DNA of 64,000 nucleotides from Gracilinanus agilis (Eukaryota). Below are positions 1-64,000 of this stretch, piece after piece. Every line of letters begins with the position of its first letter. Position 1 is the stretch's first letter. The stretch covers positions 202,380,740 to 202,444,739 of the forward strand of contig NC_058130.1 in NCBI RefSeq assembly GCF_016433145.1. Reading direction: 5' to 3'. The translations under genes were made by a program, and so were the position numbers. The notes under the pieces were generated by a model. It was given only the letters and a program-made list of their open reading frames with translations, was not told the DNA's origin and did no database searches.

Positions 1-12400: not shown

Positions 12401-13111
12401 AGAGGCACTGAAAGAATAAACTGGTTTCCCAGTGTAGCCAAATGCATGCCTTGTCCTCTGATCTGTTGGCTCCCTGGACCTAAGATCGGGAAATGTCCGT
12501 CCTGACCTGCTTGAGGCAGGGGGAGGGGAGAGGGTGTCAGGGAGGGACTTTAGTGGGTGGATGCTTGAGTCAAATAAGTCTGGTCATTAAGAAGATAAAA
12601 TGAGATAATAGCTGGGAGGAACTTCAGATAAAACAAGCTTAAAAAATTATTCCAGTGCCAGATATTTGTGGTTATGATTGTTCTCTGTGTGTATATATAC
12701 ACACAATTCCTTCATGTGGGGGAGGTGGTCAGGCTGTTGGTAATACTAGAATACTGTGGACCAGGCCACAGTGCTCCAAACTAGAGTCAGAGTAGATAAG
12801 AGGTTCTGGAAAGATTGAGGCAGAGGCCAAGGAAGGATGGAATCAGTCTTTTTCCCTTCCCACTGGGGCTGGTTCCCGATCTTAGTGATGATTTTCTCTG
12901 AGGCCCTTTTTCAGGAACTCAGCACTTATCCTGTAGCTATTTTGTTATGATCAGAAAGTTGCCTTGAATTCCTCTCCTTTGCTTCAGATCCCTCAAACTT
13001 CCAAGACTGTGAGATACACATGGCCAACCTCGCCTACATTCTACCCCAGTGTTGAGAGTGAATATTATTCTTTCAATCTAGATAGGCAAAGACAATTTAA
13101 AAAGCACTTAA

Positions 13112-13300
13112 GGGGCAGCTGGGTGTTCAGTGGATTGAGAGTCAGGCCTAGAGATGGGAAGTCCTAGGTTCAAATCCAGCCTCAGACACTTCCCAGCTGT
13201 GTGACCCTGGGCAAGTCACTTGACCCCCATTGCCCATCCTTACCACTCTTCCACCTAGGAGCCAATACACAGAAGTTAAGGGTTTAAAAACAAAACAAAA
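13112..13300 (+). mobile_element. Young SINE1_Mdo-like SINE
   Basis: ggggcagctggg..ggttcaaatcc (B box)..gttaagggtttaaaaa. Confidence 0.9.
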
Positions 13301-14140
13301 AGCACTTAAATGTTTGGCACAAAGGCAGTGACAATTTTAAAAACACTTCATTGCCTAGCATGAGCGTCCTTGTAGTAAAGCTGAGGATACAAAGACAAAT
13401 ATGAGACAATCTGTCTTCAAGGAGAATACATTTTACTGGAAGATTCAGCATTAGTACAAGGAAATACAAATATGCAAATATACACAAAAAGTTTTTAATA
13501 TATAATACATATTATATATATGAAAAGTAATTTCAGAAGGGAAACCTATGAACTGGAAGGGATCAGGGAAAGTCATGGGTATAAAAGCTGGGCAGTGCCC
13601 CACACTGTGGTAAAGATCAGCTTTTTCAGAGAAAGTGAACTTTTTTCCCTTCCTTCCCATAGCACCAGGACAACATGGCTTCCCACACATTTTGCCTGCA
13701 CTGCTCCCATCTTTTCCCCATTCAATTCCTTTACCCTTTCTCCTGGCTGATCTGAATTCTAATTTATCATTCAGAAACCAACTCAAATCCTGTATCTTCC
13801 TCCATGAAGCATCCTGCCACCCCCTTTGCTTATGTCTTCCTAGTCTGGAGAGTGGATGCTTTATCTGTCACATAGGATGTAACACTTATGAGCTGTGTGT
13901 GCCATACAGGGATATCTAAGCAACATCTAAAGTACTCTGCAGCAGTTCTTATACCACCCCTACCCAAAGGATAGTGTGCCTGTAATTTATCCAGTGAAAG
14001 AGAGCTTAATGTTTGAGTTGTCCACCAGGTGGCACTATATTCAAGCCACCAGCCAAAAGGTTGCCTTCAGAGCTATCATGCTTGCAGGCTGGAGCCATTG
14101 GCCTCAGATTAGCTGTCCCGGTTCTAAATTTAGGCTAGAT

Positions 14141-14356
14141 CAAAGGTACTTAACCTGAGTTGAGAGGGGTCCATGAATAGATGTGTGTATGTGTGTGGGG
14201 AGGTCAATAACATAGATGGGGGAAATTTTATTTTCAACTAAAATTGAGCATTTCCTTCAATTATTCAAAAATATTATTTTGAGGATAGGCGTATACATAG
14301 GTTTCACCAGGCTGCCAAAAGATTCCATGGTACAAATATGTTGTTAAGAACCTCTG
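14141..14356. mobile_element. hAT-Charlie-type MITE
   Basis: TIRs caaaggtacttaac / gttaagaacctctg; flanks ggctagat / aactagag share the CTAGA core. Related copies at about 8670-8995 and 23870-24250, each split by a SINE with TSD (e.g. cctatgtatct at 8750 and 8955). Confidence 0.6.
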
Positions 14357-14984
14357 AACTAGAGGTTATATTTTAAGCAATAAAATATTGCTTAAAAATG
14401 AGAAAAACTGTGGTGCTGTTCCAACTCCATCCACATCTGGCCTTTTCTTTCTCTTGAATGACCTTCCATAATCACTAGATGCAGGGGAGCAATACCTTGT
14501 AGTCAAATAGCTTATTAAACATAGGAAAATGATTTAAGTGTTTCCCATGTGAAGCCTACACCTCACTGTCTTCATAAACTTCTTAATATCTTCCCCAGGC
14601 TTTGGAGTATTTGGGAAACGGTCCTAGTATCATAATAGACTGTGGAGAGGAAATAAGGTGGGCAGGGGACAAAATGTACCCATAATCCCAGCTATAAACC
14701 TCAGAATTTGAACTAGTAAGACAAAGGAAGCTTTTTAAGAGAGGTTTTCTTGGCCCCTGGCTTAGGACTTCAGCAGAATTCACAATAACTGATAGTCACC
14801 AACTCTTGGAGGCCTCTTCTTGCTCTTTTTGAGGCCCTGGTTACTTCCACAGCTCTAACCTTTGAACTGACCCTGGATGCTGAAGATTGAGATTCTGGAC
14901 CTAAGTTGTCAGCCTTGGTCTGGTCTCAGCTCCCTTATTTTCATCTTTAGTGCTTGGGCTATATATAGTAAGTATTTTGGTCAG

Positions 14985-15605
14985 TCAGTTAATAACCATT
15001 TATTAAACCTTTACAATGGGCCAGACGCTGATCTGAGTGCTGGAGATACAAAGAAAGGCAAAAGATTGCCCCTGATCTCAAGGGGCTCATGTTCTAATAG
15101 ATGAGACAACATGCAAACAACTATGTACTAATAGGATATACAGGATAAATCAGAAATAATCAGTAAGAAGGTACTAAAATTAAGGAGAACTGGGAAGTGT
15201 TTCTTGCTGAAGGTGAGATTTTAGATGAGTCTTGAAGGAACCCAGGAAAACCAGGAGACAGAGATGGAGAGCTTTCCAGGCATAGGAAACAGCTAGAGGA
15301 AGTGCCCTAGAGTCAGGAGATGGAGTGTCTTACAAGGATATTATTATCACAGGATCACAGTATATGGAAGGGAGTAATGTATATAAAGATTGATTCTGAG
15401 ACAAAGTAAAGGTTCGTGTTTGTTTTCATTTTTTTTTTTAAGTTCAATTTCACAACTGGGTGGAAGATAGAGCAGAGTGGTAAGACAAGTGGCAAAAAGA
15501 CCAAGCAGGAGTCTTGTGGTGATGTGGACCTCACCAGAGTGGTGGCAGTGTCAGAAGAGAAAAGGGGGCATATGGGAGAGATGTAGGTAAAATTGACAAG
15601 ACTTG
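14985..15605 (-). mobile_element. L2 3' fragment (others about 3645-3800, 13320-13700, 17935-18190, 36590-36900, 43700-44250, 51290-51750, 54480-55330)
   Basis: catttattaa..ctggagatacaaag..ccctgatctcaaggggctca and related L2-tail sequence. Confidence 0.6.
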
Positions 15606-16777
15606 ACAACAGATTGGACTTAGTGAGGTGAGGGAGAGTGAGGAGTCAATAAGCTTCGTGTCCTCATTGGGACCTTTGTACATATTGGCCAAGATAAGGA
15701 AAGGTACCTTCAAGGCTCTACAAGGGGTCCAGCAGAAAAGTTTTGCCTTATCTAAAAGAAACATCTTAAAGATTCTAGCAAAAAGATTCCTAGGAGCTGT
15801 GAGTTAACCTCTTTGTTATATATGCTCTAAACCTGAGCCTTGAATCCCTCTAGACTCTGTAGGTATTTGTGGGAGAATGTGTTATAGACTTTTGGGAGAT
15901 TGTTTTGTAACAATTGTATCACCAAAGTAAATCCTTGTTTCTAAAACCTAATTAAGTCTGGGTAGTTAATTGATAACCAGTGATAATTATGGGGGAGCAC
16001 TGAACTACAGCTTTAGAAGGTCATCTTCCCCTCAGCCTTTCAGGGTTATCTCTAGAACCTTGAGGAGACCCAGTCTGCCAATTAAAGTAAAGGCTTCTGA
16101 GAATTTGCTACAAATATATATATACAATAAATATAAGGTAAAATTGTTTCAGGGAAGACTAGTATGAGCAGCTGGAGGCATCAGCAAAGGTTTCATGTAG
16201 AAGCCATCTCTAACAGGGTCAGCTAGGTGGTTCAGTGCATGGAGTGCCAGAGCAAGTGTCAGGAGTTCCTGGGTTCAAATTTGGCCTCAGATACTTCCTA
16301 GCTGTGTGACTCTGGGCAAATCACTCAGTCCTAACTGCCCAGATGTTACTCCTTTAATGCCTTGGAACCAATACTTGATATCTATTCTAAGACAGAAGGT
16401 AAAGGTTTAAAAGAAAAAAAGACAGCATCTCTAACAATAAATACTTCATATTCAAATAACACAGAACCCACAAAAAACAATAATAATACCATATATAGTA
16501 CTTAAAATTTTGTAAAACACTTAAGATATTTACAATTATTAATTTTATTATATATTATATTACTTATTCATTTTATTCTTAAACATTATCTCTTGATCTT
16601 CCTTACGAGGCAGGTATGGATATTATTGTTCCTATTTTATAGATGGATAAATGGTGGCCCAGAAAGATAAAATAATTTGCCTGAGGTCACAGAATGAGTT
16701 CTTGAAACTTAGCTTTCAATGGTATTTTTTTTCTACATTACACTGGCAAACAAATTTCAGAGCCACTTTCACTAAAT

Positions 16778-17000
16778 CAGTGATGGCGAACATTTTAGAA
16801 TCTGAGAGCCAAACTGCAACCTTAACACTGCATGTAAACCTCCCTGGCTTACCCCAGATAGGTGAGAGAGGAAGCACTCCCATTCCATAGGACTGCTGGG
16901 GCAGAGGGGTGGGTGATGTGAGAAATGTTCTCAGGTGCACATGGAGAGAGGGAGGGGAGCAGCCCTTTCCAGCACAAGTTCCACTGGTTCACCAACAGGG
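16778..17000. mobile_element. hAT-type MITE
   Basis: Imperfect 15-bp TIRs cagtgatggcgaaca / ggttcaccaacaggg; 8-bp TSD cactaaat (16770-16777) / cactaagc (17001-17008). Confidence 0.75.
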
Positions 17001-18399
17001 CACTAAGCCAACTCCTCAAGTCTACCTCAAGTCTCAGAGTCAGAAAGTTCATCCGTCTAATCTTCATCTATCCAATACATACTTCCTTTTATTATATGTC
17101 TGTGCCTGTCAACACCTTGATCAGCTCAAAGTAAAAGAAGGCTTAAGAGAGGACAATATAAAGTATTTTGGAAAATATGAGTTAGGGCTGAGAAATTAAA
17201 GACCTTGTTTGTTACAGAATGTGAAACCTCATAACAGAAATACTTTTTCAAGAAGAGAATTAGGCAAGCACAGAAAAATATCACAAAATGAAATTGACTA
17301 CCTCAACTAAAAGGAAGTGACTGGTTATATAAGACATAAATCTTTTCAGAAATGCCTCTACAGTCAGATCATGGGTTGGCTAGAGCAAAAGCAAACATTT
17401 CTGTCAAATTAGAAGGCTAACAAGAAGATAGTGTGTATAATTACATTGACTCTAACAACCTACTTAAATAAACCGTGGCACTGAAAAATGAAAAATGATA
17501 AAAGTATAGACATTGACTTTGATTAATACTTTTTCTTAGATGAGTTTTTTGGATGCAAAAGTTATTACTACATGGAAGCAGAAGGACCAAGGAAGTTTTA
17601 ACATCTAATGCTGAATCCTCTTGAAGTAGAGACAAAAGGCAACATAGGTTTATAATACAAGTTCCTTTGCTCAGAATTTCAGAAAAGCATGTCTATGAGG
17701 ATTAATCTTTCAAAAGACAGGGAACATCAGTGGAAGAGAAAATGAGCCTTCAGGGAAACGAGTAGGAGGAAGGAAAGGAAAATAAACCAATAGGAAAGAA
17801 AATCACATAAGATGAGAAGGCATAGAATTTAGATCTGTGCTAATGGAAGAAGAAAATAATGGATTTATCTAAGTATACAATTACATATATAAGAGATATG
17901 TTTATAAATGGAGTGATTTTTAGAGCTTACAAAGAGTTGGTCAATAAACATTTACTTAGTGCTTACTATATACCAAGTTCTATACTAATCCTTGGGGGGA
18001 TACAAAGGAAGACAAAAACATAGTCCCTGTCCACAGGGATGTAATTTTAATGGAAGGGGGATAACATGAAATTAATTTTGTATATAAAAAATATGTACAA
18101 TATATATGGTAGGAAATCTCAGAGGGAAGGCACTAGCAAGGGTAGAGAAACCTGGGAAAGTCTTCCTACAGAAGGTGGAGTTGAGCTAAAATTTTTTTAA
18201 ACTTGTATCTTCTGTCTTAGAATCAATATTAAATATCAATTCAAAGGCAGAAGAATAGTAAGGGCTAGGCAATTGGGGTTAAATGACTTGATCCTGGTCA
18301 CCTACCTAGGATGTGTCTGAGGCCAGATTTGAACTCTGGATTCCTATCTCCAGATCTGGCTTTGGCTGTCTCTCCAATGAGCCACCCAGCTGCTCCACT

Positions 18400-19190
18400 A
18401 AAACACTATTTATTAGAGAAATACAAATTAAAATGACTCTGAAATGCTACCTCACACCTACCAAATTGGCTAATAAGATAGAAAAGGAAAATCACAGATG
18501 TTAGAGGAGATATGGAAAAAAATGATACACTAATATATTGTTGGTGGAGTTGTGAACTAAGGCAACCATTCTAGAGAGCAATTTGGAACTATGCCTAAAG
18601 GGCTATAAAACTGTATGTGTACCCTTTGATCCAGCAATACCACTACTAGTTCTCAAAGAGATTAAGAAAAAAAAGAGACATATGTACAAAAATATTTACG
18701 GCAGCTCTTTTTGTAGTAGCAAAGACACTCGTCAGTTAAGGAAAGACTGTACAAGTTATGGCATATAGTTGCTATGGAATCCTATTGTGCTATAATGATA
18801 AAGGGGATAGTTTCAGAAAAAAATCTAGAAAGATTTATATGAACTGATGCAAATCGAATTGAGCAGGAGAAGCAGGAGAACATTGTACACAGTAACAGCA
18901 ATATTGTAACAATAATCAACTGTGAATGACAGCTATTCTCAGCAATACAATGATCTAAGACAATTCAGAAGGATTTATGATGAAAAAAGCTATCTACTTC
19001 CAGAAAAAGAACTGATGGAGTCTGAATACAGATTGAAACATACCTTTTTTTTTTTTGGTCTGTGTTTTCTTTTACAACATGACTAATATGGAAATGTTTT
19101 GCATGACTGCACTTGTATAATCTATGTCAAATTGCTTGACTTCTCAATAGCAGGGTGGAGAGATATTTTGGAACTCAACATTTTAAAAAG
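18400..19190 (+). mobile_element. Old L1 fragment (end of ORF2 plus 3' UTR)
   Basis: EIQIKMTLKCYLTPTKLA resembles the L1 ORF2 C-terminus; it is followed by typical gaactgatgca..gaacattgtacacagtaacagc 3' sequence. Confidence 0.75.
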
Positions 19191-19614
19191 CAAGTTGTCT
19201 GACTAAAAGATTTTCTGCTTTGGGGTTCTGAATAATTCTAGAGACTGTGACAATTGGGAGACAAATTCTTAGAAAGGTTCCTCTGGTCTTTGTCTGATCT
19301 TGCTTAGCTCCTGAGTCTTACTGGTGGTGGGAAGTCTACACCAGGCCTACAATGCTATGACTTTAATTTGCTGGTTTGCTAGTGAATTATAAGCCAACTG
19401 ATTTTGAACTGCAGTATAAACTCTTTGCCAGTAAGCATGTCATAGGTAATTCTAAGCTGAGCATTCCTGTGTTTTCTGCCTGAATCTTTGCTTCATCCTC
19501 ATCTTCAGACTTCCACAACAAATATTCTTCTCCTGATAGACAAGCTTTAGCTATACTTTTCCAATCATTTGGGGGGAAAATGTTATTAGAAAGGGTCTCC
19601 ACCAATTTCATTTT

Positions 19615-19880
19615 TTCCCTATTCTTTTTTTTATTGATTAAGAAAAATTTTCCATGGTTACATGAGTTTTATGTTCTTTCCCTCCCCTCCTCCAACCCCC
19701 TCCCATGGCCAACGAACAATTTCACTGAGTTTTACACATGTCATTGATCAAGACCTATTTCCATATTATTGATATTTGCATTAGGTGATGGTTTAGAGTC
19801 TACGTCCCCAATCATATCCCTATCGACCCATGTGATCAAGCAGTTGTTTTTCTTCTGTGTTTCTACTTCCATAGTTCTTT
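19615..19880 (-). mobile_element. 5'-truncated L1 3' end with TSD
   Basis: T-rich tail on the left, opossum-type L1 3' UTR sequence, flanked by ctccaccaatttcatttt at 19597 and 19881. Confidence 0.75.
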
Positions 19881-19898
19881 CTCCACCAATTTCATTTT

Positions 19899-20008
19899 TT
19901 TAACATTTATTAATATTCATTTTTATCATGGTTACATGATTCATGCTCCTCCTTTCCCCTTCAACCCCCCCCCCCCGCGCCCCCCCTACCCATGGCCGAT
20001 GCGCATTT
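19899..20008 (-). mobile_element. Second 5'-truncated L1 3' end at the same target
   Basis: Poly-T tail, ccatggccgatgcgcatttcc and a C-rich tract; flanked by ccaccaatttcatttt at 19883 and 20009. Confidence 0.7.
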
Positions 20009-20986
20009 CCACCAATTTCATTTTAACTGGGGCTATAGGACCATATTGAGAAGTGGCTTGCTTTAATCTTTAAAAAATTTTAATAACACAGGTTGAAGTA
20101 TGCGTATAAGATTTCCCCATGTGTCAGTCTGCTCTACTACTGGGAAGGTGATATCATTTGTATCCTGATTTTTCTCTATGGTTAGTTGTAATAGGGACAT
20201 CATAGGTATTTTATCAGGGGAAGGGGCAGCAGAAGGACAATTGGCTGCTTTTCCTAGTGATTCTACTTTCGGCTCTGAGGGAAGTGATTTTACCCTCCAT
20301 TGATTCTGTTTTTCTTGGAGGATTTCCCAGAAGTTTTCTGCAGAACCAGTTTCTTTGGGTGAGGTTGCTTTTCTCAGGAAAGGGGGTGGGGGGTGGGAAA
20401 TGGTGCAGTGTGACAATTTCTGGTTGTTTTGACTATGTTTTCTTGCTGGAGTTTTGGACAGAGGTCTACTTTCTGAAGTTTATGGTTGTTGTCTAATTTA
20501 TGGTTGGGATCTAAGCAGTCCCTCATCACTTTAATCCTCTCTCCCACTTCTTCCAAAGTTTCCATGACTTCTTTCCAAGCTTCTATGACATTATCAAGAA
20601 ATTTCTGTAATAGGGCATTGTTAACTTTTGTGCCTTTTGCTTGTAGCGTAGATTTCAATACCTGCCAGAACAATTCTCTTTCTTTTGACTGCAGACTTAC
20701 AGAGCCTTCTTTAGGGAATCACGGACAAACAGTTACTACGTGACCTAGAAATTTTTGCAACTGAGCTGTACTTATTTTTCCCTTGAGCCTGTATCATAGT
20801 TTTTAACCCTTGAATAAACATATCTCACTCTTTTGAGCTAGTTTGTCCCATAGTTTTACTCCTGGCTGTAACATCCTCTTCTTGATCCTTAAAATCCTTT
20901 CTGCCAAACAGAAAGAGAAGAGTTTTTCTCACCTGGAATTCTGCCAAAATGTGCTGATCTGCACTTATGTGACGTTGGGGGCCATA

Positions 20987-21542
20987 TGTATAGGACTAGC
21001 TCCACAAATAGCTTGTGGGTCCCCAAACGGGGATGAGAAAAATGGTTCTGGGATTATAAAAGGGCCAAACTGATAGAGAGACATGAAGACACTTCTCAAT
21101 AACCAGGGACAAAGTTTATTGATTTCAAGTAACTATAAATGGTTGGCTCAGGCAGAGCGATTACATCACTCACAATGTAAGTCAATGATTAACAATTGGA
21201 AACAATGGATTTAGATTTCTTAGGTGGCTTTGAACAGAGTTTCCTATAGGTGGTAATTTGACATGTCAATTCAACATGTCAATGACCCAGCTTTGTATAG
21301 AATACTGTATGTTCTTCTCACAGAACTTTTGCATCAGTAATTTTCTTGGAAGAACACACAATATTTGTTTTTCTCATGCTAGGGAACAGGCTTATGTGTC
21401 TGACTGTTTCTAAGCTTTGGCTACCTAGAGACCTTGTAAACTGGGGTTCACTCTCACTACTGGGGGCTATAAATGTTAGATATTCTTTTCCTAAATTTCC
21501 CTAAATAGTCTCTGGTCTTTCATGTCCTAAGAGTCTCAGACA
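20987..21542 (-). mobile_element. 5' LTR of a class II (betaretrovirus-like) ERV
   Basis: On the minus strand it begins TG.. near 21542, has AATAAA at 21115-21120, and ends ..TACA at 20987. Two bases (TA) then precede the PBS TGGCCCCCAACGT (20984-20972), which resembles the tRNA-Lys1,2 PBS TGGCGCCCAACGT. Confidence 0.65.
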
Positions 21543-22379
21543 CAAGAGTTGTAGTAATTCCCCATATTTCTATAATGCCTTTAGCATTGAAGAGTACTTT
21601 CAAATCCATTATCTCATTTGGCCCTTACAGCTCTCCTGTGAGTCACTTCTATCTTTTTTTGAGAGAGAAGAAAACAAGGCTTGGAGAGAAGAGGTAAGTG
21701 ACTTGCCTAAAGGCCTACTGGGAGATGGCAAGAAAGCCAAGACTTCAGCCCATATCTTCTGACTCCAAGCCTATCATCTTTTTCCTGTACTACCCCCCCT
21801 ATGATGTCCATTCTAACTAAGAAGTTGCAGCCGATATCTATGACTTTCTCACAAGAGATATCCGTAAAGGGATGCCACACTTCCTGTTCGTAAGTCCAGA
21901 CAAGCCAGTGAATGAGTCAGCATCAAATGAGAGTCTTAGGAGATTCATACCTCTTCCCTACAACTCTGTACTCCAACTTTATACCCATATGACTTCATGT
22001 AGCTATTATTCATGGCGAATTTTGGTTCCATTCAGACCCCTCAGTCCTTTTCTGAAGATTAAAGCAGTATAGTTCCCCAGCTTCTCTTATTTTTTTCTTG
22101 CCAAAGGGTATCATTCCCAACACCCTCACAAAAAGTTGATGGGAATGAGGAGAGAAAAAAAAATTTAATTAGATAGAGGAGAAATGACAAAAATCAAGAA
22201 TAGTTTGTAAGATGAGTGGACTCCTGAGTTTTTGTCCTTGAGTCTCAAGGGGGAGGAACTCAGGGCATTTGATCTCTAAGAGCCTCTGGCTCAATTCACT
22301 TTCTCCCTATCCTCTTCTCAAGGAGCAGGTATGAATTCTTTCTTCACCCCCTTCCTCTCCACCTCCCCACCCCTCAGAT

Positions 22380-22484
22380 AGGCACACCACTTCCTGCATA
22401 GCCTGACTAAAGCCACTGTCAACTTCCTCCCCTAGCAGAGGAAGTGGGGAACTGAACCAGGTGCAGTGAGAGGACAACAGGACC
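22380..22484 (+). promoter_or_regulatory. SEPTIN1 proximal promoter/5' UTR with PU.1/ETS-like sites
   Basis: CACTTCCTG near 22388 and GAGGAAGTGGGGAA at about 22438-22451, just upstream of the ATG exon; no CpG island. Confidence 0.45.
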
Positions 22485-24134
22485 ATGGTAAGCCCTTCTT
22501 GGGAAGTCTGGCATCTTTAGCATCCCTCCTGACACCTCACACACCTACTGCTATATTCCTTAAGTTGATCCTTAAGATGATATGACTGTACTGCCCAGTC
22601 CTCAGGCTCTAGCTTTCATCCACCTTCCCACTAGCTTTCTAACATCCCCCACCCATCCCTCTCCCCAGTAACCTCTTCTCTCTCTCGATGCTATGTGTGC
22701 TCTCCACCCCATCTTTCCTCTAACTTGCAGCCTCCTCACCCCCCACATCCTCTTTCCACAACAGGACAAAGAATATGTGGGCTTCGCAGCCCTGCCCAGT
22801 CAGCTTCACAGAAAGTCTGTGAAAAAAGGATTTGATTTCACCCTAATGGTGGCAGGTGAGAAGTCTGGGGTCTGAGAGTCAGGGTGGGAAACTTCTCTTT
22901 AGAAACACAAGGTCGGGCAGGCCTGGGGTAGGGAGACAGTCCTTTTTATTTTGTCCTTGATCCTGCCTGATTGATCCCATTAGGGGAGTCAGGCCTGGGA
23001 AAGTCAACACTTATCAACAGCCTCTTCCTTACTGATCTCTACAAGGACCGACTGATACCTGATGCCAATGGTGAGTAAAGGGCCTCTGGCTGGGTTATGA
23101 TGTTGTTCTCCCTCTCTGGCCTCCCAGTGTCCCTCAGACTGGTTCCTTTCTTGACATTTCAGCCTGTCTTATCAAGCTCTCCTTCTCTCTCATCGAGGTT
23201 GGTTGTCCTGTAATGGTCAACCTGGGGTGGGAGACAGACTGAGAAATCCAGTCTTACTTCAAGATGGGGACACCATCCATCCCTAGTTCCCCTCTCCCTT
23301 AGCCTTTCCCTTTCCCGTTCCCTTCAAGGGACATTCCACTCTCCTAAGTCTCTGTCCCTTTTCTCTCTTTGTTCTTTTCTGCTACCGTCTCTCTTCCTTC
23401 CTGGTACCTTCCCTCCCAAACGCATCCTCTTTTCCTTTCTGAGATCTTCCCTCTACCCCTGTCCTGCCCTGGTATAGCTCGCCAGAACCAGACCCTGACC
23501 ATTGAGCGCAGGGGTGTGGAGATTGAAGAGGGAGGAATCAAAGTGAAGCTCACCTTGGTGGACACCCCAGGTTTTGGCGATGCTGTGGACAATGGAGACT
23601 GGTGAGACTGGGGGACAGAGAACATGGGCCATAAGGAGAAGGCTCTGACCCATAGCAAATACCTTCAACATTGAAGATGATGAATTAATCCAATTAGATT
23701 GATTTGATTTGACAGCCTGGCCTTATACACAGGCTCTTAGAGAAGGGAAGGATTGGAAAGGAAGAGGATGCTGAAAGGGAGTGAGCTTTCAAATCCTTAG
23801 AACTGAAGTTGCTATCCACAGATCCTGACAGATTTCAGAGCATTAGTGAAATTTGAATGGCCTGGGTGGGTGGAGTTGCATTTTCATTTTAATATGATTA
23901 GCTTCCTTTGTAAGCTTATATGTTTTATTTTATGCATTTAAAAATATTATTCTAGGAGGCAGCTAGGTAGCTCAGTGGATTGAGAGTCAGGCCTAGAGAC
24001 AGGAGGTCCTAGGTTCAAATTCGGCCCCAGACACTTCCCAGCTTTGTGACCCTGGGCAAGTCACTTGACCCCCCCCTCCCCATTGCCCACCCTTGCCACT
24101 CTTCCACCTAGGAGCCAATACACAGAAGTTAAGG

Positions 24135-24171
<37 letters not shown>

Positions 24172-25792
24172 ACTATTCTGTGAAGAGATACATGGACTTT
24201 ACCAGAATGCCAAAGGTGTAAGAGACACGAAAAAACTTAAGAACCCTTGGCTCACAACTTGTCCATGAAGTTTTCCACAATCTCCTCAGACATACCTAAT
24301 GGGCATTCTTTTCAGATTTTTCATTATACATAGTAGATCTTATTTGCACTTATCACAATCTCTTTTGCAACTATTTGTATACATGATTTTATTCTCCAAC
24401 AGATATTTTTTTTAATCTAACTGTGAATCTTGCAAAGCACCTTGCATTTGTTTTTGTTATTGCACTTGTATTTGTTAAATATCTATGAGATTAAAAAAAA
24501 AAAAAGAGTCTTTGGCATAGGATAACCATGGGAAGGTATGGCAAGAAGGAGAATGAAGGGGAAGAACAATAGGAAAAGAAGTGGGGGAGTCACAGAGAGG
24601 GGAGCTTGGGTTCAGCTTTTCTTTCCGTGTCATTGTCTCCCTTGGGTTTTCCTGGTTTAGAATCCCCAAATGGAAGATAAGGGTTATCAACCAGGAGATG
24701 TTGGACATCTGATCTGGATACAATCTGGTTTGGGAATATGGGGATGGCAGGATAGGTGCCCCCATGTTCAACCATGGAAAGAAACCAATTTGACTCCTTT
24801 ATCAGGACCACCAAGGATTATATCCATTATTCTGGACCTTTTGGTATAGTGGGGTGGAAGGGATTAGTGAGCAAATCTAGAAATCTGAGGGGCTCAGAAT
24901 GAGCTCAGTTTCTTTGACCCATGCATATCCAGTATTGAAACTCTCCTGGAAGAAAGATCAAAGATAAATCCAATCTGTTTCAACCCCTATCTTGAGGGTC
25001 TTCTTCATATTCCCAAATCTCTCCAGTGACGGAGATTCTGGTAGTCTCCTATTCTAGGGTCAAAAGTGCTTCTTGTTCAGTTGTTTCTAGCTCTTTGTGA
25101 CCCCATTTGGGGTTTTTATGGCAAAGATACTGGAATGATTTGCCATTTCTTCTCTAGATCATTTTTTGCTGATGAGAAACTAAGGTCAGCAAGGTTAAGT
25201 GACTTGCCCAGGGTCACACAACTAGGAAATATCTGAGGTCATATTTGAACCCAGGACCTAGCTATAAATCCAATAAACCACCTACCTGCCCTCTTATCCA
25301 TTCACTTTCAACCCCGAAAGATTCCCTACTTTCCTTGCCCAGGGTCGAGCAGTTAGTAAGTGCGGACTGATTTGAACTCAGGAAGATGATGAGTCTTTCT
25401 GATTCCAGGCCTAGCACTCTGTCTACTATATCTCCTAGCCATTTGTGTCCAGCCCTCTATAATGGAGAACATTGAGGGACAGCTAGAGAAAGATGACTCA
25501 GTGGTTAAAGAACTAGGTCTGGAGATGGGAGATTCTGAGTTCAAATATGACCTCAGATATTTGCTAGCTGTATTACTCTGGGCAAGTCACTTAACACCAG
25601 TTGTGCTCTTCTTCTTTGAAATAGATACTTAGTACCAATTCTAAGATATGAGCTATAGGTTGAGGGAGAGAGACAGAGAGAGAGAGAGAGACAGAGACAG
25701 AGAGAGAGAGAGAGACAGAGAGAAGAGGGGAGAGAGAGACATTGAGATAGAGAGAGGAGGGGAGGGGGAGAGAGAGAGACATTGAGGTGGGG

Positions 25793-25832
<40 letters not shown>

Positions 25833-26133
25833 NNNNNNNNNNNNNNNNNNNNNNNNNNNNNNNNNNNNNNNNNNNNNNNNNNNNNNNNNNNNNNNNNNNN
25901 NNNNNNNNNNNNNNNNNNNNNNNNNNNNNNNNNNNNNNNNNNNNNNNNNNNNNNNNNNNNNNNNNNNNNNNNNNNNNNNNNNNNNNNNNNNNNNNNNNNN
26001 NNNNNNNNNNNNNNNNNNNNNNNNNNNNNNNNNNNNNNNNNNNNNNNNNNNNNNNNNNNNNNNNNNNNNNNNNNNNNNNNNNNNNNNNNNNNNNNNNNNN
26101 NNNNNNNNNNNNNNNNNNNNNNNNATGTGTATA

Positions 26134-26185
<52 letters not shown>

Positions 26186-29100
26186 TAATGACTTCAATTT
26201 CTGCCTTGTAAATAAGCTGTTTGCCTTTAAACCAATCACTTAATTCTCTATCCAATCTCAGTCACTATGAAGTGACTGAATAATGGGGATAGTAATAATA
26301 CCTACCTCCCAGGGTTGTGAAGATCAAATGATACAACATTTATAAATCACTTTGCAAACCTTAAAGCACCCATATAAATGCTAGCTATCATCATCAGGGT
26401 TATAATCCTTCTGAGCCCAGGCTCCAGGTCTCCCTCATATAGCTGTTTTCTTTCTCTGGTTCCATCTTCCCTGCCCTTTGCCAAAGACCTGAGTTTGACC
26501 TTTATATATAGAACTTGATTGCTTTATGATGGTCTGACAGATTTAGTCTGGGATGAGGGAGTATCACTAGNNNNNNNNNNNNNNNNNNNNNNNNNNNNNN
26601 NNNNNNNNNNNNNNNNNNNNNNNNNNNNNNNNNNNNNNNNNNNNNNNNNNNNNNNNNNNNNNNNNNNNNNNNNNNNNNNNNNNNNNNNNNNNNNNNNNNN
26701 NNNNNNNNNNNNNNNNNNNNNNNNNNNNNNNNNNNNNNNNNNNNNNNNNNNNNNNNNNNNNNNNNNNNNNNNNNNNNNNNNACTATGTATTGGTTCCAAA
26801 GCAGAAGAGCAGTAAGAGCTAGGCAATACAACTAGGAAGTGTCTGAGGTCAGATTTGAACCTAGGACCTCCTGTCTCTGGGCCTGGCTATAAATCAGTAA
26901 ACCATCTCCCTACCTCATCATCCATTCATTTTCTTTCTTTTTTTTTTTTATCCATTCATTTTCAACCCTGCCAGATTCCCTACTTTTCCTTGCTTTTGCT
27001 CCAGAGCTTGAGTTTTTTCTTCCCTATTTCATAATCCTTCCTAGCTGGATGCCTGTGGTTCGATTCATCGAGGAACAGTTTGAACAGTATCTGAGGGATG
27101 AGAGTGGCCTCAACAGGAAGAATATACAGGATTCCAGGGTCCATTGCTGCCTCTACTTCATTTCTCCCTTTGGTCGAGGGTAAGAGAAAGGGAGAACACG
27201 TCTGCCTGAAGGATAGGAATGGGAGATGTGCAAATATTTTTTGGCAAGAAAAAGTTATCCCACCTAGGCTAAAGAAGTAGGCTGCCTAGAGAGAGAGACT
27301 CTGGGAGATGGATTTAGGGTTTTAAATGTTTAACAACTGGCCCTCTCTGAAAAAAAAAAGTGAATGGGATACACTTTTACATTTAATCTGCATGTTGACA
27401 TTTCTCCATCCCTTTCTTAAGTCTAAAAATCCACCAAATAACAAGTCGAACTTGATAATGAAATAGTCTTTGTTGATTCCCTGGATATAAATGCTGAAAA
27501 TTTAACAGGGTAGCCCATACAAGCTGATTCTTGCACACCATTGGCTATTTATTGGACAATATAGCAGACTGGAAAGAACTATAGAGCTTACAAAACAGGA
27601 CCTTAGAGATCACCTAATTTAATCCTTTCACTTAACCCATTAGGAAACAGGAAAGTCCAGAACTAGAAAGCTCTGGCTCTGTCATTAATTTACTGTGTGA
27701 CCATAGATAAATCATTGCGTCTCTCTATGACTCAGTTTCCTCTTCTGTAAATGATGAGGCGTGTCTCACCTAATGTCCTCACCTAAGAGGTTCATCTGAC
27801 CCCAACCTCCCCAGCTCAACTAGGAAGTCTGGAGGTCTTCAAGTAGGAATACCGAGGGAACTTTTCAACTGAGTAGGAGATTAGACTAGATATCTTGTAA
27901 TATCCTCTCCACCTCTTAAGGCTCTATGACCTTCTGATTCTCATCTCTGGCAGAGAGATGAGCCTTGGGGAGGAAAAGGAGAAAGCTTTTGCTCAGGAAA
28001 TTGCCTAGGGAGGGGTTAGAGGTAGAGGAGAATGGGGCAGGGTGGGGTAAAAGTCTAGGTCTTAACTACCCTTGTGGCTTAGGCTTCGCCCCTTAGATAT
28101 AGCATTCCTCCGGGCTGTGCATGAGAAGGTCAACATCATTCCCGTCATTGGAAAAGCTGATGCCCTGACTCCTAAGGAGACCCAGATCCTCAAACAGAAG
28201 GTATGCTTGGGAAGGGGGCAGGTGTACAATGAGGATGGCCCTGACCTCTGACCTCTTTCCTTGGTCCTAAAAGAAGCCAAAGTTTAAGCTAAGGTATCAC
28301 TCCATCTCTTAAAGCTCCTCTCTTCTACACTTAGACTGGACTTTTATTTTTTCTTCCCTTTTTCCTTTATTAAGAAAGGATTTAAACTTAACAAAGAATT
28401 TCCTGATAGGAAGGGAGTGATTAGGCACTAAGAAGATTTCCCAAAGGACCTTGTGGATTCTTCTGCCCCAGACAGTTTAAAAACAGGATTGAAAAACATT
28501 ATACTCTGAGGCAGTTCTGGGGGAGGCCCGCTTGAAAGCAGGATAGTCTTAATGAGAACAATGTACTAAGTAGACTGAGTGCTAGGCTTGGAGTCTGCCT
28601 TAGGCCCTTAGCTGTATTACTTGGAGTGGGGGGAGCCCTACAAATCATTTAAGAGTCTTAGGTGTCTGTCTTTAAAATTAGGGATCAAAACACCTGGTTA
28701 TGATGAGGAAAGCACTTATGCAAAGGAGAGCTTTATAGTGATGATGTCCTAATAGCCTCTGGGCTGTGATGCTTCCTACTGTTTGTCATCTCTAGCCTTT
28801 CTTTCTGACATATTTCCTCCCTTCTGCCAGATCCGAGAGCAGCTGGAGGAAGAGGAGATCAACATTTACCAGTTTCCAGACTGTGATTCGGATGAGGATG
28901 AAGACTTCAAGAAGCAGGATGCTGAGATGAAAGTGAGGGGCAACAGGGTGGAGGCTCTTTTGGAATCAGGAGTTAGATAACCAAAGTCAGAGAAGAGGCA
29001 GTGAACGGCCAGGGAGGAGAATGGGAGCTGTGAGTAAGGTGAGACCTCTGGTGACTGATATTTCTGGCTATGTCTTTTGTCCTTCGCCCTCCCTCAGGAG

Positions 29101-30068
29101 AGCATTCCTTTTGCTGTGATTGGCTCCAGTGCTGTGGTGAGGGACGGTGGCACCTGGGCGGTGAGGGGTCGCCTGTACCCCTGGGGAACAGCAGAGGGTA
29201 AGTAGATCTGGAGAAACATAGAACATGGTAAGACTTTTCTAAATTCAGAGTTAGAGATTTCAAATTTTCTAAATTCAAAGTCAGAGATTTCAAATTTTCT
29301 AAATTCAGAGTCAAAGATTTCAAATTTTCTAAATTCAGAGTCAGAGATTTCAAGTTCAAAGTCAGAGACTTCCATGTTCCCAAATGTGGGCATGACACCT
29401 GGCTCCTGTTTTTGTTCCCTTTTAACCATTTCTCCTTCATATCCTGACCAGTGGAAAATCCTCATCACTGTGACTTCCTCAACCTCAGACGGATGCTGGT
29501 ACAGACTCACTTACAGGACTTGAAGGAGGTGACTCACGACCTGCTCTATGAAGGTTATCGAGCCCGTTGTCTCCAGAGCCTGGCCCGTCCTGGAGCCCGG
29601 GAACGGGCCAGTCGAAGGTGAAAATGACCTCTGAGGCCATACAAACACTTCCCCAGACCTGGATCCTGGGTGGGACAAAGGAAGGGGGGGGGGTATGTGT
29701 GTGCCTAGTGTGGAGAGGGCAACCTATTGATAAGTTCCAATCCAGTTCCAAATCTCTTCCTTCCTTCCCTGCCTTCAGCAAGTTGTCCCGACAGAGTGCC
29801 ACGGAAATGCCCCTCCCAATGCTACCCTTGGCTGATACAGAAAAACTTATCAGAGAAAAGGATGAAGAGGTGAGTTCATTTGATTGTCTCTCCCAACCCT
29901 AGGGACACTTGGGCCTCCCACCCCATCCCCTCAGCTTCCACAACATATAACTCCAGCTGAGTGTCCCATAATATCTAATCCTTGCAGCTTCGTCGGATGC
30001 AGGAGATGTTGGAGAAGATGCAGGCTCAAATGCAGCAGAGCCAAGGAGAGCAGTCAGATGCCCTTTGA
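22485..30068 (+). CDS. SEPTIN1: Septin-1, 11 coding exons, 365 aa
   Basis: Exons 22485-22487 (ATG only; in-frame TGA upstream at 22467), 22765-22855, 22984-23070, 23478-23601, 27045-27179, 28083-28200, 28831-28932, 29098-29197, 29452-29617, 29779-29869, 29988-30068. All GT-AG and in phase (1098 nt). Protein [12 protein letters not shown]..., P-loop [17 protein letters not shown]-terminal coiled coil ending ...EQSDAL. AATAAA at 30484-30489. Confidence 0.97.
23954..24168 (+). mobile_element. Young SINE in SEPTIN1 intron 4
   Basis: Full head and tail, (aaaac)n tail, TSD-like aaaatattattct / aaaatactattct. Confidence 0.9.
25663..26182. repeat. (GA)n microsatellite spanning an assembly gap (N 25833-26124)
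   Basis: GA/GACA runs on both sides of the N block. Confidence 0.9.
29235..29370. repeat. 30-bp minisatellite (about 4 copies) in SEPTIN1 intron 8
   Basis: Unit ttttctaaattcagagtcagagatttcaaa; ttttct recurs at 29235, 29265, 29295 and 29325. Confidence 0.92.
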
Positions 30069-30869
30069 ATCTACATCTTTCCTTTCATCCACTTTCTGTC
30101 TGTACTACAGGGACCTCTTTCCCACCTTGCCCTTTCTCTCCTTCTCTTCCAGGACCCAGGCAAAAACTACTCAGCTCTCACCTTCCTTGTCTCCCTCTCA
30201 AATATACCTGACTGAGCTCCAAACCTTAGTTTATCCCATCTGACTTAGGCTCATTTCCTTCCCTGTAAAGACTTAGGAGTCCTACCCAGCTCCCTGCAAG
30301 GACCCCTCATCTCCCATTGCTAGACATCCTCTATCCCGTCTGGTCTTGTGCCACAGGAACACACCTCCCCATGGCTTCTTCTGCTCCGTGTAAAGTCAGC
30401 CACTTGTCTAATATCAAGGGTGCTCTAAGATGGGCCCATCTCACTCTTCACAACAAGCATTTATTAAGTACCCAAGATCTTGAAATAAAAGTTGTTCTTC
30501 CTAAGGGTTCCTTCTCTCTAGATTGCTAAGGATGGTGGGGTGGGACAATGGTCTGCTGCTGGAGGGCGATCAGTAGAAGAAGAGGGGGGATGGGGAAAAC
30601 AGGAATTATGAAAGGTGGTCCGTGGCCTCAGAAATACCTGCTTAATGTTGGAGCCAGGAATGGAGAATAGGAACAGTTGGACAGAATGCCTCCCTGTAAA
30701 CTCCAGGGGCCCAACCCTGCTGCATGCCAGACTGGAATAGGGAGGGGGTGGGACCCTGTCTCTGCCAGGCTGGGAGGACAAAGGGAGTGGCTGGGCCTGG
30801 GGAAACAAGATAGCCAGGTCCCTTAAGGAACCTAATGGAGTTATAGCTGCTGGCAGCCTAAGGGGAGCC

Positions 30870-30920
30870 GGTGGTGGTGGTGGTGGTGGTGGTGGTGGTG
30901 GTGGTGGTGGTGGTGGTGGT
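30870..30920. repeat. (GGT)17 microsatellite
   Basis: Perfect trinucleotide run between the 3' ends of SEPTIN1 and MYL11. Confidence 0.95.
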
Positions 30921-32276
30921 GAGAGCGAAAGTCAGTGCTGGGCCCCCCCCCCACCCCAGAACCAGGTCCTGTTTTCAATCTGTTCCTGATGCATCATTCC
31001 TTGGGGCGCCACCCCTCCTCCCTGCCATCCTCTCCGTGAACATGTTCTCCCTCTTCCATTTACAGCCATCTCCTCACGCACATATACTCCCCTTCTCACA
31101 CACCGTATGTACTCTCTGTCTCCACAAACACTCCTCCCAAACATATACTTCCAATGCATGTGCACATTTATACTCCACACACACACACATACATGTATAT
31201 GCTCAAATAGACAAAACACACAAACCATCTACATTCCCCTGCAATGACTGTTCAGTCCTTTTTCAGTTGTCTGACTCTTCATTGGCAAAGATACTGGAGT
31301 GGTTTGCCATTTCCTTTTCTGGCTCATTTTACAGATGAGGAAATTGAGGCAAACAGGGTTGAGTGACTTGTCCAGGGTCATACAGCTAGTAGTAATTCCC
31401 TTGCAATATACCTCTACATATATTTGTACTCTTCCCACAAATATGTCTTCACAGACATGTATGTATGCCTTTCCTCTATATAAATGTCCGTTCATGCTAC
31501 ACACATGAATTTCCTCTCCTCATCTATGAACTCTCCTATATACATACATTCCCTTCCTTGAAAATATACATGTCCTCCACAGATATAGACCATATACCAA
31601 ACCTCCACTGTCCATCCACATTTCCCTCATATGGACCTAAAGTCATAGGATCATGGATTTGAAGCTAGAAAAAATATTAAAAGTCCTCTAGTCCAGCTCC
31701 CTCATTTTACATCCTTCAATGAACATAGATCCAGAGAGAAGGGACCTATTTGTAAGGTCTTAAGAAAGTCAATGGGAGGAAGTAGTATTGTACACTAAAG
31801 AAGGCACTTAAACTTTGAGTCAGGAAGATTCACTCAAATCCTGCCTAAGGCACTTACTATTAAGTTACCCTGAGCACATCGCTAACAGCTCTGTGCCTCA
31901 GTTTCTTCATCTGTAAATTGAGAGAAGTTGTACTTAGTAGTCTCTAAGGGTCCTTTCAGCTCTACTATTCTGTGAGGGCAGGAAAATGTTTCCTCCTCTC
32001 CTGCTCATTGCTCCTGGTATCCTTTTTCTGTCCAAAAATATTCCCATTTGGTTGAAATGAGAGTACCCCAAGGTCTACTGTATTTGCTTACTTTATGTGA
32101 AATAAAAATCTCCCATTCCCCCCACGACCCTCTCCAACAGAAAGATATTGGAGAGTCACCAATAAGAAAGACAAGTTCATCTTTATTTGAAGGGGATAAG
32201 GGCATTCAGATCCAGGGGAGATCAATGCTTCCCTTTCTGGGGACCAGAGGAAGGGAAGTTGATGCTCCGGAGGCCT

Positions 32277-35059
32277 CTACTCCTGATCCTTGGCATCTCC
32301 ATGGGTGATGACATAGCAGATATTCTTGTAGTCCACATTGCCACCTACATCTGGGGGGAAAGCTGCCCACATGTTCTTGATCTGGGATAGAGACAGGACA
32401 AGTCAGGAGAAGGAGTCACTCCCCACATCTCCTCTCTCCTTCCTCTCATATATTATAGATGTTTTCCCTCTTCCTTCTCCTTTCTTCCTCCAAAATACTT
32501 ACTTCCTCCTGAGAGAATCGGTCACACTGGGTGGTGAGCAGCTCTTCCAGACTGGGAAAGAAAGAGAAGTTATAGAGAATAAATCAGATGATTTTGGAGA
32601 AGAGTGGCTACCTCCCCACCCATCCAAAAGAGAAGGAAATAAAGAGGCAGGGGAAGTTATGGGTAGAAAGAGCTGGGTCTAGAAACTTGGGACAGGGAAT
32701 GAAGAGAGAGCATGAAACCTTAGAGACAGGGAGACATTGCTCCTGAACACACCAATAAACCACTACTCACAATTGCTTCTTGATGGATCCCTTCCCCTCT
32801 GGATCCAGGACTTTGAAGGCTCCAGTGATCACATCCTCCGGATCAGCACCTATGGATAAGGAAGGCTGAAGGCTAAGTTCCCATGTTTTTGGGGGGGAGA
32901 GGGTATGTCTCTTGGGAGAGACAGAATCCTGGAGCCTCAAGGAGGATCACGCAATGGGCAGGGTGGCATATATATCCAAGATCTTTAAACTAACCCTTTA
33001 ATTTCTCTCCGAACATAGTCAAGAAGACAGTGAAGTTGATGGGTCCACTGGCTTCCTTCATCATGGCATCTAGTTCCTCATTCTTCACATTCAGTCGGCC
33101 TATGGGGTGGAATGGGGCAAATGGGGAGAGAATAGGTTTCAAATTACACTTCTGGGGAAGGCAGGCTAGAGGGGTACAGAGGAGGGAAGTGGTTAGGAGT
33201 GAGTTAGATAATAGGATTCTGGGAGGAAGATTAAGGTGGAGGGGACCAGCATGAGTATGGTGAACATGGGATTAGGAGTCTCATCACTTCTACTAAATGG
33301 ATGTATAATTTTGGTTAAATCATCTCTTTCTGTCTCCTCTTCTGAAAAGTAGGGAGATTGGACTCAGTGATAATTAATGTTCCTTCTAGCTTTCTTGGAT
33401 TCTAAGAGAAACTGAATAGAGGAGCTAAGTCACTAAAGTCTGACAAAAATAATGGCTATGAAAGGCTAAGACAGAGAAGGCCAAGAAGCCTAGGAGCTTT
33501 GTGTTTGGACCCCAGAAGGGGAATAATAAATGGCCAGGAGCTAAGGATTGAAGGCAAGGAGTACTCTTACCCATAGCTGCAAAGGTGTCCCTCAGGTCTT
33601 CTTTGTCAATGATGCCATCTCGGTTTTGGTCAATGACAGTAAAGGCCTAGGAGGGAGGGAGAGAATTGTTGAGAAACAGGAATAGAGAAGGTGTTGGGGT
33701 TCTCTTCTTCTTCTTCCTCATTCCTAGGACTTAATTCCTTTAAGCTCTTTTCCTCAGGCCTCCCTTGCTTCATACTCTCTGTACCATTCCTTCCCCGAAT
33801 ACCCCAGCTGTCCCCCTGTTGGGTCAGCCCCTGGGATGGAAAGAATTCTTCATCTCCCTTTCTGTCCCCTCATCCCTACCCCCACTCTGGGACAGGTGCA
33901 CATTCCAGGGAGGAGGGGGGAAGAAAAGGAGGGAGAAGAATCTGAAGTTGGAGGAGATCATGTTGACTGACAGACTGGGGCCCAGAACACCTGGCTTCAT
34001 AGGACAGCCTTGCACCAGGATTCTTCACTCTTTCATCATCTTCTTTCCTCCCTCCTACTTCCAGTGCCTCCCTTCAACTCTTCCTTACCTCCTTAAACTC
34101 CTGAATTTGTGTTTGGTCAAACATGGAGAAGACATTGGAGCTGCCACCCTCCGCTGCCCTTCTCTTGGCCTTCTTGGGTGCCTGAGGTGGGGAGAAGAGA
34201 TGAGCAAACAAAAGGGTCAGATATCTGGGACCTGAAGGCTAGTAAGGTCTAGGGAGAATCACTGGAGAACCAGTGACAATAGAGTAGCAGGGAAGGGAAC
34301 ATAGGCTAAAGTCCTTGGTGTAGGAGTTAGTTTGTGGGGGTAAAGAGCAGAGTAATTGAGAATGTAGGGATTGATTCCAAGAGCTCCTGTCCCTTCCAGG
34401 TGCCCTTTGCTTATTTGCGGCCTCTGTTTGCACACTCATCATGACCCCAGTCCATGGAGCATATTGGTGGGGAGAGAAGTGGTTGTGATGGTGGTGATGG
34501 GGATGGAGCTTCATAAGTAACATACTACAGGCAGGAGAGTAGGTAATTCCCTTGGAGAGCCTGTGGCCCTTTTCCTCCATCTCTCCGTCTGTCTCTGTCT
34601 GTTTAGCCCTCTCAGCAACTTCTCTTTTCTTATAGAAACAGAACTCTCCTTTTAGTTGGATAGATGGACTGACCAGTTACCTCTGGATGATTTGTGAGTC
34701 TGGATGGTATAGGGCAGACCAAGGGGAGAAGAGTTCTGTTCTTATAGTAAAGTCAGATCATGGTTATTAGCTTCCCTATCTTTGTTTCACGAAGTTCCGC
34801 TACCCCAGTATGCTCTAGTACATCTGTAAGCAGTTGAGTGTTGCTAAAGATTTGGGAGCAGAAGGAGGAATGGATCAGAGTTGTACTTCAGGGACCTATG
34901 TCACTAGCTTCATGACCTCAAGCAAATCACCCACCCTGGACCTGTTTCATCATCTCTAAAACAAAGGCATTGGGATGAGAGGACCTATTTATTATGCCCT
35001 CAAGTTCAAAAATCCCATTTTCTTACTGCCTGGCTTGTGGATTCTCCTTTCAGGTAAGT

Positions 35060-35114
<55 letters not shown>

Positions 35115-36078
35115 GGGTGAAGGGAGTACAGTGAAGATTTCATGACAATTGTCTGGAGTAGTTTGATTGTCTTTTTTTCCCCCCTCCTTTTTTCCTAGAA
35201 TAACTCTCTGGGAGGGAACTGGATTGTCTTACAATAGTGGAGGTGGAGGTAAGAGACGGTTATCAAGTAAATACTCTATCTCATTCTTCCAGTAATGCTG
35301 ATGGGGTTTTCTTTCTGGCCTTGGAAGATTCCAACCTCTCTGACCTGATGTACCCTGAGGTCAAGTTGAACAGGTCCTGATGCTTTAAAGCAAACACTGT
35401 CTTGCTATTTATAGCTCTATGATCCTCTAATCTCAAGGTAATATTAGAGGTGTGTGAAGGGGCCTAGGGGTGGGATGGGGGTGTGAGGGAATTTCTTCTA
35501 AGTGTTAATATAGCAATTACTGGAATAATTTTAGATACTATCCTAGAGGTAACACTGACAGTTACTGGAGTAGAATATATTTTCTAGTACAAGAGCAACG
35601 TAGTGTTATTGGAGCTGAGATCTCTGATAGTCTTTTTTGGTGGGAGTGGGAGTGAGTAAGTAGGGGATGTTTCATCTATTCTGTTTTTTATAGATCTTTC
35701 TCCATCACTTTGAATTATAGTATCTGCTCTTTTGCTCACTCACTATGTCACCTTAGGCAAATCATGATATGCCCCTTTGAGCTCAGTTACTCTATCTGTA
35801 AGGTGATGGGGTTGGACCTGGAGATCTCAAAGGTTTATTTCTATCTTCAACATTTTGATATTTTATCACGTTAGAGACATTCCTCTTTTTGTTACTGACA
35901 TTTTTCTAAGAGGTTAAACTTTTTTCCCTTCATCCCCAAAGAACTATCCTCTTAGCTATCTCATTTCTTCAGAAAATGTTCCTGCCCCTTGGAAAAGTTG
36001 TCTTCTAATTTAACAGTCCTGGGGATCAGTATCTGAAAGTCATAGGGTGGGGAGGGGGGAAGAAATCTCACTTACCAT
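32277..36078 (-). CDS. MYL11: Fast skeletal myosin regulatory light chain (MYLPF), 7 coding exons, 169 aa
   Basis: Exons 36076-36078 (ATG only), 34089-34181, 33571-33646, 32995-33099, 32771-32849, 32503-32551, 32277-32381. All GT-AG, 510 nt. Protein [50 protein letters not shown]...THGDAKDQE with the EF-hand loop [18 protein letters not shown] (-) at 32183-32188. Confidence 0.97.
35059..35112. repeat. (TG)n microsatellite in MYL11 intron 1
   Basis: About 54 nt of near-perfect TG repeat. Confidence 0.95.
35405..35414. promoter_or_regulatory. MEF2 site in MYL11 intron 1
   Basis: CTATTTATAG matches the YTA(W)4TAR consensus. Confidence 0.45.
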
Positions 36079-36139
36079 ATCTTCACTCTGTAGGTTTGGG
36101 TGATGACTCTGGTGGGACGCTGGGAGGAATCGGAGCAGA

Positions 36140-36180
36140 GTGACAAGGCTCGGACAATTCTTCTGGGGTTATATACCCCA
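36140..36180 (-). promoter_or_regulatory. MYL11 TATA box / core promoter
   Basis: TATATAA on the minus strand at 36170-36176, about 95 nt upstream of the ATG. Confidence 0.7.
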
Positions 36181-36974
36181 CCCAGGGGAGCCCTTAACAT
36201 ACCAGGGTAACCTTAGCTGAGCCTTAGAGTTGGGGAGGGGAGGGGCTGAGTAGAGAAGGAGCCAAAGGCCTATGTGGGGGAGGGATGAAGGGGGGAGACA
36301 GATGGCTACCCAAGATACCGAAATAGCTCTAGCTCACAGGCCGCTCCTTTCTTGGAGAAGTGAGGGGGAGGGAAGCAACTGGAGATGGAGGGACATCTTA
36401 GGGATGGTTCTAACTCTGGCATGGCCTTCGTGGAGAAATGGGTGTACCAGTTGTGAGGGGCAAGGGGAGAGGCAGAATGTGGGGTGTGGCAGATAAGAGT
36501 CAGGATGGGATGTTTTATCTCCCAGGAAGCACAAAGATTCAGGGGGACTAGATTTGGAATGGAATGAGAAACCAGGGAAGTCAGTGGCTTCCTGGGCAGT
36601 AAAGGGGATACAAAAATGAATAAAACATAGTCCCTTTCTCAAGGAGTCCACCGGGAAGCAAAACATTTTCATAACAAGGATGAGCTAACAATACCAGGAA
36701 GTCATGTTAGAGGTACCACATGTATGTTCCCAATAGTAAGCTAAATTGAAGTTCAGAGGAAGAAAAGAGCATTGTGAGATGCATTAATCTGAGAAGACTC
36801 TATAGAGGAGATGGGATTTGACAGATGGATGCAGATTAGAGAGACAGGGAGAGGACAGTGAAAACTGGGAGACCAATATTGGCAAAGATGCCCCAATCTG
36901 AACACGTGAGAATTCCTGCCTGCAGAGGTATAGTGGCATAGAAAATAAAGTGCTGAGCCTAGAGTCAGGAAGTT

Positions 36975-37210
36975 GTTCAATTGTTTCAGTTATGTCTGAC
37001 TCTTCATGACCCCATTTGGGGGTTTTCTTTGTAAAGATACTGGAGTGGTTTGCCATTTCCTTTTCCAGTTCATTTTACAGATGAGAAAACTGAGGAAAAC
37101 AGAAATTAAGTGATTTTTCCAGGGTCACATAGCTAGTCTGAGGCAAGATTTGAACTCAGTAACATGAGTCTTCCTGACTTCAGGTTTGGCACTCTTTCCA
37201 TTTTACCAAC
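36975..37210 (-). mobile_element. MAR1-like marsupial SINE (other copies about 25075-25290, 31245-31395, and 62578-62790 on +)
   Basis: gaccccatttggggttttc..aaagatactggagtggtttgccatttcc RTE-like tail joined to a CORE segment. Confidence 0.7.
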
Positions 37211-37959
37211 TGGCTGCCCCTGGAGTCAGGAAGATTCGAGTTCAAATTTGACCTTAGACATGAGCTGTGTGTCTTAGAACAAATTACCGAATCTTTCTCT
37301 GCCTCAGTTTCCATAACTGTAAAGTGGAGATAATAATAGCATATACCTCTCAGGGCTATTGTGAGGATCAAATGAAATAATATTTGTAAATTGCCTGGCA
37401 CATAGTAGGTGATTAATAAATGCTTATTCCCTTCTCTTCCTTCCTTTAAGGAATAGTGGATAGTTGGGCTAGAAAGGGAGGTTGGGCTTAGAAAAAAGAG
37501 GGTCTTGAATGGCAGTTTGGGTTCAGTCTTGATCTTATGAGCCCTGGGGGGAATCTATTGAAAGTTCCCAAGCTAGAGAAGGATATGATAATTAAGGTGT
37601 TCTGACAAATAAATAGTTTTGAAAGGTTGTTTTGCCTTACATGGGGGAAAGGAGAGAGACCTGAGTGAAAGGACACAGTCTGAGGAGATGGCTCTGCCTG
37701 GACTCAGTCAACTACCCCAAGAAAGAGAGAAGCAGCCATGGATCAGAAGGATGGAGAGTTAATGGAAGAGGAAATGAAATTTAGGGAGATGACACAGGGC
37801 CTAAGTTCATAGATAGGGCCCAGGAGGCCAGGGGCCCCTAAATATCCTCTGCCTTTTGCAGGAACTTGCCTTTCTGGGGAATGCTCCTTGCCTCTCTGAG
37901 AATGCCCCTCCCCCAGTGCCTTGCTAATGCCTCTAAGACATTTTCCTTTCTGGGCACTG

Positions 37960-38130
37960 GGGATAGTCCACCTGTTGTCTCTGATGGGGGGGGGGTGTGG
38001 TGGTGGTGGGGGAAGGAGCCACCTAAACTTAGCACCAGCTGCCCCCCTGCTGGCCTTCTAACCAACCCTCCCCTCCCACCTTATCCCCTGGCCCCAGGGC
38101 CCCACTGCTGCAGAACCTTATATGGGTAAC
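37960..38130. promoter_or_regulatory. Candidate muscle enhancer upstream of MYL11 (CArG plus E-boxes)
   Basis: Perfect CArG CCTTATATGG at 38116-38125, CAGCTG at 38036-38041, CACCTG at 37969-37974. Confidence 0.5.
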
Positions 38131-39149
38131 AGGCACTCAATGAGGTGGAGAGAAGGGAGTTAAATCATAGTGGGGTGAGGGTAGAAATATATTCTGGAGG
38201 GGTCTATAGTTTCCTTCTTTTAGTATCTAAAAGGCAGGGCACCTGGTTTCTGGATAGGAAATGGAGTCTCAAAAAGAAATCAAAGGGACATGGGGGTTTC
38301 CAGTTTGGACATGGGTTTCAGAAAAAAAGAAGTCATCCCAAGGAGAAATTAGATGGGGGAAAAGGTGGAGACTGGAAAGATAAAGGATTGGATACCTGGG
38401 TTCTAGATAGAAAATAGAATTTCTCCAGAGCAGAATCAGAGCAATTGAGGGAGTTTTAGTGCTGCTGGGTGGTTGAATACTCTAGTTCTAGGTGTGAAAT
38501 TTGGTCCCAGAGTATTATGGAGAAACCCAAGGCCTTGAAATCTGGGGGCCTGGATGCACTTGGGGCTTATTAAAAAGAAGGGGATCTTCCAGAGAAAGAT
38601 GAAGGAATTGAGGAACTTTGGAAGAACTGAATCTGAGTGGGAAATAGGATCTTGGAGAGAACAGGGGCTTGATGGTTGGGACCCCTGGTGTGTCTGAATT
38701 CTGGGCAGATTGAGATTACTTCAAAAAAGAACGTTTAGGGGATTCAGGAAAGTTGGGGAGTGTTGGAGAATTAGTTCTTAGAGATAGTGGGGTGCTGAGT
38801 GAGTGGACTGGAGAGTTGGGAGCCTTGGACAAGTGACTTCTGGGTGGAGAATGGAATTAGGGAGAAGGGTCTGGGGGACAGTGTTGCTGCAGACCAATCA
38901 AGATAGCAATCTTTTACTAAGTGCCTACTATAAGTCAAGAAGTGTGCTAAATGCTGGAATTAATCAACACAATAGGAAGAGAGATACTTGGAGTCTTAAA
39001 AAAGTCTTCCGGGGCCAGAGATTCATTCATTCATTTATTCATTAATTCATCGAATATATTTGAAGCTCCCACTGTGTGCAGAGCATTGTACTGAGATATA
39101 AGGGCGTATATAAGGCTATATAAGAGGGGGGGAGGAGAGAAGGAGGTGC

Positions 39150-40294
39150 AGAGGGGCTCTCCTGAGCTGTCCCCGACTGTCACCCGTCATCTACTCTTCC
39201 CTCCCGCCACCTGCCACAGACTGTCACTGCCTGTCCCCAATGCTGCCACTCCCGCTGGCAGCCGCAGGACCTTCCCGAAATTTCCATTGGTTGTCACAGT
39301 TGTCAGTTTCTCTCCCTTGTGAAAACGCATTCATTGGCTGAAAAGGAGAATGCCCTCCTACGATTAGCCCGCCCACTAGCGATCATTTCTTCTCTTCCCT
39401 CCCCCCTCCCCCCCCCCGGCTACGGGTCTTTTAAGGTTTTTTATTGGTTATACTTTCGACAATCACCTCCCGTATATGACATCACATCTGTCAATTTTGA
39501 CCCTGCCTACTTCTCCCTTCTATCCCTTTTTCATTGGTTCACGTCGCTCCTTTTCTCCTTTCCTAATAGCTCGAAAACTCAAAGACCTACCTTTTCCCTC
39601 TCAAACCCCACCCCTTCCTTGTCCTTCCGCGGTCAAACTCTGGCCTTTTTATTTTTATTGGTCAAAAGTTGCCAACGCCCTTTTTTTAAATGGCTACTTT
39701 TTTCATCCCACCTTTCTTCCGCCTTGCCTCTCATTTTAATTGGCTCCCAATGCATTTTTTTCCCTCACAGCCCCCACCCCTGCTTCCTCTTCCTTGGGAC
39801 CCCACCTACTTACCCATGATTGGTAGAGGCACTATTTTCCCTCTTCAAATGATTGGCTAGAATCCCCTTGAGGGTGGGTTAGGGAAAGCTAGGTGGGCGG
39901 GATTATACTTCACGCAGGCGCTAGTTGTTTTACTGGCGCGCTGGTGGTGGGGGGAGTGCTCCGCCCAGCTAACTATGTTGTGCGCTTGCGTGAAGACGGC
40001 CACCAGCCCAAAGGGGGGAGAGAGTTAGCGCGCGAGTGAGGGTGAGAGGGCACGAGCCGGACCCCCGCGAGGCGCCTGCCCTGTGCGGCCCCCTCCTCCT
40101 TCTCCCCTCCCTCCCTTCCCCTCCCTCTCACTCCAGCTTGGGCGCCCGCCATCTGGCTAGGCCGCGCCCTTCACCCTCTGCCCCCTCCCTCCTTCCCTCC
40201 CTTCTTCCCTCCCGGTGGGTGGGGTGGCTCCTCCCCCAGGCCCAGCCTCCGGGGAGGGGGGATGTGAGAAGCACCTTGGAGCGGGGCCGTCGCC
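39150..40294 (+). promoter_or_regulatory. TBC1D10B CpG island promoter with CCAAT array, and 5' UTR
   Basis: CpG-rich; eight ATTGG boxes in 39286-39856; GGGCGG at 39895-39900. Confidence 0.8.
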
Positions 40295-43200
40295 ATGGAG
40301 ACAGGCCCGGCGCCCTTGGTGGCCCCCCCACGCCGCCATGGTGCCTCAGTGGCCCCCTCTCCGCCACCTCGGGGCTCCCGGACTGGGCCTGTGCTCGTGG
40401 TGGCCCCAGGGCCCCCAGTGACCACGGCCACCTCCTCTCCAGTCACTCTGGTGGCCCCTGGAGAGGCCCGCCCGGCCTGGATGGCAGCTGGCCCCAGGCC
40501 CCCTCTTGGCATCCCCGGGAGCCGGCCACCACCTCCGCCAGCCTCTGCAGGATCACCAGGGCCAGCGGGGGGAACAGGGGCCGGTGGCAGCACGGTGGTG
40601 GTACTGACTCTGGAATCTGTGGCTTCAGTCTCAGCTTCTGGGCAGGATCCTGACCCCAACCCCACTAGAGAGGGGAGGACAGACAGCCTTGAAACCACTG
40701 GAATCCCAAGGACAGAGCCAGGGCCAGGGTCAGCCTCTGAACCTCATGGCAGGCTGGTGGCACCAGGAATGGTGGCAGCAGTAGGAACAGCTTTACCCAT
40801 CAGTGCTGTGACCCCTGGGATGGTGATAGACTCTGCAGTAGCCAAGCCAGAAGCAGCAATAGCAACATCAGCACACTTGGAGACAGCCCTTGTAGGTGAC
40901 TCTCTAGTCACCAGCTCAATGGGCCTGACTGCATCGGAGATGGCATCGAGATTGGATCCGGGCACTGGATTAGCTGACTTGGCCCTTTCAGGAGCACCTG
41001 TGTCTGTGACAGCAGAGAGTTCAACCCTTGTGCCTGTTGTAACATCTTCTGGTGCAGTGACAGCCAAACCGCCTGTTGCGCCCAAACCAGGAATGGTGGT
41101 GGCTTCAGGAACAACTGGACCAGCTACTATTATAACAGCAGGACTGACAACAGATGGGCTAGTTGCTACAGGGACAGCAGCAATGGGTGAAACCACTGTA
41201 GCAGTGGCAGTGGCAGGTCCAGCTGTTGCAGTGCCAGTGGGGACAAGAACAGAGTCTCCTGTGGTCTGTGAGACTCCAGTAGCCATGGTAACTGTGACCC
41301 CAGCCCCAGAGCCAACTGAAGGTTCCCAGGACCTGGGCTCCATGTCTAGTTTAGGTCCTGGAATCCAAGGACCTCGGGGGCAGGCCCCAGATAGCCTGAG
41401 CTACCTGGACTCTGTGAGCCTCATGTCAGGGACCTTAGAGTCTTTGGCAGATGATGTGAGCTCCATGGGCTCAGACTCAGAGATCAACGGGCTTGCTCTT
41501 CGAAAGACAGACAAGTATGGATTCCTGGGGGGCAGCCAGTACTCTGGAAGCCTGTGAGTACTGGGGACCCCATGGGAACACTCTTATTATGGGGAGAAAG
41601 AAGCCTTTAGAGAGGGTGATATTTATAAATCTTGTCAGCTCCATGGTTCCTCCAACTTGGGATTCAGACTTGGACAGTATTGAGAGTTGCTTTGAATTAA
41701 ACTTCAAGAAGTTTAATTCAATCATACTGACCTTCCCTCAGAGGTGTTTTATGCAGTGTGATGTGGGAGAAAGAACACTGGGCCTCTAAATTGGATCATT
41801 TGAGTTCTAGTTTCTTCTCTTCCCCTACTTCCCATGTTGACCTTGGGCAAGTCATTCAGTAGTCTGTTTTGTTTCGTCTGTAAAAAGAGGGGGGTTAGAT
41901 TAGATCTTTAAGTACTCTTCCAGTTCTGAGTCTGTGATTCTCTGATGTTAAAACCTGGCCATAGGTGGGAGACTAGGTCTTATTGGCTTAAGGGTAATAT
42001 AGCAGCTGATTAGGGGGTAGTATTTAAAAATCTAGTTGGATTGCAGACTGTGATGGAGATCTGTAGCCTTTTTCAGGCAAAGAAACCGCAATGCCTCTGT
42101 ATGATTTAGATGATAAGGGTGACTTTAACCTGGAGGGTGGTACCAGGATATATGGAGCCAATTCTGTGTTCTTTACTTCTCTCCTGCCTTGATGTAGGAG
42201 GTCACAAAAAGAATAAAGGGGTAGAGGTAGAGTATGATTTAGGGGGAGGTGAACATTGAACAAAACTTAACTGAATGAGGGAGCAAAGACTTCCAGGTCT
42301 TCACAGGAGAAGGGAGTATGGGTGCCCCTTCTCCATTTCCTCATCTCAGGCCCTTCCCTCTTTCCTAGTTCCCTGCCTCCTATGGTCTGAGTCACTCCCT
42401 CCTGAGGTGTGGGGTGTGACTGCTGTGACTCCTTCCTTCCCTCTATCAGGATCCTGGTTATCCTTATTCCCCTTCCTCCTACACAATGGAATGAACCCAG
42501 ATGCCTCCATTTCCTTGGACTAGGTCCTCAGGGACATAGTGGTCCAGGTTTAAAAATAGGAAGTTGTGGAATCTGAGGAGATTTGAAAGGAAAAGTATGA
42601 AGGCTCCTTGAAGAGAGGATAGAGAAACTTATGGTTGGAGTGACATCAGTTGGACTTTTCCTTTCTCCCCCAGGGAAAGCTCTGTCCCCGTTGATGTGGC
42701 CCGTCAGCGGGAGCTAAAGTGGCTGGACATGTTCAGTAACTGGGATAAGTGGTTATCTCGTCGCTTTCAGAAGGTACATGAAATGGGGAGAGCAGGGTTG
42801 AAGCTTAATATACCTTTTATCTGTGAGGACCTGCAACCTTCAGTTCTTTCCTTTTCTCTGACCCTTAACCTCTCCAGCAATTAGGAGGGTGGGAGAAAAG
42901 CAAAAACATCTCTAAGTCTTTAGGAGAAAGTTATGGGTAGGAATAAGATCAGCCTGGCACATTGGATAGTACATAGTGCTACATATTAAAGGTATGAAAA
43001 TGGCATATGCTTAATGTGTAACTATAAGGCACTAGTGCTTTTACTTTGTCTGAGATAAACTTAGGATCAGCCCTGCTTGGGATTGGTTAACTTGACCATA
43101 AGATGATCCCTGAGGGGAATCATTGGTCTCTTCTAGTGTAGAATGGACCATAAGGGCTGTTCTCAGCTGAGTAAAAGTCTAACTTCACATGTCATCTTTC

Positions 43201-46200
43201 CCTCTCATATCTCTTTTCTGCCAGGTGAAGCTGCGATGCCGAAAGGGCATCCCCTCATCCCTTAGAGCCAAAGCCTGGCAGTTTTTGTCCAACAGCAAGG
43301 AGCTCCTAGATCAAAATCCTGGTAAATTTGAGGTATGGATGGCAGCTGGTTCTCAGGAGAATATATTAGAATGCCAGGTCTGCATTGTCTTCTGGGCAAG
43401 TCAAGGCTCTCATTTGTGGTTTAGAAGAAGGGTTTAGAGAGCTTTCTCTTGAATGTAGAATGGGGGGAAACTGCTACAGAGAAATATAACTTGTACATTT
43501 TATCAAAGGAGCTGGAGCGGGCCCCAGGAGACCCTAAGTGGCTGGATGTGATTGAGAAGGATTTGCATCGACAATTCCCCTTTCATGAGATGTTTGCTGC
43601 TCGAGGGGGTCATGGGTAAGATTTAGGAGTGGGTTGACAGTAGACAATCAAAAAAAGTCTTGGCCAGAGTTTCATTCAGCAACAATTTTGATACAGCTTA
43701 AGAGCCCTTTTACTCAGTGCTTTACAGAATACAAAGATGGAAATATAATTGGTTTCTGCACCTAGATTAGTAGTGGGAAAAGATAAATAAAATAAAAAGT
43801 AGAGTATGGTTAAGTGCTATAAGAGAGATACAGAATGCTATGGAACTTCTGGCCAGAAAATTAGGAAAAGAATCTTAGAAGAGCATTCAAATTGGACTCT
43901 GAACAATGGGCACAATTCTGATTGATAAAATGAGAGAGAGAGAGCATTCTCAGTAGTAGGAATAGTATAAGCAGAAGAAGAGAGAAAAATTAAGGACCTC
44001 TCTCTTGATTTACTGTAAGTAGTTTAGTTTGGTTGAAGTATCTGAGGAGAGGGAAGGATATAAAACTGGAAAGATAGGGCTTGAGAACCAGGAAGAGGAA
44101 TTTGGACTTTATTTTGTGGTCAATAGGGAGAAGTCATTGAAGATTTTTGAGTAGGTGGGTGGGTATAACACAATCATAGCTATGCTTTAGGAAGATTAAT
44201 CTGGTAGCTGTGGATATACAGCACAGATTTGAGCTGAGGAGAAGGGGGGCTCGTGTGGCATGTGCTGTAGGAAGGTTCTTAGGATAAGTTTGGGGCAGTC
44301 TGAAACAGATGTTCTCAGAACCATTGAATCTTAGTTACCATGGTAACATTCCTCCCTTTCCCATGCCTGCAGGCAGCAAGACCTGTATCGGATCTTGAAA
44401 GCCTACACCATCTATCGGCCTGATGAGGGTTACTGCCAGGCCCAGGCCCCTGTGGCAGCTGTGCTGCTCATGCATATGCCTGCTGAGGTCAGAGTGCCGG
44501 GCTGAGGGACCTAGGGTTGGACAGTGGGAGGAACTGGAGCCTCTGACAATACTTTGCATGTATTAAGAGAGCTGACTGGACCACTCCAGAAGCTTTTTGG
44601 GTTGGGCAGATGGGGAGTGACACTGGGCTATCAGTGAAATGGGGGTGGGGAGAAGTACCCTGTTCTTCAAATTCTCTTTTTCCTCTCCAGCAAGCTTTCT
44701 GGTGCTTGGTACAGATATGTGACAAATACCTTCCTGGCTACTATAGTGCGGGGCTGGTGAGTAATACTTGGGCTTCTCACAGGGGATGGAGGGGCAGTAG
44801 ATAGAGAGCCAGGCCTGGAGACAGGAGGAGATCTTGGAGTCAAATGTGGCCTCAGATACTTCCTTTCTGTGTGACCCTGGACAAATCATTTAACCTCTTT
44901 TGCCAAGCCCTTACTGTTCTTCTCCCTTGGAACTAAGACAGAAGGTAAGGGTTTAAAAAAAAAAATAGAGGGGCAGCTGGGTAGCTCAGTGTATTGAGAG
45001 GCCTAGAGACGGGAGGTCCTAGGTTCAAATCTGGCCTCAGACACTTCCCAGCTGTGTGACTCTGGGCAAGTCACTTCACCCCCATTGCCCACCCTTCCCA
45101 CTATTCTACCAAGGAGCCAATACACAGAAATTAAGGGTTTAAAAATGTAAAAAAATAAAAAAAAGAAGAGAAGAGAAAGGGTGTGGACCTAAGGCAGGCT
45201 GGAAGGGAGCAGCTGGGATGAGGAAGGTTACTGAATCTTTTTGCCTTTAGCTTGTGAACATTTCATCTCCATCTCTTTGCTCACTATTCAGGAAGCCATC
45301 CAGCTGGACGGGGAGATCTTCTTTGCTCTTCTTCGGCGGGCTTCCCCTCTAGCACACCGGCATCTTCGGCGTCAGCGCATTGATCCTGTTCTCTACATGA
45401 CTGAGTGGTTCATGTGCATCTTTGCCCGAACTCTGCCCTGGGCCTCAGTTCTCCGGGTTTGGGACATGTTCTTCTGTGAAGGTACCCATGATTAGGGGAC
45501 TTTTCCTAGACCTGTGGTCCTCACTAACGTTTATTCTCATGCATTGTCAACACTGACTCCCTTTACTAAGTTGGTTTCAAGAGCGTTTTCTACTTTTATC
45601 ACTGTAAAGGTTCTAAAAGAGGGTGAGAGTGAACCTGGAGACTGGCATGCATCATATATATTGAGTAAATTTTTGTTAATTTCCCCTTTTTCCCATTAGT
45701 CAGCTAATATTAGTACCTCTTCTTGCATAGTCTTGATCATTTCATAGATGCCCCTGACCCAGCTATCCCTGAGAGAACTACACAATATTCTTGGGTGCCA
45801 GCACATAGTTAGGCCATTCTTAGAATGCAATGGTTTCTGTAGCAGTTGCTAGTGAACTCTCATCATCAGTCTTTCTGATGACCCAGAACAGAAATCCTCA
45901 AAACAAAATTTATTATTTGGTGAAGGTAGGAAAGGGAGAGAGTCATTTAGACCTGGATATTTTTTAAAAGAGTAAGAGCTCTGGTATCAGCTAGGTCTTC
46001 TATTCTCTATTCTCTAGTGACTTCTGACACCTAATTTTCCCTCAGGAGTCAAGATCATCTTCCGAGTGGCTCTGGTGCTTCTTCGGCATACGCTGGGCTC
46101 CGTAGAGAAGCTTCGGTCCTGCCAGGGAATGTATGAGACCATGGAGCAACTGAGGAACTTACCTCAACAATGCATGCAGGAAGAGTTCCTTGTGAATGAA

Positions 46201-46936
46201 GTAGGTGCCTCCTTCCTGTCCTGCCCAGCATCTCTGTATTTTCTGGAGCTGGCCAAGTCTGGCTGTCAATGCTGCCTCTGCTGTTCCTGGGATTCACATG
46301 CCTCATTCCCCACTTTTCTCATTTCAGGTAACAAACCTCCCTGTGACAGAGGCCCTGATAGAGCGTGAAAATGCAGCACAGCTAAAGAAGTGGAGAGAGA
46401 CCCGAGGGGAACTTCAGTACAGACCATCCAGAAGGCTCCATGGCTCAAGGGCAATCCATGAGGAGCGCAGGCGACAGCAGCCCCCTCTGGGCCCATCTTC
46501 CAGTCTCCTCAGCCTTCCAGGCCTCAAAAGTCGTACCTCCAGAGGTGGAGGTTCTTCTTCTCCACCCCTCCCTATTCGAAGAGCCAGTGCTGGCCCTGCT
46601 CCAGGCCCTGTGGTCACAGCTGAAGGGCTACACCCCTCCCTGCCCTCACCAACTGGAAACAGCACACCTCTGGGACAGGTAAAGGAGACCAAGCGACAGG
46701 AGAAGGAGCGGCAGAAGCAGGAGAAGGAGCTTCAGAAGCAGGAGAAGGAGAGGCAGAAGCAGGAGAAGGAGAGGCAAAAGCAAGAGAAGGAGCGAGAAAA
46801 GGAGAGACAGAAACAGGAGAAGAAGGCCCAGGGGCGGAAGATGTCCCTTCGGCGGAAGGCAGACGGTTCTCCACCCCCACAAGATGGAGGGGATGGGACC
46901 TCGGCAGCTGGGGCACGACAGGATGCCTACTTCTGA
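40295..46936 (+). CDS. TBC1D10B: TBC1 domain family member 10B (EPI64B, Rab GAP), 9 coding exons, 902 aa
   Basis: Exons 40295-41553, 42674-42773, 43225-43332, 43509-43615, 44373-44487, 44691-44756, 45292-45481, 46046-46200, 46328-46936. All GT-AG, 2709 nt. Kozak gccATGG; starts [16 protein letters not shown]; TBC motifs [10 protein letters not shown] and GYCQAQ; QEKER repeats; C-terminal DAYF. Confidence 0.97.
44781..45165 (+). mobile_element. Head-to-tail pair of SINEs in TBC1D10B intron 6
   Basis: An older copy (about 44781-44968) is followed at its A tail by a younger copy (44969-45165). Confidence 0.85.
46693..46825 (+). repeat. Coding 21-nt (7-aa) QKQEKER repeat in the TBC1D10B tail
   Basis: [45 protein letters not shown]; a charged coiled-coil or single-alpha-helix-like tract. 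Confidence 0.9.
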
Positions 46937-47602
46937 CCTTCTATCCCATCCATGCTGGGTCTGGTAGGGACACTGGCTTCCCTCCTCCATGTTGAACTTC
47001 ATCACCTGTCCTCTGCACTTCCTTGACCTCCCAGGCCTATGGAGCCAGTTACAGGTCTCCTCTCATTCTATTTGGTCAGTGATATTCTCCCTTAGAGAAG
47101 GCTGTTTTTCTCCCCACCTTGGTATAAACAGCCATGTCTCAACAGAGCAAAAGGAACTAGTGCTATTCCCCAGATCCATCGTCGGGCTTGGTTCCACTGT
47201 GGAGCTGGCCCAGTATTTTCCTCAGTTGTTGCTGGACTCTGTCCCTAAGCCAACCCTATCTAGGGGGTTTGAAACCCCAATAAGCATTTCATGGGATGAT
47301 GTGGAGTGAGCCCTGAGCTTACCCCCACCCTTTTTCCAGTCTACTCAACCAGTGTTCTTCCTTTCCTGACTCCATTAAGTTTCTCCTTTCACCTTTCCCC
47401 TCTCTTGCTGATCTAACCCTTTCATACCTTCTTCAGCATGAGTGGACTTTTAAAGATGGGCCTTGGCTGTTTCTAAATTTTTACTCTTGGTGGCTTAGCC
47501 TCCCAATTCCACAAGGAGAAAGCTGGGTGAGCCTCTTCTTCCCTCAAGCCTTAACCGTCCCCCTACATCTTCCCTCTGTGCCAGACAGAGAGGCAGAAGG
47601 GC

Positions 47603-47607
<5 letters not shown>

Positions 47608-47644
<37 letters not shown>

Positions 47645-47663
47645 TACATATATATATATATAT
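47608..47663. repeat. (TA)n/(CATA)n microsatellite in the TBC1D10B 3' UTR
   Basis: tatatata..cacatatacatacatatata. Confidence 0.9.
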
Positions 47664-48354
47664 CTGATGTCTCTGCATTGTAATTATGTACACAGGATCC
47701 TGGGGGGGTTCATTCTCTACTTCTCCTCTTGCTCTGTTCACTGGTTTATTTAAGAGGAGTTGACCTGCAGCAGGAAGGGTCCCTCAGCAAGTCTGCTTGC
47801 CTTTCAGTACTGTTTCCAGCTGCTTTTCTTCATATATTTTCTACCACATCTTCCGGCTCATCCTTCTAGGGCCCCTTCTAATTTTTGCCATAATCTCTTC
47901 CCCATTCTGCCTTCTTTTGTTCCTTGAACTTCTTGCTCCCCTTTGAGTTGGGTGACCTCACTGTTCTCTAAGGGGTTGGGGGGGCCCTCATGTTTACATT
48001 CTCTTTCAGCCCCCTCACTTCCCCTACTGCATTGCCCCCACCCCCAACTGTACAGAGCTTTGTGGAACCGGGAAAGAACAAATCTAATGTCCTGCCCTAC
48101 ACTTGACTCTTGCCTGTTTATTTTCTTTTTTAAGGTGGTTGGGGCACAGGGATGGAATGAATAAGTGTACAATGGGCAATGACCAGATGAATGCTTAGCC
48201 TTGGGACTTTTATTCAAATATGCTTCCAGGCTGTGAGCCAGTTTGATTTTAGTAGTTCCCAAAACGTTTAGTATATCAGCCCTAGACATCCCTTAGAGTG
48301 CTCTAGACTTGCCATATCTTTCTTTCCTCCAGGCCCAGAATTTGGGCTTCACCC

Positions 48355-48936
48355 TCACCCAAACTCCATGAGGTCGGCTTGCTTCTTGGTTGCCCTAGAC
48401 CTGGCAAGTGCCTGGATCTCTTCCCCAAAGCGCTGGTGCAACTCCTGGAAGCTAGAGGGGGCTGGAGAGCGGGGGAGATCCAGAAATCGGTCTTCCTGCG
48501 GTGGTGCCTGGGGCTCCACTCCAGCTTCTTGGCACACCCTTTGGTACTGCTCCTGTAAGGGCTGCAGGAGCTCCCACAGCTGACTCCATCCTGCCCTAAC
48601 TAGAGCCCTAAGCCAGCCATCGAGCTCAGCCTTGCTCTCCGCTGCCAGTTTGTAGCACCGACCACCTTCCCTCGCAGAGGCTAGGATGGCAAAGGCATAG
48701 GGCTCGGTGGTACTGTCTCGAGGCTCCACCTGGCAGTTGTCCAACAAGATGAGGCCCAGAGGAGTCCGATCCCTTCGTTTCTCCAGGTAGTACAGGAGAT
48801 TACCCCGGAGGATGAACCAGCGGCGTTGGTAGCTGGGATTGCGAGTCCCTTTCTTTAGCAAGATACCCTCCCGATCTGGGGCCCGGGCTCCTGTTCCTCG
48901 AAGGTAGCTGAGCACAGGCTTCCGGTGCAGTTTCAT
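48355..48936 (-). CDS. Sesquipedalian/PHETA (IPIP27, FAM109)-family PH-domain endocytic adaptor, 193 aa; putative third paralogue
   Basis: PH domain (REGILLKKG..SYQRRWFILRGNLLYY..PLGLILLDNC..YKLAAES..LDGWLRAL), a short helical segment, and the F&H motif FQELHQRFGEEI (48415-48450), similar to recalled PHETA1 FARLHECYGQEI. Kozak ctaccATG; acceptor at 48948; donor CAG|GTAGGC at 49323; AATAAA (-) at 48209-48214. Confidence 0.9.
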   Translation of the reverse strand: MKLHRKPVLSYLRGTGARAPDREGILLKKGTRNPSYQRRWFILRGNLLYYLEKRRDRTPLGLILLDNCQVEPRDSTTEPYAFAILASAREGGRCYKLAAESKAELDGWLRALVRAGWSQLWELLQPLQEQYQRVCQEAGVEPQAPPQEDRFLDLPRSPAPSSFQELHQRFGEEIQALARSRATKKQADLMEFG

Positions 48937-49323
48937 GGTAGCTAAACCTGGGAAGGGACCATGAATTCAAGAAAGGGGTGGGAAAAGGAATCATTGAACT
49001 GGTAGCGCAGGGGCAAGGTTTGAGACAGTACAAATTGGGCACCTACTGTGCATTGGATACCTAGGGGAAGAAGGCTGTCCTTGCCTTCGTGGAAATTATA
49101 TGCTAACACTAGACAGATCACTTTTGACATATTAGTAATTCCCATCACGTCCCTGAGCTGTTCTTGGTGCTCTCAGAACTTGAGGTGCGAGTGGAAACCT
49201 GAGCCCTGGCGGGACACCTCAGTGGGGTGCAAAGGGCACTGAACAGTTGGGGTTCCAGCCTCAAGGGGTGCTGCTTCAGAGGAAGCTGGTGCTGGGGTAC
49301 CCGGGTTTCCACCTAGTGCCTAC

Positions 49324-50100
49324 CTGAGGCAGGGGGCGGGAGGGCCCCTCCGGGTTGTGACGGTGGGAACAGGTGCGGGGGCGGGGCAGTCGTTCCTCTA
49401 TCTCTTGGTGGCTCCCCACCCCAGGAACCAGGAAAATCCTCCAGGGGGTGGGCCTAATGTCGCGCGTAGAGCCAAAAGAGACTTCCTCCTGGGTCCTAGA
49501 GGGCGCTGGGTTTTCAGGAGAAACGGGGTGGGGGTAGGGAAATCATGAGAGAATTAACGGATGTGTTCCTACCCTAAGCGAAGCAGAAAGTGGGGATAGC
49601 ATTGGGGGGAGGGTGCTTCTCACAGAAGAAAGGACGGAACCCTTGAGACTCACGTGTTCTGGTTCAGTCTTAGGCAAGGACTATTGGGGTTGAAATTTTC
49701 TCCTCGGCCTCCCCCTTTGTCCCCTGTCCCATTCCGTTGTTTGTGCTCCTCCAAGGTACACAAGACTTCCGCCCTCAACCCTTCTCGTCCAGCCCAATAA
49801 TGCCTTGGGGGATAGAAGCTACTTCCGACCAGTTTTTCGTAACTTCCGCCCTTACTAGCTTTCCTTTCACCCACGGGGAATGACGTAATTCCTGTGGTTT
49901 CTAGGTTCCCATTTCCGCCCTCTTTCTCAACAAAGTCTTCTAAAGCTAGTGAAGCCACTTCCGGGGTGTTTACATAGCCTTCCAGAGAATCTCTTCCGGT
50001 TAGCTCCGGAGTGGTGCCCTGGATGTAGCCGGGGCGATAGCGTTCTTTTCCCCCGCCCCCTCCTCCCCTCCCCTCCTCTCCCCTCCCCGGAGCCCCAGGT
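49324..50100. promoter_or_regulatory. Bidirectional CpG promoter with non-coding first exons of the PHETA-like gene (-) and CD2BP2 (+)
   Basis: ETS/GABP-type TTCCG cores at 49765, 49821, 49842, 49911, 49957 and 49992; TGACGTAA at 49881; CACGTG at 49651. CD2BP2 exon-1 donor CAG|GTGAGG at 50099; minus-strand donor at 49323. Confidence 0.8.
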
Positions 50101-50811
50101 GAGGGCGCGCACGCGGAGTGAGCCCCGAATCCCGCGGGGTTCCATCTACTCCCTGCTCATTTACATATTAAGAGGAGGAAGGAGGGGTGGGGGCTTGTAA
50201 GGGATGGACCGGGAGTTGTGGCGGGTTTAGAGTAGGGGTATATTGGGGTCTGGGGCTCCCTACAATGGGCCGCTGAGCCCCTTAAGGGCCCTCGGAGTTG
50301 GGAGTAGGGTTGGTAGGGTCTCGGGTGTGCGCGGGTAAGGGGAATCCCGGCAACGCCGTCCTTTGTCACTCCTAGTGTAAGGGGGTTCGGGGATAGAGAA
50401 CATCCATCCTCTCGTAGAGGGTGCAGGCCCCAGATGCTGAGTGGCCCCCCCACCCCGAAACTACAGCTGTGGGGCCTTGCTAACAATCCGTAGGCTTTTT
50501 CCTCCCATCTCTCCCCAAGTCAGACAAATTCCAGCCCCGCCCCCTTCCCCCCTTTAATCTAGGGTCATGGGAGCTTCCAGGAGACTCGGATGCAAGCTCT
50601 TACCCGATTCCCTCCCTTTCCTTGTTGACCACAGAGACTGAAACATCCCAATCTGAGGACAATAGTATACCTTCCCCTTAAGAAGTGGGAAAGTGAGTTC
50701 TGAACCCCCAACCCCTATAAGTGCATTTCGCTGTGCTAGGGCTTACTAACCCTGCGGCTCCATTTTGCTCAGCTCCTGGGAAGGACTGGATCCTGTCCTG
50801 CAAATCCCACC

Positions 50812-53244
50812 ATGCCCAAGCGAAGAGTGACCTTCCAGGATGTGGGAGTCGAAGAGGATGGAGAGGATCTCCCCAAAAAGAAGGTGAGGGAGTCAAGATA
50901 CCTGAGTTTCCAGGATATGGAATGGAGAGAATCTCCTCCCAAAGAAGGGGAAGAGTCTGAATGCCTGAATTCCCAGTTTGAGTGGGGTTGTTAGGGACTG
51001 AACTGAAAGACTTGTAAAATTTGTATCTACTGCATCCAATCATGTTTCTGCCTGTAGTTGGTGGATCCTGTGACGGGAGCAGGGGGCCCTGGGAGCCGGT
51101 TCAAAGGCAAACATTCTTTGGACAGTGATGAAGAAGATGATGATGAGGATGGTTCTAGCAAGTATGTCATCCTAGCCTCGGAAGATGTGGAAGGTGAGGC
51201 CATGGGGCCTTCTTCTCCCTTACAGCCTCCCTAGCCTGAGGCTAGATTCTTGAAAGTGGAATGCAGATTTATGCCAGAGGATATTTTTCCAAAAATGTTT
51301 ATTAAGTGTTGTGCCTAGTATTGTGTCAGGGTGTAGTAGGGGAAGGCAGGGGGAAAAATACAGTATCCTCTACCTTCAGAAAGCTCACAGCCAGATAGCT
51401 TAAGATACAGAAGCACCTATAATAATGTTAAAATGTGCATTAAAGAGATGCAAAATAGCACTGTGTGAGGTTCAAGGAGGACGGTCATTACCGACTAGAA
51501 TATCATAGAGAAAAATGTTCTTTGAATTGGAATTTAAAGGATGTCTAGGAATTCATCAGGCCAAGAGGGAAGTTTAGAACACCTGAATGAAAACTCAGAG
51601 AACAGTTGATTGGCAACAAGTAATATGTATGGCAGACAGGGTAGTAGGATAATGAAAGACCGGAGAGCCCTGAATGCTTTAGGCAAAGGAATTTGGACTT
51701 TACTCAGTAGTCAAAAGAAGAAAATAAAGATTTTTCAGCAGAGGAATGACCAGGCAATAGGATTTAGATATTGCTTCCCTTTCTCTTGTACAATTCTGGG
51801 TATCTGTTCATCCAGGTCAGGAGGCGGCCACACTCCCAAGTGAGGGTGGTGTTCGTATCACACCCTTCAACCTGCAGGAGGAAATGGAAGAGGGCCACTT
51901 TGATTCTGATGGCAACTACTTTCTGCACCGTGATGCTCAGATTCGGGACAGCTGGCTGGACAACATTGACTGGGTTAGGGTCTCCAGGCCTGGAGACTTG
52001 GGTCTTGGTGGGGAGTGATGTATTTCATTTGTGAAATGAGATAGAGACCCAAGACTGAGGGGTAGGGGTGCCTTGATGAGATATGAGGCTAGGGACCAGG
52101 ATACCTGGAGGGAGAAGGCCAAAAGGTATAAGAAAGAAACCTATCTTCTCTCATCTCAGGTGAAGATTCGGGAGCGCCCTCCAGGCAAGCCTCCTGCCTC
52201 AGACTCAGAGGAAGACAGCCCTGGCCAGACACCACTGGGCCCTCAAGCCCTCCTAGAGGGTCTCTTGGAGATGTTGTTGCCAGGGGAGACAGTTGCTGGG
52301 GCACTTAGGCGGCTAGGTGCTCGGAAGGGTGGTGAAGGACCCCAGCGACCAAATTCCCCACAGCGATTAGACCGGCTTTCAGGATTGGCTGACCAGATGG
52401 TTGCCCGAGGCAACCATGGAGTATACCAGGAGACCAGGGAACGGCTAGCTGTGAGGCTGAAAGCACTAGGGGGCCGCACACCAGGGCTCTCGGACACAGC
52501 ACCTCGTCCTGTCCTGGACATGTTTGCTGAAGAGGTTGGGGAGGGGGAGCTGGAGACCCCAACCCCAGCCCAAGGAGGAGGTAAGGGTTGGAGACCTGGA
52601 GCTATTGGGTCCTTTCAGTGACGTGGAGACTCAGAAAGATATTGATCCTAAAAGGATCCCAGAAGGAGAGTGGGAGCCTATTTGGAGAGACTGGGGATCA
52701 GGTCAGAGTATGAGGGGCAGAATTGAATGGGGAAAGTATGGGGTCTGTGTATGAATGGGATTTGAGCATATATGGGGGATGAAGTGTGATGGGATAATAA
52801 GGGGAGACAGAAACAAGTTATATGTGTAGGAGGATAGCTGGTGGGGTGGTGGGGTGGAGTGACCTCAGGTTCAGGGGACAGGGAAACGGAGCTGAGAAAG
52901 CCTTTTCTGGTTGCCTTTCTAGAAGCAGCTGCCATGGGGGATGGCTTGGCTGATGTGATGTGGGAATATAAATGGGAAAACACAAGTGATGCAGAGCTCT
53001 ATGGGCCCTTCACCAGTGCCCAGATGCAGGTGAGGATTCCCTCTCCAAATCCTACCTACCTCTCCCTTCCTTGGATTATATATATTGCCCCACCCCTCAT
53101 CCTCCCTCACTTTCTTCTTGCCTTTCTCTCTAGGCTTGGGCAGATGATGGCTATTTCCCAGATGGTGTTTATTGCCGGAAGTTGGATCCCCCAGAAGGCC
53201 AGTTCTACAACTCCAAACGTATAGATTTCAGTCTCTATGTCTGA
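50812..53244 (+). CDS. CD2BP2: CD2 antigen cytoplasmic tail-binding protein 2 (U5-52K, GYF domain), 6 coding exons, 334 aa
   Basis: Exons 50812-50883, 51058-51193, 51816-51973, 52160-52580, 52923-53029, 53134-53244. All GT-AG, 1005 nt. Starts MPKRRVTF; GYF domain [37 protein letters not shown] at 53415-53420. Confidence 0.97.
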
Positions 53245-55939
53245 ATCCCGTTTTTATTTTTGGGGGGCTGGAGTAGGCAGTACCAGGGCAAGCACTTTCC
53301 AGGTTATGTTTTCAGGAGGAGACCTTGGGCTTATCCTGGGGCTTGTATGGACCTTAGCAGGGGTGAGGGGGGTGGAATGGTATTGGTCTGGGGAGGGTGG
53401 GCATTTCCTGTCTCAATAAAAATCTCTAGTTGTGTAAAAGGGGTGTCCAGTGTGGGGAGTGGGGAGGAGGGGAGGGAAGTGAGTGGGCACAGTTGCACAA
53501 AGAGCCCGAATTCCTCTGCTCTACCTTAGAGAAGTACTGTGCTTCAAGCTGGTGAGAACAGCCCTCTATTCCTGAGTCACAATGTCCTGGTCTGTGCTGG
53601 GTTTTCCCTCTCCTCTTTCCTCCTCTCTGCTTCCCCTCTCCCCCAGATCAGGCCTCCAATGAGATGGATGAAATGGTCCTTCCTGGAGCTGGCCATCCAG
53701 AAAGATCCCTGTGCTCCTGACTTTGCTACTGGCCAGTGTATGCCCATAAGCATAATGTGACTTCCTCTTCTCTGGGCCTCAGTGTTCACATCTGTGAACC
53801 TGGATTTGTACCGTGTTGAAGGAGCTTGAGTCAGGATACTTGGGTTTGAATCGCAAACTGCCTGGCTATAGACCTGCCTAATTTTAATCTCTTCTTTGAG
53901 CCCCACTTTCCTTATCATGAAATGGGGATAATCATACAACCTACCTCACAGGGTTGTTGTGGGGAATGCACTTTGTAAACCTTAAAAGTGCTTGAGAAAT
54001 GTGACTTATTGTAACACTTTTAAGATGCTTTGACAAGGGATTCCATGACTAGGGTTTTGTTTTGTTTTTTTCATTCTTCTTACCCTCATTTAATGACTCA
54101 GATTTGGAAGATATGGGGCAGGTAAAGGGAGAAAGTGGGAGAGAATTACCCTAGAACATTGAATCTGGAAGAGGCCTCTGTAACCTCAACTAGTCTAATT
54201 CCCTCATTTTATAGCTAGGAAAAAAGGCCCAGAGCATGGAAAGGACTTACCCAAGGTTACTCTTACAAGTCCCTGGCAGAGTTTGTCCTGATGCTTTTCT
54301 AAGTCTCTCTTGTTTTCCTTTCTCCCTTGGTCGGAAAATGACAAAAGAATGCCAAGACCCTTCCTTTAGGTGCAGGAGCCTCCTGTTTTCTGGAGGTACT
54401 CGGGTGCAGACTCCTGTCTCCCTCCTCCTTTCACTTCTAACATTGATGAAGCCTCAATTACTTCCTCAGTTAGGTCAGCTAGCCAACAGGTGGTACTCAA
54501 TTCAACCAGCATTAAGTGAAGCAGTCCTTGCCTTAAAAGAGTTTACATTCTTCTGGGAGATATAATATTACACAAATAAATATAATGTCTGCACAGTGTA
54601 ACTGGGAGAATCTGAAGGGCCTGGAGTTGGCATCTGAGCTCAACCTTCAAGAGAATTAAGAGGTTCTATGAATGGAAGGTGAGGAGCAAAGATGTCCTAA
54701 GCATGGATGGGCGAAATGGTATATATTTGGAGCAAATAGGCTAATTAGGTGAGAACAGTGTGGAAGAGGAATTAATGCCAAATAAGTATGGAAATGTAGT
54801 CTGGGCCATATTGTAAAAGGCTTTAAATGTCTAATGGAGGAGTTTTTGCTTTATTTAATAAAGCAGTAGAGAGCCACTGGAGCATTTCAGACAGGAATGA
54901 ATAACATGGCCTGAGCCATGTGAGATTAATTTTGTAGCAAGGTGAGAGATGAATCAGTAAGGGGAGAGACCAGAAGCAGGGAGACCAATGGGGAGGCTAT
55001 GGCAGTATCCATCTAAGGGGATGAGGGGGGCAGCTAGGTGACAGTGGATAGAGTACCCAATCTGGAGACAGGAGGTCTTGGGTTCAAATGTGATCTCACA
55101 TACTTCTGTGTGACCCTATGCAAGTCACTTAACCTCAATTTACCTTGTTCTTACTGCTTTTTTGCCTTGGTACCGATACTTAGTATTGATTCTAAGACAC
55201 AAAGTAAGGGTTTAAAAAAATTTAAAGAAAGGGCTGAGGACCTGAATTAGGCGTATGAATCAGTATGGGAAACTGACAATACTGAAGTACTTCATTGGAT
55301 ATTGCAGGGGAGAAAAAAGTATATAATGATTTCAAAGTTGATCACCTGGGTGATCACATGAATGGATACTATTATCACTACTACCTGTATTCCTCCTCCT
55401 CAAAAAAAAAAAAACAAAAAAAACCCAAAACAAAAACCTGGGGGGGGGGGTTCAGTTCCTTTGCCTGAAATCTCTCCATTGGCAATATTTTCCTCTAGGT
55501 TAACCATTCCACAGTTTTAGGACCTTGTTGCAATAGTACTGTTCCCCTTGACTTACACACACACAAACACGTATATACACACACACAAAGTTGTTATAAG
55601 GGTTCTTTACCTTAGAGTCCCCAGGTTCAGACTTTTTAGTTCAGCACAGTGTTCTGATGGGGAAAAAAGTAGAGTAGTAGGGATGGATAATGTTAGAGTT
55701 GAGCACATTGCTAGATAGGCCAAGCCAGGGTGTATGAGGCTGTAAAACACCTATCTTACCTTAGCAGCCCTAGGCTTCTCCTTTGGAATCATGCCTTTAG
55801 CCACAGGGGTTTTGCTATTATATCTATTTTGCTGATCAATGAACCCCAGTTAAACAAGCCCAGCTGGTGTTAGGCAAAGGAGTTACAAAGATAAAAATGA
55901 ACCAATCCTTGCTCTCAGGAAACTAAAAAAAAAAAAAGG

Positions 55940-56765
55940 TTTTTATTGATATCTTTTGTTTTCTACATCATAATTGCACATTAATATCCTTTCCCCTTGT
56001 CAGCCATCTCACACAACTTTTTTTAAAAAGTATGACATTTATTAATAGGAGCATTGATCTATTAATAAAAGGCAGATCACAGACCATAACATTTTTAAAG
56101 ACAAAAAGGACAGGAAGGGAGTGATCAGCATAACGGATTAGTACAAACCTGAAAACTTATGCCATGTGCATTTCTCAACTCCCATCTTTGCAAAGGGAGG
56201 AGTATCTTCTCTTTTTTTCCTTTTTAATAACCTTTGCCTTCTCTCTTAGAATCGATAATAATTATTGGTTCTAAGGCAGTAGAGCAGTAAGGAATAGGCC
56301 TTTGAGGTTAAGTGATTTGCTGAGGTCACACAGCTAGAAAGTATCTGAGTTCAGATTTGAATCCAGAATTGTCTCTAGGCCTGATTGTCTATCCACTGAG
56401 TCACCTACTGCTCCCTAGTTTTTCTTTTAAGCCATGCTAGTTTGTAATTTTGTGTGGTTGTTCTTTTCACCTGCTTAGATGTCATTATGTATACCGTTTT
56501 CTTGGCCTCTGCTGACTTCATTGCATGCTATCACATTCATCATTTCTTATAGTCTATTACATCCACATACCACAGTTTGTTTAACTATGTCCATGTCAAT
56601 ACACATCTGCTTTGTTTCCAGGTTTTTTTGTTCTCACAAAAATTGCTGCTATAAATATTTAATTCAATGACTTCAGATATAAGCCTAATTATAGAATCTT
56701 TAGGTTAAAGAATATCGTCATTTTAGTCACTTTATTTGCATAATTTCAAAATGCTTTTCAAAAAA
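55940..56765 (-). mobile_element. Old L1-like fragment with a nested SINE (about 56215-56415)
   Basis: ttttattgatatc tail, ccatacatccatataccac-like and attgctgctataaatatt motifs; a minus-strand SINE interrupts it. Confidence 0.5.
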
Positions 56766-59209
56766 TGTCACACAGCAGAAAATTTTACTTTCTAGGGTAA
56801 ACTTTGAGCCCGGGTATCCTGGACCTTTCCAGTCTCTGAACTGACTCAGCTTCTGGGTTCAGAGATCTGCTGCTGGAACTAGATGTCCTGCCCTATTTTC
56901 TGCTTTTCCCTTCACTCCTTCCTTCCCTATCCTTATATACTGTCATCTCACAAAGGGGCAACTTTCCAGGATTTACTTAGAAGGGGAAAGAACAGAAGGT
57001 CAGAATAAGTGTATCAGAGAGCAAAGTTACTCAATGTCACTAGAAAAGATCTGTCCAACCCATGCTTGGGGACTTATAAAGTACCCTATCTAGGTTGTAC
57101 TTTCTTGGCCCTGGGCTTCTAGAAGAGGTATTTTCTATACCAGAAGGCCCCCAGTGGGGCTCTTGGGAATGAACTCATTGATTTCAGTAGGAAAATCCTA
57201 GGTTCCTCCTGAGCCAATCAGTAAGCCTACTTAATGGATGGTCAGGAGTGCTGCCCACATTCCTGCCTAATCTCTGTTTATCTAATACTTCCTTGCTGGG
57301 AAACATGGCCATCAACTCACGAACAAAATATACCTTCCCCAAAAGTCAGTCTTTGACACTGAAGAACTGAGTGATTTCTCTCTTCTACCGTAGATGTCTC
57401 CAGTCTTTTTGGTATAAGAAAACATTTATAGAGACCTGTTTTTGATATCATTTCTGGGATAAGCCCATTCCCACCCCCCACCCCATCCCCACTCAGGTGA
57501 TCATATCTGCACAGTTAATACCTCTTATTTGAGAGAATACATGACAAAAAATTACTTTTAATTCAGTAAGGCTTTTAAATGAAGTCATTTTATTATAACA
57601 GCCTCTATATATTTGAAAAGTAATCTACAGGTCTGTTTGTTATAATGAATCATTTGGTGAGATAGATCCCTTTCAGTAATCGGATGTCCTTCCCTTTTAC
57701 CCATTCCATTTCCACATGTTGAGAATCAATGTCCTATGCTGCTTCCCAATTTGTTCCTTTTTTTTTTTTTAACCCTTATTTTTTGCCTTAGAATCAATAC
57801 TGTGTCTTGGTTCCAAGGCAGAAGAGTGGTAAGGGCTGGGCAATGGTGGTTAAATGACTTGCCCAGGGCCACACAGCTAGGAAGTGTCTGGAGCCAGATT
57901 TGAACTCATGAAGATAAGTATTCCTGATTCCAAGTTCAATGATCTATTCACAGTGCCTCTTAGCTGCCCAATAGAGAGTATATACCATTTAAAGATTTTA
58001 CAAATTGGTTTCCTTGTGAGGTAGGTAGTGCAAGTATTATTATTCCTTTTTATAGGAAACTCTGAAGCTCTGAGAGGTCTTTACTTTCCCTAGGTCACAC
58101 GATAAGTTAAGGGTAGAGTTGAGACTAGGCCTTATGTTGCCCCCTCTCAACTATCGAATCTGGTTGCCTCAGCCTGTTCATTGAGTTCCTCCTGCACTTA
58201 TAGTTTCATGGATTTGTAGCCAGGAGTGACTTTTGAGATAATTTAATCCAATCACTCTTTTTGTTTTTTAAAGATGAAGAAATTGAAGATTAAGTGATTT
58301 GCCCAGTTGGAACACAAATAGTAAATGGCAAAATCAGGATTTGAACCTAGGTCCTCTAATTCCAAATCTAGCATATTAAACTATGCTGCCTGGGTAATTG
58401 GGGTTCAGCTTATGTTCCTCTCTGACCCTGTACCCCACCCTAATCGGGTAGAATGAGTTCTTCAAAGGTACATGTGCTCTGGATGGGGGCACTAACCTAT
58501 CCCCTGTTTTCTCTTAAGATTTGGGTTCAGGGGATGAGTCTTTCCTATGATCTCAACCTCTAGGGAGGATGTGGTTCATTAACAGCCCCAGCATTGAGAA
58601 TTAAGGAGTGGGGCAAGGACCACAAGCACAGGAAATGCCACTGTTTTTTCCTCTCTCTGTACCCCAATCTGCCCTGGGTGGGCCAAGCCCATCTCTCAGG
58701 GCATATTTCTTAATGTTCCCATCACTAGTCTTCAACAGAGAAGCAGGCAGTCACCCAAGATCCAGCCTAGCCTGGGACAGTGGAAAGAATACTATAAATT
58801 TGTTATTAGAGGAGCTGGGTTTGGAGCCCATCTTTGACATTTGCTGTGTATATGACCTTCGACAGGTTAATTTCCTTGGGCCTCAATTTCCTCACCTATA
58901 GAATAAGAGGGTTAGACTACATGGCCTCTGAGGTCTATTCCAATTCTATATTGATGATCTTGCCTATCTCTGTCCTTTAGCCCAGAAATAGTTATTTTTG
59001 TATCTCAGTAAAGACCCCATTTCCCATCATAGAGCCAAAGATTCCCCACCAATTCAGACTTGGGCATATGAGTCTTTTAGCTGATGATCAGAGTTTCATC
59101 CTCCAAATTAGACCCAAGAATACCCACTGCCAGCTATATTCAGCAGATGGGAAGGAGATATTACACTTTACCATTGAGATACAGGCAGATGAAGGGTGCA
59201 GGATGTTGA

Positions 59210-59365
59210 GGGTGGAGGGGGGGGCCCCTACACACATGGGGTGGAGCTAGGGCCACTTCCTTCCCTTCTGGGGGCCCCCAGTCTCAGTCCTGCCTGTCCT
59301 AGTCTGAGGACAGACAAGTCTCCCCTCAACATCTTTTGACCACCGCTGAGAACCTCCAACTGCAG
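59210..59365 (+). promoter_or_regulatory. SPN promoter and non-coding exon 1
   Basis: GGGTGG boxes (about 59210, 59239) followed by CCACTTCC (ETS) at 59253-59260; TATA-less; donor at 59366. Confidence 0.6.
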
Positions 59366-59838
59366 GTAAGAATGGATCACGGTCAGGTTAGGACTGTGAC
59401 TAGAGCCAGAGCAGTTAAGCAACGTTGAGGCTAGAGAGGAACATCTTTCAAGATAGGAGTAGGGATCAAGGCAAATTGGAGCAGAGGGAGGTGGAGAATC
59501 CTTATTCCAGTGGGTAATATGAGGGTAGGGAACTGAGGGTCAAGGGCTCGATTAGTTATTGGATCTAAGCCTGGAGAAGAAGGGGTTCCTAGTGATAGCT
59601 AAATTAAGAGACATTAAGTGCTTGGGAGGGCATTCATGCTGGGCATCTCCACCCTCATTTCTGAGTCTGGAGAAAACCGTTGAACCACAAACTCAGCCAG
59701 GCAGCTGTTGGGGTGTGGGCAGGATGGGGAGGAGGGTGTTCTGGCCTGTGCAGATCCCTCCGGTCTTTTTCCTCACAGGTCTTGACTCCCAGACACCCTT
59801 GAACCTTTCTGGGTCCTTGGGAGATTCCACCTAGTGTC

Positions 59839-61050
59839 ATGGAGATAATACCCTCCTTGACTTTGTTGCTCCTCATCCTCACTGAGTGTTCCTGGGCTTC
59901 AACAGACTTATACATAGACTCTGCTGACTCCCAGTCAGTCTCTTCTTCGGCTGTGAACTCCTCAATCTCTTCCCTGGCTCTGGAAACCACATTCTTGCCA
60001 ACCTCAAATTCAGATTTGATCTTGACACCTCCAACCCTGGATGCCAGTCCTTTGACATCCTTGGCCCCAGGCCACACACCCTCCCTGCCCCTGAATGCCA
60101 AGGGCTTGGAGGCCTCAATCCAGAGTGGGGAAACTCTTGAACTAAATACTTCAAAGGCCCAGACTCTGGAAGTCAACTCAGATCTGCCTGGAACCATGAC
60201 AGTAGAGGCCAAGGATAACATTCCTACCACTGAGGTGGCATCTTCCACCAGTTTGACTTTCATAGCCTCTGGGCTGACCTCAATGGATAAAGAGGCCCCC
60301 AGTAGTACCCAGGAACTGGTCACACACACATCTACTCCAACTAAGTCTAATGCTAGTCTCATTGGTACAGCTACCATGGTAACATCTCCCTCCTCCATAT
60401 CCCCTCCTTTGGTTACCAGTACAGAGCAAGGGGAGAAGACCACCCCAGTCTTTAAAGAAACGACCTCCTCTAAGATTATTTCAGCTAACACAACCATCTC
60501 TAGCATGACAAGTTCCAAGGTGTCCCAGGTTAGTGAGACCACATCTATATCATCTTTCACTTCATTGACCAAAGCGTCTCCTGCAAATGAACAGAGGCAG
60601 GATGGAGGTACCTCCCCAATAGTAATTCTGGTTGTGGTTCTCCTGGTGGCGACTTTCTTGATCATCCTATTGTTGCTGTGGCGACGTCGACAGAAGAAGA
60701 GGACAGGGGCTCTGATGCTTGTGGGGATTGGGAAAAATAAAGGAGCTAGGGATGCTTGGGCTGGGCCAGTTCAGGTTGCAGAGGACCAGGCCCCATCTGG
60801 GTCAGCAGCAATGGAAGGGGACACAGGGAACCCTGAAGGTGAAGGGACTGGCCGTAGGCCCACACTCACCACCTTCTTTGGCAAGCGGAAGTCTCAACAG
60901 GGTTCTGTGATGATGGAGGACCTGGAGGCTGTACCCTTTATGGAAAATATGGATGGAACTGTAAAGAACCCTGAAACTGATGGCTCAGTAGCTGATGGGT
61001 CAAAAGCAGGAGATGGGAACTTGCCCTCAATCCCAGTGACCAATGTGTGA
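59839..61050 (+). CDS. SPN: Leukosialin (sialophorin, CD43), single coding exon, 403 aa
   Basis: Signal peptide, Ser/Thr-rich mucin ectodomain and TM segment IVILVVVLLVATFLIILLLLW. The tail WRRRQKKRTGAL..DAWAGP..RRPTLTTFFGKRKSQQGS matches recalled CD43 tails. 5' UTR intron 59366-59778 (CAG|GTAAGA ... cacag). Confidence 0.93.
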   Translation: MEIIPSLTLLLLILTECSWASTDLYIDSADSQSVSSSAVNSSISSLALETTFLPTSNSDLILTPPTLDASPLTSLAPGHTPSLPLNAKGLEASIQSGETLELNTSKAQTLEVNSDLPGTMTVEAKDNIPTTEVASSTSLTFIASGLTSMDKEAPSSTQELVTHTSTPTKSNASLIGTATMVTSPSSISPPLVTSTEQGEKTTPVFKETTSSKIISANTTISSMTSSKVSQVSETTSISSFTSLTKASPANEQRQDGGTSPIVILVVVLLVATFLIILLLLWRRRQKKRTGALMLVGIGKNKGARDAWAGPVQVAEDQAPSGSAAMEGDTGNPEGEGTGRRPTLTTFFGKRKSQQGSVMMEDLEAVPFMENMDGTVKNPETDGSVADGSKAGDGNLPSIPVTNV

Positions 61051-61872
61051 AGGGACCAAGATCATCAATTGGTCAACAAAGGTTTTCCAGGCACAGTGAG
61101 AGGAGTGAGACAAAAGCTACCCTTAAGGAACTTAGCTGTAACTAGGAGAAAATACTCAAAAATTTAAAAAATTAAAATAAAAAAAAGGAACTTAACTTCC
61201 CCATTCTTCATCCACTAGTCATGATCAGTTTAACAGTCTTACATTTTTTCATCTGCATGATCTCCATTCACTCTACTTTGATCTTTTCCATGATTATCAT
61301 TTTCATCATCTTCCTCTTTACCATTATAGTCACTGAGTATTGTCTGGGAAACACAGGATCTCTCCAGTAAAATCTTGATAAAGTGAAATTTCTGGACTGT
61401 CCAATTTTTAAGAAAACCACATTTTGACAAACTCATATCATGGATTTGCCAAAAAAATACTCATCTGAGGTCATAGGAGCCATCAGCTGTGCCTTAGGAC
61501 AGTTTCCTCTAGGGCTCTGAACCTCTCCCTCCCCTCAACCCTGGCAAAGGACAAAGCCTGCCCCAATACCTTCCCTAGTCCCTGATTCAAAGACCAAGTT
61601 AGTAACCAGCCCACCTGCTAACTTTTATCCCTAATGAGGATTACCCTGGAATTGGCAGAAGTCAAAACTGAGGTAGCTTCATAACCAGGTTGCAGCTAGC
61701 CTCTCCAGATGTTTCATTTTACTACCTTATGTTCTCTGACTTATCCAACCTGGTTTATTGTTTCTTATACATTTCTTTTCATCTCTCATCTCCATGCCTT
61801 TGTATTGACCCCATCCTCCATGCTGACCAACACTGACTTTTAGAATCCAGTTTTCCTGCAAAACTCACCCCA

Positions 61873-62059
61873 TGGGGGCAGCTGGGTAGCTCAGTGGAGT
61901 GAGAGTCAGGCCTAGAGACAGGAGGTCCTAGGTTCAAACCCGGCCTCAGCCACTTCCCAGCTGTGTGACCCTGGGCAAGTCACTTGACCCCCATTGCCCA
62001 CCCTTACCACTTCCACCTAGGAGCCAATACACAGAAGTTAAGGGTCTATAAAAAAAAAA
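61873..62059 (+). mobile_element. Very young SINE with perfect 13-bp TSD
   Basis: aaaactcacccca at 61860-61872 and 62060-62072; intact A/B boxes and A tail. Confidence 0.93.
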
Positions 62060-63177
62060 AAAACTCACCCCACGTGCCATGTCCTACATAAAGCCTTTTC
62101 TGATCCTTTAAACTTTTGGTGCCTCTCCTACTCACTCCAGCCAAATTACCTCATGTTTGTGTATAGATGTATTTGCTTATGTCAGTGCAGTGTTTCTTTC
62201 TTTAGAACATAAGCTCATCGAAGGCAGGGACTATTCCATTTTTATCTTCGTGAGGATATGGGAATCCAGATCACTCTCTTCTTGCTGTTCCTAAAAGGTC
62301 TAGAATGAAGGGTTTCTTCCCATGAGCATCCAGGAGTGAGGAGGTACCAGAATGGGTACCAGAAAGAATTCTGGATAGGTAATGGAGAGGGATGGTACAA
62401 AGAGAATGTTGGAATGGGGGCTGGAGCCCAGGGGAAAGGAACAAGAGGAATGAGGTGTGTGCTCCTTTTGATCCTGTAGATACAGGGACAATTGGATATC
62501 TCTTGTTTGTGGTCCAGTAAAGAATTCAAGGGTTTATTAGAAAGGTGAAGTGTGTGTTGTGTGTCTATTATTATTGGGTAGCTAGGTGGTGCAGTGGATA
62601 GTCAGGCCTGATGTCAAGAATCTGGCTTTGGATACTTACTGGCTGGCTGTGTGACCTTGAGCAAGTCACTTAACCCTGTTTGCCTCAATTTCCTTGTTTG
62701 AACAAGGAGCTAGAAAAGGAAATGGCAAACCAGTACAGGGTCTTTCTGAGGAAAACTCCAAAAAGAGATCATGAAGATTTGGATATGACTGAAAATGACT
62801 AAACAATTCTTTTTCGTCCCAGCAGTTTCTTTGATTCCTTTTCCAAAGAAGTTCATTCTCTTCCCCTTTCTATCATTTCAGTCCTCTTCTCCATTCTGGA
62901 TTCTAGGAGGCTCAGCATACAGCATTTGAGCCTTTAAGTTTTCTTGCCTGTTTACCTGGCTTCGCCCCTAAATTCCCACTAGCCAACAGGGTTGGATATT
63001 ATCTGTTTTTCTGCTCTGAATGAATCTACTATTCATAGTTAAGCATGTCTGGGTGCCCAAGTGATTGTCCTAGCCCAGGGGAGTAAACTGAACACAACAG
63101 GGAAGTTAGACCAGGTTTGGGGAACCTGCAGCTTCCTTCCTCCCTATGCTTTGGGGGACTAGCAGGGGAATTATACT

Positions 63178-63495
63178 TTTTTTTTAAACCCTTAACTTCT
63201 GTGTATTGGCTCCTAGATGGAAGAGTAGTAAGGGTGGGCAATGGGGGTCAAGTGACTTGCCCAGGGTCACACAGCTGGGAAGTGTCTGAGGCCAGATTTG
63301 TGTTCATTTTTTTTTTTTTTTACCCTTAACTTCTGTCTATTGGTTCATAGGTGAAAGATTGGTAAGGGTGGGCAATGGGGGTCAAGTGACTTGCCCAGGG
63401 TCACTCAGCTGGGAAGTGTCTGAGGCCAGATTTGAACCTAGGACCTCCTGTCTCTAGGCCTGACTCTCAATCCACTGAGCTACCCAGTTGCCCCC
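63178..63495 (-). mobile_element. Tandem young SINE pair (one truncated, one full length)
   Basis: Two copies of acccttaacttctgt...ctgaggccagatttg at about 63178-63300 and 63307-63495. Confidence 0.88.
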
Positions 63496-64000
63496 ACTTT
63501 TTTTTTTTTAATGGGCTCCAGCTGGGTAGTTTAGGTTGGTCTGACTGCTTTAATCTCAGCTAAACTCTAAGTCAAACCCAATCCCCTCAGTCCGAAATCC
63601 AGTCCAAGAATCCAGCCCAGCCCAGCCCGGTATGTGGTGTAGGTGAGAAACAACAGTGTTGACATGCAAAGAGGAAATTTGCAAAGAAAAGGAAGCTATT
63701 GAGTCAGAGCCCCCCTGTGGTCTGTGACTTTGTGGGAAAGAGATGTAGACTGTGACAGACATGGTGACAGGGAGGGAAGGAATGCAATCGGATTGGGGGA
63801 GAAGAAAAGTTGGGGTTCAGTTTGAATTAATCTCTTTCTCCCAGTCCAAAAAATAGTCTTGGGCTACTAGGGAGTGAGGTTTGGGACGGACCAGGTGGTG
63901 AGGATTGATTGGGCATTAAGTCTGGTGGAGGAGAGAGGACCAGGAAGAGACTTCACTGAATTTCTAGCTTACATAACATAAAATCCAGCCCCTGACCTAA

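Follow-up and report, generated by a model that had tools for sequence, protein, structure and literature searches.

An intact and expressed sesquipedalian-family gene between TBC1D10B and CD2BP2 in a marsupial, a likely member of an ancient third PHETA lineage

Introduction

OCRL, the protein of Lowe syndrome and Dent-2, works through adaptors that carry an F&H motif. Two PHETA proteins are recognised in the field, since it was through studies in human and mouse that the family was defined. Binding to OCRL has been shown for APPL1, PHETA1/2, Frabin and Dictyostelium proteins only, and it absolutely requires the F at position 2 and the H at position 6 of the motif, while at position 9 a bulky hydrophobic residue is defined by conservation among Ses1/2 proteins (PMC6743453). 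The endosomal adaptors PHETA1 (Ses1, IPIP27A, FAM109A) and PHETA2 (Ses2, IPIP27B, FAM109B) share one layout, in which the PH domain is N-terminal, a helix follows it and the F&H motif is C-terminal. The segment that adjoins the PH domain, helical or coiled-coil, serves dimerisation in both proteins (PMC3046058). PHETA1 carries a PPPxPPRR motif that binds PACSIN2 and is syntenic with SH2B3, while PHETA2 is without the PACSIN2-binding motif (PMC7272357). Zebrafish has just two homologues, of which pheta2 is the more divergent, shows synteny with neither human PHETA1 nor human PHETA2, and is without PPPxPPRR while its F&H motif is conserved (PMC7272357).

Here, a PHETA-family gene was analysed in a 64,000-nucleotide stretch of Gracilinanus agilis DNA, hereafter the window. 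We consider it likely that this gene is functional and that it is the orthologue, in a marsupial, of a third and ancient PHETA/sesquipedalian (Ses, IPIP27, FAM109) paralogue, hereafter clade A.

Results

The window gene has a complete coding sequence of 193 codons plus stop, contained in one exon on the minus strand (48355..48936), and its product is identical to the public protein P0001. The start codon stands in the context ACCATGA, with A at -3, and the encoded protein has a PH domain followed by a helix, a linker and, C-terminally, an F&H motif. The flanking genes were identified by colinearity with annotated koala, platypus and jackal loci. The window gene is head-to-head with the exons of a divergent GYF-domain gene, the CD2BP2 orthologue (50806..53250, plus strand), which match the platypus and jackal loci exon by exon, where the called genes carry PF02213; it is tail-to-tail with the 3' exons of a convergent RabGAP-TBC gene, the TBC1D10B orthologue (42660..46939, plus strand).

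The PH fold is settled by the Pfam match (PF00169, E 1e-19; residues 22-115, 48592..48873, minus strand) and by the AlphaFold model, in which this region has seven strands and a helix at 102-115 with pLDDT of 76-91. The whole model is moderate (mean pLDDT 68.9), with a disordered linker and tail, and the solved structures nearest to the PH domain are cytohesin/GRP1 PH domains. The post-PH helix predicted by AlphaFold (residues 118-137, 48526..48585, minus strand) occupies the position of the PHETA1/2 coiled coil, and from frog to mammal its residues L123, L124, L127, Q130 and Y131 vary little or not at all. The F&H motif helix FQELHQRFGEEIQALA (residues 163-178, 48403..48450, minus strand; AlphaFold helix 163-182) is the best-conserved stretch of the protein from frog to mammal, with F163, L166, H167, G171, E173, I174 and L177 invariant among 20 tetrapod orthologues. 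Its 13-mer SFQELHQRFGEEI (residues 162-174) presents F2, H6 and F9, which is the F2/H6/bulky hydrophobic 9 pattern of the PHETA family. The preliminary description had proposed an intact PHETA-family gene between TBC1D10B and CD2BP2, with one coding exon, a good Kozak context, a complete PH domain, a helical segment and a terminal F-x-x-x-H motif; the open reading frame, Pfam, AlphaFold and the colinear loci agree with it in all these respects.

The layout of the protein is that of PHETA1 and PHETA2, and the F, H, aromatic, G and E-I residues of its F&H motif are those of PHETA1. Having hardly any of the proline-rich linker, the window protein is shorter than PHETA1 (193 against about 250-290 amino acids), and the PPPxPPRR motif was not found in its sequence. 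The PH domain, together with the helix that follows, would bring the protein to endosomal membranes and perhaps dimerise it there. The C-terminal F&H helix (F163, H167, F170) would dock on the 5-phosphatases OCRL and INPP5B at their ASH-RhoGAP-like domain; such docking has been experimentally shown for PHETA1/2, and for the window protein the conserved motif suggests it. A functional PH adaptor with another main partner, whose C-terminal helix would serve dimerisation or bind some other RhoGAP-like protein, is unlikely. The short list of proteins known to bind OCRL leaves room for it, as does the separation of clade A from PHETA1/2 since before the split of sharks and bony vertebrates. However, the F2, H6, bulky hydrophobic 9, G and E-I/V residues are kept across clade A, PHETA1, PHETA2 and the invertebrate homologues, a pattern that is best explained by one conserved partner, and zebrafish Pheta2, which is probably a clade-A protein, was reported to retain the OCRL-binding site (PMC7272357).

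The transcript structure was resolved from transcriptome contigs. A GT-AG intron of 376 nt in the 5' UTR (48948..49323, minus strand), with the boundaries CAG|GTAGGC and CCCAG|G, is skipped in runs X20, X21 and X19, exactly so in two runs and with the same joint in a third (48945->49322, 'cut +2'), and the spliced contigs show 0 differences from the window sequence. A processed copy with a 10-bp deletion is suspected elsewhere in this genome. Exon 1 of the 5' UTR extends at least over 49324..49642 (minus strand), and run X21 contains an additional upstream splice from 49505 to 49654. The 5' UTR has two short uORFs and also, upstream and in frame, a stop. The 3' UTR (47725..48354, minus strand) contains three AATAAA signals, at 48214, 48122 and 47750, and contigs end at 48207, 48112 and 47725. 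Two 3' blocks are conserved in platypus, namely 48057-48122 and 47638-47707, of which the second is partly conserved in jackal and lies just outside the 3'-UTR interval. Comparison with jackal and with the transcripts delimited a region, assigned to neither strand, between exon 1 and the end of the first jackal-conserved block upstream of CD2BP2 (49643..50070; block 49913-50070), which is probably a shared divergent promoter. The region 49300-50500 has a G+C content of 58% and a CpG o/e of merely 0.55, and it is therefore a weak island. The intron, the poly(A) signals and the spliced transcript thus correspond to what had been predicted from the DNA, while the CpG promoter that had been claimed stands as an island-like region, although a weak one.

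Pairwise dN/dS values, estimated by NG86 with bootstrap, were 0.15 against koala, 0.20 against Sminthopsis, 0.20 against Macrotis, 0.24 against Canis and 0.25 against platypus, with bootstrap 95% upper limits of at most 0.375 in all comparisons, so that none is near 1. A dN/dS of about 0.2 is moderate and falls short of strong constraint. Purifying selection acts on the window gene, which is both intact and expressed. It is very unlikely that the locus is transcribed and no longer protein-coding in marsupials, as in primates, either decaying or giving an RNA that shares the CD2BP2 promoter. Such a state would fit the two uORFs, the degenerate tail motif of some marsupials, the bonobo relic that is still called as a gene and the lncRNA reported from the counterpart slot in human (PMC12005790), but it is contradicted by the low dN/dS values and their upper limits below 0.4, by an intact frame of 192-193 codons in four marsupials of distant orders and both monotremes, and by the invariance of the F&H and PH core residues.

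The phylogenetic analysis (IQ-TREE, 79 proteins, rooted on invertebrate homologues) supported common descent of the window gene with PHETA1/2 and invertebrate sesquipedalian, the vertebrate family being recovered at 100/98. Within it, the window gene belongs to clade A (98/96), a jawed-vertebrate clade of sharks, ray-finned fishes, coelacanth and tetrapods that is sister to PHETA1+PHETA2 (clade B, 100/99), and the origin of clade A predates the split between sharks and bony vertebrates. The PHETA1/2 sequences came from a profile search and a frog PHETA2 query, since a single-protein query fell short of them; an exhaustive profile search gave mostly unnamed and multi-PH proteins and was useful after name look-up. 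The mammalian side of clade B is represented in the tree by platypus PHETA2 alone, with no PHETA1 from marsupials and no full-length one from any mammal, and a Mandrillus PHETA1 fragment was used in the motif table, outside the tree. Assignment to the PHETA1 orthologue group was rejected by the AU test (mammal clade A with amniote PHETA1, p 1.5e-4), and the missing PPPxPPRR motif and the neighbours CD2BP2/TBC1D10B also differ from PHETA1. Assignment to PHETA2 was likewise rejected (mammal clade A with amniote PHETA2, p 1e-3), and separate genes co-exist in platypus (PHETA2, P0196; clade A, P0006) and in Carettochelys, which has PHETA1, PHETA2 and a clade-A gene.

The order GYF gene, PH gene and RabGAP-TBC gene was found in koala, Sminthopsis, Macrotis, platypus, jackal, turtle and bonobo, and the TBC gene lies downstream of the frog clade-A copy. 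In fishes, gene models of Salmo trutta and Notolabrus join the clade-A gene to mylpf; the clade-A genes of Xyrauchen and Scyliorhinus had no called neighbours within 10 kb on either side, and tblastx of these two loci against the window gave no match beyond the PH exon. A recent origin by retrocopying of PHETA1 or PHETA2 into the slot between TBC1D10B and CD2BP2 in marsupials, which the single coding exon and the automatic NCBI name 'sesquipedalian-1-like', with its suggestion of closeness to PHETA1, might bring to mind, is refuted by the synteny, with the slot filled in monotremes, a eutherian carnivore and a turtle and the frog copy adjoining TBC1D10B, and by the position outside PHETA1+PHETA2 with both nestings rejected, and it does not fit the gene's own spliced 5'-UTR intron; PHETA1/2 themselves have one coding exon, and the intronless coding sequence is therefore a family trait.

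Proteins named "sesquipedalian-1-like" are predicted by NCBI in dozens of species, and predicted intact orthologues occur in monotremes, turtles, Anolis, amphibians and many eutherians (carnivores, artiodactyls, squirrels, beaver, kangaroo rat, shrew, moles, armadillo and tree shrew). In bonobo, the slot between CD2BP2 and TBC1D10B holds only a disabled relic, with a stop codon near codon 54 and a frameshift near codon 59. Clade A has stayed beside TBC1D10B/MYLPF and has been lost repeatedly, for example in a hominid. The earlier view of a gene retained in marsupials was therefore far too narrow, while the loss proposed for the human side is borne out in this hominid. Its description as uncharacterised holds in part: the names PHETA3, FAM109C, IPIP27C and 'sesquipedalian-1-like' gave no match in the searchable literature, but the gene is already predicted in public annotation and its probable zebrafish orthologue was knocked out as pheta2 (PMC7272357).

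A further difference from PHETA1 is the C-terminal tail DLMEFG (48358..48375, minus strand), which is clathrin-box-like (L-hydrophobic-acidic-hydrophobic, with Asp at -1) and sits at the disordered C-terminus of the AlphaFold model. Such a motif, with a background frequency of 0.003, is present in the last nine residues of 29 of the 36 non-eutherian clade-A members and two of the four invertebrate outgroups, and in none of the 34 PHETA1/2 proteins. In clathrin-box adaptors, the clathrin terminal domain is bound by a short motif of the L-hydrophobic-x-hydrophobic-acidic type that lies in a disordered region. With D-L-I-D-(L/F)-G as its consensus, the clade-A tail matches the non-conventional clathrin box LIDFG of Ack (PMC3038647) and the optimal LIDL with Asp at -1 of yeast Ent1/2/5 (PMC11543927); the window tail is a variant, and the likeness is one of short linear motifs, not of homology. 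This ancestral-type tail may additionally contact the clathrin terminal domain. Two other marsupials have degenerate forms of it (LTEFG, LMVFA) and eutherians lack it, and it may therefore be dispensable.

The characters of zebrafish pheta2 (zgc:153733) suggest that it is an orthologue of the window gene and not of human PHETA2. Like the window gene, it combines a conserved F&H motif with the lack of PPPxPPRR, while the fish clade-A proteins are longer (250-290 amino acids). In other teleosts, clade A and clade B are represented by exactly one gene each, and the protein of the cypriniform Xyrauchen falls in clade A. As for a position of pheta2 beside mylpfa, coordinates of mylpfa were not found in the searchable literature, and the neighbours are unnamed in the text of PMC7272357.

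A human transcript is also concerned. The coordinates of the lncRNA CD2BP2-DT are presumed, from the positions of the flanking genes and from the 'DT' (divergent transcript) of its name, to fall between CD2BP2 and TBC1D10B, the same slot where bonobo holds a disabled copy of the window gene. This position and the bonobo relic suggest that CD2BP2-DT is probably a relic of the orthologue of the window gene. It was described at chr16:30355922-30357108, with 1215 nt and weak coding potential, and was treated as non-coding (PMC12005790).

Discussion

The window gene is an ordinary member of its family, and its value lies in a corrected family history rather than in a new mechanism. A broader reading can be offered, tentatively and as possible rather than probable: clade A would be the ancestral type of PHETA, an adaptor with the F&H motif for OCRL/INPP5B and a C-terminal DLID(L/F)G box for clathrin that couples the two, with the second function lost in PHETA1/2; it would be a 2R ohnolog in the MYLPF/TBC1D10B paralogon, with zebrafish 'pheta2' as its orthologue and the cancer-associated CD2BP2-DT as its transcribed unitary pseudogene.

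A third, older PHETA lineage persists in many mammals, namely dog-like carnivores, ruminants, squirrels, shrews, marsupials and monotremes, and in most of the remaining jawed vertebrates. As it was kept by many and lost in a hominid, the redundancy of OCRL adaptors would differ among species and, on the broader reading, species used as Lowe-syndrome or kidney models would differ in the number of OCRL adaptors. The orthology of zebrafish pheta2 with human PHETA2 is doubtful, which bears on the reading of the zebrafish disease model: should pheta2 be a clade-A orthologue, the zebrafish double mutant would be no model for loss of human PHETA2. Finally, a human lncRNA under study in cancer probably stems from a protein-coding gene that became a pseudogene.

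Gene structure and transcript

The gene, a PHETA/sesquipedalian-family member between TBC1D10B and CD2BP2, is encoded on the minus strand by an open reading frame of 193 codons from ATG to stop (48355–48936), with the start codon in the context ACCATGA. Sequence analyses revealed a PH domain at residues 22–115 (Pfam PF00169, E 1e-19), the closest solved structures by sequence being cytohesin/GRP1 PH domains (E about 1e-13). A basic K-K…R-R plus a Y-Y, which are putative lipid-binding residues, align with the phosphoinositide-binding PH domains of cytohesins. The AlphaFold model, built with 20 orthologues (mean pLDDT 68.9, pTM 0.60), showed a PH fold of seven strands and its C-terminal helix (pLDDT 76–91), a second helix at 118–137, a disordered linker at about 138–162, and a third helix at 163–182 followed by a disordered tail. 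The third helix, FQELHQRFGEEIQALA, is the F&H segment flagged in the preliminary description.

Contigs from public sequencing runs were aligned to the interval 46500–52400. X20 and X21, two small, transcriptome-sized runs from one organism, each gave one contig of about 1.05 kb that was 100% identical to the window, whole coding sequence included, and skipped from 48945 to 49322. The cut fits equally well when moved by 2 nt, exactly to 48947/49324, with GT..AG ends on the minus strand (CAG/GTAGGC at 49323 and CCCAG/G at 48948), and the proposed transcription and 5′-UTR intron were thus borne out. Exon 1 reaches at least 49642 in the run contigs, and the spliced leader contains an in-frame stop 48 codons 5′ of the start and two short uORFs. 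The predicted poly(A) signals were likewise recovered, as three AATAAA hexamers located 140, 232 and 604 nt 3′ of the stop codon, with contig ends (48207, 48112 and 47725) just 3′ of each. The putative promoter region, previously described as a CpG promoter, has CpG-island character only weakly (58% G+C, CpG o/e 0.55).

In X21 only, an extra GT-AG splice from 49505 to 49654 (minus strand) skips 148 nt of the 5′ leader, which suggests an alternative first exon beginning beyond 49654, nearer the CD2BP2 start. The k-mer depth in X20 and X21 was 58–85 over the gene and 2–3 over CD2BP2, depth being a poor measure of expression. At 47675–48057 it reached 155–190 in the transcriptome runs, 2–3 times that of the coding sequence, and the 3′ end of TBC1D10B was far lower at about 10; the high depth may reflect repeat inflation, or a distinct 3′ fragment or isoform that is abundant. 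Two blocks 3′ of the stop are 81–85% identical to platypus: 48057–48122, which includes the middle AATAAA, and 47638–47707, which is partly kept in jackal and lies just past the distal poly(A) signal, between this gene and TBC1D10B. In run X2 (RNA from a second organism, A), a 116-nt contig corresponding to 48835–48950, with 96.5% identity to the start of the coding sequence, stops close to the splice acceptor; apparently, the orthologue is expressed in a related species too.

Selective constraint and a second form of the gene

Alignment of 20 tetrapod orthologues revealed that invariant positions fall in two clusters, the PH core and the F&H helix, those of the helix being F163, L166, H167, G171, E173, I174 and L177. 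The dN/dS values (NG86, bootstrap 95% limits in brackets) were 0.154 against koala (0.08–0.27), 0.20 against both Sminthopsis (0.11–0.31) and Macrotis (0.14–0.29), 0.24 against Canis (0.14–0.35) and 0.25 against platypus (0.15–0.375), so that none of the five pairs was near 1. The gene is under purifying selection of moderate strength, far from neutral. With its reading frame, PH domain, F&H motif, transcript and selection, the proposal of an intact third PHETA gene proved correct in substance.

Run X19, uniform in depth (about 25) and covering intron and intergenic sequence as well, has the look of whole-genome DNA from the organism of X20 and X21. It carries a second form of the gene, in which 48192–48945 is joined to 49322–49380 with 7–11 base differences, and both forms have full depth in the bubble at 48192–48301 (30 and 28). 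In this form exons 1 and 2 are already spliced, the flank at 49380 is foreign, and 10 bp are deleted at 48464, which would put the reading frame out just ahead of the F&H motif. A young processed retrocopy (pseudogene) at another place in the genome is the probable explanation, the alternative being a disabling allele of the gene itself.

Chromosomal slot and place in the family

A single-sequence search returned 44 relatives, nearly all of the named ones being 'sesquipedalian-1-like' at NCBI. Matches were found in marsupials (koala 88% identity, Sminthopsis 83%, Macrotis 74%), monotremes (platypus and echidna, 62–63%), eutherians (Sorex, Hyaena, sea lions, Sciurus, Hippopotamus, Talpa, Canis, Dipodomys, Condylura, Moschus, Castor, Dasypus, Tupaia and Marmota), a turtle (45%) and frogs (about 40%). 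The loci of koala, Sminthopsis, Macrotis, platypus, golden jackal and the turtle Carettochelys share the same arrangement, with a divergent GYF-domain gene (334–368 aa) upstream and a convergent RabGAP-TBC gene downstream; in Rana, a TBC gene lies downstream of the orthologue. The koala locus is colinear with the window at about 79% over the whole interval, and those of platypus and jackal match exon by exon, including the plus-strand exons of CD2BP2 (50806–53250) and TBC1D10B (42660–46939). Because this synteny is shared from marsupials to turtle and Rana, the gene has kept its slot since at least the tetrapod ancestor.

A profile search and a search seeded with frog PHETA2 retrieved proteins named PHETA1 and PHETA2, in species ranging from sharks to birds, as well as more 'sesquipedalian-1-like' proteins (fishes, salamanders, caecilians, sharks) and invertebrate homologues. 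A name look-up added platypus PHETA2, Anolis 'sesquipedalian-1-like', and second genes of Latimeria, Polypterus, Lepisosteus, Carcharodon and the cypriniform Xyrauchen. The IQ-TREE phylogeny (LG+C20+F+G4 PMSF; 260 columns from 79 proteins), with proteins of a starfish and three crustaceans as the root, divides the vertebrate proteins into two clades. Clade B (100/99) holds every PHETA1 and PHETA2 in the tree, while clade A (98/96) holds the window protein, all tetrapod proteins of the CD2BP2-TBC1D10B slot, salamander and caecilian proteins, one gene each of coelacanth, bichir, paddlefish, gar, bowfin and teleosts, and shark genes. The best trees in which mammalian clade A was made to join amniote PHETA1 (delta lnL 52, p 1.5e-4) or amniote PHETA2 (delta lnL 44, p 1e-3) were rejected by the AU test, and the window protein thus nests in neither. 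Among the marsupials it is sister to koala, Sminthopsis and Macrotis (99/90), a position in keeping with an American opossum. Relatives, synteny and tree revealed a paralogue widely retained across jawed vertebrates, and the idea of a marsupial retention was wrong.

Caecilian 'sesquipedalian-2' proteins join amniote PHETA1, not the PHETA2 of frogs, salamanders and amniotes (88/87), and the hit lists contained no PHETA1 from frogs or salamanders; automatic PHETA1/2 names may be unreliable in amphibians.

Two teleost clade-A proteins, of Salmo trutta (P0090, locus L008) and Notolabrus (P0119), are annotated as mylpf isoforms, the fused models being named 'myosin regulatory light chain 2 isoform X1' at NCBI. 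In Salmo trutta, a PH gene and an EF-hand gene lie within one gene model, and the fusion is an annotation artefact that shows the two genes to be adjacent. Since mylpf adjoins them, and MYLPF is presumably the next gene past TBC1D10B in human 16p11.2, the fish clade-A genes are probably in the same paralogon as the window gene. The regions 16p11.2, 12q24, 22q and 7q22 have SH2B, ATXN2, MYL, CUX and TBC1D10 paralogues in common; if this sharing holds, clade A would be a 2R ohnolog, a reading on which the tree and the mylpf adjacency are the evidence that bears.

A zebrafish study recognized two homologues only: pheta1, syntenic with SH2B3, and pheta2 (zgc:153733, chr3), which has 'no obvious synteny' to human PHETA1 or PHETA2, is more divergent, and retains the F&H motif but has no PPPxPPRR PACSIN2 motif (PMC7272357). 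In our tree, Esox and Salmo, the teleosts sampled for both clades, have one clade-B and one clade-A gene each, and a cypriniform protein falls in clade A. Because of these gene pairs, the cypriniform protein and the published traits of pheta2, the simplest reading, held with high confidence, is that zebrafish pheta2 is a putative orthologue of the window gene and not of human PHETA2.

Losses in eutherians

'Uncharacterized protein LOC134729283' (P0038) of bonobo has the GYF gene on one side; the gene on the other, 810 aa long and with no Pfam hit on record, is taken for TBC1D10B because of its length and position. When intact tree-shrew, jackal and beaver proteins were compared with this locus by tblastn, the bonobo copy (L009:9885-10528) was 70–85% identical and otherwise well preserved, F&H motif included. 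A stop codon interrupts its frame near codon 54 (…LFYLEH*TDH…) and the frame changes near codon 59/60, so that it is a unitary pseudogene. The claim that the gene is not in human was probably right in substance, with a pseudogene in the bonobo slot. This slot is presumably also that of the human lncRNA CD2BP2-DT, by the positions of the flanking genes, and because of the bonobo pseudogene the lncRNA is likely a relic of the gene's human counterpart. CD2BP2-DT measures 1215 nt, has weak coding potential and maps to chr16:30355922-30357108 (PMC12005790).

Other eutherian models of the orthologue look disrupted (P0039, P0042, P0043, P0036, P0087 and P0103): those of colobine monkeys are truncated at 149 aa, the PH region is scrambled in lemur, fin whale and another cetacean (bmy_00759T0), and part of the PH domain is missing in lion. 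These models suggest several independent decays, or annotation errors. No mouse, rat, bird or crocodilian protein was among the clade-A hits, which is weak as evidence of absence.

F&H motif and C-terminal tail

The F&H motif of PHETA1/2 is established to bind OCRL and INPP5B through their ASH-RhoGAP-like domain; this requires both F at position 2 and H at position 6, and at position 9 a residue that is bulky and hydrophobic is defined by Ses1/2 conservation (PMC6743453). In IPIP27A, the F224A substitution abolished binding and endosomal targeting, and IPIP27A/B dimerise, most likely via the coiled coil (PMC3046058). The 13-mer SFQELHQRFGEEI of the window protein has F2, H6 and F9, and the pattern F-x-x-L-H-x-x-(F/Y/L)-G-x-E-(I/V)-x-x-L is common to both clades and to the invertebrate outgroups. 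Because these features are shared, the protein probably serves as an adaptor of OCRL/INPP5B. Unlike PHETA1/2, it has a very short linker, no PACSIN2 motif and a C-terminal DLMEFG.

This tail (48358–48375, minus strand) resembles a clathrin box. Scored as L-(I/L/M/V)-(D/E)-(F/L/W/M/I) inside the last nine residues (background frequency 0.003), the motif was present in 29/36 non-eutherian clade-A proteins and 2/4 invertebrate outgroups, and in 0/34 clade-B and 0/5 eutherian clade-A proteins. A tail of this type, with the consensus DLIDLG/DLIDFG, is kept from sharks and crustaceans through to marsupials; Sminthopsis and Macrotis have degenerate forms of it, and some eutherian orthologues end instead in …CLL(M/T)SD. 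The clade-A consensus resembles the Ack clathrin box LIDFG (PMC3038647) and the optimal yeast motif LIDL with a preceding Asp (PMC11543927). By this resemblance the tail might contact clathrin, a tentative suggestion that falls somewhat short of an even chance.

Implications

The names 'sesquipedalian-1-like', PHETA3, FAM109C and IPIP27C occur in no searchable paper, and the gene is a PHETA/sesquipedalian-family member undescribed in print. The preliminary description had called it probably uncharacterised; public annotation already predicts it. The corollaries of interest are the putative orthology of zebrafish pheta2, the likely origin of CD2BP2-DT, and a possible ancestral clathrin box.
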